Positions 1 through 64,000 of a stretch of DNA of 64,000 bases are shown here, piece by piece. Under the pieces are notes generated by a model, which worked only from the letters and a program-made list of their open reading frames with translations, did no database searches and was not told the DNA's origin. Both the position numbers and the translations under genes were made by a program. This stretch comes from Bdellovibrio sp. (GTDB taxonomy: Bacteria; Bdellovibrionota; Bdellovibrionia; Bdellovibrionales; Bdellovibrionaceae), in the NCBI RefSeq assembly GCF_036384735.1, contig NZ_DASVLT010000038.1, positions 148 to 64,147 of the forward strand. Reading direction: 5' to 3'. Numbering within the stretch: position 1 is the stretch's first letter; each line of letters starts with the position of its first letter.

Positions 1-1034
1 CCAAGTGACCAGAAAAAATTTGGTGTGTTCACAAGATCTTTCAAAGAAGTCGCATTATACCCGGCCGCCGCAGAAAGACTGAGTTGAGGATAATAAGCAG
101 CTGTAGAAATGCCTATGGCTGCATTAGCAGCAGCCATTCCACGTTCTGCGGCAGCGATATCAGGTCGTCTTTCTAGCAGAGTAGACGGGACAGTGATAGG
201 AACAGTTGGAGGATTTTCTTTCAACTGTGTAGGTTCAATAATTAAATTTCCTGCCGGTTTCCCAATTAAAAGTGCAATGGCATGTTCATACTGAGACCGT
301 GCGATTTTTAAATTCGTTGATTGTGCAATGATCGTCTTTAATTGTGTCTCTGCCTGAACGACAGTCTCGTCCGAGCCGATACCGGTTCTTAGTAAAACCT
401 GATTTAATTTCAAACTTCCTTCATAAGCGCCTACCGTCGAATCAAAAAGTCGAATCAACTCGTCTTGGGCGCGCAGCTCATAGTAAGTGGTGGCAAGTTC
501 TGCTTGTTGAGATAAGCGCATATTTTCTAAATCTGCGGCATTTAGCTGAGCGTTGGCGATACTTTGTTTGACGGCGCTTTGAACCTTTCCCCAAAGATCA
601 GGAACCCACGATGCTTCAAGTGGCAAAGTAAAGAGTGTCGTCGTTTCATTTGTTCCATTTGGATTTCCCGACGAAGCGCCTTTAGATTTTGTCACGCTGG
701 GAGCTATACTTAATGTTGGATAGTATTGGGCACGAGCTGCTTTAATTAATGCCTTCGCTTGGCGAAGATTTGCGATAGCTGCAGCGACGTTTTGGTTCGA
801 TGTATTCACTTGCTCTTCAAGTTGATTAAGTTGTGGGTCGTTGAAGAGCTCCCACCACTTACCCTTGTTTAATGCGTCCTTAGGATCAGCTTGCTTCCAT
901 TCGGTATTTGTCTCTTTGAAAGCCTTTGGTGTTTCGATAGAAGGTCTTTCGTATTTAGGGCCCGTAACACAAGCATTAAGAAGTAAGCACCATAAACATA
1001 AGAATCTAAAAGAAGAAAAATTATTTTCTTTCAT
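1..1034 (-). CDS. RND efflux outer-membrane lipoprotein (NodT/OprM family), 3'-truncated by the window edge; not in the ORF track
   Basis: Manual translation from ATG at 1034: [22 protein letters not shown]|VTGPKYERP...KGKWWELFNDPQLNQL...PDLWGKV...LLERRPDIAAAER. Lipobox plus OprM-type motifs. Start overlaps the mdtC stop. Confidence 0.92.
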   Translation of the reverse strand, partial: MKENNFSSFRFLCLWCLLLNACVTGPKYERPSIETPKAFKETNTEWKQADPKDALNKGKWWELFNDPQLNQLEEQVNTSNQNVAAAIANLRQAKALIKAARAQYYPTLSIAPSVTKSKGASSGNPNGTNETTTLFTLPLEASWVPDLWGKVQSAVKQSIANAQLNAADLENMRLSQQAELATTYYELRAQDELIRLFDSTVGAYEGSLKLNQVLLRTGIGSDETVVQAETQLKTIIAQSTNLKIARSQYEHAIALLIGKPAGNLIIEPTQLKENPPTVPITVPSTLLERRPDIAAAERGMAAANAAIGISTAAYYPQLSLSAAAGYNATSLKDLVNTPNFFWSL

Positions 1035-4000
1035 GTTGATTCTCCGATTCTAAAGACGGTTGTTTTTTCTTTTTTGATTTCGGACTCAGTTTATCCAATA
1101 AAAGATAAACAATCGGCGTGGTATATAACGTTTGAATCTGACTAAAGATCAATCCACCAATGATTGTAACACCTAAAGGCCTGCGCAGTTCAGAGCCCAT
1201 GCCTGTTCCGAAAGCCAGGGGCACGGCACCTAAAAGTGCTGCCAGTGTTGTCATCAAAATAGGACGAAATCGTAATAAGCATGCTTCATAAATCGCATCT
1301 CGAGAATTTTTTCCTTCATTGCGTTCGGCGGAAATTGCGAAGTCGATCATTAAGATCGCATTTTTTTTCACGATACCAATCAGTAATAAAATTCCAATCA
1401 ATGCCACCACGCTGAGGTCCAATTTGAAGAGCATTAAAATTAAAACTCCTCCGACGCCGGCAGAAGGAAGTGTTGATAGGATTGTGATGGGGTGAACAAA
1501 ACTTTCATAAAGCATCCCAAGGACGATATAAACAGCCAGCAGAGCCGTGACGATCAAGAGTGGCTCTGTTGAAAGAGAATCTTTAAAGGCTTGCAGAGTT
1601 CCAGCAAACATACCGCGGATAGACTGTGGCATGCCTAAGCTGATCTTTAACTTCTCTATTGCATCAGAGGCGGTTCCTAAAGCCATGCCGTTAGCAAGAT
1701 TGAAGGAAATCGTTACCGCGGGGAAAAGCCCTTGATGATTTACTGTGAGTGGCGCTGTTGTGATCGTATGATGTCCAAGCGCTCGCAGCGGTACGATATT
1801 GCCCGCGGATGTTTTAATGTAAGTGTCTTCCAGGGACTCCGGTGATTGCCAATATTCTGGAGCCACATTCATGACCACGAAATATTGATTTTGAGCTGTA
1901 TACATTTTTGAAACTTGCGCCTGCCCAAATGAATTATAAAGACTGGTATCGATCAGCTGAGCATTGATCCCGAGGCGTGCTGCTGTAGGGCGATCGTACT
2001 CTATCAAAGCTTTCAGTCCCTTGTTTTGTTGATCTGAGTTGACGTCAGTCAATCCCGGAATGCCCTTCATGCCATTAAGTAAGACAGGTCCCCATTTTTC
2101 AAGATCCTGAACACTGTCGCTTTGAATCGTGTATTGAAACTGTGCATTGCTTTGACGGCCGCCGATGCGTACGTCTTGTCCCGCTTGTAAGAAAGCAGAA
2201 GCGCCAGGCACTGTCATCAGTGGGCCACGCAAGCGATTCAGAACATCAGATGATGAAACATTGTTGCGGTCCTCTAAAGGCTTAAGGGCGACATAGATAA
2301 ACCCACCGTTCGTAGAACCTGTGCCTCCGGTAAAAGTAACTGCATGCAGGACAGCAGGATCTTTCTTCACGATATTCGCAAACTCAAGAATCACCTTGTT
2401 CATCGTTTGAAATGAAATGTCCTGGGACCCCTGCACACCACCGATGAGCGTCCCGTTGTCTTGCTGTGGAAAAAATCCTTTGGGTATATAGAAGAATAGA
2501 ACTCCCGTGGCCACGACAGTTAGAAGTAAGACGGATAACGCCCAATATTCATGACGTAATACCACCGTTAAGGTTTTTTCGTAAAACGTCAGCATGCCTT
2601 CAAAGATCTTTTCGCTTTTTATATAGAGCTTACTGCGCTTCTGATCTTTTTTACTTTTTAAAATTCTTGCGCACATCATCGGCGTTGCAGTTAACGAAAT
2701 GATCAATGAAACCAAAATTGCTATGGAAAGAGTCATCGCAAACTCCCGAAAAAGACGCCCGACAATTCCTCCCATTAAAAGTATAGGAATGAAAACTGAA
2801 ACTAACGAGATGCTCATCGATAAAACCGTAAAGCCAATTTCGCTGGCGCCTTTAAGAGCTGCTTTCCAGGGAGTTTCTCCCTCTTCAAGATAGCGTGAAA
2901 TATTTTCGATCACGACAATGGCATCGTCCACGACAAATCCCGTAGAGATAGTTAAAGCCATCAGGGTCAGATTATTCAAGCTATACCCTAGCAAGTACAT
3001 CACACCGAGAGTGCCGATAAGAGATGCCGGTACGGCAACACTTGGAATCATTGTTGCGCGTGCGTCTCGCAAAAATGCGAAGACAACCAAAATCACGAGC
3101 AGAATTGAAATGATTAAGGTTCGTTCTACATCTTTTACAGAGGCTCGGATAGTCGTTGTGCGATCAAGAACCACAGTAAAATTAATTGCCGAAGAAACCG
3201 ACGCTTCAAGAGACGGTAATGCTGTGCGAATGCGATCTACTGTATCAATGATATTTGCGTTAGGGGCCCGGAAAATAATCAAAGCAACAGCGGGGTGCCC
3301 GTCCATATAACCGGCAGAACGAATATCTTGGACTCCGTCTTCGACAGTGGCGATGTCAGACAGTCTAATGGCAGAACCATTTTTATATCCCACGATGAGA
3401 GGCTTATATTGTTGTGCCTTTAAAAGTTGATCGTTCGCATAGATATCGTACATTTTTTCGCTGTCGGCTAATTGTCCCTTCGGTAGATTTGCATTTTGTG
3501 CTCTTAAGACAGCCGCAACGTCGGGAAGACCCAAACCTAAGTTGTTAAGCTGTGTTGGCTGGACAGTCACGCGCACCGAAGGCAAAGAGCTTCCCCCGAT
3601 AAGAACTTGGCCGACACCTTCGATTTGTGAAATGCGCTGCTGGATAACTGTTGAGGCTGCATCGTACAATTGTCCGCGATTCATCGTATCTGAAGTTAAC
3701 GCCAAAATCAGAATCGGCGCATCAGCGGGATTCACTTTGCGGTAATTTGGATTAGAGGGAAGATTTGCTGGCAAGTTTGTACGGGCGGCATTGATGGCTG
3801 CTTGAACGTCCCGAGCCGCACCGTTGATGTCGCGATTTAAATCAAACTGCAAAATAATAGTGGTCGTTCCTAAAGAACTTGTCGAAGTCATTTCAGTCAC
3901 ACCGGCTATATGACCGAATTGCCTTTCTAAAGGAGTCGCTACAGACGAGGCCATGATTTCGGGACTTGCCCCAGGCAAAGCGGCGCCGACAGCAATTGTT

Positions 4001-4128
4001 GGAAAATCAATTTGTGGCAGTGGGGCCACGGGCAAAAGGTTTAAAGCAACGGCGCCAGATAGAACAATGCCCACTGTTAATAAAGTGGTTGCGACAGGTC
4101 TGCGAATAAAAGGCGCTGATAAGTTCAT
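1021..4128 (-). CDS. mdtC: RND efflux transporter permease, MdtC-like
   Basis: 1035 aa; [53 protein letters not shown] motifs. Confidence 0.93.
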
Positions 4129-7100
4129 GGCGACTCCGATTCAGAAGGGCGATTTGGCGTTTTCTTCTGCTCAGAATTTTTTTGAAATCCGGCTTCAGAT
4201 TCTTGAATTGTTGAATGAATTTCTTGCGCTGGATTCCCTTGTTCTTCTTCGATCTCTAGGTTGGATTTTTTTGGTTTGAATTTCAAAAGTAGACGATCAA
4301 AGAAAAGATAAATCACAGGTGTCGTGTACAAAGTCAGAACTTGGCTAAGCAACAGACCGCCGACCATAGAGATACCTAAGGGTCTGCGCAGTTCAGAGCC
4401 AATACCTGTGCCGAATGCTAACGGTAGACCTGCGAATAAGGCCGCCATCGTTGTCATCATGATCGGTCTAAAACGAAGAAGGCAGGCCTGCACAATGGCC
4501 TCTTCCGGCTTCTTGTTGTCCTTTCGTTCTGCCTCCATAGCAAAGTCGACCATCATGATGCCGTTTTTCTTCACAATGCCAATGAGCAAGATGATGCCAA
4601 TGATGGAAACCACATTGAGTTCGGATCCGGTCAGCAACAAGGCAACGCACGCGCCGATACCTGCTGATGGCAGAGTCGAAAGAATTGTGATGGGATGTAT
4701 GAAGCTTTCATATAAAATTCCAAGGACGATATAGACGACAATCAAGGCTGCTGCGATTAGGATAGGTTCGTTTCTTAAGGACGAGCGGAATGCCTCTGCC
4801 GCTCCTTGGAAGCTTGCCTGAAGACTTAATGGGAAGTGAATGTTTTTAAGGACTTTCTCAATATCAGAGATAGCGGACCCCAAAGATCCGTCGGGGGAAA
4901 GATTGAACGAAATTGTCGCCATGGGAAATTGACCTAAGTGATTGATCGACATTGGCGCTGTTCTCGGTTCAAAGTGAGCAATAGCGCTGAGTGGAATCGA
5001 TCCACTTTCGGCGACTTTGGGTAAGGTGAGCGCCGTTGCAATTGCATTGGGATGAAATGCCTTCGTCGAAGATGAAAGGGTGCTTGAGGTTAATCCTGAA
5101 GTGGCAGCTAAGGCCCCGATACTCGAAGAACTTGAGGACGCCCCACTGTTGCCAGTAGCCAGTGAACTTGAAGAGCCTCCAGAAGATGTCGGAGCAGAAG
5201 ATCTCACGTAAATATCATTAAGCTTATTTGGATTTTCTTGAAAATTAGGAAGAGCTTCCAAGATGACGTGATACTGATTCGACTGAGTATACAGAGTTAG
5301 AATCTGACGTTGACCAAAGGCATCGTACAAAGTTTGATCGATGGCTGCGGCAGAGACCCCAATGCGCGAGGCCGTTTCGCGATCAATCACCAAATTCACA
5401 GCGGGCCCTTCATTAGCCAGATCTGTCGCGATGTCTTGTAAATCAGGAAGCTTTCCAAGGCGCTTCATGAATTCTTGAGTCCACGTGCGAAGTTCCTGAC
5501 TATTAGGACTTGAAAGAGTAAATTGATACTGAGTTTTACTTAGGCGATTTTCAACAGTGAGATCTTGCACGGGTTGCATGTACAAGTGAATGTCAGAGAT
5601 CTTTTCCAATTTCGGTTTCAGCCTTTCGATAACTTGTGTCGCTGTAATGCCACGATCATCATAGGGCTTTAAATTGATTTGAATGCGCCCGGTGCTAACG
5701 AGCTGATTGGTTCCGTCAATACCAATGAAGGAAGACACACTTTCGACTGCAGGATCTTCTATTACAATCTTAGCAAGCTGTTGTTGCAGTGAGGACATTG
5801 CTGGAAATGAGATTCCCGAGCGTGCCTCGGAGATCCCTTGAATAATTCCTGTATCTTGAGTCGGAAAGAATCCTTTCGGCACGATGATGTATAAGCAGAC
5901 CGTGAGTACCAATGTGCTCAAAGCGACCCACAACGTCGCGGTCTGATGGTGTAGGACCCAGTGAAGACTTCGATCGTAACTATTTAAAACCTTGTCCCAC
6001 ATTTTTTCGGTTGCAATAAAAAACCGGCTGGGCTTTTCTTCTTCGTCACTTTTTGCTTTTAAAAAAAGCGCGCACATCATCGGTGTTAATGTTAACGAGA
6101 CAATTGCAGAAATTAAAATCGTCACACTTAAGGTCACTGCGAATTCGCGAAAAAGACGACCAACGATGTCGCCCATGAAAAGAAGCGGGATCAAAACCGC
6201 AATCAAGGAGACAGTCAAAGACACGATCGTAAAGCCGATTTGCTCGGACCCTTTTAAAGCAGCATCTAGCGGAGAATCCCCTTCCTCGATGTATCGAACA
6301 ATATTTTCAATCATCACGATAGCGTCATCCACGACAAATCCCGTAGAAATCGTCAGTGCCATCAATGTTAGGTTATTCAAACTATAACCCATCAAATACA
6401 TGATCATTAAGGTGCCAATCAGCGACAGGGGGACTGCGACACTCGGGATGATGGTCGCCCGCAGGTCCCGAAGAAAGACAAAGACGACGCACACTACTAG
6501 AACAATCGTTAGCATTAATTCGAACTCGACGTCTTTCACCGAAGCGCGAATCGTAACGGTTCTGTCAGACAAAACAGAAATTTTAATCGCCGAAGGAAGA
6601 GTGTTCGTTAATGACGGCAAAAGTTTTTTAATTTTATCCACAACCTGAATAATGTTTGCACCAGGCTGACGTTGCACATTCACGATCACAGCCGGAGTTT
6701 CATTCATCCACGCCGCTTGTCGTGAGTTTTCCACGCCATCATCCACATGTGCGACATCCGATAAATAAATTGGAGCTCCATTTTGATAAGCAATGATCAC
6801 GTTTTTATAGCCCGTGCTATCTAGAAGCTGGTCATTGGCGTCGATTTGGAAAGCTTGCCTTGGGCCGTCGAAACTACCCTTTGCTAGATTCACACTGTTT
6901 TGTTGTAAAGTGGTGCGAAGATCTTCAAAGTTAAGACCATAAGAAGAAAGCGCCGTAGGATTTGCCTGAATTCGTAAAGCCGGCTTCTGTCCCCCACTGA
7001 TAGAGACGAGGCCCACGCCACTGACTTGCGAGATCTTTTGAGCAAGGCGGGTGTCGGCAATATCCTGAATCTTCGATAGCTGCATTGTATCGGACGTCAA

Positions 7101-7529
7101 AGCTAAAGTGAGGATCGGAGTATCCGCGGGATTCGTTTTGGAATAAATCGGTGGAGTTGGCAAATCTACAGGCAAATAAGTTTGTGCTGCATTGATGGCT
7201 GCCTGGACCTCCTGTTCGGCCACGTCGAGATTTAAGTCTAAAGTAAATTGCAAGACAATGACTGAACTTCCCGCGGAACTGTTCGAGCTCATTTGTGCAA
7301 GTCCTGGCATTTGACCAAACTGTCTTTCAAGGGGGGCGGTGATGGCCGAAGCTGTTACTTCTGCGTTGGCTCCGGGATAGAACGTGACGACTTGAATTGT
7401 TGGGTAATCAACTTCTGGCAACGCAGAGACTGGCAATTGTTGAAATCCCACAAGACCTGCCAGCAGAATTGCTGCCATGAATAGCGTCGTAGCTACTGGG
7501 CGCAGAATAAATGGTCTTGAGGGATTCAT
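4125..7529 (-). CDS. mdtB: RND efflux transporter permease, MdtB-like, with a Ser/Gly-rich insertion
   Basis: 1134 aa; [40 protein letters not shown]; 4-nt overlap with mdtC. Confidence 0.93.
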
Positions 7530-7531
7530 CT

Positions 7532-8782
7532 TTAGTTCCTCGTGATAGGACTGGTGGTTGTCCCCGGAGTTGTTGATGGACGAGGAACCTGCTGCTGAGG
7601 TTTGTTGCGGATTTGAACGTGAACTCCTTCCGAGAGTTTATCAAATCCACTGATAGCGATGGCTTGACCGTCGTTCAAACCTTGGACAGAGGCGTGGTCT
7701 CCCTCTGTAATTTCAACTTTAATTTTTTGTATTTTGGCTGTGCCGTCCTGTTGAATGGCATAGACGTAAGAGCCCTGCGGTCCGATTTGAATTGCGGCAG
7801 TGGGAACTAAGATCACGCCTTCTTTTGTTGTGACAAGAAGTTTTGTATTTACGAATTGGTTGGGAAATAAAGAATGCTCTTTGTTGTCGAAAATCGCGCG
7901 AATGCGCACGGTTCCTGTATTTGGATCAATTTGATTATCCATCGCAAGGAATGTTCCGGTTGCGATGAGTTTTTTCAAGCTGCGATCATAAACTTCAGCG
8001 GTCATCTGTTGCTTTTGTTTAATCTGTTCCTGGATCTGCCAAAGATTATCTTCTGCAACGCTGAAGATGACGGTAATAGGTTCAATTTGTGCGATCACCG
8101 CAAGCTGAGTTCCACCTGTTTGTACGAAATTTCCTGGATCAACCAAACGCAAACCCATCTGCCCATCAAGTGGTGAAGTGATATGTGTATAGGCAAGATT
8201 TACTTGAGCATTTTCTAAAACTCCTTCATCTGATTTCACCGTTGCTTTTGTCTGAGCCACTAATTGTTGTTGATCGCTGAATTGTTGTTGGGAAATTGCA
8301 TGAGCGGCATAGGCTTGTGTATAGCGTTTCAGATTGATCTCTGCTTGTCTTGCCAAAGAACGATCCCTATCCAATTGCCCTTGGGCTTGCAAAACGGCCG
8401 CTTGAAAAGGACGAGGATCAATTTCAATCAGCGAATCCCCTTTTTTAACGAACTGTCCTTCGCGGAAATTCACGGCGGTGATTTGACCTTGCACCTGGCT
8501 GACGACCGTCACCGAGTGCAACGGTATCACGGTGCCCAGCGCACGCACGTAAACCTTAATACTTCCTCTGCGAGCAATATCGGCTTCGATGGGAACCGCG
8601 CGCGGACCCTTCGGCGCATCTTTTTTCGGTGTGATGAAAGGCTTGATCAAGAGATAGGCGACACCGACACATAAAATCGTGATTAAGCTGATCATAAACC
8701 AGCTGCGTTTACGTGGCTTGCTTTCTTCAGGCACAGGACTTTGCGGCGAAGGAATTTCTTCGCGTTCATTTTGCTTAGGCAT
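7532..8782 (-). CDS. mdtA: RND periplasmic adaptor (membrane fusion protein), MdtA-like
   Basis: N-terminal TM helix; [19 protein letters not shown]; [18 protein letters not shown]; [10 protein letters not shown]. Start moved to MPKQ (8782); the track extension to 8902 looks non-coding. Confidence 0.9.
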
Positions 8783-9091
8783 TGATGTCTCGATTCTTGT
8801 TAAGAGTGATCGAGGTACCTGACTCAATGATAAAAACTCGTGCGTCCTTGGGATATGTCCCTTGGAGAAAGTCATAGAGTGGCCGCATTCCAGTGCTGAC
8901 AATCAAATAAGTTCTTTCAACGTTTCCACATTGCTTCAACTGTCTACTGATTTTGGTGAAGTGTTTTGATTTTGTTAGTGCACGATTACAGCTTGCACTC
9001 GCTGGGGACGGGATTGATCCTAAACCAAAGGGAAGTTCACTTTATAATTCAACTTGTACGCGGACGTCGCATTAGATAGGATTTTGCCTAG

Positions 9092-9670
9092 ATGAAATAC
9101 TCTAAGTGCGTTTCTAAATGTCTTATATCCCTGCTTTTTTGGCCGTTACTAGTAGCGTGTTCGGCATCGAACTATTCCAATAAAGTCAGTGATCAAGGGG
9201 CTGTTCCTCCGGTGGCGTCGAAGCCTATATATAGCAATGATGCGGACGGAGCGATTAATGGAAGAGCGTGGAAATTCGCGACTGGCAAGGCTTTCCTGTT
9301 TAAGCGTAATGGCCAAAGTTATCTTCAGGTGAATCTTTGGAATCAAGATATTGCAAACCCTTGTGGAGAATATTTCGGTTCCACTTTTCAAGTTCGCTTG
9401 TACACACAAAACCAAGTTGGATCGATCTCGATTGACCCATCGGACCCGTTCAACTTGATTCCGACATTGATCTTTTCCGATCTCACTCAGGCTGGCAGCA
9501 GTCGCAATAATATGGTGGCGAGCGAGGGAACGATTACGATTGATAGTATCGCCAATGGCCACATCAAGGGCTCGGTCAGTGGGAAATTCCAGGCTGGTAA
9601 CGTGAACCGCACCGAAATCTCGGGGAACTTCGACGTTCCTTTCTGTCAGCAAAAAAGCGGCTCATACTGA
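9092..9670 (+). CDS. hypothetical lipoprotein, beta-rich
   Basis: 192 aa; lipobox LLVAC after a basic/hydrophobic leader. Confidence 0.75.
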   Translation: MKYSKCVSKCLISLLFWPLLVACSASNYSNKVSDQGAVPPVASKPIYSNDADGAINGRAWKFATGKAFLFKRNGQSYLQVNLWNQDIANPCGEYFGSTFQVRLYTQNQVGSISIDPSDPFNLIPTLIFSDLTQAGSSRNNMVASEGTITIDSIANGHIKGSVSGKFQAGNVNRTEISGNFDVPFCQQKSGSY

Positions 9671-9787
9671 CACAATTGGGCCTTAAACCCCTTTTAAACC
9701 TAATATATTGCATTTGAGTCATCTTCAGGCGGGCACAGGACTTGTAATACTCCTTCCGGATGGTTGAACGTCTGTTGGAGGACTCTG

Positions 9788-10345
9788 ATGAAACTCGCTA
9801 AACACATGCCTTTAATCGCTTTTATGGCGATGACGACTTTTACATTAAAGGCACATGCTCAGTCTTCTATTGTGGCTCAAACCGTAACACAAAAGCCGGT
9901 GGTATCCGCGTCTCACGTGAAAAGCTACCGCGAGTGGAAGCATGAAATGGTGGCGGAAGCTCAAGGCAAAGTGGCTTCCATTAAAACTCAAATCGATGTT
10001 CGCAAAAATCGCACTGTGGCTGTGGGAACTGATCCTAATATGGCGCGTGCTCACGGTCTTGAAGCCGTTGCTTCTCGTGATTTGGCCCTCGAGAAATTGG
10101 AAAGAGATCTTCGCGAAGAACAGTACGATCTTGATGTTGCCAATGACCTCACAGTGACGGACTATTTCGTTGGCTATTTGACTAAGATTCAAAACAAAAA
10201 GGCCGCATTCCAAGAGGTGGCCGGCAAGTTGTCCCCTGATGAAGTCGCAGAATTAATGACGGCTTATGCGAACTCAGTATTCGGAGCACACGCTGCGGAT
10301 CTTCCGGCGAGCGCAAATAACTTGGCTAAGGACCCAGTAAAATAA
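9788..10345 (+). CDS. secreted hypothetical protein, helical/coiled-coil
   Basis: Signal peptide MKLAKH...KAHA|Q; start moved to ATG 9788 after ggagg. Confidence 0.75.
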   Translation: MKLAKHMPLIAFMAMTTFTLKAHAQSSIVAQTVTQKPVVSASHVKSYREWKHEMVAEAQGKVASIKTQIDVRKNRTVAVGTDPNMARAHGLEAVASRDLALEKLERDLREEQYDLDVANDLTVTDYFVGYLTKIQNKKAAFQEVAGKLSPDEVAELMTAYANSVFGAHAADLPASANNLAKDPVK

Positions 10346-10425
10346 TTCTTAAGACATCCCCGCATCTTAACAACATGCGTCTATATTTTCGGAGTTCAAA
10401 TTACAGAAATTTGGGACTCCCGACC

Positions 10426-10453
10426 TTGACTCCTCTCATAGCCGATTCATATT
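10426..10453 (+). promoter_or_regulatory. candidate groESL promoter (TTGACT-N16-CATATT)
   Basis: Sigma70/sigma32-like boxes about 40 nt upstream of groES; no CIRCE present. Confidence 0.35.
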
Positions 10454-10490
10454 GTCTTCGTTAATTTTAAAAACTAACGGAGGAATCTCT

Positions 10491-10793
10491 ATGGCTAAGA
10501 ACGAAATTGGCGTTCGCCCACTTCATGACAGAATTCTTGTTCGCAGAATGGCGGAAGAAGAAAAAACTGCTGGCGGTCTTTTCATCCCTGATACAGCGAA
10601 AGAAAAACCACAAAAAGGTGAAATCATCGCGACTGGTAAGGGTCGTATCACTGAAGACGGAAAAGTTCTTCCTCTTGAAGTGAAAGTTGGCGACAAAGTG
10701 CTTTTCTCTAAATACGCAGGCACAGAGTTGAAACTTGAAGGCGCAGAATACTTGATGATGCGCGAAGAAGACATCTTGGGTGTATTCAACTAG
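10491..10793 (+). CDS. groES: co-chaperonin GroES
   Basis: [19 protein letters not shown]...[15 protein letters not shown]; start at ATG 10491 after ggagg. Confidence 0.98.
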
Positions 10794-10833
10794 TTCGCTC
10801 TCTTTTTTAATTTAAAGAAACTAAACGGAGTAA

Positions 10834-12483
<1,650 letters not shown>

Positions 12484-12520
12484 TTCGTGTCCCCTCGTCT
12501 GGAAAAATAATTCCAAACTT

Positions 12521-12551
12521 AAAAAGCCCGGTGATAAGCCGGGCTTTTTTT
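12521..12551. terminator. bidirectional intrinsic terminator after groEL
   Basis: aaaaagcccgg-tgataag-ccgggcttttt. Confidence 0.9.
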
Positions 12552-12566
12552 ATACAAAGCATCGCA

Positions 12567-12587
12567 AAAAGGTACGGCGTACCTTTT
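12567..12587. terminator. second hairpin, at the 3' end of the convergent minus-strand gene
   Basis: aaaaggtac-ggc-gtacctttt. Confidence 0.65.
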
Positions 12588-14184
12588 AGAATGAGTATTC
12601 TACGCCGCCCATGAGGGTTGTCATTTTGTGGCTTGTGCTGGTTGCAGGATCCGTGCGTTGGCCTGTGCCGCTGAAGTCGGAGTTATAATTTTCAAATAGC
12701 AACTCACCTTTTACTTTGAAACGCGTTTTCATTCGGTAGTCTGCGAAGAAGCTAAATGCGTTAATCGTGTTTGAAGATGATCCGCCACTGGAGATATTTT
12801 CACTCAAAGTTGGATTCACATACAGATCAAACTTACCACCCAAATCGATCGGCAACTGATCTGAGATCGGGAATTGTCCTGCAAGGCTAATCAGAAAGCC
12901 GCTGTATTTCATCGAAGTGAAGGCCGTTGGAGTGCTGTCGTCGATTCTAAAGTCAGTCACAGTATAGCCAGCTGCGATTTGAATTTTTGGTCCAAAGAAA
13001 TCATCAGTCAGAAGGAAATTATAGCCGCCATTGACGCCGTATTGGCTCATAGACATATTTAACTTCCCTGGGGAGGAACCTGTGTAGCCATTATCGATCG
13101 AAAACACTGATTGACGAAGTCCCACGCCGATAAACCACTCGGGATTCAGCCACATCTCGCCACGGATCAAAATATTCGGCGCCAAATTGTTGCTACCGCT
13201 GATTGAACCCGCAGAAGTCAATTTTACGTTTTGCGTGTAGGAGGAAAAACCACCCATCAGCTCTACTTTGCCGAATTGAGGATTGGATTCCGGCGTCCAC
13301 TCTTTAGGTTCATCGCCGAATGCGACATCCTTATCCGGGCGTTGGGTGATATCTGCTAAAACTTTTCCACTTGGAGTTACGACCGGAGTCGCATACTTCA
13401 CAAATTCGTCGGGCATAACCTTCGAACCTACCGCGATCACACCGGGTTCTTTTTCAAGTTCGATGTAGCCGAAACTTAGATAAGGCTCTACCTTGAAAAG
13501 TTTCACACGACCCAGAACTTCTTTTTCCGTGCTAATCATGAATTTCAATTTTGGATGACGATTCACTTTGATGATCTGAACAACAGACACGCGGCTGTCG
13601 GGTTTTAAGCCATAGTTGCTTCCTAAATTCAAAGTCACTTGTTGGCCGCGGCGGCTAAGAATTGTCGCACGGAAAGGCATGCGGGATTTTATATTTTCAA
13701 AAAGTTTTCTGACTTGATTGTTGATGTCAGAGATTTCAAAACCTTTGTAATCAGTAAGGCTTTCCTGCAATAAAGGCAAACCATCGCGACCAACATACAA
13801 AGTCATTGTGATAGAAATGCCTCGAGGGCCTTTAATTAATTTTGTTGTTAAAGCGGCTTCTGATTTTCCTGCCTGAAGAATTTTTTTTACATCCTCGGGG
13901 TGTTCATCAAGAAGTTCGGATTTTATTTGCAAGCCTTTTGGAAATTCTGTGAGTGACCACTGTTTATCATCGTTCAAAACTTTATGAAGCTCTTCATCGA
14001 TAGGTTTCGCATAAATTCCACCAACATTATCAGTTGCTGGAACAAGAACGATGGATTTAATCGCCAGATCTTGGTCAATGGCACTGACGTATGTGTTCTG
14101 GGCATTCGTCTGGGCGCTAGCAGGATGAAAGACAGTGAAAAAGCTGATCATCACGATGGCGAAACTAAGAAAGAATGATTTCAT
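12586..14184 (-). CDS. secreted protein with a FlgT-C-like domain and a C-terminal outer-membrane beta-barrel-like region
   Basis: Signal peptide; ATILSRRGQQVTLNLGSNYGLKPDSRVSVV segment; alternating beta-strands ending GVEYSF. Confidence 0.7.
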   Translation of the reverse strand: MKSFFLSFAIVMISFFTVFHPASAQTNAQNTYVSAIDQDLAIKSIVLVPATDNVGGIYAKPIDEELHKVLNDDKQWSLTEFPKGLQIKSELLDEHPEDVKKILQAGKSEAALTTKLIKGPRGISITMTLYVGRDGLPLLQESLTDYKGFEISDINNQVRKLFENIKSRMPFRATILSRRGQQVTLNLGSNYGLKPDSRVSVVQIIKVNRHPKLKFMISTEKEVLGRVKLFKVEPYLSFGYIELEKEPGVIAVGSKVMPDEFVKYATPVVTPSGKVLADITQRPDKDVAFGDEPKEWTPESNPQFGKVELMGGFSSYTQNVKLTSAGSISGSNNLAPNILIRGEMWLNPEWFIGVGLRQSVFSIDNGYTGSSPGKLNMSMSQYGVNGGYNFLLTDDFFGPKIQIAAGYTVTDFRIDDSTPTAFTSMKYSGFLISLAGQFPISDQLPIDLGGKFDLYVNPTLSENISSGGSSSNTINAFSFFADYRMKTRFKVKGELLFENYNSDFSGTGQRTDPATSTSHKMTTLMGGVEYSF

Positions 14185-14227
14185 ATTTTTATTCTGCCTG
14201 TCTCTCGAAAACTCGTCAATTTGACAT

Positions 14228-14254
14228 CAAGTAATTCAGACCGTGAGCCGAAAT
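14228..14254 (+). promoter_or_regulatory. sigma28 (FliA)-like promoter
   Basis: CAAG-N15-GCCGAAAT just upstream of ATG 14262. Confidence 0.55.
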
Positions 14255-14261
14255 AATTTGC

Positions 14262-15479
14262 ATGAAATTGATCAAATTCTTTTTGCTTTCGTTAGTTCTT
14301 TTGATGAGCAGCTCGCTAGTGCATGCGCAGTCTAGTCTGGAGGGTTTCTCTACAGGTCGTTACGAGATTCGCCCGACGAAAAAGAAGAACCGTCTGCCGA
14401 CTGCCGTGGAAGAAACTGAAGAAAATGATGATGAAAAGCCAGTCACTGATTCTGACGGTATCAAAGTGCGTGTTCTGACGCCGAAACAACTGGCTGATGA
14501 AAAAGCCAAAGAAGCAGCGGCAAAGGCAAAGCTTGAAGCAGACAAAGCTGCGGCTGAAAAATTAGCCGCAGATAAAGCTGCTGCCGAAAAACAAGTTGCT
14601 GATGCAAAGGTCCTTTCACAGAATCTAGAACTTGCAAAAAAAGAGGAACAAGCGACCGTCGAGGACACACAGTTGGAAGAACCAACAATCGGAGAACAGG
14701 CAGAATCTCTCTTTAACAGTAGTGCTGACAAAGTTTATGATTACTATGCTCAGAAAATACACCCAGACGACATTCGTAACAATAAAGTTGAAATTGAGTT
14801 TGCTCCGGTAGTGGCTTATAACGACTCCAAGTCAGACTACTCGTTCCGTAACTACAATGCCTTTTTTGAAGCCATGAAAATCAAGGCGGGTGTGTGGTTG
14901 ACTCCGTTGATTGGTGTTTCTGGACAGATTTTATTTTCTTTTGGTGCGGATGTCGATGATGCGAATCATTCTAAAGTCTCTGCAAAATATGAAAATTTAG
15001 ATCTAGCATTGAACTTCCGTAAGTTTTTTGGAGTATCTAGAAAAGCGAACTCTTTGGAATTTTCGGTTTTGTATAGCGATGATCAATATAAGGTTTCTGA
15101 GGATAGCCAGAAGCACCCGCGTTTGCATTCGTCGGGTCTGGGTGTGGGCTTAAAGGCTCGATTCCCGACCTCGCTTTCTTATGCATGGACGGTGGGTGGG
15201 ACATTCTTCCCAAGATTGGCTCATAACGAATCGGCGACGGCTGTTGATGTCAGCTCTGGTTCAAGTGACGAAAACACGCGCATTGGATTTGATCTAGGCG
15301 GCGAATGGAAGTTTTCGCGTTACAGTCAGATGACTTGGAACATGGGGGTTTCCTCTGAAAGAAATCTTTTCAGCGGCCCTGCTTCTTTGCCAGACCCACA
15401 GACGGGAAATACTCCAATAAACGTCAGCGTGACGAATACGATGTACATGTTCAACCTAGGCTATCGTTGGGGTCATTAA
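14262..15479 (+). CDS. secreted protein with an Ala/Lys/Glu-rich helical linker and a C-terminal beta-barrel-like domain
   Basis: Signal peptide (VHA|Q); ADKAAAEK repeated twice (14538-14591); ends FNLGYRWGH. Confidence 0.75.
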   Translation: MKLIKFFLLSLVLLMSSSLVHAQSSLEGFSTGRYEIRPTKKKNRLPTAVEETEENDDEKPVTDSDGIKVRVLTPKQLADEKAKEAAAKAKLEADKAAAEKLAADKAAAEKQVADAKVLSQNLELAKKEEQATVEDTQLEEPTIGEQAESLFNSSADKVYDYYAQKIHPDDIRNNKVEIEFAPVVAYNDSKSDYSFRNYNAFFEAMKIKAGVWLTPLIGVSGQILFSFGADVDDANHSKVSAKYENLDLALNFRKFFGVSRKANSLEFSVLYSDDQYKVSEDSQKHPRLHSSGLGVGLKARFPTSLSYAWTVGGTFFPRLAHNESATAVDVSSGSSDENTRIGFDLGGEWKFSRYSQMTWNMGVSSERNLFSGPASLPDPQTGNTPINVSVTNTMYMFNLGYRWGH

Positions 15480-15523
15480 AATACACTCATCAAAGTGCAG
15501 CGAAATCCATATACTAAAGGCGT

Positions 15524-15916
15524 ATGAAGATACGTTTTGCTGTTGTAGATGATGCCGCCTTCCTTCGAGAACTTATAAAAAATATTGTAAGCTCTGCGGG
15601 TGGCGTTTGTGTGGGTGAAGCTGAGAACGGCGACGAAGCCGTGAAGCTCGTTCAAGCCACTCTGCCCGATCTTGTCTTTCTTGATATGGTGATGCCTCAA
15701 CGCAATGGCATTGAAACAGCAAAAATTCTAAAGGAGCTTGCTCCGGACATTAAAATCATTGGCTGTTCGACGATCGATAACGATGCGTTGATTGAAAAAG
15801 CCAAAGAAGCTGGCTTTGACGAGTACCTGACGAAGCCATTTACCAAAGATCAAATTTTAAAAACAATTTCCAAAGTGTTGCCACAGCAAGGGGAATCAAC
15901 CCATGGAAGAACTTAA
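15524..15916 (+). CDS. stand-alone response regulator receiver (CheY-like)
   Basis: VVDD, phospho-Asp in VFLDMVMP, YLTKPF. Confidence 0.92.
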   Translation: MKIRFAVVDDAAFLRELIKNIVSSAGGVCVGEAENGDEAVKLVQATLPDLVFLDMVMPQRNGIETAKILKELAPDIKIIGCSTIDNDALIEKAKEAGFDEYLTKPFTKDQILKTISKVLPQQGESTHGRT

Positions 15917-16163
15917 GTTCGTTCTTAAAACATTCGCTTTTACATGTCTTCTTATTGTTTTGATGCAGGTGAAAGTGGGTGGAGCTTCAATCGAAAGCTA
16001 TTCATTCAGATGGCTTCAACACTCGACTGTTTCTCAGTGGGTTCAAAGTGCCGCAGCAGGTGGTGCGATGGCACTTAGAAATCTAGGCCATCATGTGAAA
16101 GACGGTGTTGTGAGCACCGTTGATGGATTCCAAGAAGGCGCTTCGGAAAAGGCCGTTCGTTAG
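15903..16163 (+). CDS. small membrane-anchored hypothetical protein
   Basis: 86 aa; N-terminal hydrophobic helix; ggggaa RBS; overlaps the receiver gene stop. Confidence 0.7.
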   Translation: MEELKFVLKTFAFTCLLIVLMQVKVGGASIESYSFRWLQHSTVSQWVQSAAAGGAMALRNLGHHVKDGVVSTVDGFQEGASEKAVR

Positions 16164-16166
16164 AAA

Positions 16167-16355
16167 TTATTTAATAGCTTGATTATTCGAAGTAGCTGCT
16201 TGAGTTCCTTGGGCTTGGATCGAGGAAGGTGCCGTCGTATTTGCAAAGAGGCTGTTGCCTTGGCTTGTCATCATGTGAGTGCATTTCGAACCAGCAAAAG
16301 AAGTAGAAGCGATTGTTAGGATTGCTGCTGTGATGATTGCTTTAGTGATTGTCAT
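16167..16355 (-). CDS. small secreted Hit-like peptide A (62 aa)
   Basis: MTITKAIITAAILTIASTSFA|GSKCTH...SLFANT...NQAIK; gaggt RBS; the track's upstream ATG (16415) lies inside the promoter motif. Confidence 0.75.
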   Translation of the reverse strand: MTITKAIITAAILTIASTSFAGSKCTHMMTSQGNSLFANTTAPSSIQAQGTQAATSNNQAIK

Positions 16356-16398
16356 TGTAACCTCTTTGTCTAAAAGTTCGTTGTACACAAGAGGGTAT

Positions 16399-16414
16399 TG
16401 CATCGGTTGTGCCA
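16399..16414 (-). promoter_or_regulatory. sigma54 (RpoN) -24/-12 promoter
   Basis: TGGCACAACCGATGCA with GG and GC at canonical spacing. Confidence 0.7.
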
Positions 16415-16541
16415 TGATTTTCGAATCATAGTGAGATTGCGTTGACGAAGAATCAACGACTTAGAAGAAGCGCTTCTCAGAATGAGAGAGCACATGCCGT
16501 CACGCGCCCTTTTCGTTCCGCGCGTGCCTACGCTTTTGACA

Positions 16542-16580
16542 AAAGGGGAAGGAGAGCAGCCAGGGGGGAAGCTACTCTCC
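16542..16580 (-). terminator. hairpin terminator after peptide B
   Basis: Minus strand ggagagtagc-N10-gctgctctcc followed by ttcccctttt. Confidence 0.55.
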
Positions 16581-16603
16581 TAGGGGGCAATTTCTAAATT
16601 GTT

Positions 16604-16789
16604 CTAGTTGATAGCGCCGTTCGCAGAGCTAGAACTAGATGTTGCAGGTGCAGATTGTTTTGCACGTTGCTTTGGATTTGTAGAAGCGAAAAGAGAACCG
16701 TTATCCTTATGTGCGCATTTTGGTTCCGCGATTGACGCAGAAGCAGAAGCTAGGACGAAAGCAGCCATTAAAATTTTCGCGATCTTCAT
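16604..16789 (-). CDS. small secreted Hit-like peptide B (61 aa)
   Basis: MKIAKILMAAFVLASASASIA|EPKCAH...SLFAST...NGAIN; aggag RBS. Confidence 0.8.
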   Translation of the reverse strand: MKIAKILMAAFVLASASASIAEPKCAHKDNGSLFASTNPKQRAKQSAPATSSSSSANGAIN

Positions 16790-16832
16790 GGGGGACTCCT
16801 TTGATAGATATAAATCTTCATAAGGAGTCTAT

Positions 16833-16848
16833 TGCAGCGGTTGTGCCA
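16833..16848 (-). promoter_or_regulatory. sigma54 (RpoN) -24/-12 promoter
   Basis: TGGCACAACCGCTGCA; the surrounding 22 bp match 16396-16417 at 21 of 22 positions. Confidence 0.7.
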
Positions 16849-16856
16849 TGAAGTAT

Positions 16857-16877
16857 GTCTCAGACTGAGACGTCTCA
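16857..16877. promoter_or_regulatory. GTCTCA-N3-TGAGAC palindrome with an overlapping TGAGACGTCTCA
   Basis: gtctcagactgagacgtctca, directly upstream of a sigma54-type promoter. Confidence 0.5.
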
Positions 16878-16915
16878 CTTGTCTTATCAATGACTTAGGG
16901 GGCAGGGGCTCTAAA

Positions 16916-16946
16916 TAAAAAAGGCCCGGATTGTTCCGAGCCCTTT
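16916..16946 (-). terminator. intrinsic terminator of the tad-YD-hit transcript
   Basis: Minus strand gggctcgga-acaa-tccgggcct followed by a U-tract. Confidence 0.8.
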
Positions 16947-16978
16947 TGTGTCCTTCGTATGCAAACTGACTATACAGC

Positions 16979-17257
16979 TTAGTTGCCGATAGCGCCGTTT
17001 CCTTTAGAAGAGTCAGGTGACCCTGAAGAACCAGATCTTGGCTGAGCCGTTGTGGCGTCTTGCATGCGCATGTGTTTCAAGCGAGCCAAACATTCCTTAC
17101 ACTCACCTACTGATGCCACCGCAGCGCCTTGTGAAACCATTGCTTCATTTGGATCGTCGCCTGGGTTCACAGTGCGTTTAGAATCGTCTTGTGCGAATGC
17201 AGAGAAAGCTGAACTTAAAGAAACCAAGATTGTCGTTAGAACTAAAATCTTCTTCAT
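16979..17257 (-). CDS. hit: Hit (Bd0108-like) host-interaction protein
   Basis: Signal peptide; VNPGDDPNEA and ECKECLA motifs as recalled for Bd0108; lies directly downstream of the YD-repeat gene. Confidence 0.85.
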   Translation of the reverse strand: MKKILVLTTILVSLSSAFSAFAQDDSKRTVNPGDDPNEAMVSQGAAVASVGECKECLARLKHMRMQDATTAQPRSGSSGSPDSSKGNGAIGN

Positions 17258-17270
17258 AAATCCACCTTCC

Positions 17271-18923
17271 TTATAGATAAAGCTCAGCTGTTGCTGGAGC
17301 GATAATATCTAGCAAGTTGTTGAAAGTGCTGGCCACTTGCATTGCCACTGAAGGACCCTCTTTGCTATCCACTTTGTTGATCTCTCCATTCGTTTTGTAA
17401 GAGACCTGAATAGTACCAAGACCCGGACGAGTTACGATTGATGGTTTACCATAACGCTCTTCGTATTCGATCTTAACCACTTTTTTCGCCTGATCTGTGA
17501 TCGTAGCGATGCGGCCGCGATTATCATACGTCATAGAGATCTTTTGACCATCGCTATTCTGAGCGAATGCAAGATTTCCTTTAGCGTCGTATTTAAATTG
17601 AGTTTGTTTCGTAGCCACTTTTGCACCCTTCGCATTGAAGAATACAGTAGTTACTTCACTTACCTTCTTAACCTTTGGATCGTAATCATAAGACATACGC
17701 ATTGCTGCTGTTGCCTTTGTTTTTACAAGACCATCTGGATAATATTCATAAGAGATACGATCTGTATTGCGGCGAATTGATGTCGGTTTGCCGAATACTT
17801 CATGGTAAGTGATATCAGTCACGTTACCATTTACTGTCGTAGCTACACGTTGCAAATAGTATTGACCGTCAGGGCGTTGTGCATGCCAGAATTCATACTT
17901 ATTATCAGCAACTGTTTCTTTGCCGCACACTTTTTTAACCGTCGACCAGTAGTGATTTTTTGGATCGTTTGTTGCGAACTCATATTTGTATGATTCCACA
18001 CACTTATCGCGATCTGCGAAACCGATAACCCAGTCGTTTTTCTTATCGTATTTCAAAGCCACGAAAGTCTTATCTGGCCAAGTTGCTTTGGTAAGGTTGT
18101 GAAGATCATCGTACTCGTAAGTATAAGTCTTCAACCAAGCATTTTTCACAGAAGCCAAGTCGTCAAGATTTGCGAACTTATAGTCAGCCATCAAACCATT
18201 TGGACCTGTGATCGATTTAACTTTTTTATTTTGGTAGTACTTGAATGTCAATCGACGACCATTGTTGTCTTCGATTTGCGCGATCACGTCTTTGTCATAC
18301 GTGAATTTCAAGTAGTTACCGTTCTTGTCATAGATATGTGTCAGCTTGCCTTGAGGGCTGAAGCGTTGAGCGCTGCCATCTGGAAGGTTGCGAGTGTAGT
18401 AAGTTTTATTGAAAACAAAATGCTCAACCTCGCGGCCGTTCGCATAGAACTTGGTTCCTTCGCGAACTGGAGGAGTTAATCCGTACTTCGCTGCTAGTTC
18501 AGAACGAGTATTATCGTCTTCAACCAATTGAGTTTTTAAAGTATTGAGGTAGGCCTCAGTTACGCCGACTTTCCTTTCAGCTCTCATCTTAGTGATGATC
18601 GAGTTGATTGTCTTATCAACATCTGCACGACTTACTTCGCGTGGAGAGAACGTGACTTCCAAACCGCCACCGCACTCTTTCACTTTCAAGTTACCTTCAG
18701 CAGTTACTTCCATTGTCGTTTCGAAGTCAGAGCACCAACCGAAACCGAACATGCCGTTGAAGAGTGAACGAGAGTTGTAAGTTCTTACGATTTTAAGATC
18801 GTATCCGCTTCCTGGAACATCCATATCAATCCAGGTATTGGAGTAATTGGCGTTTTTCATGTCGACAAGCGCGTGGGCTTGCGCAGAAAAAAGAACGGCA
18901 ATTGCCAAGAGAGTTTTCTTCAT
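17271..18923 (-). CDS. secreted YD-repeat/RHS-like protein (Bd0109-like) with a DUF6531-like N-terminus
   Basis: RTYNSR...GMFGFGWCS, then many YD/YE-x-x-G repeats; no PxxxxDPxG core end and no toxin tail. Confidence 0.9.
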   Translation of the reverse strand: MKKTLLAIAVLFSAQAHALVDMKNANYSNTWIDMDVPGSGYDLKIVRTYNSRSLFNGMFGFGWCSDFETTMEVTAEGNLKVKECGGGLEVTFSPREVSRADVDKTINSIITKMRAERKVGVTEAYLNTLKTQLVEDDNTRSELAAKYGLTPPVREGTKFYANGREVEHFVFNKTYYTRNLPDGSAQRFSPQGKLTHIYDKNGNYLKFTYDKDVIAQIEDNNGRRLTFKYYQNKKVKSITGPNGLMADYKFANLDDLASVKNAWLKTYTYEYDDLHNLTKATWPDKTFVALKYDKKNDWVIGFADRDKCVESYKYEFATNDPKNHYWSTVKKVCGKETVADNKYEFWHAQRPDGQYYLQRVATTVNGNVTDITYHEVFGKPTSIRRNTDRISYEYYPDGLVKTKATAAMRMSYDYDPKVKKVSEVTTVFFNAKGAKVATKQTQFKYDAKGNLAFAQNSDGQKISMTYDNRGRIATITDQAKKVVKIEYEERYGKPSIVTRPGLGTIQVSYKTNGEINKVDSKEGPSVAMQVASTFNNLLDIIAPATAELYL

Positions 18924-18954
18924 TTGTTTCTACCTCATCCTTGAAACTGACAAA

Positions 18955-19830
18955 CTACACTTTAATGGTAACAAGCTTTTTAATGACTACGCCACCGATA
19001 ACTTGCAGACATAGCATCACAAACAGCAACACTAGACCTAAGGTTGTGGTAAACATAGGCTTGATGAAATTCGGATCGATCATAAGGAATACGGCCATCA
19101 AAACAAACGGGATCATAGTCACGATAATCCCTTGCATAAGGCCTTGCGCAGTCAGAGCTTGAATTTTTTTCTCGACCTTTTGTCTTTCGCGAATGACTAT
19201 GACGATGGTCTGGAAAGTCTCTGCCAAGTTACCGCCGGTCTCTTTTAAGATATTGATCGCCGTCACGAACATCTGAACATCGGGACGGGGAATGCGATTT
19301 CCTAAATCGTTCAAGGCGCTCTCGAAACTGTCACCAACTTGCATTTGATAAAGAACTTGCGCGAATTCCTGACTGATAGGATTTCCCATGATCTCTACCA
19401 CACGCTTCATCGATTCCTGTGGATTTGATCCGGCTTTAATACCGTTGGCCATGATTGTTAGGCCATCGACCATTTGATCTGTGAATGTCGAGCAACGACG
19501 TTCATAGATTGTCCGCACAAGAAGCAAAGGCAATTGCCATCCCGCGATCGTGAGTGAGCAACCAAAGAAGATTCCCATCAAAACACTCGGCCAGCATAAT
19601 AGGAATGCTAAAGCGCCGACACCAAAGCTCATCAACAAAATCATAATGGTGATGCGCTTTTCATCGACTTCAGAACCCATCAAACGAAGAATCTTAATCA
19701 CTTCTTCTCGTTGACCCAGGCTGCGCTTGTGAAGCCACGCAACGCCTTTCTCTGCCCACATCAAAATAATGATGAAGACGCAAATACCAAAAAGAGGAAT
19801 CATGATCCATTCGTTAAATAGAAAATGCAT
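18955..19830 (-). CDS. tadB: Tad pilus assembly platform protein TadB
   Basis: T2SSF-type motif ETGGNLAETFQTI...RERQK; several TM helices. Confidence 0.9.
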   Translation of the reverse strand: MHFLFNEWIMIPLFGICVFIIILMWAEKGVAWLHKRSLGQREEVIKILRLMGSEVDEKRITIMILLMSFGVGALAFLLCWPSVLMGIFFGCSLTIAGWQLPLLLVRTIYERRCSTFTDQMVDGLTIMANGIKAGSNPQESMKRVVEIMGNPISQEFAQVLYQMQVGDSFESALNDLGNRIPRPDVQMFVTAINILKETGGNLAETFQTIVIVIRERQKVEKKIQALTAQGLMQGIIVTMIPFVLMAVFLMIDPNFIKPMFTTTLGLVLLFVMLCLQVIGGVVIKKLVTIKV

Positions 19831-19833
19831 ACT

Positions 19834-22050
19834 CTATCCAGTCTTCTTCGCCGGAGGAATGACCCCTGGCATTTTTGGAGCCGCGATGTTTGGTGCAGGA
19901 CCTGCTGGTTTCGCAGCAGGTGGATTTCCTGCCGCTGGATCATTGGCAAAGATCTCGCGTGGAATCACAACACCTTTATCGCTTAGTTTTTGAATAAAGC
20001 TAGGAATCGTACCAGTTGCCTGAAAGACACCTTGAATTTTACGATTCTTGTCGTAACCCGTTTCTTTGAAGCGGAAAATTTCCGCCAAAGTCACGACGTC
20101 CCCTTGCATGCCGGCGACTTCTGTAATGCTCAACACTTTACGAGAACCGTCTGACAGACGAGAAATCTGCACAATCAAATTCACCGCACCTGAGATCTGT
20201 TCTCGGATCGCGCGAACAGGAAGGTCCATTCCTGACATCATACAAAGAGTTTCAAGGCGAGCAATACACTCACGTGGACTGTTCGCATGTGTTGTAGTCA
20301 TTGAACCGTCATGGCCTGTATTCATCGCTTGCAACATATCAAGAGCGGCGCCGTCACGGCACTCACCGACGATGATGCGATCGGGACGCATACGCAGGGC
20401 GTTCTTAATCAAGTCACGAATTGTTACAGAGTTCGTCCCTTCCATCGAGGCAGGACGAGTTTCCAGACGCACAACGTGTTCCTGTTGAAGTTGCAGCTCG
20501 GCCGCGTCCTCGACGGTGATCACACGCTCGTTAGAAGGAATGAACGATGACAACATGTTCAGCAAAGATGTCTTACCTGAACCGGTACCGCCAGAGATAA
20601 CGATATTCAAACCGTTTTCTGCACAGATGCGAAGGAAGTCGATCATGTTCTTAGTGATACTTCCGTACTCCATGTATTTTTCCGGAGTGATACCACCTTT
20701 TTTAAATTTACGAATTGTCAGAGCAGGGCCATCGATCGCCAATGGTTCAATCACGGCGTTCACACGGGAACCGTCTTTTAAACGGGCATCCACGTATGGT
20801 GTCGAATCGTTGATCTGACGACCTAGTGGAGTCACGATACGTTCGATAATGCGGCGAAGATGATCATTCGATGTGAATGTCACAGGGCTGAGTTGAACTT
20901 TACCACTGCGTTCGACGAAGATTTTCTTGTAGCCGTTAACCATGATCTCGGAAACGGAAGGCTCTGCAAGGAGGTCTTCCAAAGGACCAAGGCCCAAAGC
21001 TTCTTCTAAAACCTCTTTGATGATTTTAGACCGTTCTTCACGAGCTACATCCGGAGCTTCTTTATCAACGATCACCGTAATTTCGCGTTTTGTTTTCTCA
21101 CGAATTTCTTTTTCTTTATTTTCATCTTTGGTATCCATCAAAAGTTTTTTGAGGTCTACCGTGCGGATCAATTCATTGTGCACACGAATCTTAAGCATCG
21201 TGCGGGGGTCCATACCTGACATTCCAGCGGGAGCATTCGCTCCACTATCTGTCGAAGCGGCAGGAGCTGTTGGCTTTGGACGAGACAATGTTTTTAGTCT
21301 TTGTAAAACACCGCCGGTTAGCTTTCTTGCCACGTCAAAGTAGGCCGCCGTCACAGGAGCTTTTGGCGACGAGATCACAAATGGAGTGTATTTTTGAAGC
21401 GCCATCATCGATGTGGCTTCATCTTGCGGAACGATCCCTAAGAAAGGCAGTTGCAATTGATTTGAAATCGCTTGTGGAGAAAGACCTGTCGGTGACGCCT
21501 TATTGATGACAAGTTGGAACATGTCTTTCGGGAAAGTCGCAGACAAAAGTTCGTTCACAAGACGTTGAGTCTGAGTCACAACTAACACTTCAGGTGTTGT
21601 CACGATCATGATCGCGGTAGCTTCTTGCAGAACAGCCATTTGAGCAGGTCCCAAATCGTTACCAACGTCGACGACGATAAATTTAAATGCACGACTGAAA
21701 AACTCGACAAGCTTGCCCAACATGTCGGGAGAAATGTTCATGCTTTCTTCGGGGCCGCGAACAGCACCAAGATAAGCAAGGCCTGACGTATGCATCGTCA
21801 CAAGAGTGTTCATCGGTTGTGAGTTTAATGAACCTTGAAAGTTAGCAAGTTCTTTCAGAGTTTTAACGGGCTTCAAGCCCATGATCACGTTCTGGTCACC
21901 GACGCTTTTCGAGTCAGCATCGATGAGAAGGACTTGAGCACGAAGCTCTGTCATCAGGGCGCAGGCAAAGTTAGCAGCGAAGACGCTCTTACCGACGCCT
22001 CCTTTACCACCAACTACAGCAATAAGATTACAGTTAGGATTTATAGCCAA
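19834..22050 (-). CDS. tadA: fused TadZ/CpaE (MinD/ParA-like) - TadA/CpaF pilus ATPase
   Basis: N-terminal GGKGGVGKS; C-terminal GLGPLEDLL, GGTGSGKT, EDAAEL, RMRPDRIIVGECR; TTG start after gagg. Confidence 0.93.
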   Translation of the reverse strand: MAINPNCNLIAVVGGKGGVGKSVFAANFACALMTELRAQVLLIDADSKSVGDQNVIMGLKPVKTLKELANFQGSLNSQPMNTLVTMHTSGLAYLGAVRGPEESMNISPDMLGKLVEFFSRAFKFIVVDVGNDLGPAQMAVLQEATAIMIVTTPEVLVVTQTQRLVNELLSATFPKDMFQLVINKASPTGLSPQAISNQLQLPFLGIVPQDEATSMMALQKYTPFVISSPKAPVTAAYFDVARKLTGGVLQRLKTLSRPKPTAPAASTDSGANAPAGMSGMDPRTMLKIRVHNELIRTVDLKKLLMDTKDENKEKEIREKTKREITVIVDKEAPDVAREERSKIIKEVLEEALGLGPLEDLLAEPSVSEIMVNGYKKIFVERSGKVQLSPVTFTSNDHLRRIIERIVTPLGRQINDSTPYVDARLKDGSRVNAVIEPLAIDGPALTIRKFKKGGITPEKYMEYGSITKNMIDFLRICAENGLNIVISGGTGSGKTSLLNMLSSFIPSNERVITVEDAAELQLQQEHVVRLETRPASMEGTNSVTIRDLIKNALRMRPDRIIVGECRDGAALDMLQAMNTGHDGSMTTTHANSPRECIARLETLCMMSGMDLPVRAIREQISGAVNLIVQISRLSDGSRKVLSITEVAGMQGDVVTLAEIFRFKETGYDKNRKIQGVFQATGTIPSFIQKLSDKGVVIPREIFANDPAAGNPPAAKPAGPAPNIAAPKMPGVIPPAKKTG

Positions 22051-22068
22051 TGCGGACCTCCATCTTCC

Positions 22069-22095
22069 TTATCGGCTAAACGTACTTTTTTTATA
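22069..22095 (-). promoter_or_regulatory. sigma28-like promoter for tadZA-tadB-YD-hit
   Basis: TATA-N15-GCCGATAA; perfect -10 box 19 nt above the start codon. Confidence 0.65.
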
Positions 22096-22152
22096 CGGTT
22101 CTTAGGGCTAGTGCGAGGGACCCTAGTTTTTCAGGACCAGGGTCTTAATAAA

Positions 22153-23685
22153 CTAATCTCTTAGACGGAATTTCTTCTTGATTTGCTCAGCACCAGCACT
22201 CGCAGAGGTTTTCACCACTGGAGTCACAAATACCACAAATTGACTTTGGTCTTTTGAAAACTCTTTGGAAGCATACAAAGTAATGATTGGATTCTTATAC
22301 GATCCATTCGGACGGTTATAGCCCGTTGTTGAAGAGTTACGGATCAAACCACCAACTGCCGCGCTTTGCCTATCGCGCACGATGATCGCACTCGTCATTT
22401 CATTGCTGCTAGTGATTGGCGCACCTGCTGAGGTGCTGCCGATCATACTGCTGACTTTAAATGCCATATCCATGTGTACACTTCCTGATTTCTCGCCAGT
22501 CAGTGTCGGAGTGATCGTCGATACGATACCCACCTCTGCGAAGGCAGTACCTTGTGTGCCGTTCTGGCCGATTACAGCGTAGGGTTCGTTAGTGATTTGT
22601 TTGATCTCACCTTTCTTGCCATCCTCTACAATCAAGCTTGTACTTTCAAGAATACGAGCGTGACCGTGTTGTTTTGCCCAGTTCAATTTTGGAAGCAAGT
22701 TTGAAACAGTACCTGTGATAGATGCAACGATACCACCAGCGGTGCTTGTGCCACCACTTGATACGGTCATTTGCGAGTTATCACCCAGCTCTGGCGTGAA
22801 TTGGAATTTGAAGGCCTTAGAATAGTCCTTATTCAATTCCACATAGTGCACAACCAGTTGAATCATTTTTGGAGGTGGCTTCGGCGCGGATTCTTTCACC
22901 TGGATAAGGTTGATAACACCGTCATTGGCAGGTTTACGCTTTTTGATTACGCCTTTTTCTTCCGCCGCTTCGATGACGATGTCTGGAAGATATGTTTTCG
23001 CGATGATTTCAGCACGAGCCTTTTCATCATCACTGCTTGCCCAACCTTGAAGAATGATTTTGTCATTTACAGCACGAACTTCGATTTCTGGATTGTTGAT
23101 GTCACGCATGATGAACTCAGCAATCTTCTTTTGTGCAAGGGGGGACAAAGTCACAAGGGAAGATGCTTGATCACCGAATTGTTGAACAACGTTATAGATG
23201 CGCGCTAAGTCTTTCGGAAGAAGAATCTGACCATCGACAACAACTCTATTGTTCACGATCTTGATATTGATACCTTCGATATCACCAAGAAGTGCACGCA
23301 TCTCGCGCACGACTTTATCAAGTTTTGATTTTTTGATATCGATACGATATTCCGCAACGATCTTGCCATTTTTCCTATCATGAATTGTCAAAGTCGCAAA
23401 ACCTTCCGCCTTAGGGGTGAAGCGGATTGTGTTAAGGTCTTTGGCATAGGCAGCACTTACGATTCTGCGGAAATCACCTTTGAATTCCACATTTTCGGGA
23501 ATGGGAGGCAGCTTCTCGTCATGTTCAATTCCGAGAGTTAAGCTAATGAATTTACGCGAGCGATAGGCACTACTGCCATCCTCAGATGAAGGCAACGAGG
23601 GATCAGCCGTGAGGTCATCATCCGCGTGCACCCATTGTCCACCCAAGCTAAGAAGCATGCTCAGCATGAGAAGTTGTAATTTCAT
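22153..23685 (-). CDS. cpaC: RcpA/CpaC-type pilus secretin with a BON-like domain
   Basis: Signal peptide; T2SS-T3SS-pil_N-like N-terminus; secretin C-domain (HARILESTSLIVEDG, SAAVGGLI, FVVFVTP). Confidence 0.85.
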   Translation of the reverse strand: MKLQLLMLSMLLSLGGQWVHADDDLTADPSLPSSEDGSSAYRSRKFISLTLGIEHDEKLPPIPENVEFKGDFRRIVSAAYAKDLNTIRFTPKAEGFATLTIHDRKNGKIVAEYRIDIKKSKLDKVVREMRALLGDIEGINIKIVNNRVVVDGQILLPKDLARIYNVVQQFGDQASSLVTLSPLAQKKIAEFIMRDINNPEIEVRAVNDKIILQGWASSDDEKARAEIIAKTYLPDIVIEAAEEKGVIKKRKPANDGVINLIQVKESAPKPPPKMIQLVVHYVELNKDYSKAFKFQFTPELGDNSQMTVSSGGTSTAGGIVASITGTVSNLLPKLNWAKQHGHARILESTSLIVEDGKKGEIKQITNEPYAVIGQNGTQGTAFAEVGIVSTITPTLTGEKSGSVHMDMAFKVSSMIGSTSAGAPITSSNEMTSAIIVRDRQSAAVGGLIRNSSTTGYNRPNGSYKNPIITLYASKEFSKDQSQFVVFVTPVVKTSASAGAEQIKKKFRLRD

Positions 23686-23726
23686 AATTCCCCCTTAACC
23701 AACCAAAACCCCAAAAACAAAACGAA

Positions 23727-24647
23727 TTACAAAGTATGGAAACCACCTGGACGAGTCTGCTGACGCTGTTGAGTCGGAACTTGATGCGTCGGCATCGCAG
23801 GTCTTTGCTGTTGCGGCAGAATTACCGGAGGCGCCACAGAAGCTGGAGCCGGGCCATCCATCGAAACAACAGGCTTGCCAAGTACGGATTCAGCCGACGA
23901 TGTTGCCATACGTGGTGGAACCGCTCTGTCACTAGGATTTCTTAAAGCAAAGAACAAGTTGCCTGGCGCTGTCGAAAGAATATAAATCAAGTCTTGCGCC
24001 TCTTTCGGAGTCGCCTCAATTGTGATTGTCGTATATTTCGTATCACCAGTCAGTGCGATCTGATTTAAGTTTTTACCAGTTGAATCCAGTTCGAACATGC
24101 GAGGAATGTTGTTCACCACACTCACGCCTGTTGCAAGAACCACAACGTCACTCATCATCGTGAACACTTCACGTTTTTGATTTACACCTTTACCGCTATC
24201 GACAGCTGCATAGATGTCAACACGATCGCCAGGACGAATCAATTTCGCAACGGCACGGACTTCATCCACCGGAATTGTCACAGCACGTTTACTTGGCGCC
24301 ACTTGCAAAGCAATCCCTGTGTCAGGACCTGGAGTCAGAAGGTTGTTTTTCACAACCATTTGTCCTTTACGAATAGGTACTGCTGCTACGTTACCAATGA
24401 TTTCATCAGGAACTGTAATGGCATCTGGTTGAATGAAGTCTGCAGGAAGTTCTTTAGTTTCAACCATAGTGTCGTAGATGGTTTGCATTTCAGAGATATC
24501 CTCTTTCGCAACAACCACGCGTTTGGTAGAGCCGAAGCGCTTGTCATACTCTGCTTTTTTCTCTTGCGAATAGCTATACAGCAGGAATGTTGCGAACACC
24601 CCCGCGCCAATTGATAGCCATAAATTTCGCGTATCGTTTGATCCCAT
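23727..24647 (-). CDS. cpaB: Flp pilus assembly protein CpaB/RcpC
   Basis: SAF domain VVVAKEDI; KRAVTIPVDEVRAVAKLIRPGDRVDI; start moved to MGSND. Confidence 0.92.
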   Translation of the reverse strand: MGSNDTRNLWLSIGAGVFATFLLYSYSQEKKAEYDKRFGSTKRVVVAKEDISEMQTIYDTMVETKELPADFIQPDAITVPDEIIGNVAAVPIRKGQMVVKNNLLTPGPDTGIALQVAPSKRAVTIPVDEVRAVAKLIRPGDRVDIYAAVDSGKGVNQKREVFTMMSDVVVLATGVSVVNNIPRMFELDSTGKNLNQIALTGDTKYTTITIEATPKEAQDLIYILSTAPGNLFFALRNPSDRAVPPRMATSSAESVLGKPVVSMDGPAPASVAPPVILPQQQRPAMPTHQVPTQQRQQTRPGGFHTL

Positions 24648-24655
24648 ATCGTTTC

Positions 24656-25168
24656 CTAACTCGGCCCAGTGCATTTTGCGTTCAAGCAGATGCCGTATGA
24701 TGTTTTAATCCAAATGGGGTTCACACTTGTTTTTTCGTTTCTAGAAGAATCGGTAATCGCGTTGACGTCAGTGTTATGTTGAGACTTGCTTGCCTCGTCC
24801 AACGCAATGCTCGTGGTATCAAAATAATTAAGATAGCGTTTCGTCGCTAAGAAGTCGGGACTTCCGCTACCATAGTCAGCCACCGCATGAATGCGACAAC
24901 CCTTTTGTTCATAGTGAATCTCTGCCGGCGAGTAAGAAGCACTTGCAGGAGTCACGTTACGGAAATACACCAAATTCGCGCGGTGGTTGAATGTCGCAAA
25001 CGCATTGTTGCGCGCGCCGATTGAATTTACGATGCCCGTATGAATAGCTCCGAAGAACCCTAGCGAGAAATTAAATAGCAAAATAATAACGAACAAGATG
25101 GGGATCATTTCAAAGATCGCCATCCCTTTTTCGTTGTTCAATGAAGGTTTCTTTTTACGCATCAACAT
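24656..25168 (-). CDS. TadE/TadF-like pseudopilin
   Basis: Class III signal EKG|MAIFE followed by a hydrophobic helix. Confidence 0.8.
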   Translation of the reverse strand: MLMRKKKPSLNNEKGMAIFEMIPILFVIILLFNFSLGFFGAIHTGIVNSIGARNNAFATFNHRANLVYFRNVTPASASYSPAEIHYEQKGCRIHAVADYGSGSPDFLATKRYLNYFDTTSIALDEASKSQHNTDVNAITDSSRNEKTSVNPIWIKTSYGICLNAKCTGPS

Positions 25169-25830
25169 CCGTTGTCCTCCATGGGATAATAACTTCTGGA
25201 AGTTGTGCCGCTACCCATGGTGTAACCGGAGTTCAACTGCACAAAGGCGTCATAACGTTTCTTCATTTGATCGAGACATTCAGACTGTGAGGGCTCTCTG
25301 AAGATAAGAGCGTTCAATTTTGCACTGAAGCCAGTGTCTGTATCCGAGGCTGTGTTGCCCAAGAAAGGAATCTTAATATTCAAAATTCTTGGTGTGAAAG
25401 TGATTTGCACGCCAGTGTATGGCAACGCCGAGTTGTCAGGAGTGATTCCGTAAGTTTCAGAGAAATCAGATCCTGAAAGTCCGTTACGAATATCAGGAGC
25501 TCCTGCAGCACCTTGTTGTGTTGTTCCGACAAGGAACCACGCACCGTTTGGTGTTGCGAACAATGATTTAAATACTGGCGTATTCACTAAAGCTTTAAAT
25601 TTATTATTGCCCATCTCAAGCTGTTTATCAGGATCAATGTGAGCCGCAGCATGAGCACGAGCTGTAGAGAACGTGATGTACTGAACAACTTCAGACATCG
25701 CTAACGTGAAAGTCATCGCAAAAAAGACAATGCTAATCCCAACACACAAGGTGATTGAGAAAAGAAAATCAGCAGAGATCATACCCTGCGAATTTCTAAT
25801 TAAGCTTTTGCGTTCTTCTGCAACTTTCAT
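25162..25830 (-). CDS. TadE/TadG-like pseudopilin
   Basis: SQG|MISAD (Asp at +5), hydrophobic helix, TARAHAA motif. Confidence 0.72.
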   Translation of the reverse strand: MKVAEERKSLIRNSQGMISADFLFSITLCVGISIVFFAMTFTLAMSEVVQYITFSTARAHAAAHIDPDKQLEMGNNKFKALVNTPVFKSLFATPNGAWFLVGTTQQGAAGAPDIRNGLSGSDFSETYGITPDNSALPYTGVQITFTPRILNIKIPFLGNTASDTDTGFSAKLNALIFREPSQSECLDQMKKRYDAFVQLNSGYTMGSGTTSRSYYPMEDNGC

Positions 25831-25839
25831 TTCGCCTTC

Positions 25840-26106
25840 TTACTTACGCGGGTCCAAAGAGATTGTCCGGGCACTGCTCGAAGCCATGTTCTTGCAGACT
25901 TTTGTGGGAGTTCCCCACACGCCACATTCCAACATCCCTTGAATCCGACCCCATGGTTCTTCTACGATCTTTGCCATAAACTTGTTGTCCTGAAGGGCCT
26001 TCACAGAAGCCGTGAAAACTCCCATCAGTACAATAATCAACAAAACACTTTCGATGACGAATTGACCGCGTTGATTGCGAAGCGAATTTTTCAATTGGCC
26101 CCCCAC
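25840..26106 (-). CDS. Flp-like/minor pilin
   Basis: RNQRG|QFVIES with Glu5; hydrophobic helix; C-terminal Cys pair. Confidence 0.82.
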   Translation of the reverse strand: MGGQLKNSLRNQRGQFVIESVLLIIVLMGVFTASVKALQDNKFMAKIVEEPWGRIQGMLECGVWGTPTKVCKNMASSSARTISLDPRK

Positions 26107-26276
26107 GTGTTGCGACTTCCGCCAGGTTGAAAGTTACCGCCGGTTTCCAATTGACGTTCAACCCGAGCCCCTAAACGAGGACCAGAATTGATAAACGCTT
26201 TCGTCGGAGCTGAAACAAAAAGTTTCAGCCCGATAAAAATCGCCGCTACCATCAATAAGACGTACTCAACGGTCAT
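26091..26276 (-). CDS. Flp-like pilin with no prepilin leader
   Basis: MTVEYVLLMVAAIFIG; gaggt RBS; in-frame TAA six codons upstream. Confidence 0.72.
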   Translation of the reverse strand: MTVEYVLLMVAAIFIGLKLFVSAPTKAFINSGPRLGARVERQLETGGNFQPGGSRNTWGAN

Positions 26277-26308
26277 GAAGACCTCGGTCGTTTAAGTTAA
26301 AGAGAAAA

Positions 26309-26494
26309 CTATTGGCCGAATGACGTGATATCGCTGCTCAAAGAGCTCACTTTATCAGTCACAGCTGATTTGATTTTGTCTTTGAAGATGATCACGAGGC
26401 TTACTACGACAACCAACAATAGGATGTACTCAGTCGCACCTTGACCCGCTTTGCTCTTCAAAAGACTTTTAGAAAAGTTCTTAAACTTCTTCAT
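26309..26494 (-). CDS. flp: Flp major pilin (type IVb)
   Basis: KAG|QGATEYILLLVVVV, the canonical Flp motif. Confidence 0.93.
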   Translation of the reverse strand: MKKFKNFSKSLLKSKAGQGATEYILLLVVVVSLVIIFKDKIKSAVTDKVSSLSSDITSFGQ

Positions 26495-26523
26495 GGATGT
26501 TCCCCCTTATAGTTCATAATTAT

Positions 26524-26550
26524 TTATCGGCTCAAACGGGGATTCTCTTA
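26524..26550 (-). promoter_or_regulatory. sigma28 (FliA) promoter of the flp operon
   Basis: TAAG-N15-GCCGATAA, 30 nt upstream of the flp ATG. Confidence 0.8.
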
Positions 26551-26768
26551 AGGGTTGCAAGAGTGGAATGTGAACCTAAGGTGTCTCAGGATGAGAAAAA
26601 AGGGCGAAAAAATCATGCGTTGAAATTCACGCAATTTGATCAACTAATTTACATCGATAATTTCGGGGAGTTACACCTGTCGAATTTTTGATCGACACTC
26701 GACGTAGGGCTTAAAAGACCAGGTCCAGTGTGAACTGAAAATAAGCTCGAAGAAAAGCTCACAATTGT

Positions 26769-26797
26769 TTGACCTAATAGATAAGAGGGCCTACCTT
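26769..26797 (+). promoter_or_regulatory. sigma70-like promoter for the small ORF
   Basis: TTGACC-N17-TACCTT. Confidence 0.5.
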
Positions 26798-26819
26798 ACA
26801 AAAGCAGGAGCCATCAACA

Positions 26820-26894
26820 ATGCCGAAGCAGCTGGTTTTTCTATATGTATTTTGTGTCGTGGTACTATTCGTAGTAAACGTCGTCGTTTCTTAG
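26820..26894 (+). CDS. unannotated 24-aa hydrophobic peptide
   Basis: MPKQLVFLYVFCVVVLFVVNVVVS*; AGGAG at 26806-26810. Confidence 0.55.
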   Translation: MPKQLVFLYVFCVVVLFVVNVVVS

Positions 26895-26964
26895 AGCTTT
26901 TTCGTAAAGGCCAGCTGACTGCACTTTCGCGTCTCGCATCTGACCGATACAAAAAAAGCTCTAA
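26891..26964. repeat. 12-bp inverted repeat enclosing 50 nt (long stem-loop or bidirectional terminator)
   Basis: ttagagcttttt (26891-26902) and aaaaagctctaa (26953-26964). Confidence 0.7.
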
Positions 26965-26973
26965 CCAAACCGA

Positions 26974-27492
26974 CTAGTTTTTCAAAGTATAGATATCAGG
27001 ATAATTTCTTCCGATTTCTTCGGAATCCATTCCGTAACCAACTACATAGCGATCATCAATAGTCTTACCGATGTAGTCAGCTTTGATAGGCAATTCACGA
27101 CGAGCCGGTTTATCAAGCAAAGTCACAATTTTAAGTGATGCCGGAGCAGACGCGAACAGGCGGCTTCTTAGGAAGCTCAAAGTGCGGCCTGTATCGATGA
27201 TTTCTTCAACAATCAAAACGTGTTTGCCAGCGATGTTTGTAGAAATGTCTTTAACGATCTTGATCGCACCGCCGCGTTCAACCGCTTGCACGTGAACGAA
27301 ATCCACTTGCTGAGGAAGATCTACTTGTCTCATTAAATCCGCAGTGATGTGCATAGAGCCGCGCAATGGACAGATGAAGATAACTTCTTTCCCGTCGTAG
27401 TCCGCCTCGATTTGGCGTGCAAGTTCACTGACCATCTCTTTGATTTCGTCAGCGGTAAGGAAAGGAACCATTTCGTCTTTTAGCTGTCTCAT
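26974..27492 (-). CDS. hpt: hypoxanthine phosphoribosyltransferase
   Basis: VLIVEEIIDTGRTL PRPP-binding motif; YVVGYGMD. Confidence 0.93.
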   Translation of the reverse strand: MRQLKDEMVPFLTADEIKEMVSELARQIEADYDGKEVIFICPLRGSMHITADLMRQVDLPQQVDFVHVQAVERGGAIKIVKDISTNIAGKHVLIVEEIIDTGRTLSFLRSRLFASAPASLKIVTLLDKPARRELPIKADYIGKTIDDRYVVGYGMDSEEIGRNYPDIYTLKN

Positions 27493-27508
27493 TGTTCTGC
27501 CTCTACTT

Positions 27509-28231
27509 CTACAAGTCGATCGATGTAATGCCTGCTGCTTGTGCCATCTTTAGGTAACGAAGCGCTTCGGGATGTTGTGGATCACGAATGAGGATATTCT
27601 CCCACTGTTCGGTGGCTTCAGCAATATTGTTTGAATTGTAGTAGATAGCCCCAAGCTTTAGGCGAGCTGGAATTAGGTGCGGATACTCACGAATCAAAGA
27701 TTTAAGATCCTTGATTGCGCGTTCGCTTTGGCCTAATTGCACGTTCACTTCTGCAATACGCATTGTGATCTCTGCTTTTCTGCTAGAAAGTTTTTGGGCT
27801 TTTAACAATTGTTCCAGAGCTTCGTTGTAGCGTTTGTATTGATAGTACAAATCAGCCAACTCTTCATGCTTGGAAGCAAGTTTTTCATCTACAAATGGGT
27901 CTTGTTTGCCGGATTTCTTCTCGAGTTGATCTTGAGCATCTAAGAATACTTGTTTGCCTTCGTCGTACTTGCCCAAGTCATTCAAGATGATAGAAAGACC
28001 GACACTGGCGTCAGTGTAAGTCGGATCAATCTCAAGAGCGCGACGGAAGGTTTTGATCGCTTTGCTGAACTGACCTTTATCGTAAAAGATCGTCGCTAGC
28101 ATTTGATAAACTTCCGGGTTGCGAGTGTTCTGCAACAGCATTTGATTCAAAATAGGCTCAGCCATTTTGTAATTACCGTTGATGAAATACCCACGCGCTT
28201 CTGAAAGCATGTCGTCTTGAAGAGAGTGCAT
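27509..28231 (-). CDS. tetratricopeptide repeat protein
   Basis: Tandem TPR helices (AIKTFRRALEIDP). Confidence 0.88.
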   Translation of the reverse strand: MHSLQDDMLSEARGYFINGNYKMAEPILNQMLLQNTRNPEVYQMLATIFYDKGQFSKAIKTFRRALEIDPTYTDASVGLSIILNDLGKYDEGKQVFLDAQDQLEKKSGKQDPFVDEKLASKHEELADLYYQYKRYNEALEQLLKAQKLSSRKAEITMRIAEVNVQLGQSERAIKDLKSLIREYPHLIPARLKLGAIYYNSNNIAEATEQWENILIRDPQHPEALRYLKMAQAAGITSIDL

Positions 28232-28971
28232 TACTTCATCTCCTTTTCCGCATCTTTCAGCTCGCTAGTACCAGGAAAATCGGAAGCCAAAATTTTCAAA
28301 TATTTTTGTGCTTTCGGAGTGTCGTCAATTTTCTTCGCACAAATCACGATTCTTGAGAGAGATTTCTTATCGAAACCCAAACCAGAATAGTTTTTGTAAA
28401 GACCTTCATAGCGACCCAAGGCGCTATCATAGATCTCACGTTTAAAATAGAAATCTGCGATGTATTCTTCCTTCTCGGCCAGCATTTTGATCGTTGCAGA
28501 GCGCTTTTCTTTCGCTTCCGCTATGTACTGCGAGTTCGGATATTTCTTAATCAAATCACTAAGATTAAGGATTGTGTCATTCGCCAGAGATAAATCACGA
28601 TCGATCGTCGCAGGCAATTGCATGAAGTAGCTCATACCTAAGCGAAATTGTACGTAATCCGCTTGCGGAGAAGTCGGATGCAAATCTTTAAACATCTGAT
28701 AGGCCACTTGGGCTTCAGCGTAAGATTCCTGTTTGTAGTAAACGTCTGCGATCGCAAGTTCTGATTTAGTCGCGTAGTTGCTGTACGGGAATTTATTTTT
28801 CACTTCGGTGTAGCGACGAATCGCCTCTTCATAACGTTCGCCCTTATCGAATTCTTCAGCAATCGCAAAAGAACCTTCAGGAGTGTTGGAGTTTTTCTCC
28901 ACGGAAGAGCATGCCGCCAAGAAAAGCGAGCTTGCGCAAATAAGTGTCATGACTCGGAGCGTTTTCAACAT
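28231..28971 (-). CDS. bamD: outer membrane protein assembly factor BamD
   Basis: Lipobox FLAAC; TPRs; IDRDLS motif; IADFYFKR. Confidence 0.88.
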   Translation of the reverse strand: MLKTLRVMTLICASSLFLAACSSVEKNSNTPEGSFAIAEEFDKGERYEEAIRRYTEVKNKFPYSNYATKSELAIADVYYKQESYAEAQVAYQMFKDLHPTSPQADYVQFRLGMSYFMQLPATIDRDLSLANDTILNLSDLIKKYPNSQYIAEAKEKRSATIKMLAEKEEYIADFYFKREIYDSALGRYEGLYKNYSGLGFDKKSLSRIVICAKKIDDTPKAQKYLKILASDFPGTSELKDAEKEMK

Positions 28972-29159
28972 AGACCTCGATCATATTTTGGTCCAGGACC
29001 CACTGTCAATTATTGCGGGGAATATCAGCGAATTAGCGTCTTTTTTCTAAAGGTGGCGCTGTAGAAATTAGCTATTGAGCTTTGAAACAGGCAAAGAGCT
29101 GAAAGTTTGAGAGTGGGTGCAGCATTTTCGTGCACCCTACGACCATGAAAAGTGAAGAT

Positions 29160-29945
29160 TTATTGTCCCGAAGTGACCACTAATGAAGACGATTTTACCC
29201 AACCCGTTAGTGCACCTGGATAAGTTACTTGGGACCAATCTTTATCAACAGTCTTCACAACAACTTCCATGCCGCCGCTGAGATCTAAAATTGCGGCTTG
29301 GTTTTCACCCGGTGCGGTTTGCAATGAAACGCGATCTTCAATAATCGTCGCTCGCACAATAGCTGAGTCATAAAGTTTCAAAACCAGAAGCGATAATGAA
29401 ATTAAAAAGCCCACCGTGAAAAGCAAGCCCACCACAGGAATCGCCGGCGGAGCTTTTTCTTCAGCTAACGCATTTCTTCTGCGACCAGCGTAAGAAATCA
29501 ACGTCCATCCCGCAGTGAATAACAACAGTGCCGTTAGAATTAAATAGGCAAGAAGCGGAACTGGAGCGAGTAATTTTGAACGAACACTTTCATAGGTTTC
29601 CAATTGATGAGGAACGTCGTGAATCTCCATTTGTGAGAGGACATACTTTAGTCCAGCTTTAGCTGTGGAAAGCTCGGGATCGGCTTCCAAAGCTTTGCGC
29701 AGAAGGCCAACTGAGAGGGCCTTTTTCCCGAGCTGAAACTGGGCTAAAGCCAAGTTAGTGAGCGCTGTTGCATTGTGTGGATCTTTTTCGACAGCCTTAG
29801 TGAATGCGTCAGCTGCTTTATCATATTCTTTCGCGGTGTAGTGCTGAGTTCCCTGTTTAAACAAATCAGCGAAAGAGTCATTTTGAGTCCACGCTAGAGT
29901 GGGCAAAATCAGAGTAAAAAAGAACACGATGAGTCGCTTCGTCAT
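29160..29945 (-). CDS. TPR + TM + SH3-like protein (BatE-like)
   Basis: Signal peptide, TPR, two TM helices, C-terminal SH3b (GWV). Confidence 0.75.
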   Translation of the reverse strand: MTKRLIVFFFTLILPTLAWTQNDSFADLFKQGTQHYTAKEYDKAADAFTKAVEKDPHNATALTNLALAQFQLGKKALSVGLLRKALEADPELSTAKAGLKYVLSQMEIHDVPHQLETYESVRSKLLAPVPLLAYLILTALLLFTAGWTLISYAGRRRNALAEEKAPPAIPVVGLLFTVGFLISLSLLVLKLYDSAIVRATIIEDRVSLQTAPGENQAAILDLSGGMEVVVKTVDKDWSQVTYPGALTGWVKSSSLVVTSGQ

Positions 29946-30084
29946 AGTCTTAAAAGTTTATAGATAAAAGTCCCTTCGTGTCTACCAGGTGTCTTGTCTT
30001 AGTCCTGGCCCGAGAGTAAACTGGACGGGCATTTCAAATAACAGAAGGGGTCTGGTTCATTTCACCGACCTCACGAAAGGTATT

Positions 30085-31461
30085 ATGAGCTCTCTTGTAG
30101 GCCATCAAATTCAGCAATCTGAAAAAGTAAAATCATTGATTCAAGAACTTGTCGGAGAAGTGACTAAAATCAACTCTCAGCTCACGGGCATTCACGCTCC
30201 ACAAGATGCATTCAAAGATGCCGGCAAAGCAAAAGTAGATGCGGCAGGTTTATTCCGTGGTCGTCCTTTGCACTATCCCTACATCGGCACAGGTGCGGGA
30301 CGTGGCCCTTATGTAGAGCTTGAAGATGGCAGCGTAAAATTAGATTTGATCAACGGTATCGGTATTCACTTGATGGGTCACGCAAACCCACGTGTTTTGA
30401 CTGCTGCTGTTCGCGGTGCTCTTTCTGATATTTTGATTCAAGGGAATCTTCAACCCAACAATGAATATCGTTTGTTTACAGAAAAAATGGTGAAGATTGC
30501 GTCTCGCAAAAGCCGCATTAAATACGGCTGGCTTGCAACTTGCGGAACGATGGCGAATGAAAATGCGTTGAAGCTTTCTCGTCAAAAAAATTCCCCGGCA
30601 AGAATGGTTATGGGCTTTAAAGATGCGTTCGCAGGTCGCTCAACGATGATGGCGGAAGTGACTGACAATCCAGCTTACAAACAAGGTTTGCCAGAATACC
30701 ACGAAGTATTGCGCATTCCTTTCTATGATAAGCGTGATCCAAAATCTGGCGAGAAATCTTTGGCTGCGATGAAAGAACACGTCGCAAAACATGAGGGCAA
30801 TATCTCTGTTTTCGGTTTTGAGCCGATGTTGGGTGAAGGTGGTTATCAGGCCGCTCCGCGCGAGTTCTTCTTACCTCTTCTTGACTTCGTAAAATCTAAA
30901 AACATCGCGGTATGGGTTGATGAAGTTCAAACTTTCACTCGCACAGGTGAATACTTTGCATTTGAAACTTTGGATATCGGTCAATACGTAGACATCTGCA
31001 CTATCGCTAAGACTGCGCAAGTGGGTATGACTCTTTACACTGAAGAGTTCAATCCAAAGCCGGGTTTGATCGCGGGAACTTTTTCAGGTTCAACTCCTTG
31101 TTTGGCTGCGGGTTCTGAGATGCTTGATATGTTGTCTGAAGGTTTCTTGGGTGCGAATGGTCGCATTCAACAAATCCACAAGCGTTTCATTAACGGCTTG
31201 AATGCATTGAACGAAGGCTCATGCAAAGGTTTGGCGTCTGATGCTGGTGGTATGGGCTTGATGGTGGCGTTTACTCCGCACGATGGCAAAAAAGAAAGTG
31301 TGAATTCTTTCCTGAATAAACTTTACGCGAACGGTGTGATCGCATTCCCTTGCGGTAAAGATCCAGTGCGCGCGCGCTTCCTGATCCCAGCGATCATCCA
31401 AGATGCTGACATCGACATCGCTTTAAAAACGATCGAGAAAACTCTTCTTGAAGGGGTGTAG
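30085..31461 (+). CDS. astC: class III PLP aminotransferase (AstC/ArgD-like)
   Basis: DEVQT, TIAKT, FAGRS motifs; clustered with astA and astD; start moved to MSSLV. Confidence 0.75.
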   Translation: MSSLVGHQIQQSEKVKSLIQELVGEVTKINSQLTGIHAPQDAFKDAGKAKVDAAGLFRGRPLHYPYIGTGAGRGPYVELEDGSVKLDLINGIGIHLMGHANPRVLTAAVRGALSDILIQGNLQPNNEYRLFTEKMVKIASRKSRIKYGWLATCGTMANENALKLSRQKNSPARMVMGFKDAFAGRSTMMAEVTDNPAYKQGLPEYHEVLRIPFYDKRDPKSGEKSLAAMKEHVAKHEGNISVFGFEPMLGEGGYQAAPREFFLPLLDFVKSKNIAVWVDEVQTFTRTGEYFAFETLDIGQYVDICTIAKTAQVGMTLYTEEFNPKPGLIAGTFSGSTPCLAAGSEMLDMLSEGFLGANGRIQQIHKRFINGLNALNEGSCKGLASDAGGMGLMVAFTPHDGKKESVNSFLNKLYANGVIAFPCGKDPVRARFLIPAIIQDADIDIALKTIEKTLLEGV

Positions 31462-32805
31462 TTGGATTTCATTGAAGCCTGCCGCCAGTTTATTTCCATA
31501 GACAGTACGCCCACTCACGGCAATAAAGATCTTGCTCGGTGGGCGGCGGCTTTCTGTCGTCAAAAAGGTCTTGTTGTTGAAGAGCAAGAGGAAATCGTCG
31601 GTGACCTTGAGCAAATCAACGTCATCGCTCGTCCAACACAAGACAGGCCGGCGGCAGAATTTCTTTTACAAAATCATTTAGACACCGTCGATCCCGGTCC
31701 TTTTTCTTTGTGGACTCATACAGGGAGCAATCCCTTTGATGCGCATATCATTGATGGAAAAATTCACGGACTTGGTGCGGCGGATGTAAAGTTAGATTTC
31801 TTGTGTAAGCTGTGGGCACTCGCTTCTTTTGGTCAACGTCAGTGGAAGCTTCACCCTGTTCTTGTCGGCACATTCGGCGAAGAAACAGGAATGCAAGGAG
31901 CCTTGAAGTTGATTCGCAAAAACAAAGTGGCTGCAAAAATGGCTTTAATTGGCGAGCCTAGCGACTTGCAGCTTATCACAGCGGCAAAAGGTTTTGCGAG
32001 TGTTGAAATCCGCATTCCTTTTTCTGATGAAGAGGTGACTTACCGCCAAGAACACAATTTGCGCGAGAGTACTTCGACACAATCAAAGCTTTTCCGTGGA
32101 AAAGCAGCGCACTCTTCAACACCTCACTTGGGTGAAAGTGCAATCATTAAAATGCTCGAGTACTTGATGATGCTTCCAGATTCGGTCAACGTCATGGAAA
32201 TAGATGGCGGCATCAACTTCAACACGGTTCCAAGCAACTCGTTTTTAGAAATTGATATCGATTCTTTCGTGAAAGATCCGATTTCAAGGAAAATTGCGAA
32301 TATTTATCGTGCGATCAAAGTGATGGAGCTGGAATTTTTGTCTTACAAAGACAATGATTTCCATCCAAGCACGCCGACTTTGAACATCGGCCTGATTCGT
32401 ACGAACGAAGACGATATTCAGATCTCTGGAACTTGTCGTATTCCGCCGGTCATTACTCACGAGGTGTATGAAAAGTGGATGGATGAGCTTCGTATCGTCT
32501 GCGAAAAAAATGGCGCCACTTTCCGTGTGAATGACTATAAAAAACCCTATCGGACCGAAATGAATTCTATTTTGGTGAAGGGATGTTTGGATGAGCTTCG
32601 CAATTTGGGATTAAGTGACAAACCCATCACTCAGTCTTCGACAAATGAAGCCAGCATCTTCTCGCGCATAGGTGTGGAATGTGTATGTTTCGGTCCCGGA
32701 AAAAGGGAAAACAACGTGCATACGCCACAAGAACACGTGGCCATCGCGGATCTCGAGAAGGCTGTGGAGTTTTATAAAAGAATTATCGAAAGGTTCTGCC
32801 TATGA
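31462..32805 (+). CDS. M20 family metallo-amidohydrolase (ArgE/DapE-like)
   Basis: HLDTV, GLGAADVK, GEE, GEPS, GKAAHSS, VHTPQE. Confidence 0.9.
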   Translation: MDFIEACRQFISIDSTPTHGNKDLARWAAAFCRQKGLVVEEQEEIVGDLEQINVIARPTQDRPAAEFLLQNHLDTVDPGPFSLWTHTGSNPFDAHIIDGKIHGLGAADVKLDFLCKLWALASFGQRQWKLHPVLVGTFGEETGMQGALKLIRKNKVAAKMALIGEPSDLQLITAAKGFASVEIRIPFSDEEVTYRQEHNLRESTSTQSKLFRGKAAHSSTPHLGESAIIKMLEYLMMLPDSVNVMEIDGGINFNTVPSNSFLEIDIDSFVKDPISRKIANIYRAIKVMELEFLSYKDNDFHPSTPTLNIGLIRTNEDDIQISGTCRIPPVITHEVYEKWMDELRIVCEKNGATFRVNDYKKPYRTEMNSILVKGCLDELRNLGLSDKPITQSSTNEASIFSRIGVECVCFGPGKRENNVHTPQEHVAIADLEKAVEFYKRIIERFCL

Positions 32806-33830
32806 GTTTCATTATACGCTCTGTACGGCACGACGACTTAAATCAACTGTTTGATCTGGCAAAACAATTCAATTTGCTCAATCTTCCAGGTGATAAAAAA
32901 GTTCTAAGTGCAAAAATTGATCGCAGCGAGCAATCGTTCGCGGGCAAATTGGAAAAGCATCAAGCTGAATATCTTTTCGTGGTGGAAGACCTCGAAGAAA
33001 AGCTGATCGTGGGAAGCTCTCTTGTCATCGCTAAGCACGGCAACGACGATGTTCCTCATACAGCGTTTAAAGTTTTAAAACGTGATCACTTTTCTCAAGA
33101 TTTGGGAATTGGATTTATTCATCAAGTTTTGCGCTTTCAGCTGGACTTTGACGGCCCAACAGAAATCGGAGGACTTCTTGTCGATAAAGCCTACCGCAGA
33201 CGTCCCGAAAAGCTGGGTAAGCAGATCAGCTTATGCCGTTTTTTATATATGGCCTTGCACCCTGACCGTTTCGAAGATCGTATCTTGTGCGAATTGACTC
33301 CTCCATTGACAGATGAGGGGCGCAGCGAGTTTTGGGAGGCTTTAGGTCGCAGATTCACGGGCCTTCCATATCAAGAAGCGGATTTATTGTCACAATCGCA
33401 CAAGGAATTTATCGAAAGTCTTTTCCCGCAAGAGGATATCTATTTGGCTCTTCTAGACTCCAAAGCTCGTTTGGTTTTGGGTCGTGTGGGTGAAGCAACG
33501 AAACCTGCTCAGCATTTGCTTGAAAGCATCGGCTTTCATTATCTTGATGAAGTGGATCCCTTCGACGGTGGTCCCCACTATGGGGCACGTTTGAATGAAA
33601 TTCTTCCTGTGAAACACGGTAAGCGTGCCAAGGTTACAGAATTCAAAGATGCTTCGTTCAAAGATCAAATGCTTGTTGCAACCACGGGGGAAGAGTTCCT
33701 TGCGACTCTTTGTTCCGTGGATTTAAGAGACGGCGAAGTGGCGGTCTCTCCAAAGGCTCGAAATATTTTGGGTCTTGAAGTTGGCGATGAAGTTTATTTA
33801 GCACCCTTTTACTACAACAGAGGAAAGTAG
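32802..33830 (+). CDS. astA: arginine N-succinyltransferase
   Basis: LNLPGD, TEIGGLLVD, DEGRSEFWEALGRRF, DPFDGGPH. Confidence 0.92.
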   Translation: MSFIIRSVRHDDLNQLFDLAKQFNLLNLPGDKKVLSAKIDRSEQSFAGKLEKHQAEYLFVVEDLEEKLIVGSSLVIAKHGNDDVPHTAFKVLKRDHFSQDLGIGFIHQVLRFQLDFDGPTEIGGLLVDKAYRRRPEKLGKQISLCRFLYMALHPDRFEDRILCELTPPLTDEGRSEFWEALGRRFTGLPYQEADLLSQSHKEFIESLFPQEDIYLALLDSKARLVLGRVGEATKPAQHLLESIGFHYLDEVDPFDGGPHYGARLNEILPVKHGKRAKVTEFKDASFKDQMLVATTGEEFLATLCSVDLRDGEVAVSPKARNILGLEVGDEVYLAPFYYNRGK

Positions 33831-33835
33831 TTTTT

Positions 33836-35353
33836 ATGAGCACCACCATTTTTCCAGTGAGTTACAAAGGTGATTTTATCAACGGCAAATTCGTTCCTGT
33901 CACAAAAGGTGACGGTGATTTTAAAGATATCAGCCCGGCAGATTTAAACGATCTGGTGATGACAGTTCCATTCAAGCACGATCACATCGATGAAGCTGTT
34001 TCTGCGGCAAAGAAAGCATATCCGGCATGGGCGCAACTGACGGTGGATGAAAGAAAATCTTATTTGATGCGTTTGAAAGAGATGTATGACTCTCATGTGG
34101 ATCAAATGGCCCAATTGATTTGCCGTGATACAGGCAAACCGCTATGGGATGGAATGTCCGAAGCGAAAGCTTTGGGAAATAAAATCGACATCACTTTGAA
34201 TTATTCTTTGAAGCTTGTGGCAGAGGAAAGAATTTCAAACGCTTTGCCGTCAGTGGATGGAGTGATTCGTCACAGATCTCGCGGTGTCATGGCTGTTGTA
34301 GGTCCGTTCAACTTCCCGGCGCATTTGCCGAACGGCCATATTGTTCCGGCTTTGATTTCTGGAAACACGATTGTCTTTAAGCCTTCAGAGCAAACTCCGG
34401 CGGTTGGGCAATTCATGGCTGAACTTTTTGAAAAAGCAAAATTTCCTCCAGGTGTATTCAACCTGGTACAAGGGGATGGTGCTGCCGGCGGTCGCTTGGT
34501 CGCTCATGAGCTTGTGGATGGTATCTTGTTTACAGGTTCTTACGAAGTAGGTCTTAAAATTAAGCAAGAGACTTTGACACACTATTGGAAAATTCTCGCT
34601 CTAGAAATGGGCGGTAAGAACGCGACGATCGTGTGGGATGACGCCGATATGGACAAGGCGATCTATGAAAGCTTGGTGGGCGCATACATGACTTCAGGTC
34701 AACGCTGCTCGGGCACAAGCCGTATCATTGTTCATCCAAAAGTTGCTGACGAATTTACAGAAAGATTCTATCAAGCGGCGAAAAAACTTTCGATTGGTCA
34801 CTGGTCAGAAAATCCATTCATGGGGACGTTGATCAACGAAGCTGCTGTGGAAAAGTATGTGCGTTTCCAAGAAATCGCGAATCGCGAGAATTGTGAAAGC
34901 TTGATGCGTGGTAAATCTTTGGATTTAAAACACAAAGGTTACTATGTGACACCTTCAATTCACTTGGTGAAAAAGTTTGATCCAAATTCGGTTTATCAAA
35001 AAAGCGAAATCTTTGGACCAAACGTGGCTATTTATCAGAACGACAACTTCGATGAAGTAATGAACATTGTGAATTCAACAGGCTATGGCTTGGCAATGGC
35101 GTTGTTCTCTAAAAATAAAGATCTTTACGAGCAAGCACAGTTCAAAGCTCGCGTGGGTATCTTAAACTGGAACCGTACGACGAACGGTGCAAGCTCTCGC
35201 TTGCCATTCGGCGGTATGGGCAAATCTGGAAATGACCGCCCTTCTGCTCACTTTGCAATTCAATATTGCACGGTGCCTGTGGCAAGTTTGGAAGATCCAA
35301 CTCCGTTTGACGCGACGAAAGCTCTTCCGGGTATGAATTTGGAAATGAAATAA
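33836..35353 (+). CDS. astD: succinylglutamate-semialdehyde dehydrogenase
   Basis: GPFNFPAHLPNGH, LEMGGKN, GQRCS, KSGNDRPSA. Confidence 0.88.
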   Translation: MSTTIFPVSYKGDFINGKFVPVTKGDGDFKDISPADLNDLVMTVPFKHDHIDEAVSAAKKAYPAWAQLTVDERKSYLMRLKEMYDSHVDQMAQLICRDTGKPLWDGMSEAKALGNKIDITLNYSLKLVAEERISNALPSVDGVIRHRSRGVMAVVGPFNFPAHLPNGHIVPALISGNTIVFKPSEQTPAVGQFMAELFEKAKFPPGVFNLVQGDGAAGGRLVAHELVDGILFTGSYEVGLKIKQETLTHYWKILALEMGGKNATIVWDDADMDKAIYESLVGAYMTSGQRCSGTSRIIVHPKVADEFTERFYQAAKKLSIGHWSENPFMGTLINEAAVEKYVRFQEIANRENCESLMRGKSLDLKHKGYYVTPSIHLVKKFDPNSVYQKSEIFGPNVAIYQNDNFDEVMNIVNSTGYGLAMALFSKNKDLYEQAQFKARVGILNWNRTTNGASSRLPFGGMGKSGNDRPSAHFAIQYCTVPVASLEDPTPFDATKALPGMNLEMK

Positions 35354-36441
35354 TGAAGAAAACAGTCCTTGTTTTAGTTCTATCCGTCGTTGCCTTGTTG
35401 ACTGCTTTAGCAGCCGGAGTCGGCTACTTGGCCTATGATTTTACTCACACTCGTCCTAGCAATACAGCTCAGGACGTCGTGTACGAGATCGAGCCAGGCA
35501 AGGCCCTCAACACAATAGCAAAAGATTTGGAAAGCAAGGGCCTCGTGCGCAATGCCTCTTTTTTCTCGCTGTACGCGCGCCTTAAAAAAGAAAGTTCAAA
35601 AGTGAAAGTGGGCGAGTACCTTCTTCGCACGAATATGTTGCCGGAAGAAATCTTACAGGTTTTCGTATCCGGGAAAAGTATTGCTCGCGCTTTCACAGTC
35701 AGTGAAGGATTAAGCACATACGAAATAGCGGATCTTTATGAAAAGGAAAGGTTCGGCAAAGCCTCTGAATTCATGGCCTTGGTTCACGATCCGCAATTTA
35801 TTCAGTCTTTGCTAGGAGAGAAAGAGGAATCTCTAGAAGGTTACCTTTTCCCAGAAACCTACATGCTAACGAAATACACAGACACAAAAACTTTGATATC
35901 GAATATGGTGAAGAGATTTTTGTACGTGTATAACGAAGTGTCTCCGCAATCGGAAATTCAAGGCATGACTCGCCATCAGATTGTGACTTTAGCGAGTATC
36001 ATTGAAAAGGAAACGGGAGCCCCTGAAGAGCGTCCATTGATCGCTTCAATCTTCCACAACCGCTTGAATCGTAAAATGAAATTGCAGACGGATCCGACAA
36101 TCATTTATGGAAAAGCGGAAAAATCCGGAAAGATCGTGATCAATATTACCAAGGCTGATTTGCTAACGCCGACTCGTTACAACACTTATGTGATCGATGG
36201 GTTGCCACCAACGCCAATTGCAAATCCCGGTCGTGAGGCCTTGCTGGCGGCAATGAGACCAGCGCATACGAATTACCTATTCTTTGTAAGTAAAAACGAT
36301 GGGACACATATCTTCTCGGAAGATTATAAAGCTCATCAAAAAGCGGTTCGCGATTTTCAGTTGAACGCCAAGGCTCGCGAAGGGCACTCCTGGCGTGAGT
36401 TAAAGAATCGCCAGCAGACTTTGCCGACGACTCAAAAATAA
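35353..36441 (+). CDS. mltG: endolytic transglycosylase MltG
   Basis: LEGYLFPETY, LASIIEKET, LQTDPT, YNTYVIDGLPPTPIANPG; TAATG overlap with astD. Confidence 0.95.
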   Translation: MKKTVLVLVLSVVALLTALAAGVGYLAYDFTHTRPSNTAQDVVYEIEPGKALNTIAKDLESKGLVRNASFFSLYARLKKESSKVKVGEYLLRTNMLPEEILQVFVSGKSIARAFTVSEGLSTYEIADLYEKERFGKASEFMALVHDPQFIQSLLGEKEESLEGYLFPETYMLTKYTDTKTLISNMVKRFLYVYNEVSPQSEIQGMTRHQIVTLASIIEKETGAPEERPLIASIFHNRLNRKMKLQTDPTIIYGKAEKSGKIVINITKADLLTPTRYNTYVIDGLPPTPIANPGREALLAAMRPAHTNYLFFVSKNDGTHIFSEDYKAHQKAVRDFQLNAKAREGHSWRELKNRQQTLPTTQK

Positions 36442-36445
36442 AAAG

Positions 36446-36470
36446 AAAAGGCTCCTTAAGGAGCCTTTTT
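36446..36470. terminator. bidirectional intrinsic terminator
   Basis: aaaaggctcc-ttaa-ggagccttttt. Confidence 0.9.
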
Positions 36471-36479
36471 AATTTCTAC

Positions 36480-36968
36480 TTATTTATTTTCCGGAGCGCT
36501 GACGCGATCAAAATTTTTCGTATCCGGATTGTATTTAAAGATATTCAGTCGTGGCACCATTTGATCGTCATAAGTAGGAGCGACGATTTCCATGGCTCCG
36601 TCGCTATCGACGTCAGTCAAAGCCAGATTTGTTGCATTCCCTTGTAAGGCGAAATAGCCGTCGCGACTTTCTGCCAAAGGGATTTTGGTGATCAAAGTCA
36701 TCCCTTCAGTCCCATCCATATCATAAACCTCAAGGCTTAGACCCTCTTTGTTTTTAATTTTTAGAACTGTAACTCTAGGACCTGAGGACGAAATTCTGCC
36801 AGAGACTTTCGCAAGAATTTCACGATCCTCGAGGGAAAATGCCGATTTCACCTTCATGCGCAAAGATGGAACGACCGCAACCGTGGTTATAGCCATGGCG
36901 ACGGCTGCCAGGACGATCATCAGGATAAGTTCTTTTTGGCTGAAGGCTGTATCGTTCTTAGAAGTCAT
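36480..36968 (-). CDS. membrane-anchored hypothetical protein with an FG-GAP/Ca-loop-like motif
   Basis: Start moved to MTSKND (the track ORF overlaps lysC); N-terminal TM; TDVDSDGAMEIV. Confidence 0.72.
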   Translation of the reverse strand: MTSKNDTAFSQKELILMIVLAAVAMAITTVAVVPSLRMKVKSAFSLEDREILAKVSGRISSSGPRVTVLKIKNKEGLSLEVYDMDGTEGMTLITKIPLAESRDGYFALQGNATNLALTDVDSDGAMEIVAPTYDDQMVPRLNIFKYNPDTKNFDRVSAPENK

Positions 36969-37043
36969 TGAAAAATTCTGCCACAAACTCATTGAAGTAA
37001 AAACAAGAAAAGATAAGATGGCCGGGTCGACGAAGGAGTCAAA

Positions 37044-38408
37044 GTGGCAAAGCTCATTGTTTCTAAGTTTGGTGGAACTTCCATGGGAGACGCTGAATGC
37101 ATGCTCCGCAGTTCTGAAGTCGCTTTCGGCCGTGGGGCAAGCTTGGTTGTAGTATCTGCGACATCTGGCACAACAAATGATTTGATCGCACTTGGCAAGG
37201 CTTCGGAAAGCCAACCATGGGCTGAAGCTGAAAAGATTCTTTCTAAGATTCACTCTCGTCATGTGAAGATTGCAGCCGACCTTCATCTACCAACAGAGTC
37301 CATGCAAAGACTCGAAACTCTTTTTGAAGAGATGGGGTCGATCGCAAAAGGCATTAACCTTTTGAAAGATTGCTCGGTAAAAGCCATGGATACTTTAATG
37401 AGCTTGGGCGAAAGAATGTCCTCTGTGCTTTGTACTGAAGCCATGGCGCAGGTTCTTAAAAGACATAACTCGGATAAAAAGGCGATGTGGTTTGATGTGC
37501 GTGAAGTTTTGCGCACGGATGATTCTTTCGGTAAAGCCAGACCGCTGACAAAAGAAGTTGAAAGTTTATCGCAAAAAAAATTGGGCTTTTTGCGTGACTA
37601 CAAAACTGTCGTTGTTACTCAAGGCTACATCGGCAGCACTGAAGAAGGTATGACAACAACTTTGGGCCGCGGTGGTAGTGACTACTCTGCAGCGATTTTG
37701 GCTGAGGGTGTTGCGGCGGATGTTCTAGAAATTTGGACAGACGTTGCAGGAATTGCAACAACAGATCCACGCATTTGTCCTGCAGCAAAGCCCATCGACG
37801 AAATCTCTTTCAAAGAAGCGTCTGAGCTTGCGACTTTCGGCGCGAAGGTGCTGCATCCGGCGACTCTTTTGCCTGCAATTCGTAAAAATATTCCGGTGTT
37901 TGTAGGGTCAAGTTTCGATGCAGACGCAAAGGGAACGTGGATTCGTAAGGAGGTTGAAGATCATCCGCTGATTCGTGCGATGGCCATGCGCAAAAAGCAA
38001 ATTCTTGTGACTCTTTCAACTCCAGAGATGTTACACGCTCATGGTTTCTTGTTTCAGATTTTCAAAATCTTCAATGACCACAAAGTCAGCATCGACGCGA
38101 TTACAACTTCAGAAATTTCTGTCAGTGTGACATTAGATGATTCGACATTGGTCAATAAGAAATTGATCGCAGATCTTTCTGAAATCGCTGACGTGCAAGT
38201 GGAAGAAAATTTGACATTGATTTCTTTGATTGGAAACAACATCAATCATACTCCGGGACTTGCAAAGCAAATTTTCGAGACAATTTCAGACATTAATGTG
38301 CGCATGATTTGTTTGGGGGCAAGCAAGCACAACTTCTGCTTCCTTGTCAGCGAAGATCAAAGCACACAAGCAATTCAACGTCTGCACAAAAAATTCGTCG
38401 AGGCCTAA
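37044..38408 (+). CDS. lysC: aspartate kinase (lysine-sensitive type)
   Basis: KFGGTS, LGRGGSDYSA, GAKVLHP, two ACT domains. Confidence 0.95.
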   Translation: MAKLIVSKFGGTSMGDAECMLRSSEVAFGRGASLVVVSATSGTTNDLIALGKASESQPWAEAEKILSKIHSRHVKIAADLHLPTESMQRLETLFEEMGSIAKGINLLKDCSVKAMDTLMSLGERMSSVLCTEAMAQVLKRHNSDKKAMWFDVREVLRTDDSFGKARPLTKEVESLSQKKLGFLRDYKTVVVTQGYIGSTEEGMTTTLGRGGSDYSAAILAEGVAADVLEIWTDVAGIATTDPRICPAAKPIDEISFKEASELATFGAKVLHPATLLPAIRKNIPVFVGSSFDADAKGTWIRKEVEDHPLIRAMAMRKKQILVTLSTPEMLHAHGFLFQIFKIFNDHKVSIDAITTSEISVSVTLDDSTLVNKKLIADLSEIADVQVEENLTLISLIGNNINHTPGLAKQIFETISDINVRMICLGASKHNFCFLVSEDQSTQAIQRLHKKFVEA

Positions 38409-39008
38409 ATGCAAAAAGAAGAATTCTATCAATTACTCGAATCGCGTAAATCCATTCGCAAATTCAAGGCGGATGAAGTTCCGCGCGAAGTTATTGAAAG
38501 AATTCTAGCTGCTGGTATGCAGGCGCCGTCGGGGAAGAATCGTCAAAACTGGCGCTTCTTTGTTGTGACCGGTGAAAAACGTCGCGAGTATTTGAAGTAC
38601 TCGCAGAAATCCTGGTTAGGGATCAAAGACATTCTTGCTCAGCGCTTGAAGCCGTCGCTGTATCAATTCACTGAAAGATTTTTCTTCACACTGGGTGATG
38701 CGCCAGTGATTATTTTCGCATACTCACACAATGATTCGGAAGAGCGCTATCATACCAGCATTGGTTCTGTGTATATGGCTGTGGAAAATATGAATTTGGC
38801 GTGTGTAGTGGAAGGCCTTGGTTGCTGCACGATGGGTGCTCCACTGGAAATCAAAGAGGACGTTGATAAATTCTTGGGCGTCGATCAGCTTTCCGAATAC
38901 AAAAAAGGTGAGCTGGAACTTCTTTGCGCCCTGGTTTTGGGTTATCCCGATCACACTCCTCCAAAGGCTCCGCGCCAACTAGAAGGTCGAGTGACTTGGC
39001 TTAAATAG
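38409..39008 (+). CDS. nitroreductase family protein
   Basis: RKSIRKF, APSGKNRQNWRF, GYP. Confidence 0.92.
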   Translation: MQKEEFYQLLESRKSIRKFKADEVPREVIERILAAGMQAPSGKNRQNWRFFVVTGEKRREYLKYSQKSWLGIKDILAQRLKPSLYQFTERFFFTLGDAPVIIFAYSHNDSEERYHTSIGSVYMAVENMNLACVVEGLGCCTMGAPLEIKEDVDKFLGVDQLSEYKKGELELLCALVLGYPDHTPPKAPRQLEGRVTWLK

Positions 39009-39127
39009 CCCCCGAATGTCCCCAGATCGAATAGGTTCGTTTTAATTTATCTAAGCCTATGAAATAACGTCAGTTTTTCAAAACAACAGTACCTTTTTAT
39101 AAGGGGATTTGATATACCGCTGCCCTT

Positions 39128-40141
39128 ATGAATCCAGTTGAAGCAATCAAGACAAACCCGTTTGTCCTGGCACCCATGGCCGGGATCACGGATCACGCTT
39201 TCCGTACTTTCATGAAAAAGCTCGATGCGAGTGTTGTGGTCACAGAACTTGTGAGCGCAAATGGCATCGAATACAAATCTGAAAGAACAATGAAGCTTAT
39301 GAGTTTCGATGAGGTGCAAAGGCCTATCGGCATTCAATTGTTTGGCGAGGAACCAGAAATTTTAGGTCGCGCTGCTCAGGTAGCAGAAGCGGATGGTTGT
39401 GACTTCGTCGATTTGAACTTCGGCTGTCCTGTCCCGAAAGTTGTGAAAAAGGGCGCAGGCTCTGCGATGTTGAAAGATCCCGTAGCGTTACAAAAAGTTT
39501 TAGCGGCGGTCAAAGGAGCTGTGAAAATTCCGGTGACCATCAAAATTCGTACGGGTTGGGATGCGAACAGTCGTAACGCGGTTGAAGTTTGCAACATCGC
39601 TTACAACGAAGGAATTTCTTGGGTGGCGATTCATGGTCGCACTCGTGCGCAAGCATACTCTGGGTTGGCTGATTGGGATTTTATTGCCGACGTAAAGTCT
39701 AAAGCAAAGCTTCCTATCATTGGAAATGGAGACATTCTCACACCTAAACAAGCGATCCTCAGAATGGAACAATCTGGTTGTGATGCCGTGATGATTGGCC
39801 GTGGATGCCTTAAGAATCCGTTTATTTTTATGGATGCGCTCTCCTTATGGCGGGGCGAGCCGATCAAAGATGTGAAAAGAGATTACGTAAGCCTTTTCGA
39901 CAGCCTTAAAAGTGAGGTTGTTGCGCATTGTGATGAGCACGTGACTGGTATCCAGCTCAGAAAGTTTGCAGCTTGGTTCTCAACAGGGTATCCTGGAGCC
40001 TCACAATTCAGGAAGAATCTTTTCCAATCAAAATCCAACGAAGAGATTATGAATTTAGCGAACGAGTTTTTCGCTGGAATTGGAAATGTTGATCAAGAAG
40101 ATACTTCGTCAGAAGAGTTCTTGATGGGCGGACACGGGTAA
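39128..40141 (+). CDS. dusB: tRNA-dihydrouridine synthase
   Basis: LAPMAGITD, DLNFGCP, IHGRTR, GNGDI. Confidence 0.92.
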   Translation: MNPVEAIKTNPFVLAPMAGITDHAFRTFMKKLDASVVVTELVSANGIEYKSERTMKLMSFDEVQRPIGIQLFGEEPEILGRAAQVAEADGCDFVDLNFGCPVPKVVKKGAGSAMLKDPVALQKVLAAVKGAVKIPVTIKIRTGWDANSRNAVEVCNIAYNEGISWVAIHGRTRAQAYSGLADWDFIADVKSKAKLPIIGNGDILTPKQAILRMEQSGCDAVMIGRGCLKNPFIFMDALSLWRGEPIKDVKRDYVSLFDSLKSEVVAHCDEHVTGIQLRKFAAWFSTGYPGASQFRKNLFQSKSNEEIMNLANEFFAGIGNVDQEDTSSEEFLMGGHG

Positions 40142-40233
40142 CCGCTGTCGGCGAAAAGGCTGACGCAATTTTGATGTGTTTTTAAATTAGTTTTGTTTTA
40201 AGTTTTGAAGATTGAATTTTAAGAAGGGTAAAT

Positions 40234-42048
40234 ATGATTCAAGATCCAAAGAAAATTAGAAATATCGCGATTATCGCGCACGTCGACCACGGTAAAACAA
40301 CTCTGGTAGACCACTTGATTAAACAAGCCGGTACATTCCGTGAAAACGAACACGTTGATGACCGCTTGATGGACTCCATGGATCTTGAAAAAGAGCGTGG
40401 TATCACTATCGCTGCGAAAAATGCTTCATTCGTTTACAAAGATATCAAAGTTAATATCGTAGATACGCCGGGACATAGTGACTTCGGTGGTGAAGTTGAG
40501 CGTATCTTGAACATGGTTGATGGTTGTATCCTTCTTTGCGATGCTTCTGAAGGTCCACTTCCGCAAACACGTTTCGTATTGAAAAAAGCTCTAGAGCAAA
40601 ATTTGAAAGTTATCGTTTGTATCAACAAGATCGATCGTTCAGACGCTCGTATTCAAGAAGTACACAACGAACTTTTCGATTTGTTCATCGACCTCGAGGC
40701 TTCTGAAGAACAATGTGACTTCCACACTGTATACGCAATTGCGCGTGAAGGTATGGCGACTTTGGATCCAGCGGTTAACACGGGTTCATTGGAAGTTCTT
40801 TACGATGCTATCGTTAACCTAGTTCCTCCTCCAAAAATCGATGAAAACGCTCCATTGCAAGTTATGGTTTCTAATATCTCTTACAATGATTACGTAGGTC
40901 GTTTGGCGATCGGTCGTATGCGTGCGGGTCAAATCAAAGTTGGCGACGAAGTTATGTGTATTCAAGCCAACGGTCAGAAGAAAGTGAAAGTTTCCGCTTT
41001 GTATCAGTACAAAGTAAACTCGCAAGTTCCAGCTCAAGAAGTTGGCGCGGGTGACATCGTAGTTATCGCGGGTATGGAAGACTTCACTATCGGTGATACT
41101 ATCACTTCTGCAACGGATCCTCGTCCATTGCCACGTATCCGTGTCGATGAGCCGACAGTGGGCATGATCTTCTCGGTAAATAACGGTCCTTTCGCAGGTA
41201 TGGAAGGTAAGAACGTTACTTCTCGTAAGATCCTTGAGCGTCTTGAGCGTGAGTTGTTGTACAACGTTGCGATCCGCGTAGAGAAAACTGACAACACGGA
41301 TTCATTCAAAGTTGTTGGTCGTGGTGAGTTGCAATTGGGTGTATTGATCGAACAAATGCGCCGTGAAAACTTCGAGCTTCTAGTTTCTAAACCGACAGTT
41401 ATCTTCAAACAAGAAAACGGTCAGCGTATGGAGCCAATGGAGATCGCGGTTATCGATATCGAAGACTCTTTCGTCGGTGCTGTAACCGAGAAATTGGGTA
41501 AACGTAAAGGTGTGATGACGAACATGGTTCAAAAAGGATCTGGTCGTACTCGTCTTGAGTTCCGTATCCCTTCACGTGGTTTGATCGGTTACCGTTCAGA
41601 GTTCCTAACAGACACTCGCGGTACGGGTCTTTTGAATACTCAATTTGACGGCTGGGATCAATACAAAGGCGAAATCGAACACCGTATGAATGGTGCGATG
41701 ATTTCTGACCGTAAAGGTCAAGCGACAGCATATGCTATCTGGAATCTTCAAGAACGCGGTATCATGTACGTGACACACGGTCAGGAAGTTTACGAGGGTA
41801 TGATTGTTGGTGAGCACGCCAAAGATAATGATCTAGAAGTAAACATCACTCGTGAGAAAAAATTGACGAACGTACGTGCTTCAGGTTCTGATGAAGCTAT
41901 CCGTCTAGTTCCAGTGCGTCCTATGACATTGGAAAAAGCGATGGAGTGGATCAAGGATTCTGAGCTTATCGAGGTAACACCGAAGAACATCCGTCTTCGT
42001 TGCCGCGAGCTAAGCCCAACAGCACGTGCAAGAGCAGCGAAGGAATAA
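40234..42048 (+). CDS. typA: translational GTPase TypA/BipA
   Basis: [34 protein letters not shown]. Confidence 0.98.
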
Positions 42049-42974
42049 TGAGTACAAACGTCGCCATTGAGATCAAAGATTTAACGAAGAAGTACGAAGA
42101 CAAAATTGCTGTCGACGGAATAAATCTGGAAATCTACAAGGGCGAATGTTTCGGACTTTTAGGTCCAAACGGGGCTGGCAAAACAACAACAATGAAGATG
42201 ATGTATTGCTCAGCCCTCGTCACCAGCGGGGAGCTTTACGTTCTTGGTTTGAACGTTAAAAAGAACTACCGCGAAATCAAATCTAGAATCGGCGTCGTCC
42301 CTCAGGACGACGGTCTCGATCCCGACTTCACAGTTTTAGAAAACCTTTTAGTCTATGCCAGCTATCACAATATTCCGATGGCCGAGGCCGATTTGCGTGC
42401 GCAAGCATTGCTTCGCTTAATGAAGCTCGAAGAATACCAAGATCGTTCGGTGGAAACTCTCAGCGGTGGTATGAAACGTCGTTTGGCGATTGCCCGTGGT
42501 TTGATTAATTCTCCAGAGGTTATTTTCTTAGACGAACCGACAACAGGTCTTGATCCACAGGCGCGCATTTGGATTTGGGATTTCTTTAAGCATTTGAAAT
42601 CTGAAAAAAGCACTTTGATTCTGACAACTCATTACATGGAGGAAGCAGAGCAAATGTGTGATCGTGTAGCGATCATAGATAACGGCAAAATTCTTACCAT
42701 CGGCAAACCGAAAGATTTAATTCGCGAGCTGATCGGCAAGGAAGTTGTCGAGTTCGATACCAATCCTGTGGATCTGAATTACTATTTGGGTCGTTTGCGT
42801 GCAGAGGGTTTTGCTTACCAAGTTATCAAAGACACGGTTTCAGTACTGGTAAAAGAAAATCAAGAGGGCCGTAAGGTAGTTGATTTGATTGCCAGTGATA
42901 AAATCTATATTCGCAAGCCGACCTTGAATGATGTATTCTTAAAACTTGCTGGTCACCAATTGAGGGATGAATAG
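42048..42974 (+). CDS. ABC-2 type exporter ATPase (NodI/DrrA-like)
   Basis: GPNGAGKT, LSGGMKRR, LDEPTTGLDP; start moved to MSTNV (TAATG overlap with typA). Confidence 0.93.
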   Translation: MSTNVAIEIKDLTKKYEDKIAVDGINLEIYKGECFGLLGPNGAGKTTTMKMMYCSALVTSGELYVLGLNVKKNYREIKSRIGVVPQDDGLDPDFTVLENLLVYASYHNIPMAEADLRAQALLRLMKLEEYQDRSVETLSGGMKRRLAIARGLINSPEVIFLDEPTTGLDPQARIWIWDFFKHLKSEKSTLILTTHYMEEAEQMCDRVAIIDNGKILTIGKPKDLIRELIGKEVVEFDTNPVDLNYYLGRLRAEGFAYQVIKDTVSVLVKENQEGRKVVDLIASDKIYIRKPTLNDVFLKLAGHQLRDE

Positions 42975-43764
42975 TATGAAAGTGAAAGAGCTTTTCGCTA
43001 TTCCTAAATTTAATGATGGTGCCCTGAAGGTTTGGCAGCGCAACTTCTTGTATTTCAAAAAGACATGGCTTGTATCTTTGTTCTGGATCGTCCTTGAGCC
43101 GGTTATTTACCTGGGCGCGATCGGTTTCGGTCTTGGTGCCTTCGTTAATAACATGGGCGGAATGTCTTATATTGAATTTTTCTTCCCAGCGCTTTTGTGT
43201 ACGACAGCGATGTTGGTAGCCTTCTTTGAAGGAACCTACGGGAACTACACAAAGCTGACCCATCAAAGAACTTACGCGACAATCATGCTGACACGTGTAG
43301 GACCAGAAGAAATCGTAGCCGGTGAATTATTGTGGGCTGCCTCCAAAGGATTCTTTGGAGTTCTTGGAGTGACAGTTGTCGCGATCTTCTTTGGTTTGAT
43401 CGACACTCCTAAAATTCTTTTGGCTTTGCCGGTGCTGTTCTTATTGTCATGCTTATTTTCTTGCATCGGCATGATCTTCACTTCGATTGCTAGGAACTAT
43501 GATTCGTTCATCTATTCAACTTCGGGATTGATTGTGCCAATGAGTTTACTCAGCGGAACTTATTTTCCGTTAGAGCAGTTGCCGACAACTCTTCGTTATG
43601 TGGCTTATTTATTTCCGCTGACTCATGCAGTGGGGGCTGTACGTGGAATTTTGCATGACGGAAATCCTCTATGGATTTCCGTACATATTTTGGTTCTTTT
43701 GCTGGCTACCTGGATTTGTATGAACATTTCATTCGTGCGCATTCGCCATAAACTTCTAAAATAA
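42967..43764 (+). CDS. ABC-2 type permease (NodJ-like)
   Basis: Six TM helices; SGTYFPLEQLP; FPLTHAV. Confidence 0.92.
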   Translation: MNSMKVKELFAIPKFNDGALKVWQRNFLYFKKTWLVSLFWIVLEPVIYLGAIGFGLGAFVNNMGGMSYIEFFFPALLCTTAMLVAFFEGTYGNYTKLTHQRTYATIMLTRVGPEEIVAGELLWAASKGFFGVLGVTVVAIFFGLIDTPKILLALPVLFLLSCLFSCIGMIFTSIARNYDSFIYSTSGLIVPMSLLSGTYFPLEQLPTTLRYVAYLFPLTHAVGAVRGILHDGNPLWISVHILVLLLATWICMNISFVRIRHKLLK

Positions 43765-43765
43765 T

Positions 43766-44089
43766 CTATAGAATTTCGATGCTGATCACTTCAAGAGTGG
43801 CGGCATCGAAAGTAAACTTCAAAGACTTCTTAGTCTTTCTGCTATTATCAAGAAGAGCCTTTAATTCCGCCGCATTTTGATCTTTTGGGAAGGTATAGAA
43901 AGCAGCATGTTTGCCTATCATGATTTTGAAAGCATGTTCCGTTTCAACATAACGAGTAACGGGACCAGACTCTGTACTTACAACAGATGCTGGTTTTCTT
44001 TTAAAGCCATTGAATATTTTTGCGTTCGCAGTCATGACGAAAGCCTGCACTCCCATGATAACAAGTAGAGTAGAGATCAGTTTTTTCAT
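43766..44089 (-). CDS. secreted 107-aa protein resembling a free-standing protein-glutaminase pro-domain
   Basis: Signal peptide (ANA|K); KIMIGKHAAFYTF...LLDNSRKTKKSLKFTF...EVISIE; TAATG coupling to the upstream enzyme. Confidence 0.7.
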   Translation of the reverse strand: MKKLISTLLVIMGVQAFVMTANAKIFNGFKRKPASVVSTESGPVTRYVETEHAFKIMIGKHAAFYTFPKDQNAAELKALLDNSRKTKKSLKFTFDAATLEVISIEIL

Positions 44090-44772
44090 TAGCGAACCCC
44101 TTGTCCTGTTTGGCCCGAACTAGAACCCGATGAGCCAGATCCAAAGAAAGATCCGCCACCGTTAAAGCCTTCGCCTAGAGCTTCAAGTTTCTTTTCTGTT
44201 TCAGTGTATTCTTCCATGACTTCTTTTGAAGTTTCAATATCCTCTTTATTCCAAGAGTACTTTTTCGGTTCTGTATCGAGAGGACCAAATTGATAACGAG
44301 CTCCGTAATATATCTTGTCGAGATGAGGTTTTGGATTGCCATCTACGTTCATTTTCGCGGTCCACTCATCCACTGTGACTGGCTTATCAAATAGTGATGG
44401 ATCGAAGACCATTAACTTTGGTTTACCGCCATCGCTAACATAAACAACCGGGGCGACATGATATCCCCATTCGATGGTGGGCGTATATTTGCTTTTTGTT
44501 TTTACACGAAGATATCCGGTGGCCCAAACTTTGCCCATTTCGATCTTTTCTTCTTCAGCAATTTTAGACATCGCAGTCGCGCGAGCATAGCAACCGTCCG
44601 GAGGATAATTAAAAGGAATTTCGGTATGAGATTTAAATTCAGTGAATAAGCGATCTGCCTGTGCCGTACTCAAAACCGATACATCTACATCCTTGCCGGG
44701 AGCAAAAGCGTCGGGAATGGTCATCGTTGCAGCGAGTGCGAACAACGCTAAAAATAAAATTCTCGTGATCAT
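44089..44772 (-). CDS. secreted protein-glutamine glutaminase-like enzyme (papain-like Cys-His-Asp)
   Basis: FNYPPDGCYARA, WGYHVAP, FDPSLF; signal peptide; start is either 44772 or 44784. Confidence 0.88.
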   Translation of the reverse strand: MITRILFLALFALAATMTIPDAFAPGKDVDVSVLSTAQADRLFTEFKSHTEIPFNYPPDGCYARATAMSKIAEEEKIEMGKVWATGYLRVKTKSKYTPTIEWGYHVAPVVYVSDGGKPKLMVFDPSLFDKPVTVDEWTAKMNVDGNPKPHLDKIYYGARYQFGPLDTEPKKYSWNKEDIETSKEVMEEYTETEKKLEALGEGFNGGGSFFGSGSSGSSSGQTGQGVR

Positions 44773-44780
44773 ATAAGAAT

Positions 44781-44807
44781 TCATCGGTGTCTCAGGAATA
44801 GACTGAA
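44781..44807 (-). promoter_or_regulatory. degenerate sigma28-like promoter
   Basis: TTCA-N15-ACCGATGA immediately above ATG 44772. Confidence 0.35.
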
Positions 44808-44879
44808 TAGACCTAGGTCCTGAACAAAAGGAAAAAACGAATGAAATTTACTTTATGGAACGACTGACAGACGAAAGTT

Positions 44880-45713
44880 TTACTCTTGAATACTGTTGCT
44901 ATCTTCAAGCTGTTCTTCGTCGGCCTTTTCTAAATCTTGAAGAGTCATTGTGTCTTCTTCAGAAGATTGAATTTCCTGAGGTGGAGGCACGGGGCTTAGG
45001 AAGTTTTGAATCTTCTCCATCGCCGTATTGTATTCAGCTTCGTTGATGCGTCCGTAGTGATATAGATCATTCACGATGCGATCCAGGCGCTTGCGGGCAA
45101 ACGGAGTCAGTTCCTTTTTAAAGTAAGAACGAGAATATTTCGCAGGGTTTGGCAGAACCATCGCAAGGAATGCACATTCGACCACGTCGAGTTCCGCCGG
45201 AGTTTTCTTGAAATAGTAAGCGGCAGCGCTTTTAACGCCGTAAATATCTTTACCGAACTCAACGACGTTCAAGTACCTTTCGATGATTTCTTTCTTCGTT
45301 AAAGTCTTTTCGATGCGATCCGTGATAATGGCCTCAAGACCTTTGCGCAAGAAGGTGCGATCTTGATTTAAAAACAAATTTTTCGCGAGCTGTTGAGAAA
45401 TAGTAGAGCCGCCTCTCTTATACATGCCCTTCTCCCAACCTTCGCGGAAATTCTTTTCAATCGAATCCCAATCAAAACCGTGATGGTTATAAAAATTAGA
45501 ATCTTCCGTAAGGATGATGGTCTTCGCAAGGTAAGGGGAGATCTGCTTCAAAGGAACATAGTTGGCAGAGCCAGGACACAAATGCACATGATACATGGTT
45601 GTGACCATGCACCCTCTTATTTCCTGTGGAGTTGGCAGCCAATTCCATAGTGCAATGGCGGCAGCCAACATCATCGCGGCTACAGCAAAGAAAAAAAGAC
45701 TCACCCATTTCAT
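44880..45713 (-). CDS. mtgA: monofunctional peptidoglycan glycosyltransferase (GT51)
   Basis: EDSNFYNHHGFD, GGSTISQQLAKNLF, RKGLE, YLNVVEFG. Confidence 0.92.
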   Translation of the reverse strand: MKWVSLFFFAVAAMMLAAAIALWNWLPTPQEIRGCMVTTMYHVHLCPGSANYVPLKQISPYLAKTIILTEDSNFYNHHGFDWDSIEKNFREGWEKGMYKRGGSTISQQLAKNLFLNQDRTFLRKGLEAIITDRIEKTLTKKEIIERYLNVVEFGKDIYGVKSAAAYYFKKTPAELDVVECAFLAMVLPNPAKYSRSYFKKELTPFARKRLDRIVNDLYHYGRINEAEYNTAMEKIQNFLSPVPPPQEIQSSEEDTMTLQDLEKADEEQLEDSNSIQE

Positions 45714-45714
45714 A

Positions 45715-46701
45715 TTAAGAAAGTAAACCCTGATCCTTCATCCACTGAACGCTATTATGAATGGCCTCACGAGCAGGACGAGGAGTAAATCCCAATTCCT
45801 TTTGAGCTTTTGATGAATCAAACCAGTGATACATCGTTGCGGTCCAAGCATTCTCGCGACTTAAAGGACCTTTCATTCCCACAGATTCAAGACAATCCCC
45901 GACAGCACCCACAACATGCAAGATTTGATCAGGCAAGTGATGTGGAGGAGGATTTACCCCGGCCTCTTTCGCAATCATTGTGAAAAGATCTTTGATCAGA
46001 ATATTTTCGCCAGCCAAGATATAGCGCTCGCCTTTGCGACCGTTCTTCCAGGCACTCAAAATTCCTGCAACAACGTCTTCAACCGCCACGACGTTAACTC
46101 CGCCAGATGTATAGAACTTGAATTTTCCCTGAGCAACCTTGACTTGCATTTTGCGGCTGCCTTTTTTTGCGTCGCCAGATCCATAAATCGTTGAAGGATT
46201 TAAAATAACTGCGTCGATTTCACCGCGATCACAGGCTTTTTTCACGATCTGTTCGGCTTTGTGTTTTGTCTCGAAATAACCAAGGTTGAGATCATGAACG
46301 TTGAATTCAGAGCTTTCGTTCAGGACATGATCCTGAGTCAAGGCGCTGCCAATTGCTACGACCGATGATAAATAAACCAAGCGACGCACTTTGCATTCGC
46401 GGCATACTTCCACGACATTTAATGTTCCTTGAACATTGACCTTCTCCATTAAGGCACGTTCAGATTTTTTGTAAGCAATGACGCCAGCGAGGTGGAAAAC
46501 GGTGTCAATGCCTTTGAACGCCTCTAATAAAGAAAGAATGTCGGTCACGTCACCGTGAATGAATTTACAATCGATGCCGTTTAACTCTGAGGTGTCGCTG
46601 TTGGGACGGACCAGAGCATAAACCTCGTGCCCCTCTTTAACGAGAGCGCGGGTGACCCAACTGCCTAAAAATCCATTAGCGCCTGTTACAAGAACTTTCA
46701 T
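45715..46701 (-). CDS. extended SDR / NAD-dependent epimerase-dehydratase (DFR/HpnA-like)
   Basis: VLVTGANGFLGS, VFHLAG, YFETK. Confidence 0.9.
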   Translation of the reverse strand: MKVLVTGANGFLGSWVTRALVKEGHEVYALVRPNSDTSELNGIDCKFIHGDVTDILSLLEAFKGIDTVFHLAGVIAYKKSERALMEKVNVQGTLNVVEVCRECKVRRLVYLSSVVAIGSALTQDHVLNESSEFNVHDLNLGYFETKHKAEQIVKKACDRGEIDAVILNPSTIYGSGDAKKGSRKMQVKVAQGKFKFYTSGGVNVVAVEDVVAGILSAWKNGRKGERYILAGENILIKDLFTMIAKEAGVNPPPHHLPDQILHVVGAVGDCLESVGMKGPLSRENAWTATMYHWFDSSKAQKELGFTPRPAREAIHNSVQWMKDQGLLS

Positions 46702-47291
46702 GATGTCGTAGCCTCTTTTTCATCCATACGTGCTAGAACTTTTTCGCAGAGCCTAGCGAACATAAGACCAAAACAAATTCCGAGCAATCCTCCGCAGAAG
46801 ACGTCAGTTGGAAAATGAACCCCGCTGTATACACGACTGTAACTGACAAGAAAGGCTATCGTATAGGTTGGAATTGCAACGACGGGAAATATTGTTGATG
46901 TGAATGCTGCGAAGCTAAACATGTTCGTTGCGTGATTGGAAACAAAACTGTAGCCGCCGAATGGAGCTCTTACCTGAACCGTCAAACCCTGCGTTTCGGC
47001 AGGTCGTGGACGGCGTACGGTCTTCTTCAAAGCGTAGTTGCCGAAGCCATCAGATAAAAGAACGCTGAGGGTGCAGAAACAGATAATGACTAAACCTTTT
47101 TTAAATCCACGTCTCCAAAGAATGGCGGCTAAAATCAGAGGCACGACAATAATTTTGAAGGGCAGAGTCTTATGAAGATCTGTGATGTTTGGAAAAAAAG
47201 AATCCGCCCACGATGCCGTCCATTGAGAATTGATCAGCATGAAAAGACGTTTATCGAGGTTCAAAATATAGTCGAGCATGTCGAAGATCAT
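46698..47291 (-). CDS. PAP2 family phosphatase
   Basis: KKTVRRPRP, SFVSNHA, SRVYSGVHFPTDV. Confidence 0.92.
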   Translation of the reverse strand: MIFDMLDYILNLDKRLFMLINSQWTASWADSFFPNITDLHKTLPFKIIVVPLILAAILWRRGFKKGLVIICFCTLSVLLSDGFGNYALKKTVRRPRPAETQGLTVQVRAPFGGYSFVSNHATNMFSFAAFTSTIFPVVAIPTYTIAFLVSYSRVYSGVHFPTDVFCGGLLGICFGLMFARLCEKVLARMDEKEATTS

Positions 47292-47374
47292 ACTCTAAAA
47301 AGTTGCCATCTGAAAGTCTAGGTCTTCGGCGGGTCTAAGTGTCATCACTTCAGCGCTGTGGCATGATTTTGTAC

Positions 47375-48127
47375 ATGGACAAAGCAACATGGTTAGGGCT
47401 TCTAGTCGGTTTCGGTGGGATTATCGCAGGCAATCTTCTAGAAGGCGGGCACATGAGTTCACTCATGCAGCTGACGGCATTTATTATTGTTCTTGCGGGC
47501 ACTATCGGTGCTGTGATGGTTTCAAGTTCTGAGAAGGACTTAAAAACCGGATTGGCATTGGCAAAGGCGGCTTTTAAGACAGAAGAAAGTCATATCAAAA
47601 ACCGCATTGTCGAGATCGTTGATTATTCGCGATTAGCAAAGAAAGAATCATTGCTGGCTCTTGAGCCACGAATTGGTCGTGTAAGTGATCCGCTTTTGCA
47701 AAATGTGCTTCGCAGTGTTGTTGATGGCATCGATCAAAATACAATCCGTGATATTTATGAAACTCAAATTCTGACAGAAGAAGATGAACTGCTTGCAGGC
47801 GCCAAAGTGTGGGCTGATGCCGGTGGATTTGCACCGACGATCGGCATCATCGGTGCGGTTCTGGGTTTGATTCACGTGATGGGGAATTTAACTGATACAA
47901 GCAAACTGGGTGCCGGTATTGCAGTCGCTTTCGTTGCCACTGTGTATGGTGTAAGTTCTGCCAATCTCTTATTTTTGCCTCTGGGAAATAAGATCAAAAG
48001 AAAAGTTCACGAGATCACCCGCGAAAAACAACTGATTCTTGAGGGCGGATTGATGATCGCCGGCGGAGCAAATCCGATCGTTGTGGAACAGAAACTTCAT
48101 GCCTTTCTAACAAGCGAACAAAAATAA
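47375..48127 (+). CDS. motA: flagellar stator MotA
   Basis: GGFAPTIGIIGAVLGLI, AFVATVYG; start at MDKAT (or MILYM, 47363). Confidence 0.92.
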   Translation: MDKATWLGLLVGFGGIIAGNLLEGGHMSSLMQLTAFIIVLAGTIGAVMVSSSEKDLKTGLALAKAAFKTEESHIKNRIVEIVDYSRLAKKESLLALEPRIGRVSDPLLQNVLRSVVDGIDQNTIRDIYETQILTEEDELLAGAKVWADAGGFAPTIGIIGAVLGLIHVMGNLTDTSKLGAGIAVAFVATVYGVSSANLLFLPLGNKIKRKVHEITREKQLILEGGLMIAGGANPIVVEQKLHAFLTSEQK

Positions 48128-48128
48128 T

Positions 48129-48881
48129 ATGCAGATTCGTAGAAACCGCAAACATGAAGAACACGAAAATCACGAACGGTGGTTGGTGTCCTATGCGGAT
48201 TTCATTACGCTGCTATTTGCTTTTTTTGTTGTGATGTACGCTACTTCCAACTCCAATTCTGAAAAACAAAAAGATTTCGAAGACTCGATCAAGTTGAATT
48301 TTCACTTGATGGGAAAAGGCGGCAGCGACGAAAACAGTGATTCGATAGAAAATTCATTGGCTGAACTTGTGATGCCACTAGGAAGCTTTCCTAAAAAAGG
48401 GGGCTCTCGTGAGGCGGCTGACTATGTGGAAAGGTCTTTGGATAAGTCCATGACGGGCGAGCAAAAGAAATCCGCCATTCAAGACATTTATCATGATGCA
48501 GTCGGTGTGCGTGTTGCCTTGACTGCTTCGACATTTTTTCAGCCGGGTTCTGCCAAACTGAAAATGTCTGCGCTTCCTTCGTTGGATAAAGTTGCGGAAG
48601 TTCTGAAATCAAATGACAAGCGTGTGATCATTGAGGGTCATACGGATGATACGCCGATTGAAGACTCCCAATTTCCCAGTAACTGGGAGCTGGCGGGCGG
48701 TCGCGCAAGCGCTGTTGTTCGATATTTCGTAAAGTATCACAAGCTAGATCCAAAACGATTCGTATCGATTTCTTACGGAGATCAAAAGCCCATGGTTCCG
48801 AATGATACTGAGGAGCATAAGGCAATGAATCGAAGAATTGAAATCCTGATAGTCACTGACGACAAGAAGGCGGAAATATAA
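48129..48881 (+). CDS. motB: flagellar stator MotB
   Basis: WLVSYADFITLLFAFFVVMY; OmpA-like C-domain (GHTDD, SNWEL, NRRIEI). Confidence 0.95.
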   Translation: MQIRRNRKHEEHENHERWLVSYADFITLLFAFFVVMYATSNSNSEKQKDFEDSIKLNFHLMGKGGSDENSDSIENSLAELVMPLGSFPKKGGSREAADYVERSLDKSMTGEQKKSAIQDIYHDAVGVRVALTASTFFQPGSAKLKMSALPSLDKVAEVLKSNDKRVIIEGHTDDTPIEDSQFPSNWELAGGRASAVVRYFVKYHKLDPKRFVSISYGDQKPMVPNDTEEHKAMNRRIEILIVTDDKKAEI

Positions 48882-48907
48882 AAAGCCGGATTTGCATCCG
48901 GCTTTTT
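48881..48907. terminator. bidirectional intrinsic terminator
   Basis: aaaagccggat-ttgc-atccggctttt. Confidence 0.9.
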
Positions 48908-48935
48908 AATTAGGAAAGAAGTCGAAGTCTAAGAA

Positions 48936-49637
48936 CTATACGCACTCTTTAAGTTTGCGCACGATTTCCATCGCTTTTGTTTTATCAACTTTTTTCACGT
49001 CCATGATCGCTTGCACGAACGCTTCTTCAGAAGTTGATTTCGCACCTGTTTCGATCAATTGATCGTGGCGTTCGATGATTTGAGTGTAAGAATCGCGCTC
49101 GGCTTTAGAGAATCTTGTCAAAATGCCTTCTGGTAAGCTTTCAAGTTTAGTCAAAGCTTGAGTTGTGTCTGTCAATTCAGATGGATTCAGTTCTTTTGCT
49201 GACTTGCGAGCACCCGTCAAAGAAGCGTTTGCAAGTAATTTTGCAGAAGCGGAAGCCGCCGCATCGATAGATTTACCTTCAGCGGCATCTGTTTTAGAGA
49301 TTTCTACAGCCATTTTTTTAGCCGCGATCACAGTTGCCAAACTGTCCAAGCGTTCTGCGGATTTTGCAGAATCTGACATCAGAGACATAGCCAAAGCATT
49401 GTTTTTTCCAGAAGGAAGGTTCAACTCGTTGATCATTTTGTCGCGAGCTGCTTGAGCTTGTTGTGCACTCAGACCTTTTGCAGTTGCACCCTTACCGAAA
49501 GCCGCTTCTTTAATTTGCTTTGTATACTCCACAAGGGATTCGCGAACTGACTTTGCTCCTGAAACACCTGCGTAAGATGTCGAGAATGACATTGTTGTCG
49601 CCAAAGCTACCATACCGATTACAAATGCTTTTTTCAT
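48936..49637 (-). CDS. secreted Ala/Lys-rich helical hypothetical protein
   Basis: Signal peptide (SYA|G); ggagag RBS; ends KLKECV. Confidence 0.8.
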   Translation of the reverse strand: MKKAFVIGMVALATTMSFSTSYAGVSGAKSVRESLVEYTKQIKEAAFGKGATAKGLSAQQAQAARDKMINELNLPSGKNNALAMSLMSDSAKSAERLDSLATVIAAKKMAVEISKTDAAEGKSIDAAASASAKLLANASLTGARKSAKELNPSELTDTTQALTKLESLPEGILTRFSKAERDSYTQIIERHDQLIETGAKSTSEEAFVQAIMDVKKVDKTKAMEIVRKLKECV

Positions 49638-49819
49638 GACTCTCTCTCCTTAGTCAAAAAAGTAAAATTGATTCAAATATGGTAAAAGCAAAAGCAATGC
49701 TACGTAGGATGCGGATAAATTCATTCCTATGCCCTTAGGATGTCAAAGTCCCAAGAGCAAGGACACTTCTGGGCACCGTCTCAACTTGAGGCGATATATA
49801 GTTCTTTAAGTAGATGAAA

Positions 49820-49848
49820 GAAAAGGGCCTTTTTCAAACAAAAGGCCG
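49820..49848 (-). terminator. intrinsic terminator after the DUF1254 gene
   Basis: Minus strand ggcctttt-N-aaaaggcc followed by cttttctttc. Confidence 0.55.
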
Positions 49849-49859
49849 CAATTGTAGGA

Positions 49860-51356
49860 CTATGGGAATGTCTCGTTTTGAGACAATTGTTTCTGCGGAA
49901 GAGGTTGCTCAATTTGTTGAACTCCAGGCATGCGCCAAGAGCGATTCAGAATTTCTTTTTTTGGCCAATAGAATCGAGCTGTCAGAGCAAAATTCCCCTG
50001 AGGTGTGGGCAACCAATTGGCAAGATATCGTTTGGCCGGAGGTTGATATTGCACGAATAAAGTTAATGAACCGTCTTTGTTAAAAACAAGTGGGCCATTG
50101 CTACCAACAGCATATTTGTTCAAGGGATTTTTTACGAAAGCGAATTTATCGTTATACATCGTCACAGACCAGAAAGCTTCGACGGGAGGAAGTTTTCCCT
50201 TCGCAAAATGAATGACGTAATTGTTCTTTCCGTTTAAGCGCCTTGCTCTTGAGTCATAAGCAGCTCTCGCATAAGTTGTATCTTGGGGAAGACTTGCACC
50301 CAATTCTGTTTTTGCTACAGTCGCGCGATTTGAATAGTTCGTGCCGTAACGACCTCTGTCGAAGTTATAGGCCCAGCCGCCACTTTTTTCGCTCTTCGGA
50401 TTTTTTGCAGCATTGATGATTTTATTGAGAGCAGCAATTGCACCCTCATTCAAGGCGGCACGTAAATCTGGTGACAGTTTTGCCGCATCGAAACTTCGAC
50501 CTGGCACTAAGCCAATCCGTTTCATTTTCTCGAGCATCAAACCGTCTTGGTCTGTGGGAGGATTGCGTTTCATAGATTCTGCCATGCGAGTAAAGAAGTC
50601 CAAACCGGACAAAGCTTCGACTTGATCTACTGGTGTTTGAGTCATATTGACGCCTTCTTTAACCCTAACGTCACTTGGAGGAACATAAGTTTGTCCCCAA
50701 GAGCTCAGCGGAATCAGAGTATATTTCTGTTGAAGAGCGTGAACTTTGTCATAATCTCTTGGGCCATTAGTTTGCGTGCGTCCTATGATCCATACGTCGT
50801 TGGTTGGCGCTTTAATTTGCTGAAGACCTACGGGAACTGTTCCGTGCCAGTTGGGGCCCGTGACTACAAAATCTATTTTTCCATTTCCGGTCGTACGAGA
50901 TCCTGGATTTGCAAAGACGTCTGTCCATGCGCTCATCATCTGCATAAGATAATAACGATTGCCTAGATCGGGCAGACTGAGCACCACCGGTCCGTTACTA
51001 AGATCAAGCCATGCCGAACTATAAAGGGTATCAGCGTTTGGTGAAGCGACATCTGTAGTTGAATCATCTGGAGAAGTTTTTTTATGAACAAATTGATTTA
51101 AGGGCGCCGCACTTTCCGTAGCCATCGCGGAATGAGTCATCATGTCTTTTGTAACATCCATAATCACAAGGGGATAGCCAAAGGCATAAACTTGCTCTGC
51201 CAAAATCCTGGCTTCGCGTACGCCGGCCTCTGCTGTCGGAGCCGTCACTGAAGTGGCGGAAGAAGTGGTTTCAGTTTTTGTCGGAGAGCTTTTGCAGGAA
51301 TTGATCGCGAATAAGAGCGCACTGAGTGCGAAGACAAAGAATATTCTCGAATACAT
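49860..51356 (-). CDS. DUF1254/DUF1214 family lipoprotein
   Basis: Lipobox INSC; SPNADTLYSSAWLDLS, GRTQTNG, PPVEAFWSVTMY, RFYWP; start moved to MYSRI. Confidence 0.9.
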   Translation of the reverse strand: MYSRIFFVFALSALLFAINSCKSSPTKTETTSSATSVTAPTAEAGVREARILAEQVYAFGYPLVIMDVTKDMMTHSAMATESAAPLNQFVHKKTSPDDSTTDVASPNADTLYSSAWLDLSNGPVVLSLPDLGNRYYLMQMMSAWTDVFANPGSRTTGNGKIDFVVTGPNWHGTVPVGLQQIKAPTNDVWIIGRTQTNGPRDYDKVHALQQKYTLIPLSSWGQTYVPPSDVRVKEGVNMTQTPVDQVEALSGLDFFTRMAESMKRNPPTDQDGLMLEKMKRIGLVPGRSFDAAKLSPDLRAALNEGAIAALNKIINAAKNPKSEKSGGWAYNFDRGRYGTNYSNRATVAKTELGASLPQDTTYARAAYDSRARRLNGKNNYVIHFAKGKLPPVEAFWSVTMYNDKFAFVKNPLNKYAVGSNGPLVFNKDGSLTLFVQYQPPAKRYLANWLPTPQGNFALTARFYWPKKEILNRSWRMPGVQQIEQPLPQKQLSQNETFP

Positions 51357-51469
51357 TTCAAACCCCCATCCTAGAGATTCATTCACAGGATCAAGAAAGA
51401 TGGGGATGAAGAAAAGGAGAACAGATTGAGTCTGCCAATAATCACCGCAAAGTTTTTTATGGGCCAGAC

Positions 51470-54319
51470 CTAGGGCTTCCCTGGCATCGTCATTCCTCTC
51501 ATTGCTGCAAGCTTTGCCTGGATCTCGTTATTGAATTTATTTTGCTGGATGTTCGCCTGTTTCAGGTTGCGAATCTTATCCCAGCTAACTGCATTAGCCA
51601 TGCTTCCATACATCATCACTTCTGAAGCCAATGATTGAAGATTCTCAAGACAAGCTACTGCGATTTCTTGCTGTTGAGCGTTTAGTTTTACAAGAGCCCC
51701 ATCCTTTGCATCTCCGACACCTAAAGATGTCGCCACATTTTTCAAAGACACTTGAATTTTTTGAAGCTGCTCATCAAGTTGATAATTTTCCAATGGAGAT
51801 TGAATCGCCTCATGACCATCGATTTGCACGATCTTGATTTGTTGAATAAGTCCATTCAACACCGCAAATTCTTGCTCTACCGCTTTCAATGGATCTTGAG
51901 TAGGCGCCTTCGTCAAAATTGTCGAAAGATCCAATTTATAAGAGGCAGTTGGCTGTAGAAGTTCGCTCAATAATGATAGATATGTGCGCTCTTCCTGGAA
52001 GGCCGCATTCATAGCGCCGTTAGAAATTGGTCCGCGGTTGAATGTCGCTTTGTCAGTGCGAACCTGTCCCCAGAACTCCTTATCAAAGAAATTCTTAGTG
52101 CTATTGCCAAGTTTATCCCACATTTTCTCGAAGACATTTGCGTAAGCCTGGCGGTCTTGGCGATAAATTGTGCGAACCATGTTAGCTACGATCGAATCAT
52201 AGTCTTTGCCGAATTCTTCAAACGCCTTTTGCATTTGTGACTCGGTTGTTTTTGTCCACCATTGTGGGAATCCGGATTCTTTAGCATCACCCACGATATT
52301 TGGGCGTGCGGTTTGGACGATATAATCTAAAAAGCCGGTATATTTTTTTCTGTTATGGTCAAAGACATCCCAAGAATAGATATTCTTAGCGCGTGAACGT
52401 GGCATGCCGACCGTGTCGCACAAATTACTGAAATCATCTTTAGGATTTCCCAACATTGGCGGCAGGAACACAGAAGGGAAGCCGCGAGAAGTCTTAACAA
52501 CTTTCGCGCCTGCCTCCGCGTTTGGTCCACACACCATTTGCATCATCAAATAATCAGTCATTGTTGGAGTAAAAAACACGCCAACCTGTCTGTAGTAAGC
52601 AGTACCTTTGAAATTTTCAGAAGTTGTCGGAGCTGATTGATAAGTCGCAAGGAAGCCGCGGCCTTTTTCTAGCATTGGATCTGGTTTGCCCAGTTTCGTT
52701 TTTGTATCTTGCAAGGCACGGATGTACCACTGTGTAGAGGCTACATTTTGCACAGATTGTTCGATCGTTGTATTCAACAAGTCTAATCCCTGACCCATTA
52801 CCATATGGTCATCCGAAGCCAACATATCGCGAATTTTTTTGAATTGAATTTTCTCGTTCGGATTCATGTACTTAAAATTGCCGTCTTTGATGATTTGATC
52901 CATCGAAGCAACCACATCGGCAACAGTATCAGCCTGCCAGTTTTCAACCATCTTAGGACTTTGGAAATAAAGATCTTCGCGACCTGCCTCCATGCCTTTT
53001 GCTGGAACTCCATTCAGTGGATAATAGGCAAGAAGTGGTTTAAACGGAGATTGATCATAACGAACATTGCGCACTTCATTTACGAAAGCGTTGTAGAAAG
53101 CATAACTAGAGTTGTACATGCTTGTAAGTTGGAAAAGATTTTCCGACCAGGCTTGATGTGCCTCATAGACATCCGAAAGGTTCATCATGCGCCATTCCGT
53201 CATTTTCGTTCTGAAATTTTTGATGTCTTTCTTTAATTCAACGTTGGAAGCAGTCCATTGAGATGCCTTTAATGCATTGACGTCTTTAGTAAGATCATCA
53301 CCCATTGTATTGAATGTCGCTCCGTCGAAGAAATTCTTCCACGCATAGGTTACTTTGCGATTCAGCCATGCATCGATCGCTACAAATACGCCAATTTGTA
53401 AACCTTTAACAACAAGAAGGCGGATGCCCTTAAGTTCCATTGTTCCAGGCATCAACCACAAGGCGATATCAACGCCAGTTAATTTGAGCACAACACGAGT
53501 CACAACAGATTGAGCCATCCCTGCAAGTGCAGAAGATGCAAGCATAGAAACCATGCCTGGAGCGAACTCCCAGATTTTTTTGTGAATCACAAGATATTCG
53601 TAAGCTTTAGAGCAAGGATCAGCATCGATACCAGCCGCTTGATCTTGAGCAGAAACTTTTCCACCCATCATCACCTTTCCGCAGGCCATGACGTTCGGAT
53701 CAGAAGCCACTTGGGAAAGGTAGCTTTGTACGAAAGCGCCTACCGTCATTCCAAGATATGGAATCATGTGATGGAATTTTGGGTTGGTCATGTACATCGC
53801 AAGAACATTTGAAGTCAGACCCTGAGAGGCCATAAACGCAAAGAAGCCAAAGACACCAATTGGTGAAAGTTGATGGTCGATGTGCTGCTTCATCGCAGTT
53901 GGATTTTGTGAGTAGTTTGTAATAAGTTGGCCAGCCACCACGGCACCCATCGCGACAAAGAAAATCAAAGACTCTGTCGGAAGACTTTTCATCGAATGAG
54001 AAAATGCAGATTGACCCGCACCTTTCACGCGCACCATTTCATCTAAAAGCATTCTATTCAAAGATTTAGGAGAAAATTTGCGAAGATTTTCCTCATCACC
54101 GAATGGGATTTCCATAGCCAGTTGATTCGATGACTTATCGTAAACAGCGGCCTTCTTGTTCGTTTCATCAACAACCAAACGATAGCCGAGTGGCTCCAAG
54201 TAATCGCGGTACTGGGTCATCTTAGCTTTTTCAGCGTCTGTCATGTTTCCAGCAAACGCAGGACCGATCGCGGTGTTCAACAAGGCGATGGACACTAGGA
54301 TTTTCTTGAACCAATTCAT
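51470..54319 (-). CDS. large secreted hypothetical protein (949 aa) with a hydrophobic helical block
   Basis: Signal peptide (AFA|G); gaggag RBS; several Gly/Ala-rich hydrophobic helices at about aa 117-320. Confidence 0.85.
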   Translation of the reverse strand: MNWFKKILVSIALLNTAIGPAFAGNMTDAEKAKMTQYRDYLEPLGYRLVVDETNKKAAVYDKSSNQLAMEIPFGDEENLRKFSPKSLNRMLLDEMVRVKGAGQSAFSHSMKSLPTESLIFFVAMGAVVAGQLITNYSQNPTAMKQHIDHQLSPIGVFGFFAFMASQGLTSNVLAMYMTNPKFHHMIPYLGMTVGAFVQSYLSQVASDPNVMACGKVMMGGKVSAQDQAAGIDADPCSKAYEYLVIHKKIWEFAPGMVSMLASSALAGMAQSVVTRVVLKLTGVDIALWLMPGTMELKGIRLLVVKGLQIGVFVAIDAWLNRKVTYAWKNFFDGATFNTMGDDLTKDVNALKASQWTASNVELKKDIKNFRTKMTEWRMMNLSDVYEAHQAWSENLFQLTSMYNSSYAFYNAFVNEVRNVRYDQSPFKPLLAYYPLNGVPAKGMEAGREDLYFQSPKMVENWQADTVADVVASMDQIIKDGNFKYMNPNEKIQFKKIRDMLASDDHMVMGQGLDLLNTTIEQSVQNVASTQWYIRALQDTKTKLGKPDPMLEKGRGFLATYQSAPTTSENFKGTAYYRQVGVFFTPTMTDYLMMQMVCGPNAEAGAKVVKTSRGFPSVFLPPMLGNPKDDFSNLCDTVGMPRSRAKNIYSWDVFDHNRKKYTGFLDYIVQTARPNIVGDAKESGFPQWWTKTTESQMQKAFEEFGKDYDSIVANMVRTIYRQDRQAYANVFEKMWDKLGNSTKNFFDKEFWGQVRTDKATFNRGPISNGAMNAAFQEERTYLSLLSELLQPTASYKLDLSTILTKAPTQDPLKAVEQEFAVLNGLIQQIKIVQIDGHEAIQSPLENYQLDEQLQKIQVSLKNVATSLGVGDAKDGALVKLNAQQQEIAVACLENLQSLASEVMMYGSMANAVSWDKIRNLKQANIQQNKFNNEIQAKLAAMRGMTMPGKP

Positions 54320-54359
54320 ACTTGCTCCTCAAGACAGAAACTGTCTCATGATGAAGAGA

Positions 54360-54375
54360 AGCAAGCTTAGTGCCC
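54360..54375 (-). promoter_or_regulatory. sigma54-like -24/-12 promoter of the 949-aa gene
   Basis: GGGCACTAAGCTTGCT with canonical GG/GC spacing, about 40 nt above the ATG. Confidence 0.6.
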
Positions 54376-54402
54376 TTTAACTGCTATTGGCTGGATTTGG
54401 CA

Positions 54403-54419
54403 TGTCTCTAAATGAGACA
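54403..54419. promoter_or_regulatory. GTCTC-N5-GAGAC palindrome
   Basis: tgtctctaaatgagaca, flanked by ggca/tgcc. Confidence 0.5.
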
Positions 54420-54444
54420 ATGCCTGTTTCGGGCACGGGGATGT

Positions 54445-56250
54445 CTAGAAAATGACAGAGATCTTCCAGTTGTCCTTGGTATCGCGAATTTCCCCTTCCA
54501 ATCGAAGCTCGGTTTGGAAGAGGGAATAAGAAATTCCCGCAGAGAAATCCCCAAGGGATCTGCCTTCTGAAGTCGAATACAAATATTTCGCATCAAGCAG
54601 AGTGCGGAAGTGATCGGTCCATTTATTTACAAGTAAGCCTTCTACTCCGAAGTGAGGTCTTGCCTCTTCAAATAGATGGCTGTTTTCTGTGATCAAAAAC
54701 ATATTCCAGCGTGCAGCCTGCGGAATTGGCAAGTCCAAGCCCGCACCTATGCCGCCGTTAAAGTAAGGCGCAAGTTTTGGCTCGGTTCCAACATCGACTT
54801 TCCAGCTCAATGGATGTTCAAATTCAGTCCAGGGATACGTTGTGATAATATTTAAGAATGTAAACTGATGAAGATCTAAATTTTGCTCTGTTGGACGATA
54901 ACGAAAATCAAAACTAAAGAAATCCAATTGTGAAAATGGCGCAAGACCGCTGTCATCGGAAAGCAAATCATGAAATCCGCGTCGCCATTTGAAAGAATAA
55001 AAATCGACTTTATCATCCTGTCCATAAGCCCAATAAACGGCGGAGGTGTCAGGACTTGATAGAGGAGACTTTGGCTGAGGAATCTTGACTGGTTCAGTGA
55101 TATTTCCCAACTGAGCGCGAGCGACAGAAAGCTGATATTTCTCGTCCTTTTTTTCTTTTTGCTCTCGATATTCGGTTAATGCCAAATAGCTTAATGCGGC
55201 TTCAAGGCTTGTCGCTTTTTCTTTCTTATTTAGGGACTGATAAGTGGGCTCATTCAAAGATTTGTCCTTGATGATTTCCTTTAAAGCACTGCGCTGAGAA
55301 AAATTTAGATGAGAATAACGAGCGTGCCACTCGGCTTGCAATGAACTTCGGACTTTTTCTCCGTCAAGAAGCCACTTGCGATCCATCACCTTTACGGTAT
55401 CAAGGGGAATGACAATATCATGAAATTCGGATGTTAAATCCAAATCAGGCTTCGCAACTTCGATCAATTCAAGAATTTGAGCGGAACAGTTTTCGTCTGC
55501 GAAATAATAGGGCGCATAGCCACCTTCAATTTCTAGAAGATGATCAATCATGAATTCAACCTCTTCGGGTTTTAAATTCATTTTGTATTCCCAAAGGTCC
55601 CGTCCTTCGAGGTTTGTGTATTCGCGAATTTTCTGATGGTAAGGCTGCATAGAGTAAGCGCCAGGATAAGATCCGAAAAGACCCTTCAGTGCATACAATG
55701 CGCCCGTATCATCACCAGTGACGGCGGCATAATTCACGCCGTAATCGAGCAAATCAAGACGACCGGTGTTTTTAGGATTGTGAAAGCGCAAGAATGTGTG
55801 ACCAAAGCTAGATGCAGCACTGCTGAGGTCACTTGCTGCAAAGATCAAATAAACTTCTTTGGCGCCGAGATCTGCTTTCCACTTGTCACGCTCGGGGCAG
55901 GCGATCAAATCTTCAGTGGCGATATTGACTACTTTTTTTAACCAAGCGGTTCGAGCAAGATACCGACATTGGGCTTTGCCATCAGCAGAGAATAATAAAT
56001 CAATCGTCGCATTGAGTTCCGCTTGAGGATCTTTTGCGCCTTCCGAAGAAATAAAAAAATTCCCACGGATTGGAGAGTAATAAGAACGTATAACGCCTTT
56101 GCGGTAATGCCCGAGGCGCAACCATTGAGCCGAGTGAGCAAGATCTTGTTTCAGAGCTTGTTTCTTATAGTCCTCGGTACGTGCTAAGGAAAAGCCCCAC
56201 GCAAGATGTGGGGCTATCAGAATGAAAAAACCTAGAAGCTTAAGAACCAT
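54445..56250 (-). CDS. DUF4105 (Lnb N-terminal-like) protein with a beta-rich C-terminus
   Basis: WLRLGHY, SSFGHTFLR, YTNLEGRDLWEY, YYFADENCS; ends ISVIF. Confidence 0.85.
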   Translation of the reverse strand: MVLKLLGFFILIAPHLAWGFSLARTEDYKKQALKQDLAHSAQWLRLGHYRKGVIRSYYSPIRGNFFISSEGAKDPQAELNATIDLLFSADGKAQCRYLARTAWLKKVVNIATEDLIACPERDKWKADLGAKEVYLIFAASDLSSAASSFGHTFLRFHNPKNTGRLDLLDYGVNYAAVTGDDTGALYALKGLFGSYPGAYSMQPYHQKIREYTNLEGRDLWEYKMNLKPEEVEFMIDHLLEIEGGYAPYYFADENCSAQILELIEVAKPDLDLTSEFHDIVIPLDTVKVMDRKWLLDGEKVRSSLQAEWHARYSHLNFSQRSALKEIIKDKSLNEPTYQSLNKKEKATSLEAALSYLALTEYREQKEKKDEKYQLSVARAQLGNITEPVKIPQPKSPLSSPDTSAVYWAYGQDDKVDFYSFKWRRGFHDLLSDDSGLAPFSQLDFFSFDFRYRPTEQNLDLHQFTFLNIITTYPWTEFEHPLSWKVDVGTEPKLAPYFNGGIGAGLDLPIPQAARWNMFLITENSHLFEEARPHFGVEGLLVNKWTDHFRTLLDAKYLYSTSEGRSLGDFSAGISYSLFQTELRLEGEIRDTKDNWKISVIF

Positions 56251-56716
56251 GGCACTGTTGTGCTAGATCCTTTTGTGTCGCCATTTCAGAGTTCAAGTTT
56301 TTAACCATGTCAGCTGCAGACGTGTTCGCTGCTGGCAAGATTTTAGAATATGAACCTTGTGCGAATGAACCAAAAGCTTGTTGAGCAGACTCGTCCCAGC
56401 AGCCTTTCATTTGTGCCAAAGTATAAAGTTTTTCGCCATGGCCCTGAGCCATTTCACGAGAAAGCTCTTCTTGATTTACTTCAACAAAGTATTGGATTTC
56501 TTTGTCATTCATAACGATACCGCTTGCAGAGCAGTTTGAAGTACCGGAAGTGATACCAAATGCTTGAGTTAGGAATGTACCGTTCGTAGTCATAGCGAAC
56601 AATTGCAAAAGCTTAGAGTTTTTAGTGATGATCATGCTACCAAGACCGCAACCAGCATCACCGGCGAAAGCTTGAGCAGAGAACAAAACTACCAATACAC
56701 ATAGAACCTTTTTCAC
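56240..56716 (-). CDS. DUF3015 family secreted protein
   Basis: AGCGLGS, TNGT, FGITSGTSNC, LSREMAQGHGEKL. Confidence 0.88.
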   Translation of the reverse strand: MKKVLCVLVVLFSAQAFAGDAGCGLGSMIITKNSKLLQLFAMTTNGTFLTQAFGITSGTSNCSASGIVMNDKEIQYFVEVNQEELSREMAQGHGEKLYTLAQMKGCWDESAQQAFGSFAQGSYSKILPAANTSAADMVKNLNSEMATQKDLAQQCHGS

Positions 56717-56778
56717 GAGAAACCTCCTTGTATTTATTCAATGCTTGCTTAAGACTAAATGAACATCAAGGAGAGTTC

Positions 56779-57132
56779 ATGGCAGTCCAGGACGTCAATC
56801 GACAAACAATGAAAGAAGTGGTCGAAAATAATCAAATTGTGATCGTCGATTTCTGGGCAGAGTGGTGCGGGCCATGCAAAAGATTTTCACCGATCTTTGA
56901 GTCCGTTGCGGCCAAACACGCAGACATCAAATTTGTGAAGGTCAACACTGATATCGAACAAGAACTTGCTGCAATGTTTGAAGTTCGTTCGATTCCAACA
57001 ATCGCTGTTATTAAAGAACAGGACATCGTCTTTGTACAACCGGGTGCTTTCCCAGAAGAGGTTTTGGAAGAGGTTGTTCAGAAAGCTCGTGATCTTGATA
57101 TGGAACAAGTTCGTAAAGATAATCCACGCTAG
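56779..57132 (+). CDS. trxA: thioredoxin
   Basis: DFWAEWCGPCK, SIPT; start moved to MAVQD. Confidence 0.93.
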   Translation: MAVQDVNRQTMKEVVENNQIVIVDFWAEWCGPCKRFSPIFESVAAKHADIKFVKVNTDIEQELAAMFEVRSIPTIAVIKEQDIVFVQPGAFPEEVLEEVVQKARDLDMEQVRKDNPR

Positions 57133-57136
57133 ATAC

Positions 57137-57167
57137 AAAAAAACCCGCTGCTAAGAGCGGGTTTTTC
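57137..57167. terminator. bidirectional intrinsic terminator
   Basis: aaaaacccgct-gctaag-agcgggttttt. Confidence 0.88.
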
Positions 57168-57188
57168 GTTTTCACATCTCGAAAGAAA

Positions 57189-57902
57189 TTATCTTACGAT
57201 TTCGATGTGCTTGATAACTACCGGCTCAACCGGGCGATCCATTGGACCTGTTTTAGAATTTTCGATAGAATGAACAACATCCATTCCTTCTACAACTTCA
57301 CCGAACACAGTGTGACGACCATCCAACCAAGGAGTTGGAACTGTCGTTACGAAGAACTGCGAACCGTTCGTGTTAGGACCCGCATTTGCCATAGACAAGA
57401 TGCCTGGTTTGTCGTGCTTAGGAGCACCAGCTGGGAATTCATCTTCGAAACGGTAACCCGGGCCACCAGTTCCAGTTCCAAGTGGGCAACCACCTTGGAT
57501 CATGAAGTTTTTGATCACGCGGTGGAAAGTCAAACCGTCGTAAAATGGCTTTTTAACTTTTTCGCCAGTTTTAGGATCCGTCCACTCTTTAGTGCCTTCT
57601 GCAAGACCCACAAAGTTTTCAACAGTTTTTGGAGCTTTATCGTTGAAGAATTTAACTTTGAAATTTCCTTTGTTTGTTTCGAAAATCGCGAACATCGGTG
57701 GTCCCTTCTTCTTGTCAGTCGCTTTTTTTGTCGCCGCTTTGGAATCTTTTGCGGACTTTTTTACTTCTTTTGTTTGCTTCGTTTCTGTCGCCTTCTCAGT
57801 GGAAGTCGTTTCAGCGGCATCAGCACGGAAGCTGAAGGCTGCTAGCAAAAACGCAAAAAGGTAGATCCAAATAACCTTCTTGATATCGATATTTTTCGAC
57901 AC
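57189..57902 (-). CDS. exported cyclophilin-type peptidyl-prolyl isomerase
   Basis: [37 protein letters not shown]; signal peptide; GTG at 57902 after aggag. Confidence 0.93.
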
Positions 57903-57937
57903 GTTTGAACTCCTAATTGTCTTAGACACCTTCACTA

Positions 57938-60235
57938 TTAGTGAGGCTTCCGACGAGGGTCAAGTGCCTTCAGAATGGCAATGTTCCGTCCGAAGAGCTC
58001 TCGAATTTCATCGAAAAGCTTCGTTGACGAAGTATGAAGCGCCAAGGCAAGCGCATGAAAGGACTCGTGATTTGGGTTCACTTCCGATGAGGATTCTGAC
58101 GCCACAAGCTGAAGCATTTGTTCAATTTGACGCAAGCGATCGTAACTCTCCTTTAAAGGAGTGGCTTCAGCTCCCATCAGAGACAAAAACTCTGAAGTTT
58201 CAGTCTTATGAACCGCGATTTTTTTATCTAAGACAAAGGCTTGAGACGCCAACTCAAGATCGATCAAACCACCCTCGCTGTACTTCAAATTTAGCAATGG
58301 TGATTTGCTAACAAGTTCCTGACGAATGCGATCCAGTTCGGAAAGCTCATTTTGCGAAAGACCTTTTTGAATATATTCGTTCACCAAGTTTGGACCTTTG
58401 CTTCCGATCCAACGAGCTTTCAAATAGGCCTGTCGCTCCCAAGCTTGCGATTCGTTTCTCAAATACTCGCGTAAATCATCAAGAGGCATCACCAACGGTC
58501 CCGCTTTTCCGGAGGGACGAAGACGCATGTCGATGGAAAAAATATTTCCGCCACGATGAGGCTCGGTCAGGCGAGTAATAAATCTCTTTGCTACTTTGAA
58601 GTCGTTATCAACAGGCTCATTAGGAATCACAAAAATAAAATCTAGATCTGAGCGGAAACCAAGTTCAGAGCCACCCCATTTTCCTAACGCTAGAATTTGT
58701 AGCGATGAAGGATATTCTTTCTTAATCTCATTCAATAGAGTCTCGGCAATGCCATCCGCTGTTGAAGTTAGATTCTTTACCAGTGGTTCAAGTTCTTTAT
58801 TTTCTAGGAACTGGCTGCCGGTGATAAGTTCCGCCAAAAGCTTTTTCTCGGCCAGCTCTTCAAGAAGCTGTCCCATATCCTCAGAGAATTTATCTTGGGC
58901 TCGATAAACGAAACTATCTAAAAGCTCAGGCCTGTTGCAAAGAATACGGGACAAGTAAGGGGAGTGACCAAAAAGCCAGGCGAGCTTTCGCATCAAAGGC
59001 TTTTCACGCAAAAGCATCGCAAAGAAAGTCGCCTTGGCGCGAGTGCCATGAATGAAATCTTTCAGTAGTAAAAGCGCGCGATGGGAATCACCACCTTGCT
59101 CCTTTAAAAGAATCAAAAACTCGTGCAGGAACGATTTTCTAGCAAGCTCATCGCGACCACGATTTCTAGAAAGAACCTCTTGGTCTAAGATTTCATTCCA
59201 AAGGTCTTGCAGCTCTTCGCTACCAAGTCCGGTCTCTTGTAGCTGCTCTTCAAGGGACACTTCTTGAGGAGCTTCGCCTAATAAGGATTTCACTGTTTGA
59301 TCACAGCGTTTCATTTGCGCCGAAAGATCTTTTAAAAGATCTATTACAAACTGCGGATGAGTTTCATTCGTGCGAATCAAATGAGTTTGCTGGTCATCTA
59401 AGGCTTGCACGTAATTTTCAAGACAACGCAAGTTCCAATAATGTTGAGTTAAAAAGCGGGCTTCGTCTTCAGGCAGAAGCTTTCTATCTGCTAGTAAACC
59501 CAAAGCGTCCGTTGTGCCACGAACTTGCAAGCTTGGATCTTTTCCACCATGCACAACTTGCAAAGCATGAGTGAAAAGTTCCACGTCACGAATGCCTCCT
59601 ACACCAAGCTTCAGATCCACAACGTTTTCTTGAGTGCGGCCCCAATAATGAGATTGAATTTTCGAGCGTAAGGTTTTTAGATCCTCAAGCAGCGTAAAAT
59701 CGAGATGACGACGGAAAGAAAATTTATGAGCAAAATCCATCACAGCTTGAATAAGATTTGCGTCACCACATAGAGGACGTAGACGAACAAAGGCCAAACG
59801 CTCCCACGTTTCGCCATAATTTCCATAGTAATCCCGGAATTGCTCAAGCGTTGGAATCAAAGGACCTTGCTTGCCCCCCGGGCGTAAATCAAAATCCACA
59901 CGGAAAACAAATCCGTGAGCTGTGCGTTCCGTCAGAATTTTTTGAAATTTCCGAAGACCACCAAGTGCTGATGTCGATTCTTCTAAAGAGATCAGAAGAA
60001 TATCCACGTCAGAACTTAAATTCAGTTCAGAAGATCCTAATTTTCCTAGCGCAAAAAGAGCGATTTTTTCGGAAGGGAAGCAATGCTGGAAAGCTTTTTC
60101 AAGCAGGGAATCGGCAGCCTTACTCCAGGTAAGACAAATATTTTTTGGATCGTCAGAGTTGGTCTTCGCGGCCTCGGCGCATTGGGACCAAATCCCTTTG
60201 CGCTCGATGCGAAGTTGATCGTCGAAATTAGTCAA
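57938..60235 (-). CDS. glnE: glutamine synthetase adenylyltransferase/deadenylase GlnE (compact, two nucleotidyltransferase domains)
   Basis: [55 protein letters not shown]. Confidence 0.88.
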
Positions 60236-61607
60236 CGTTTTTAGACCACTTTGGTTTGAAGTAGTTGTAGTTGTCGTTTGTCACACGACGCTCTTCAGTG
60301 CCATCAACAGTGGAAATATAAATCTGATTTTTTCCAGTTCGATTGCTTGTGTACATCACAAAGCGACCGTCTGGAGAAAAGCTTGGGTCTTCATTGCTTG
60401 AAGCTCTGCCGTTTGGCTTCTTTGCTGAAGTCAAACGGACCATGCCCGTGCCGTCCGAGTTCATCACGAAGATATCAAAATGATCTTCACTCTGGCCCGC
60501 AAACGCAATTTTCTTTCCATCTGGCGACCAAGAAGGAGACGAGTTAAACACACCTGCAAATGTCAGACGTTTTACGCCACTGCCGTCCGCGTTCATTGTG
60601 TAGATCATTGGTTTACCCGCGCGGTCTGATGAAAACGCGATCTTAGAGCCATCCCAGCTAACTGCTGGTTCAACATTCATAGCTCCCGCAGGGCCATTTG
60701 TGATTTTGCCCACAAGAGTTCCGTCGTAACTCATTTTATAAATATCAGGATTATTTCCTTGAGAGATCGTGAGATAAATATATTTTCCATCCGGAGAAAA
60801 TGCAGCCCCCGAGTTGATACCTTGACGGTAAGAGATCAAAGATCTTTTCCCAGAAATAAGATCCAATAAAAGCATGTCAGCGTTTCTGAACTTTGTTCCT
60901 ACGCGCTTTACATATGATGTGTAAGCGACTTTCTTTCCATCTGGTGACCACGCTGGAGAAATCGAAATACTGCGATGGTTTGTTAATTGATCTGGATTAG
61001 CGCTATCCCAATCCATCAGATAGATTTCTTTGTACTTGCTGCCACCGCGATCCGATGAAACTACAACACGGGAAAGGAACATGCCTTCTTTGCCTGTTAA
61101 TGCTTTCAAGACATCATTCGAGAATGTATGGGCAATACGACGTGCGCTTGAAGTGGGGCCTTTATACTTTTTGCCTAAGACAAGCTTCGCTTGAGAAACC
61201 TGATAAGTGTAAGTCTCCAAAGTGACTTCATCGCCGGCGATTGAAAAGCCTGCTTTAACCAAGAAGTCTGCACCGACAGCAGACCAGCTTTGGAATTTAA
61301 AACCATTCGGCTGACCCGGAGCTGGTTGTAATCCTGTTTTGCTGGTGTCTTCAAGGAAAGCGCTTTGATTTACGAATTGGAAGTACGATGACACAGACAA
61401 GTCGTTCGTGATCGTATTAAACATCTCCGCGCCAACTGATTGGTACTTTGAAGATGAGGTCGGTGAACCGAAATATTGCAATGGCGGGAAGGCCATTAAG
61501 CTTTTCTTTGTACGTGCTTCACCAAGCTTGATATAGATGCCGCTGTCTTGAGCAAGAGACATTTGTGCAAATGTCATAAGAGCAAGAAGGATGCATAAAA
61601 TTCTCAT
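60228..61607 (-). CDS. tolB: Tol-Pal beta-propeller protein TolB
   Basis: Signal peptide; TolB_N (AHTFSND); PD40 repeats (SPAWSPDG). Confidence 0.93.
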
Positions 61608-61618
61608 GTGAACTCCTC

Positions 61619-62464
61619 TTATTCAGGGAAACCGATCAGAATGCCATCCACTTCAACCAAAGAAGTAAATTTCTCTGGTGGGGGAGGGAGTGGGTTCGAC
61701 TTATCAATTGTCGCCAGCACTTCATCATCGTAACTTTGGTTGCCACTGGATTTTACAATTTTTTTGCCCAAAATTTGCCCTTGAGCATTAATAAAGACTC
61801 TCGCCTGTGCCTTTAAACCTTGATTGGCGAGCCACTCAGGCAATTGCCAATGATCTTTAATATGTTTATCTAAATCAGCCGCATAAGTGTCATGCTGCAA
61901 TTTAGAAAGACCCGACAATGCTGTTCCTGGAGAAATCACATTGCCTTTAACTTTCGCGCCTGTTTTATCCTGGCCCGTTCCTATAGGAGGAGCCGCTTTC
62001 TTTTGCTGCGAAACCTCTTGTTTGATTTTTTCTAACGCTGCCAGCGCCTTCAATTTTTCAAGGGCATTTTGTTGCTGAGACTTCGTCTTTTCTAAATTAA
62101 CTCCGTCTTTTGCAACAGTTTTGGGCTTCACTTCCACTTTAGCTGGAACAGGTTTTGAAGTGGCTTTAGGTTCCGGCTTTTTTTCTGCAACCTTTTCCAC
62201 AGGTTTTTCCGCTGGCTTTTCTTTTTCTGGCAATGCAGGTTTCGCATTCTCTTTCGCGGAATCCGGAAGTTGTTTTAGCTTTTCTGGCAATCCCACCATA
62301 TCCACGCGAACCGCCTGTGAAAAATCAATGGGTTCTGGATCCAGGAAGGCCGCTTTGAGTGCGAAAAAAGAAATCAAAATAGCATGAATGGCAAAGGAGA
62401 TCCCTAAGCCGCGAGATAATTTGTCTTCATTCTGCTGTTGTTTTTCTTCTTCGACGTAGTTCAC
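61619..62464 (-). CDS. tolA: TolA/TonB-family energy transducer
   Basis: N-terminal TM with SFAIH; Lys/Glu/Pro linker; TonB_C-like domain (KSSGN..YD). Confidence 0.8.
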
Positions 62465-62877
62465 TTGTCTTTAGGGACGGTAATTAGTCCGATGTTAAAA
62501 ATTCCGGCAGCCCGAACTTCACCCATGGCTTCCGCGACGAAACCATAATCCACTTTTCGATCTGCTTGGATATAAACTTGTTTATTTTTTCTAGTTTCAA
62601 AGATCGCTTTCAACTTAGGACGAAGCTCTGCCATGGTGATCTTCGTTTTTGCCACTGTCATTGATTGATTTGAATCGATGACAATAACAAAAGGTTCTTC
62701 ATTCAATTCAACACCAGATGAAGATGTTTTTGGCAAATCTACTTCGATACCTTGTTGCATCAACGGAGTCGTCACCATGAACATAATCAGCAAAACCAAC
62801 ATGACGTCCACCAGGGGGGTCACGTTGATCTCACTTAATGTTGCACGGCTTTTACCGCCACCAGCACTCATTCCCAT
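62461..62877 (-). CDS. tolR: TolR/ExbD
   Basis: EINVTPLVDVMLVLLIMFMV; IQADRKVDYG. Confidence 0.92.
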   Translation of the reverse strand: MGMSAGGGKSRATLSEINVTPLVDVMLVLLIMFMVTTPLMQQGIEVDLPKTSSSGVELNEEPFVIVIDSNQSMTVAKTKITMAELRPKLKAIFETRKNKQVYIQADRKVDYGFVAEAMGEVRAAGIFNIGLITVPKDK

Positions 62878-62879
62878 GA

Positions 62880-63620
62880 TTAATTTCCTTGGAAGAAGTT
62901 GCGTTTGACGATGTTCAAGAAATCTGCGCTGAAATTATTCAAAGCAATCTCTTGCTTACGAATTTTTGCGATGAAGTTATTATATAGAACAACCGCTGGA
63001 ATCGCTGCCGCGAGACCGATTGCTGTTGAAATCAAGGCTTCAGAAATGCCTGGAGCCACAACTGCAAGGCTCGCGGAGCCTGTCAAACCGATTTTGTGGA
63101 AAGATCCCATGATCCCCCAGACAGTACCAAAAAGACCGATGAAAGGACCCGTACTTCCTGTTGTCGCAAGAACCGTTAAACGAGATTCCAATTTAGCAAT
63201 TTCGTTTTGTGTCGCTTTATTTAGAATACGCTCCAAGTTATCAAGGCCCGTCAGCACTTGCTTGTCGCCTTCTGTCTTTGACATCAATGGAGATTCAGAG
63301 ATTTTTTTCATCTCTAGGTAAGCTGCTTTAAACACGCGAGCCAGTGAAGAGTCTTTATATTGATCAACATCTTCATACAAAGTGTCCAAAGAATTTACTT
63401 TCCAGAATTTGTTCATGAAAAGTTCGTCGGACTGAACCATTTTTTTAAATGTTTGAAATTTGCTAAAACCAATGGCCCAACAAAATACAGACATTACAAT
63501 CAAGATCACTAATGTGCCCTGAACGATAGGGCTGGCCTGTGCAATTGCATCGACAGTGTTTGTATTTACCGAAACAGAGGGTGCGGCCTGTGCTGCGTTT
63601 ACAAATAGCGGTAACATCAT
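62880..63620 (-). CDS. tolQ: TolQ/ExbB
   Basis: GSTGPFIGLFGTVWGIM, APGISEALISTAIGL; start moved to 63620 after ggagg. Confidence 0.93.
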   Translation of the reverse strand: MMLPLFVNAAQAAPSVSVNTNTVDAIAQASPIVQGTLVILIVMSVFCWAIGFSKFQTFKKMVQSDELFMNKFWKVNSLDTLYEDVDQYKDSSLARVFKAAYLEMKKISESPLMSKTEGDKQVLTGLDNLERILNKATQNEIAKLESRLTVLATTGSTGPFIGLFGTVWGIMGSFHKIGLTGSASLAVVAPGISEALISTAIGLAAAIPAVVLYNNFIAKIRKQEIALNNFSADFLNIVKRNFFQGN

Positions 63621-63744
63621 GGGAAATCCTCCATGAAACACCTTATGCCTAAATGCATCTTATATCAACCCATGGCAACCCGCCCTAGGTCCAGATTGCA
63701 TCCTTAATTATGGAGGAGGAAAATCAATCGAAGGGAGTGTTTTT

Positions 63745-64000
63745 ATGACGCGTAAATCTCTCCTTACAATTTTCATTTTCTTTGCCGCATTTGCTAGCTT
63801 TTGGTTTTTTAGCTTAAAGAAGGATGTCAAAGAAACTCAGGAAATGTTGAATGATCAACAAGCATCAGCCACAAGCACAAGAAATCCCGCATCAATTCCC
63901 GTGGTTGTTCGAAATGCGAACACAACATCTACAAATATAGATGATAGGATCCAGCGCAGAAATCAGGCGGCGAACGATTTGCAAAATATGTCCAACCAAC
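63745..64000 (+). CDS. membrane-anchored/secreted hypothetical protein, truncated by the window edge
   Basis: MTRKSLLTIFIFFAAFASFWFFSLKKD...RNPAS...; open to the end; gggag RBS. Confidence 0.65.
   Translation, partial: MTRKSLLTIFIFFAAFASFWFFSLKKDVKETQEMLNDQQASATSTRNPASIPVVVRNANTTSTNIDDRIQRRNQAANDLQNMSNQ

Follow-up and report, generated by a model that had tools for sequence, protein, structure and literature searches.

How do hit mutations make Bdellovibrio independent of prey? The question dates from 1992 (Hit/Bd0108 of Bdellovibrio bacteriovorus HD100 reportedly goes back to Cotter and Thomashow in that year), and we know of no partner for the C-terminal region of Hit, its most frequent mutation site. 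At the hit locus of Bdellovibrio sp. the question extends to two short peptides, A and B, encoded downstream of hit and of a Bd0109-like RHS gene, all on the minus strand. We analysed this locus within a window of 64,000 nt (the whole stretch of DNA under study; NZ_DASVLT010000038.1, genome of 4.1 Mb).

Two peptide genes downstream of hit

The genes of the locus are as follows:

17271..18923, minus strand: periplasmic protein of 550 aa with RHS/YD repeats, Bd0109-like; opens the bd0109-hit unit
16979..17257, minus strand: Hit/Bd0108 orthologue, 92 aa; signal peptide, NPGDDPNEA, CKEC, RMQDATTAQP core, tail ending in GNGAIGN
16604..16789, minus strand: peptide B, 61 aa; predicted Sec signal peptide cut between ...ASIA and EPKC; ribosome-binding site AAAGGAG
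16167..16355, minus strand: peptide A, 62 aa (start corrected); predicted signal peptide cut between ...TSFA and GSKC; ribosome-binding site AAAGAGG

The RHS protein (Pfam RHS_repeat 6.9e-12, DUF6531 1.2e-8) shares 85% identity with the HD100 protein at 97197-98846, and hit starts 13 nt past its gene. All three tandem short ORFs proposed in the initial annotation were found on the minus strand, and the Hit features that it had listed (a CxxC, here CKEC, and the GNGAIGN end) are present in the 16979-17257 ORF. For peptide A the gene stood, but its start was moved from 16415 (82 aa) to 16355 (62 aa): the ATG of the 82-aa version falls within the -24 element of a promoter (cATGGCAC), and this ORF is too long since its ATG lies upstream of the likely transcription start, while the ATG at 16355 has a ribosome-binding site (AAAGAGG-N5-ATG) and its equivalent Met is the start in all relatives. 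The signal peptides were recognised by N-terminal segments that are rich in Lys, then hydrophobic, then of AxA type. The mature products are of similar build, peptide B (EPKCAHKDNGSLFASTNP...SANGAIN) having ~40 aa, a single Cys and the C-terminal end ANGAIN, and peptide A (GSKCTHMMTSQGNSLFANTTAP...SNNQAIK) having ~41 aa, a single Cys and the end NNQAIK.

With peptide B as query, a search of its own 4.1 Mb genome recovered peptide A (E = 0.0045) and no other credible match, and an alignment of 39 family members displays a common core (KCxH...(L/R)FxNT(N/A)P...G-x-R/K/N at the end) together with one Cys, the sole invariant residue, placed 2-6 residues past the signal-peptide cut; the likeness of A to B that had been noticed from their letters thus exceeds chance. 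Differences among 26 orthologue pairs are distributed over codon positions 1, 2 and 3 as 451/282/762, and dN/dS ranges from 0.07 to 0.69 (mostly 0.2-0.3; 0.18-0.22 for peptide B and 0.25-0.32 for peptide A against their orthologues) with synonymous sites near saturation (pS 0.3-0.8). Judged by these substitution patterns, both peptides are real genes with ORFs under purifying selection. A profile search of 1.84 billion representative proteins with the peptide model yielded 54 matches, all with ORFs of 54-81 aa, and recovered no Hit-length protein; database entries for the orthologues are named ‘hypothetical protein’, as had been suspected. AlphaFold2, run on the family alignment, produced only the signal-peptide helix (pLDDT 55, pTM 0.18), which is consistent with a disordered mature tail.

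At least one such peptide occurs in every Bdellovibrio examined and nearly all have two, with exactly two full-length copies (one A-type and one B-type) in 22 of the 25 genomes of the genus; genome G006 (99% complete) carries the B-type only. The B-type follows hit in every genome examined, other genera included. The A-type stands in tandem in 10 genomes and elsewhere, beside an EamA-family gene, in 12, and this distance from hit in half of the genomes indicates that physical linkage is not obligatory. The synteny proposed as a check also extends beyond the genus: in three other genera of the order an RHS gene is succeeded by genes for two short secreted proteins, the second of which has a sigma-54 box ahead of it. 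A similar succession, compared by description only, is that of an RHS gene and the two short secreted proteins BMS_0183/BMS_0184 in Bacteriovorax marinus SJ, which adjoin a Bd0109 homologue and for which no significant similarity to Bd0108 was reported (Prehna 2014, PMC4267844).

Known protein classes did not accommodate the family. Pfam searches with the peptides singly and with all 39 members returned noise only, and DUF680 (PF05079), the label of one UniRef member, matched none of the 39 at E <= 1. The name of bacterial lipoprotein, borne by one UniRef entry, is not supported for the family, as the sequences do not fit the lipobox ([LVI][ASTVI][GAS]C with a small -1 residue); the residue before the Cys is Lys in most members (PKC, SKC, TKC) and A or S in few. 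Flp/Tad prepilins, in which the leader ends in Gly ahead of xxxxEY and a hydrophobic mature N-terminus, were discarded as well, as the hydrophobic stretch is the signal peptide and the mature part is polar and devoid of the EY motif. The literature on Bd0107, on Bdellovibrio with sigma-54/RpoN and on its small RNAs or small proteins yielded no description of these peptides or their promoters.

Relation of the peptides to Hit

When the peptide profile (39 members) was aligned by hhalign with a Hit profile built from 17 orthologues, the match reached E = 6e-6, and the mature parts alone scored 21.8 against 6.8 +/- 1.5 (maximum 11.9) for 200 column shuffles (~10 sd above), which upholds the proposal that the three genes are a related tandem set. 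The alignment spans Hit only from the second Cys of its CxxC to the C-terminus: the N-terminal half with NPGxDPNEA is absent from all 39 peptides, and in place of a CxxC they have the single invariant Cys, aligned with that second Cys. Pairwise BLASTP of Hit against peptide gave nothing for HD100 and E = 0.043 for genome G013, so the relation rests on profiles and on co-variation, and since the regions concerned are of low complexity, the short motifs may have come to resemble each other by convergence or gene conversion.

The co-variation concerns the core motif, which within a lineage shifts in parallel in all three genes: it reads GRHxxT in Hit, A and B of HD100, DKTA / xNTA in the group of genomes G003 and G021, and DNTNPVR in Hit with KTNPVR in B in genome G013. 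The Δ42 deletion of HD100, residues 73-86 (RRHDDTVSREIKGS), is exactly this shared core. Furthermore, a G-x-(R/K/N/Q) end is found in 21 of the 39 peptides and 8 of the 17 Hit proteins against a background of 0.45%; conservation of the C-terminal motif, which had been set as a test of the family, is thus apparent as a ~100-fold enrichment over the genome. Among the genome's 14,062 six-frame ORFs, 3 end in the exact form NGAI.?N$ (those of Hit, peptide B and one other secreted protein), and the relaxed G-x-R end, a loose motif, matches 37 of 3309 long ORFs. As a genome-wide mark of sigma-54 control the loose tag (G[TVAI].?[RKQN]$) failed, a sigma-54 box preceding 0 of the 37 tagged long ORFs, and this limits the tag idea to Hit, the peptides and a 480-aa family.

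Peptides A and B form, in our judgement, a Bdellovibrio-specific family whose members are probably shortened relatives of Hit/Bd0108 that correspond to its C-terminal half. They share with Hit a predicted Sec signal peptide, a presumed periplasmic location, disorder, locus and strand, the core (R/L)(L/F)x(D/N)xT(N)P that corresponds to the Δ42 region, and a Ser/Thr/Lys-rich tail with the C-terminus G-x-(R/K/N/Q). They differ from it in their ~40 mature residues with one Cys and without the NPGxDPNEA (Bd0109-binding) half, in comprising two paralogous types, and in possessing their own sigma-54 promoter and terminator, whereas Hit is co-transcribed with bd0109.

Promoters and the HD100 transcript

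Read in the direction of transcription, the predicted regulatory elements between hit and peptide A are:

16912..16947, minus strand: intrinsic terminator that closes the bd0109-hit unit, with a G+C-rich stem of 13 bp and then a U run
16885..16898, minus strand: IHF-like site upstream of the B promoter, CTAAGTCATTGATA, whose complement TATCAATGACTTA fits WATCAANNNNTTR
16857..16871, no strand: perfect palindrome of the B promoter, GTCTCAGTCTGAGAC, 8 nt upstream of the -24 box
16833..16848, minus strand: sigma-54 promoter of peptide B, TGGCACAACCGCTGCA, -24 GG / -12 GC
16541..16581, minus strand: terminator of the B transcript, with a stem of 12 bp (GGAGAGUAGCUU/GGCUGCUCUCC) and then UUCCCCUUUU, fold z = -4.7
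16474..16489, no strand: distal palindrome-like site of the A promoter, CTCTCATTCTGAGAA, 59 nt upstream of the -24 box
16451..16464, minus strand: IHF-like site of the A promoter, CTAAGTCGTTGATT, between distal and proximal repeats, conserved in A-type promoters
16423..16436, no strand: proximal degenerate repeat of the A promoter, TCTCACTATGATTC, 8 nt upstream of the -24 box
16399..16414, minus strand: sigma-54 promoter of peptide A, TGGCACAACCGATGCA

The pattern TGGCAC-N6-TGCA matches twice in the 64 kb window (0.11 expected), at the promoters of A and B, and 6 times in the 4.1 Mb genome, while GG-N10-GC is kept in 39 of 39 family promoters, 35-64 nt ahead of the ATG. The genome encodes rpoN (PF04552 match, 1e-64) and ~15 strong PF00158 matches to sigma-54 activators; a sigma-70 promoter scan of the region found no sites. 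Each peptide gene is flanked by separate terminators; for the bd0109-hit terminator the fold has z = -3.4 (0 shuffles folded as well), and the hairpin of the B terminator recurs 3' of the HD100 orthologue. The two peptides are thus likely to be transcribed separately, each in a sigma-54-dependent manner. The initial annotation mentions neither these promoters nor the coincidence, described below, of the HD100 B orthologue with a reported sRNA.

As in classical sigma-54 promoters (nifH, glnAp2, pspA), the -24 GG / -12 GC spacing is exact, and an IHF-like site (called with WATCAANNNNTTR, which we take to be the IHF consensus), an upstream inverted repeat, rpoN and many AAA+ activators are present. 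The CTAAGT-N-TTGAT block of the B-promoter IHF-like site is conserved in the promoters of relatives. Unlike in the classical promoters, the proximal palindrome of peptide B (centre ~-42) is separated from the -24 box by just 8 nt, an uncommonly short distance for an activator site. Its position is the same in most B-type promoters, and it is a candidate site for a regulator or an enhancer-binding protein. The strict palindrome GTCTCA-N3-TGAGAC has 9 sites in the genome (~0.25 expected), and in 9 places a sigma-54 box comes after a palindrome, where two controls gave 1 and 3, with gaps of 8 nt or 28-31 nt, ~two helical turns apart. The strict palindrome is not sigma-54-specific: a sigma-54 box follows 1 of the 9 strict sites, that of peptide B, and as the others stand without one, the palindrome may bind a general regulator. 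Beside another promoter of the same class lies a gene for a 351-aa receiver-less (PspF-type) activator, a candidate activator.

The position of peptide B bears on a transcript already reported at this locus. In HD100, a small non-coding RNA was placed at 96455-96716 (RNA-seq signal 96436-96822), detected as a discrete transcript of ~260-390 nt by RNA-seq and RT-PCR, and found up in all bd0108 mutants and not in HID2, which has wild-type bd0108 (Capeness 2013, PMC3818213). The HD100 orthologue of peptide B (ORF 96483-96683, minus strand; promoter 96743-96758) falls with its sigma-54 promoter within these 96436-96822 / 96455-96716 limits, and the window counterpart has the same place after hit and the same terminator hairpin. 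The published transcript was described as non-coding, whereas we find a conserved ORF of 57-69 aa with ribosome-binding site and signal peptide, and because this ORF is under purifying selection, the HD100 ‘sRNA’ is most likely an mRNA for a secreted peptide. That the locus instead encodes a regulatory small RNA, with an incidental ORF or a dual function, we regard as hardly credible: the discrete transcript (PMC3818213) and the strong conserved terminator hairpin would suit it, but the ORF, ribosome-binding site, signal peptide and Cys are conserved (pS 0.3-0.8, dN/dS << 1), ORF length is conserved in the 54 database representatives and an Rfam match is lacking. The small non-coding RNA class was likewise rejected on the conserved ORF, the third-position bias, dN/dS << 1 and the terminator hairpin as the only structured part; an Rfam scan of 14-20 kb of the window (E <= 1) returned nothing. 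The published up-regulation compares growing HI with attack-phase cells and could in part be an effect of growth state; HID2 speaks against that. A 2024 mBio paper and a 2026 J Bacteriol review make no mention of the HD100 sRNA.

Possible roles of the peptides

The initial annotation had cast A and B as alternative ligands of the YD/RHS protein, a proposal that finds no support as stated, given that the peptides are without the N-terminal binding half of Hit. By NMR titration this binding part comprises Hit residues 24-66, with residues 89-101 unaffected by Bd0109 (PMC4267844). A common partner other than Bd0109 fits better with what the peptides retain. Competition with Hit for the RHS protein, possibly as cargo inside the RHS shell, is doubtful. 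In its favour, the peptide genes come right after bd0109-hit throughout the order, Bd0109 has no usual C-terminal cargo domain, part of the NMR signal of Hit residues 74-85 (the shared core) disappeared when Bd0109 was added, and ~3 Bd0108 bind per Bd0109 by ITC (PMC4267844), which makes several disordered ligands per shell conceivable. On the other hand, NPGxDPNEA and most of residues 24-66 are missing from the peptides, the tail and end that they have in common with Hit (89-101) are those unaffected by Bd0109 (PMC4267844), 12 genomes carry the A-type at a different place, and the peptides are under independent sigma-54 control rather than co-transcribed with bd0109.

We consider it the best explanation, and a fairly probable one, that the peptides are sigma-54-driven, exported and disordered ~40-aa versions of the C-terminal half of Hit, acting as mimics or competitors of its output. 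After export they would present the short linear motif and C-terminal end of Hit to a periplasmic partner, which, as they lack the Bd0109-binding half, is presumably not primarily Bd0109; showing the same motif and end to that partner would make them free ‘output modules’, Hit mimics or competitors, in the pathway that links pilus status to the growth switch. Control of their synthesis may lie with an enhancer-binding protein that works at the GTCTCA-N3-TGAGAC sites, and production would rise on loss of Hit function, as in a feedback or compensation loop.

It is rather unlikely that the peptides merely belong to an ordinary sigma-54 regulon of secreted proteins, directed at envelope or prey, whose likeness to Hit is ancestral or compositional and without a role in the growth switch. 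The palindrome and sigma-54 architecture does stand ahead of at least 6 other signal-peptide proteins (108-949 aa), and one of these, a 511-aa coiled-coil protein, ends in ...ANGAIAN; among its orthologues in 23 genomes, 20 retain a sigma-54 box and 12 have a relaxed G-x-K/R/N-type end. Against this stand the B-type adjoining hit in every genome examined, other genera included, the co-variation of the core motif with Hit within lineages, and the response of the HD100 transcript to bd0108 genotype (PMC3818213). Disulfide pairing of the single-Cys peptides, also raised initially, is plausible from the conservation of the residue. An A-B heterodimer (or homodimers) serving as a signal between predator cells or exchanging with the CxxC disulfide of Hit is quite improbable, even with a Cys invariant in 39 sequences 2-6 residues past the cut and aligned with the second Cys of Hit, one A and one B in 22 of 25 genomes, and a Hit whose CxxC is oxidised to an intramolecular disulfide and which as recombinant protein forms disulfide ladders: genome G006 has the B-type only, and the Cys-x-His pair could bind metal instead.

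A bolder form of the favoured reading, which we advance tentatively, is that Hit, A, B and perhaps a ~480-aa secreted coiled-coil protein with a similar end are co-evolving, disordered periplasmic ligands that show one short linear motif and a free C-terminal tag to one receptor (e.g. a PDZ-type or sensor domain), from which a receiver-less (PspF-type) activator, together with sigma-54, would carry feedback to the genes of the peptides. Such a circuit would also explain prey-independent growth after the hit deletion of 42 bp, since precisely this motif is lost in it; if true, a peptide feedback circuit sets the predator's decision to start growth.

Taken together, the only other transcript reported at the hit locus most likely serves as mRNA for a secreted peptide related to the C-terminal region of Hit, and the HD100 annotation would be corrected accordingly from sRNA to small ORF. 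The promoters suggest that this predator, which is under development as a living antibiotic, has a sigma-54 regulon of secreted proteins, and the peptides may give a handle on the missing partner of Hit and on the feedback loop.

Locus layout and distribution of the A and B peptides

The window belongs to a Bdellovibrio genome (G000) of 4.1 Mb in 73 contigs, of which it is contig C38, and its minus strand encodes, in order, a CpaF-like ATPase, a TadB/C-like T2SSF protein, an RHS/YD (Bd0109-like) protein, Hit, peptide B and peptide A.

18955-19830, minus strand: TadB/C-like T2SSF protein
17271-18923, minus strand: RHS/YD protein, 550 aa (Pfam RHS_repeat and DUF6531)
16979-17257, minus strand: Hit/Bd0108 orthologue, 92 aa, starting 13 nt past the RHS/YD gene
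16604-16789, minus strand: peptide B, 61 aa (signal peptide cut between ...SIA and EPKC)
start ATG 16355, minus strand: peptide A, 62 aa (ribosome-binding site AAAGAGG; signal peptide cut between ...SFA and GSKC)

Both peptides, whose sequences as quoted in the initial annotation proved correct on re-reading of the window, carry a typical Sec signal peptide; the mature part is polar, ~40 residues long and contains a single Cys. A longer, 82-aa ORF for peptide A (start 16415) was rejected as too long, the ATG at 16415 belonging to the promoter -24 box. The plus strand at 15524-16163 encodes a free-standing CheY-like receiver (130 aa) and, after it, an ORF of 86 aa that has a hydrophobic N-terminus and is convergent with peptide A; this stretch probably corresponds to the bd0103 flank of the 'intergenic' region of B. 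bacteriovorus HD100.

Used as query in its own genome, peptide B finds peptide A (E = 0.0045) and no other credible match. The family was found in 24 of 24 other genus genomes searched; counting the window's own, exactly two full-length copies are present in 22 of 25, one copy and a piece in two fragmentary assemblies, and a single copy in one (G006). The B-type copy is always downstream of hit; the A-type copy (signal peptide strongly conserved, MTITKIITAAI...) stands in tandem as in the window in 10 genomes, and in 12 others it sits elsewhere, next to a gene for an EamA-family transporter (in HD100 at 407.4 kb). The alignment of 39 sequences gives the consensus SP-x-(P/T)-K-C-x-H-...-(L/R)-F-x-N-T-N-P-...-G-x-R, with Cys as the sole invariant residue. 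Across 26 orthologue pairs, substitutions at codon positions 1/2/3 were 451/282/762 and dN/dS was 0.07-0.69 (mostly 0.2-0.3, synonymous sites being close to saturation); this codon-position bias and low dN/dS are the signature of a translated gene, and the A and B genes are thus ORFs of the translated type. When 1.84 billion representative proteins were searched with the family profile, only 54 matched, all of 54-81 aa. As had been surmised, orthologues are already deposited as hypotheticals, the word-indexed protein search returning solely Bdellovibrio entries named 'hypothetical protein' and without a Pfam domain. Pfam scans of the peptides, including all 39 members, were empty, and AlphaFold2 on the family alignment predicted the signal-peptide helix alone (pLDDT 55, pTM 0.18); we infer that the peptides are exported and disordered.

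Two strains depart from this layout in neighbouring genes. In B. bacteriovorus W (G019, locus L052) the A-type and B-type peptides are both intact, as are the sigma-54 boxes of each, and the Hit ORF is cut to 49 aa, ending after the NPGEDPNEA region, a truncation already reported (Prehna 2014, PMC4267844). In G001 (C1:96855-98505, L058) the Bd0109 homologue is broken into two reading frames that overlap (residues 1-236 and 232-550), likely a frameshift in that strain, with Hit and the B-type peptide intact downstream.

Relation of the peptides to Hit

When the peptide alignment was compared, profile against profile, with that of 17 Hit orthologues, the probability was 85% (E = 6e-6), and once signal peptides were removed the score was 21.8, against 6.8 +/- 1.5 (maximum 11.9) for 200 column shuffles of the Hit alignment and 5.7 for reversed Hit. 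The alignment is collinear, placing the peptide K-C-x-H on the second Cys of the Hit CxxC, L-F-x-N-T-N-P on R-L-x-D-D-T-T-x-R-P, and the end G-x-R on G-T-R. Within lineages the core motif shifts together in Hit and peptides: HD100/Tiberius has (G/R)RHxxT in Hit and in both peptides, and the G003/G016/G021 group has DKTA / xNTA in these same three proteins; G013 has RLQDNTNPVR in Hit and MFSKTNPVR in B, and G018 a B-type core DKTA and LTKNTNP in Hit. A and B make up a family of two members that spans the genus and is related to the C-terminal half of Hit; since pairwise BLASTP of Hit against the peptides was not significant, their common ancestry is considered probable rather than proven. The shared core is exactly the region (residues 73-86) taken out by the classic in-frame 42-bp hit deletion, which in HD100 reads RRHDDTVSREIKGS; the Hit of the genome taken as HD100 (G011) also matches all other residue numbers of the NMR paper (N32, D36, C56, C59 and Q101).

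The C-terminal end is conserved: in its strict form, G[TVAI][RKQN]$, it closes 21 of the 39 peptides and 8 of the 17 Hit proteins, against only 0.45% of the genome's long ORFs. The ending NGAI.?N$ is confined in this genome to Hit, B and a secreted coiled-coil protein.

G000:C35:238416-239948, minus strand: 511-aa secreted coiled-coil protein ending ANGAIAN, with a palindrome and sigma-54 promoter

The 3' end of the latter gene has GCGAACGGCGCTAT in common with B, its last codons being nearly those of the peptide. Its orthologues, a ~480-aa secreted coiled-coil family (loci L063-L085), keep a sigma-54 box in 20 of the 23 genomes (conserved TGGTAC-N6-TGCA, in most 28-29 nt before the ATG). Their C-termini, of the G-x-(K/R/N) kind that Hit and the peptides also have, match the relaxed form in 12 and the strict form in 9 of 23. 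Because a looser tag showed no genome-wide association with sigma-54 genes, we treat the shared end as limited to Hit, the peptides and the ~480-aa family; it could arise from gene conversion, or from one reader recognising all these free C-termini. Possible additional carriers are two secreted proteins with Ser/Gly-rich tails, one of 328 aa (G000:C43:119651, plus strand, ...GNGNGAIK) and one of 231 aa (window ~44090-44785, minus strand, ...GQTGQGVR).

Sigma-54 promoters and a candidate regulon

The 64 kb window contains exactly two copies of the sigma-54 -24/-12 motif TGGCAC-N6-TGCA (0.11 expected) and the whole genome six; the genome also encodes rpoN and ~15 sigma-54 activators.

16399-16414, minus strand: sigma-54 box of peptide A, 43 nt before the ATG
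16833-16848, minus strand: sigma-54 box of peptide B, 43 nt before the ATG

A GG-N10-GC box is kept 35-64 nt before the ATG in 39 of 39 family members of other genomes, and TGGCAY-N6-(T/C)GC fits 34 of these promoters (AGC at -12 in five, all A-type); outside the genus, three further genera of the same order have such a box ahead of the second small secreted ORF downstream of hit. As hit and B are each followed by a strong hairpin and U run, bd0109-hit, B and A would constitute three transcription units. Upstream of the boxes, the aligned family promoters share a CTAAGT-N-TTGAT block, whose complement fits the IHF consensus (a putative IHF-like site), and an inverted repeat, GTCTCA-N3-TGAGAC, separated from TGGCA by 8 nt. 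A-type promoters have an additional, distal copy of the repeat, further upstream than the IHF-like block. On this evidence, both peptide genes have promoters of the sigma-54 type that are conserved and come with accessory sites.

The strict palindrome has nine, mostly intergenic, genome sites (~0.25 expected, ~35-fold over-represented) and is probably the site of a candidate global regulator; a sigma-54 box follows it at one of the nine, that before peptide B. Its sites include C7:64526, C11:6500, C48:140764, C51:15498 and C65:1075. With up to two mismatches and a sigma-54 box following within 100 nt, nine pairs were found (against one with a reversed box and three with the box directed back at the palindrome), the gaps being 8 nt or clustered at 28-31 nt, ~two helical turns apart. 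Signal-peptide proteins lie downstream of all nine, and the genes concerned may form a candidate sigma-54 regulon.

54404-54418 (inverted repeat) and 54360-54375 (box), minus strand: palindrome and sigma-54 box before the 949-aa ORF 51470-54319
G000:C7:369024-370079, plus strand: sigma-54 activator, 351 aa (HTH_8; PspF-type)

The promoter of the 949-aa secreted protein (no Pfam match) is of the peptide class, with palindrome GTCTCATTTAGAGAC, a 28-nt gap and box GGGCACTAAGCTTGCT. Six more sites (C7:370293, C21:34702, C26:39403, C30:26368, C35:240038 and C43:63543) precede proteins of 441, 474, 220, 108, 511 and 732 aa, each with a signal peptide. The 351-aa activator has just 33 residues ahead of its AAA+ domain and is devoid of receiver or sensor domains; because its gene lies directly upstream of one palindrome and sigma-54 promoter, it is a candidate for regulating promoters of this class.

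The HD100 transcript and the proposed role of the peptides

In HD100 the B-type gene is laid out as follows.

96483-96683, minus strand: B-type ORF
96767-96781: palindrome
96743-96758: sigma-54 box
ending near 96405: terminator hairpin, as in the window

An RNA-seq signal at 96436-96822, for which a small non-coding RNA gene (96455-96716) was proposed (Capeness 2013, PMC3818213), wholly contains this ORF. The 'sRNA' was up in all bd0108 mutants versus both HD100 and HID2, a host-independent strain with wild-type bd0108 (PMC3818213), so the orthologue is transcribed and responsive to bd0108 genotype. A true sRNA would be the alternative; given the coding signature of the family, what was published as a non-coding transcript most likely serves as mRNA for the B-type peptide. 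The proteins are already known as database hypotheticals and the transcript as non-coding; our literature searches found no later work reading the 'sRNA' as a peptide mRNA, nor the sigma-54/IHF/palindrome architecture of the peptide genes, the A/B pair rule, or the relation of the peptides to the Hit Δ42 region.

One rival reading of their role is that the peptides compete at Bd0109 or ride as cargo of the RHS shell. They are without the N-terminal NPGxDPNEA half of Hit, and NMR titration placed the Bd0109 contacts on Hit residues 24-66, with moderate effects at 74-85 and none at 89-101 (PMC4267844); the peptides thus match the genetically critical part of Hit, which is without a known partner. 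They could also be generic members of a sigma-54 secretome regulon, in keeping with the signal peptides encoded after every palindrome-box pair, or form a disulfide-linked A-B signal through their single cysteines.

We favour a reading in which the peptides, exported and disordered, would show the Hit core motif and end to Hit's partner without need of Bd0109 docking. As probable Hit-like disordered periplasmic proteins that differ from Hit in having the C-terminal half only, they may act as mimics or competitors of Hit, their expression rising upon loss of Hit by way of feedback or compensation.

Follow-up and report, generated by a model that had tools for sequence, protein, structure and literature searches.

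Protein-glutaminase (PG; EC 3.5.1.44) of Chryseobacterium proteolyticum is made as a pre-pro-protein and is represented by structures of its pro-form (3a56), an A47Q variant (3a54), and the mature enzyme (2zk9 and 2ksv); related PGs occur in Flavobacterium and Bacteroides (8z3i, PGB). All combine a PF18626 domain and a Cys-His-Asp triad with secretion, as does the enzyme described here. The Ala47 loop of the pro-region covers the active site, as PDB titles ('A47Q mutant', 'enzyme-substrate complex') suggest. Pro-PG is inactive, or ~17-fold less active, before the propeptide is removed, and the cleaved propeptide remains bound to mature PG such that its removal took 4 M urea (PMC13139226). Because the propeptide stays on the mature enzyme after cleavage, covalent attachment is not needed for a pro-domain-like protein to bind.

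Among peptidases there are both zymogen pro-domains and propeptide-like inhibitors that stand free. In the MEROPS I9/I29-type inhibitors (yeast proteinase B inhibitor, and CTLA-2/cathepsin propeptide-like proteins) a separate pro-domain homologue controls a mature enzyme in trans, the same logic as that considered here, and the Plasmodium SUB1 propeptide-like protein is another free-standing peptidase inhibitor of this type (PMC6993865). However, their folds and enzyme classes are unrelated to those of the present pair (peptidases rather than a deamidase), and they are usually not co-transcribed or co-exported with a pro-less enzyme. Within Bdellovibrio, the DD-endopeptidase Bd3459 and the ankyrin-repeat protein Bd3460 reportedly form an experimentally supported self-protection pair, in work ascribed to Lambert et al. 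in 2015. There too a self-harmful predator enzyme would be encoded beside a small exported neutraliser, although the proteins are unrelated to those described here, for which a role in predation is putative. The literature searched yielded neither a comparable trans-acting system for protein-glutamine deamidases nor a description of the enzyme/partner pairing.

The pair lies within a 64,000-nucleotide stretch of a Bdellovibrio sp. contig (NZ_DASVLT010000038.1), hereafter the window. We consider it somewhat probable that the two genes form a translationally coupled operon encoding a pro-less PG-family enzyme and a pro-domain-like partner that caps it. As with the known PGs, the enzyme is accompanied by a module of pro-domain type whose conserved loop has a small residue and aromatics, but where those enzymes carry it as an N-terminal pro-region, here it is separate, separately exported, and encoded downstream.

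Organization of the enzyme and partner genes

The features of the locus are as follows.

44089..44784 (-): enzyme coding sequence, 231 aa; PF18626, predicted secreted, pro-less, Cys-His-Asp
44725..44784 (-): ~residues 1-20 of the enzyme (MNSYMITRILFLALFALAAT), a predicted Sec signal peptide; read from the sequence, exact cleavage uncertain
44590..44592 (-): catalytic Cys65 codon (DGCYARA), aligned to Cys42 of mature PG (2zk9)
44458..44460 (-): catalytic His109 codon (WGYHVAP), aligned to His83 of mature PG
44401..44403 (-): catalytic Asp128 codon (VFDPSLF), aligned to Asp103 of mature PG
44087..44103 (-): predicted translational-coupling junction, an AAGGGG run and then the TAATG overlap, ...caaggggttcgcTAATGaaa
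43766..44089 (-): partner coding sequence, 107 aa (~84 aa mature), predicted secreted; from ORF, family search, AF2, Foldseek, and hhalign
44021..44089 (-): residues 1-23 of the partner, a predicted Sec signal peptide cut after ANA; a reading of the sequence, with residues 1-20 at low pLDDT
43883..43912 (-): hairpin loop and strand of the partner, K60-H-A-A-F-Y-T-F-P-K69; from column counts, alignments, and the AF2 model

The original prediction had described these two open reading frames, a Cys65/His109/Asp128 triad, an enzyme lacking a pro-region, and an overlapping downstream gene with its own signal peptide, and each of these descriptions holds. Pfam places PF18626 (Gln_deamidase_2) on enzyme residues 44-145 with 113.3 bits (cut-off 25; E 7.6e-33), and phmmer alignments pair the three predicted catalytic residues with C42, H83, and D103 of the solved mature enzyme (2zk9/2ksv). 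Matches in the PDB (8z3i, 2zk9, 3a56) are restricted to the mature domain, and the AF2 model of a homologue 37-40% identical to the enzyme matches PG structures at E 5e-10 in Foldseek. The NCBIfam equivalog for EC 3.5.1.44 (NF040782), which requires 250 bits, gives only 64.5, with coverage confined to positions 141-256 of the 321 in the profile. Judged by its sequence, the product is most likely a protein-glutamine deamidase.

The enzyme N-terminus (M..RILFLALFALAAT) reads as a Sec signal peptide from the sequence and from alignment with homologues, and homologues P0005, P0008, P0009, and P0010 begin with the same short hydrophobic stretch. Alignment with mature PG begins at about enzyme residue 48 (mature residue 25), so that only ~20-27 residues separate the signal peptide from the catalytic domain and there is no space for the 114-aa pro-region; an intervening segment of ~110-118 aa is thus absent. 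None of the 51 enzyme homologues of 146-322 aa has a pro-PG-like N-terminus. A 322-aa Bacteroidota protein (P0053) was considered and rejected as a pro-PG, having an N-terminal enzyme domain and a C-terminal extension. At the other end of the protein, the Cys-rich C-terminal part of known PG is lacking, and the chain closes with a Gly/Ser-rich tail (...GQTGQGVR). A C-terminal G-V-[RKQ] motif was rejected as a sorting signal since it is confined to the enzyme's nearest relatives, and it probably reflects the Shine-Dalgarno sequence of the partner gene within those codons.

The Shine-Dalgarno-like AAGGGG run falls within the final codons of the enzyme gene, whose TAA stop has one base in common with the partner ATG (cgcTAATGaaa); similar overlaps of 1 nt or 4 nt are present at related loci (L001, L003, and L004). 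The weak sigma28-like promoter that had been proposed is at chance level, as the motif TAAA-N14-16-GCCGATAA is approached with no fewer than four mismatches in 12 positions, a result reached by 847 of 2000 shuffles; scans of the locus for sigma70 promoters and terminators gave background levels. The neighboring genes (bipA/typA, an ABC-2 transporter, mtgA, an epimerase, and PAP2) are syntenic within the genus.

The partner and the protein-glutaminase pro-region

The partner N-terminus, MKKLISTLLVIMGVQAFVMTANA|K, similarly reads as a Sec signal peptide, both directly and in alignment with homologues. Its AF2 model is all-beta with a single helix (pLDDT 82 overall and >90 in the core), in which residues 59-63 are unpaired and flanked by strands at 53-58 and 64-68. 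A word-index homologue search yields only two close relatives and no Pfam family corresponds to the partner; an exhaustive search of 1.84 billion proteins identifies 107 cluster representatives, 64 of them at E<=1e-10. All 107 are free-standing proteins of 52-123 aa. The best-conserved stretch of the family is K60-K69 (A63 in 81, Y65 in 94, P68 in 89, and K69 in 86 of 103 sequences). Pfam matches among 103 members are exclusively sub-threshold (PepSY, one; Staphopain_pro, one; YcxB, three) and are treated as chance.

Similarity to the PG pro-region had been predicted from a pro-PG segment whose sequence is correct; the full pro-PG sequence used here is identical to PDB 3a56_A, from which 3a54 differs by A47Q. 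Three types of comparison favor the same region. In a Foldseek search of 350,542 chains with the partner model, pro-PG 3a56_A ranks first (E 5e-3, probability 1.00; TMq 0.54, rmsd 4.3, 85 columns, without alignment coordinates), with OB-fold proteins scoring similarly behind it. A 103-sequence partner HMM searched against 177,635 PDB sequences likewise has 3a56_A first, at residues 32-91 within the pro-region (E 0.034), and when the family is compared by local hhalign with an alignment of 21 pro-region sequences, the probability is 82%, with P 1e-5 and a score of 32.0. The same comparison with 200 column shuffles has a mean score of 11.1 (sd 2.2, maximum 20.7), such that the observed score is ~9 sd above the mean; because these controls score far lower, composition effects are excluded.

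The hhalign register is the one predicted, with partner residues 45-106 on pro-region residues 30-91 in 62 gapless columns and nine identities (~15%). Partner residues A62-A63-F64-Y65 stand opposite A47-Q48-F49-Y50, and the conserved K60-K69 stretch thereby coincides with the Ala47 loop (L-T-A-Q-F-Y-E-I-K). Other searches do not reach the pro-region: BLASTP yields no alignment between the partner and the 114-aa pro-region, single-sequence phmmer against the PDB gives only noise, and a six-sequence profile has no match there, the 103-sequence profile alone being sufficient. Each of the similarity measures is marginal when taken singly.

By these comparisons the partner is a remote homologue of the PG pro-domain, a relationship more distant than family-level similarity, and is probably similar to it in fold. 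It is not a covalent N-terminal pro-domain, being a separate downstream open reading frame with its own signal peptide. Natural in-frame fusions of the two proteins do occur, and in the AF2 model of one of these (L014) both domains fold (pLDDT 74.7, pTM 0.59); Foldseek with the fusion model aligned the enzyme domain alone.

Distribution and linkage of the pair

Linkage of the pair was surveyed in 401 Bdellovibrionota genomes, with adjacency defined as a separation of no more than 400 nt on the same strand as a PG-family gene. Among 72 partner-family genes, 38 adjoin a PG-family gene and 34 do not. Only two of the 38 depart from the enzyme-then-partner order, and there are two in-frame fusions (L014 and L070). 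The pair is also found in non-syntenic contexts (L004 and L005), and the window's enzyme belongs to a well-supported clade of seven sequences in which all seven have a partner. The original expectation that the two genes would be linked in other genomes is thus borne out by many Bdellovibrionota, in both gene orders and with two fusions. A related-locus search with a six-sequence partner alignment returned two loci, both already in the set.

The enzyme family is much the more widespread, with PF18626 in 227 of the 401 genomes (often in multiple copies) and the partner family in 58. Most PG-family genes in the phylum are without a pro-domain and without a detectable partner, and the same is true of a paralogue in the same genome as the window (on C35); PG-family enzymes can therefore as a rule do without a cap. 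Culturable Bdellovibrio with the pair include B. svalbardensis and strain HCB274; in the model strain HD100 an adjacent pair is apparently absent.

Partner-family genes also lie beside PG genes in two Chryseobacterium genomes, each with a pre-pro-PG gene followed on the same strand by an unannotated gene for a 102-aa partner-family lipoprotein.

L081 4032-4340: 102-aa lipoprotein gene downstream of pre-pro-PG, Chryseobacterium daecheongense
L122 2532-2840: 102-aa lipoprotein gene downstream of pre-pro-PG, Chryseobacterium sp. H1D6B

The lipoproteins align with the window's partner family with an hhalign probability of 95% (P 5.6e-8), and like the window's partner they are exported, encoded downstream of a PG gene, and members of the same small-protein family. 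They differ in having a lipoprotein signal (Cys) rather than a signal peptidase I site, and in the loop, which is Q-Q-V-F-Y or P-Q-V-F-Y rather than A-A-F-Y; moreover, the Chryseobacterium enzyme retains the cis pro-domain that the window's enzyme lacks. Because a free-standing copy coexists with a cis pro-domain, the partner family is old, predating this locus, and not the product of a recent zymogen split, and for the same reason the partner may do something other than simply cap a zymogen. The earlier proposal that the pro-domain had become a trans-acting partner therefore stands as far as the partner is a free-standing, remote pro-domain homologue; the part that would derive it by splitting of a zymogen does not, since Chryseobacterium has both.

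Possible roles of the partner

The partner probably blocks or chaperones the enzyme. We infer complex formation and inhibition on the following scheme. Gene 1 encodes a Sec-exported PG-family enzyme lacking the N-terminal pro-domain by which the Chryseobacterium enzyme is held latent, and gene 2 a Sec-exported protein of ~84 aa when mature, from an unannotated family of distant pro-domain homologues. In the periplasm the two would bind non-covalently, one to one, with the conserved partner hairpin H61-A-A-F-Y65 placed over the Cys65 cleft as is the Ala47 loop of the pro-domain. The enzyme would then remain latent, possibly with help in folding, until the proteins separate or extracellular degradation removes the partner.

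An unlikely variant has the partner devoted to helping the enzyme fold or be exported, as a chaperone acting between chains in the way that protease pro-peptides supplied separately can act. The enzyme would need it once, to reach the native state, and would then be free and active, with no lasting inhibition. Homology to a pro-domain is compatible with this, as pro-domains of secreted hydrolases are often foldases (PMC10580911), and so are the tight translational coupling, which would yield synthesis at ~1:1, and the in-frame fusions. However, the many PG paralogues (including that on C35) with neither pro-domain nor partner show that the fold generally needs no such help, the best-conserved stretch of the partner aligns with an active-site-covering loop and so fits blocking better than folding, and the Chryseobacterium partner is a lipoprotein beside an enzyme that already has its cis pro-domain. 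This last circumstance makes a second cap look redundant and so lends something to another reading that we rate just as low, that the partner is a non-inhibitory OB-like accessory (one that recruits substrate, serves as an anchor, or is itself what the enzyme acts on) with a resemblance to the pro-domain that is either fold-level or too ancient to be informative. The modest Foldseek E-value with many OB-fold matches near it, the HMM E-value against the PDB, and the roughly half of the partner family that is unlinked to PG genes point the same way. Against it, three independent methods converge, out of the whole PDB, on a single pro-region and a single register, the conserved partner loop coincides with the Ala47 loop, and the shuffle controls rule out composition effects.

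A classical interbacterial toxin-immunity pair, in which a dedicated secretion system would deliver the deamidase as a weapon and the small protein would confer immunity against attacking sister cells, is very improbable here. The arrangement has the expected appearance in that a small gene lies directly downstream on the same strand and overlaps the enzyme gene, both products are predicted to be exported to one compartment, and orphan partner copies elsewhere in the genome recall orphan immunity genes. Yet the enzyme consists of a signal peptide and catalytic domain only, without a delivery domain (PAAR, Rhs, WXG etc.), both proteins have ordinary Sec signals, no secretion-system genes are present among the neighbors listed above, and the locus lacks the polymorphism typical of toxin cassettes. 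That the 107-aa reading frame arose by chance, or is some unrelated small gene, and only by coincidence resembles the pro-domain has next to no likelihood; the low identity to the pro-region and the empty BLASTP result would suit it, but the size of the family, the confident predicted fold, the conserved adjacency, and the shuffle control do not, and as far as present data reach it is refuted by conservation.

A broader extension of the capping model is doubtful. In this the enzyme would serve predation, being exported latent in a 1:1 complex with a partner that guards the predator's own periplasm, then freed in the prey, where it would deamidate glutamines in envelope or cytoplasmic proteins of the prey. 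The PG family and the partner would by extension constitute a widespread enzyme/inhibitor system that includes the industrial Chryseobacterium enzyme, the lipoprotein encoded downstream of which would be a cell-surface self-protection factor. If the partner is indeed a trans-acting cap, it would represent a new family of inhibitors of an enzyme in commercial use for food, and the unannotated member beside PG in at least two Chryseobacterium genomes would bear on the yield and activation of recombinant PG. It would also offer a handle on the role of the many PG-like enzymes in predatory Bdellovibrionota, and a single enzyme family in which pro-domain control in cis, in trans, both, and neither can be compared.

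The genome containing the window has a second partner-family copy, which is located on C49 away from any PG gene and belongs to a conserved orphan subfamily.

The gene pair and its surroundings

The enzyme and its partner are adjacent minus-strand open reading frames (ORFs) with the following window coordinates:

44089-44784, minus strand: enzyme CDS, 231 aa (ORF)
43766-44089, minus strand: partner CDS, 107 aa (ORF), directly after the enzyme

The enzyme matches Pfam PF18626 (Gln_deamidase_2) with 113 bits (cut-off 25), and its only significant PDB matches are protein-glutaminases (PG; 8z3i, 2zk9/2ksv, 3a54/3a56), in the mature domain only; in the alignments, the catalytic Cys42, His83 and Asp103 of PG correspond to its residues C65, H109 and D128. 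Against the NCBIfam equivalog of the Chryseobacterium enzyme it scores 64.5 bits versus the 250 required, over profile positions 141-256 only. The N-terminus is short and hydrophobic, a predicted Sec signal peptide, and the catalytic domain starts ~25 residues past it, which leaves no room for a pro-region. The original prediction thus described the enzyme correctly as a pro-less, secreted-type protein with a catalytic triad. Approximately 50 homologues range from 146 to 322 aa, nearly all of them unnamed or named 'protein-glutamine glutaminase family protein' and from Bdellovibrio or Bdellovibrionales.

At the junction (cgcTAATGaaa) the enzyme TAA stop and the partner ATG have one base in common, and an AAGGGG run lies 8-13 nt before the partner start, an arrangement that looks like translational coupling. 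Housekeeping genes surround the pair. Upstream, and also on the minus strand, come genes for a monofunctional transglycosylase, an NAD-dependent epimerase and a PAP2 phosphatase; on the other side, bipA/typA and an ABC-2 transporter are encoded on the plus strand and converge on the pair. A single base separates the ABC-2 permease stop (43764, plus) from the partner stop (43766, minus; window 43762-43768), and no terminator would fit between these transcription units. The sigma28-like promoter proposed earlier is not sustained, its match being no better than chance level, and scans for sigma70 promoters and terminators gave background level only.

The partner family and the PG pro-domain

As a single sequence the partner has no match in Pfam, NCBIfam or PDB sequences, and a word-index search finds two close relatives only. 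An exhaustive search of 1.84 billion cluster representatives with a profile of six partner sequences from enzyme neighbourhoods yields 107 relatives, of which 64 have E<=1e-10. Their lengths all fall in the range 52-123 aa and none is fused to anything; no Pfam family covers the members. The AF2 model of the partner (pLDDT 82 overall, >90 in the core) has six strands and one helix.

BLASTP of the partner against the pro-region finds nothing, and the likeness is seen by three independent approaches that converge on the pro-region of Chryseobacterium pro-PG (the sequence used is identical to 3a56_A; 3a54 differs by A47Q). Foldseek of the partner model against 350,542 PDB chains ranks 3a56_A first (E 5e-3, probability 1.00, TMq 0.54, 85 columns), with OB-fold proteins next in the list. 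A 103-sequence partner HMM searched against 177,635 PDB sequences also has 3a56_A at the top, but with E 0.034; the match spans residues 32-91, within the pro-region. In hhalign, the partner family aligns with a 21-sequence Chryseobacterium pro-region alignment (probability 82%, P 1e-5, score 32.0), gap-free from partner 45-106 on pro 30-91, compared with 11.1 ± 2.2 (maximum 20.7) for 200 column shuffles and 10.5 for the reversed alignment. We conclude that partner and PG pro-domain are remotely homologous, each statistic being modest on its own. The pro segment given in the original prediction agrees with the 3a56_A sequence, and its gapless alignment is reproduced in exact register, with A62-A-F-Y65 on A47-Q-F-Y50. 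This region is the best-conserved stretch of the family (H61 in 60, A63 in 81, Y65 in 94, F67 in 78, P68 in 89 and K69 in 86 of 103 sequences) and forms a hairpin tip in the AF2 model.

MAFFT kept placing the partner on the N-terminus of the enzyme itself (44089-44784 vs 43766-44089, alignments A4/A5), through short motifs found in both proteins: (I/P)-x-N/D-G/A-F close to the start, and F-x-(F/Y)-P-x-D, which precedes the catalytic Cys in the enzyme and follows the loop Tyr in the partner. This is probably due to chance.

Linkage in Bdellovibrionota and Chryseobacterium

The pair recurs in conserved synteny in B. svalbardensis and Bdellovibrio sp. HCB274; in a Bdellovibrionales MAG an uncalled 113-aa partner homologue overlaps the enzyme stop in an unrelated context, and in another MAG the partner is upstream of the enzyme. 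Among 401 evenly sampled Bdellovibrionota genomes (203 genera), the partner profile matches 58 (25 genera) and PF18626 matches 227. The DNA around all 69 partner matches outside the window's own genome was scanned with both HMMs and the two copies of that genome were added. The anticipated linkage is present: of 72 partner genes, 38 have a PG-family gene on their own strand within 400 nt, with the enzyme first in all but two cases; for the remaining 34, no PG gene lies within about 2.5 kb. By our own estimate, which takes a 3.5 Mb genome to hold about one PG gene, adjacency would arise by chance in ~1 in several thousand cases.

Enzymes scoring at least 100 bits against the window-type HMM have a partner in 41 cases and none in 11 (one is cut by a contig end), and lower-scoring PG paralogues have one in two cases and none in 24, these counts being biased because loci were picked by a partner match or its absence. 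A maximum-likelihood tree places the window enzyme in a supported clade of seven sequences (97/96), all seven with a partner. At two loci enzyme and partner occupy a single open frame (322 aa in L014, 357 aa in L070):

L014 1850-2791 (G196:C1): one-frame enzyme-partner, 313 aa from the first Met
L070 1706-2725 (G298:C1): one-frame enzyme-partner, 339 aa from the first Met

These could be true fusions or could yield two products via an internal start. The remnant between the domains is hydrophobic and resembles a signal peptide. In an AF2 model of a natural enzyme-partner fusion both domains fold (pLDDT 74.7, pTM 0.59), and Foldseek of this model recovers the PG fold of the enzyme part only (E 5e-10).

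Multidomain PG proteins of 550-680 aa also occur, several with weak partner-like ORFs overlapping their ends:

L085, L086, L091, L095, L099: multidomain PG proteins of 570-680 aa (family-rank groups f20 and f23), then overlapping ORFs of ~90-105 aa

These ORFs match the partner HMM weakly (E 2e-5 to 4e-3), and the family is therefore probably larger than the E<=1e-3 census indicates. One locus (L020, G022:C36) has two tandem PG genes and then one partner, another (L018, G381:C3) has the order partner-enzyme-partner, and some f20 genomes contain 6-11 PF18626 copies.

The family extends to Chryseobacterium daecheongense and Chryseobacterium sp. H1D6B, in which an unannotated gene for a 102-aa lipoprotein lies 66-75 nt downstream of the pre-pro-PG gene:

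L081 4032-4340 and L122 2532-2840: free-standing partner beside pre-pro-PG, Chryseobacterium

Both proteins match the Bdellovibrio partner HMM (23-30 bits) and together match the family in hhalign (probability 95%, P 5.6e-8), such that a free-standing family is common to Bacteroidota and Bdellovibrionota alongside the cis pro-domain. The original notion of a split PG holds for a pro-less enzyme with a free-standing pro-domain-like gene, but not for a recent split, since the family coexists with the cis pro-domain; the window arrangement is better described as a PG without a cis pro-domain that keeps only the trans partner. The Chryseobacterium loops read I-N-Q-Q-V-F-Y or I-S-P-Q-V-F-Y and therefore have Gln at or beside the Ala47-aligned position. 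The A47Q mutant (PDB 3a54) is described as an enzyme-substrate complex, and the lipoprotein might offer PG a Gln that mimics the substrate. The presence of the partner family beside a PG gene in two species of this genus, that of the industrial PG enzyme, gives it practical relevance.

Proposed function, paralogues and orphans

Pro-PG is inactive until peptidases remove the propeptide (the Bacteroides enzyme is ~17-fold less active), and the cleaved propeptide stays on mature PG, with 4 M urea needed for its removal in one case (PMC13139226, PMC13763027); a pro-domain-type protein can thus hold PG as a separate chain. Free-standing propeptide-like inhibitors are known in principle for peptidases (e.g. 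PMC6993865). The literature search found no paper linking PG-family enzymes with a free-standing partner of the pro-domain type, nor any that deals with PG enzymes of Bdellovibrio; the sole paper found for PF18626 names it within a survey of papain-like folds. Complex formation and inhibition, like any role in predation, are inferred. In the proposed scheme, enzyme and partner would be produced at ~1:1, both Sec-exported, and would pair up in the periplasm as a latent complex in which the H61-Y65 hairpin covers Cys65. The enzyme would become active once the partner is released or degraded. The partner may in addition act as a chaperone.

Most PG genes of the phylum are without a detectable partner, and a cap is not generally required by the PG fold. 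The window's own genome encodes a second PG paralogue (266 aa), without partner or pro-domain, and an orphan partner-family gene:

C35:139188-139517 (L007 1288-2088), minus strand: PG paralogue with a signal peptide and an acidic low-complexity N-terminal stretch
C49:130302-130604 (L009 4303-4608), plus strand: orphan partner-family gene, 101 aa, signal peptide

The C35-type subfamily has a conserved C-terminal motif (R-D/N-P-x-x-E-L-G-x-x-P-P-W-L), and none of its sampled members has a partner gene. In a genome of 3,782,950 bp there are two PG genes and a single orphan partner-like gene of the C49-type subfamily, with no adjacent pair. The C49 orphan has ung on one side and a coiled-coil secreted protein/aroB/aroA on the other, and no PG gene lies in its vicinity; its loop is NAGSYYLRRD, and it belongs to a well-conserved subfamily present in many genomes of the genus (VKKIREDDEG..LF.K..GSYYLRRD...QLNILEV).
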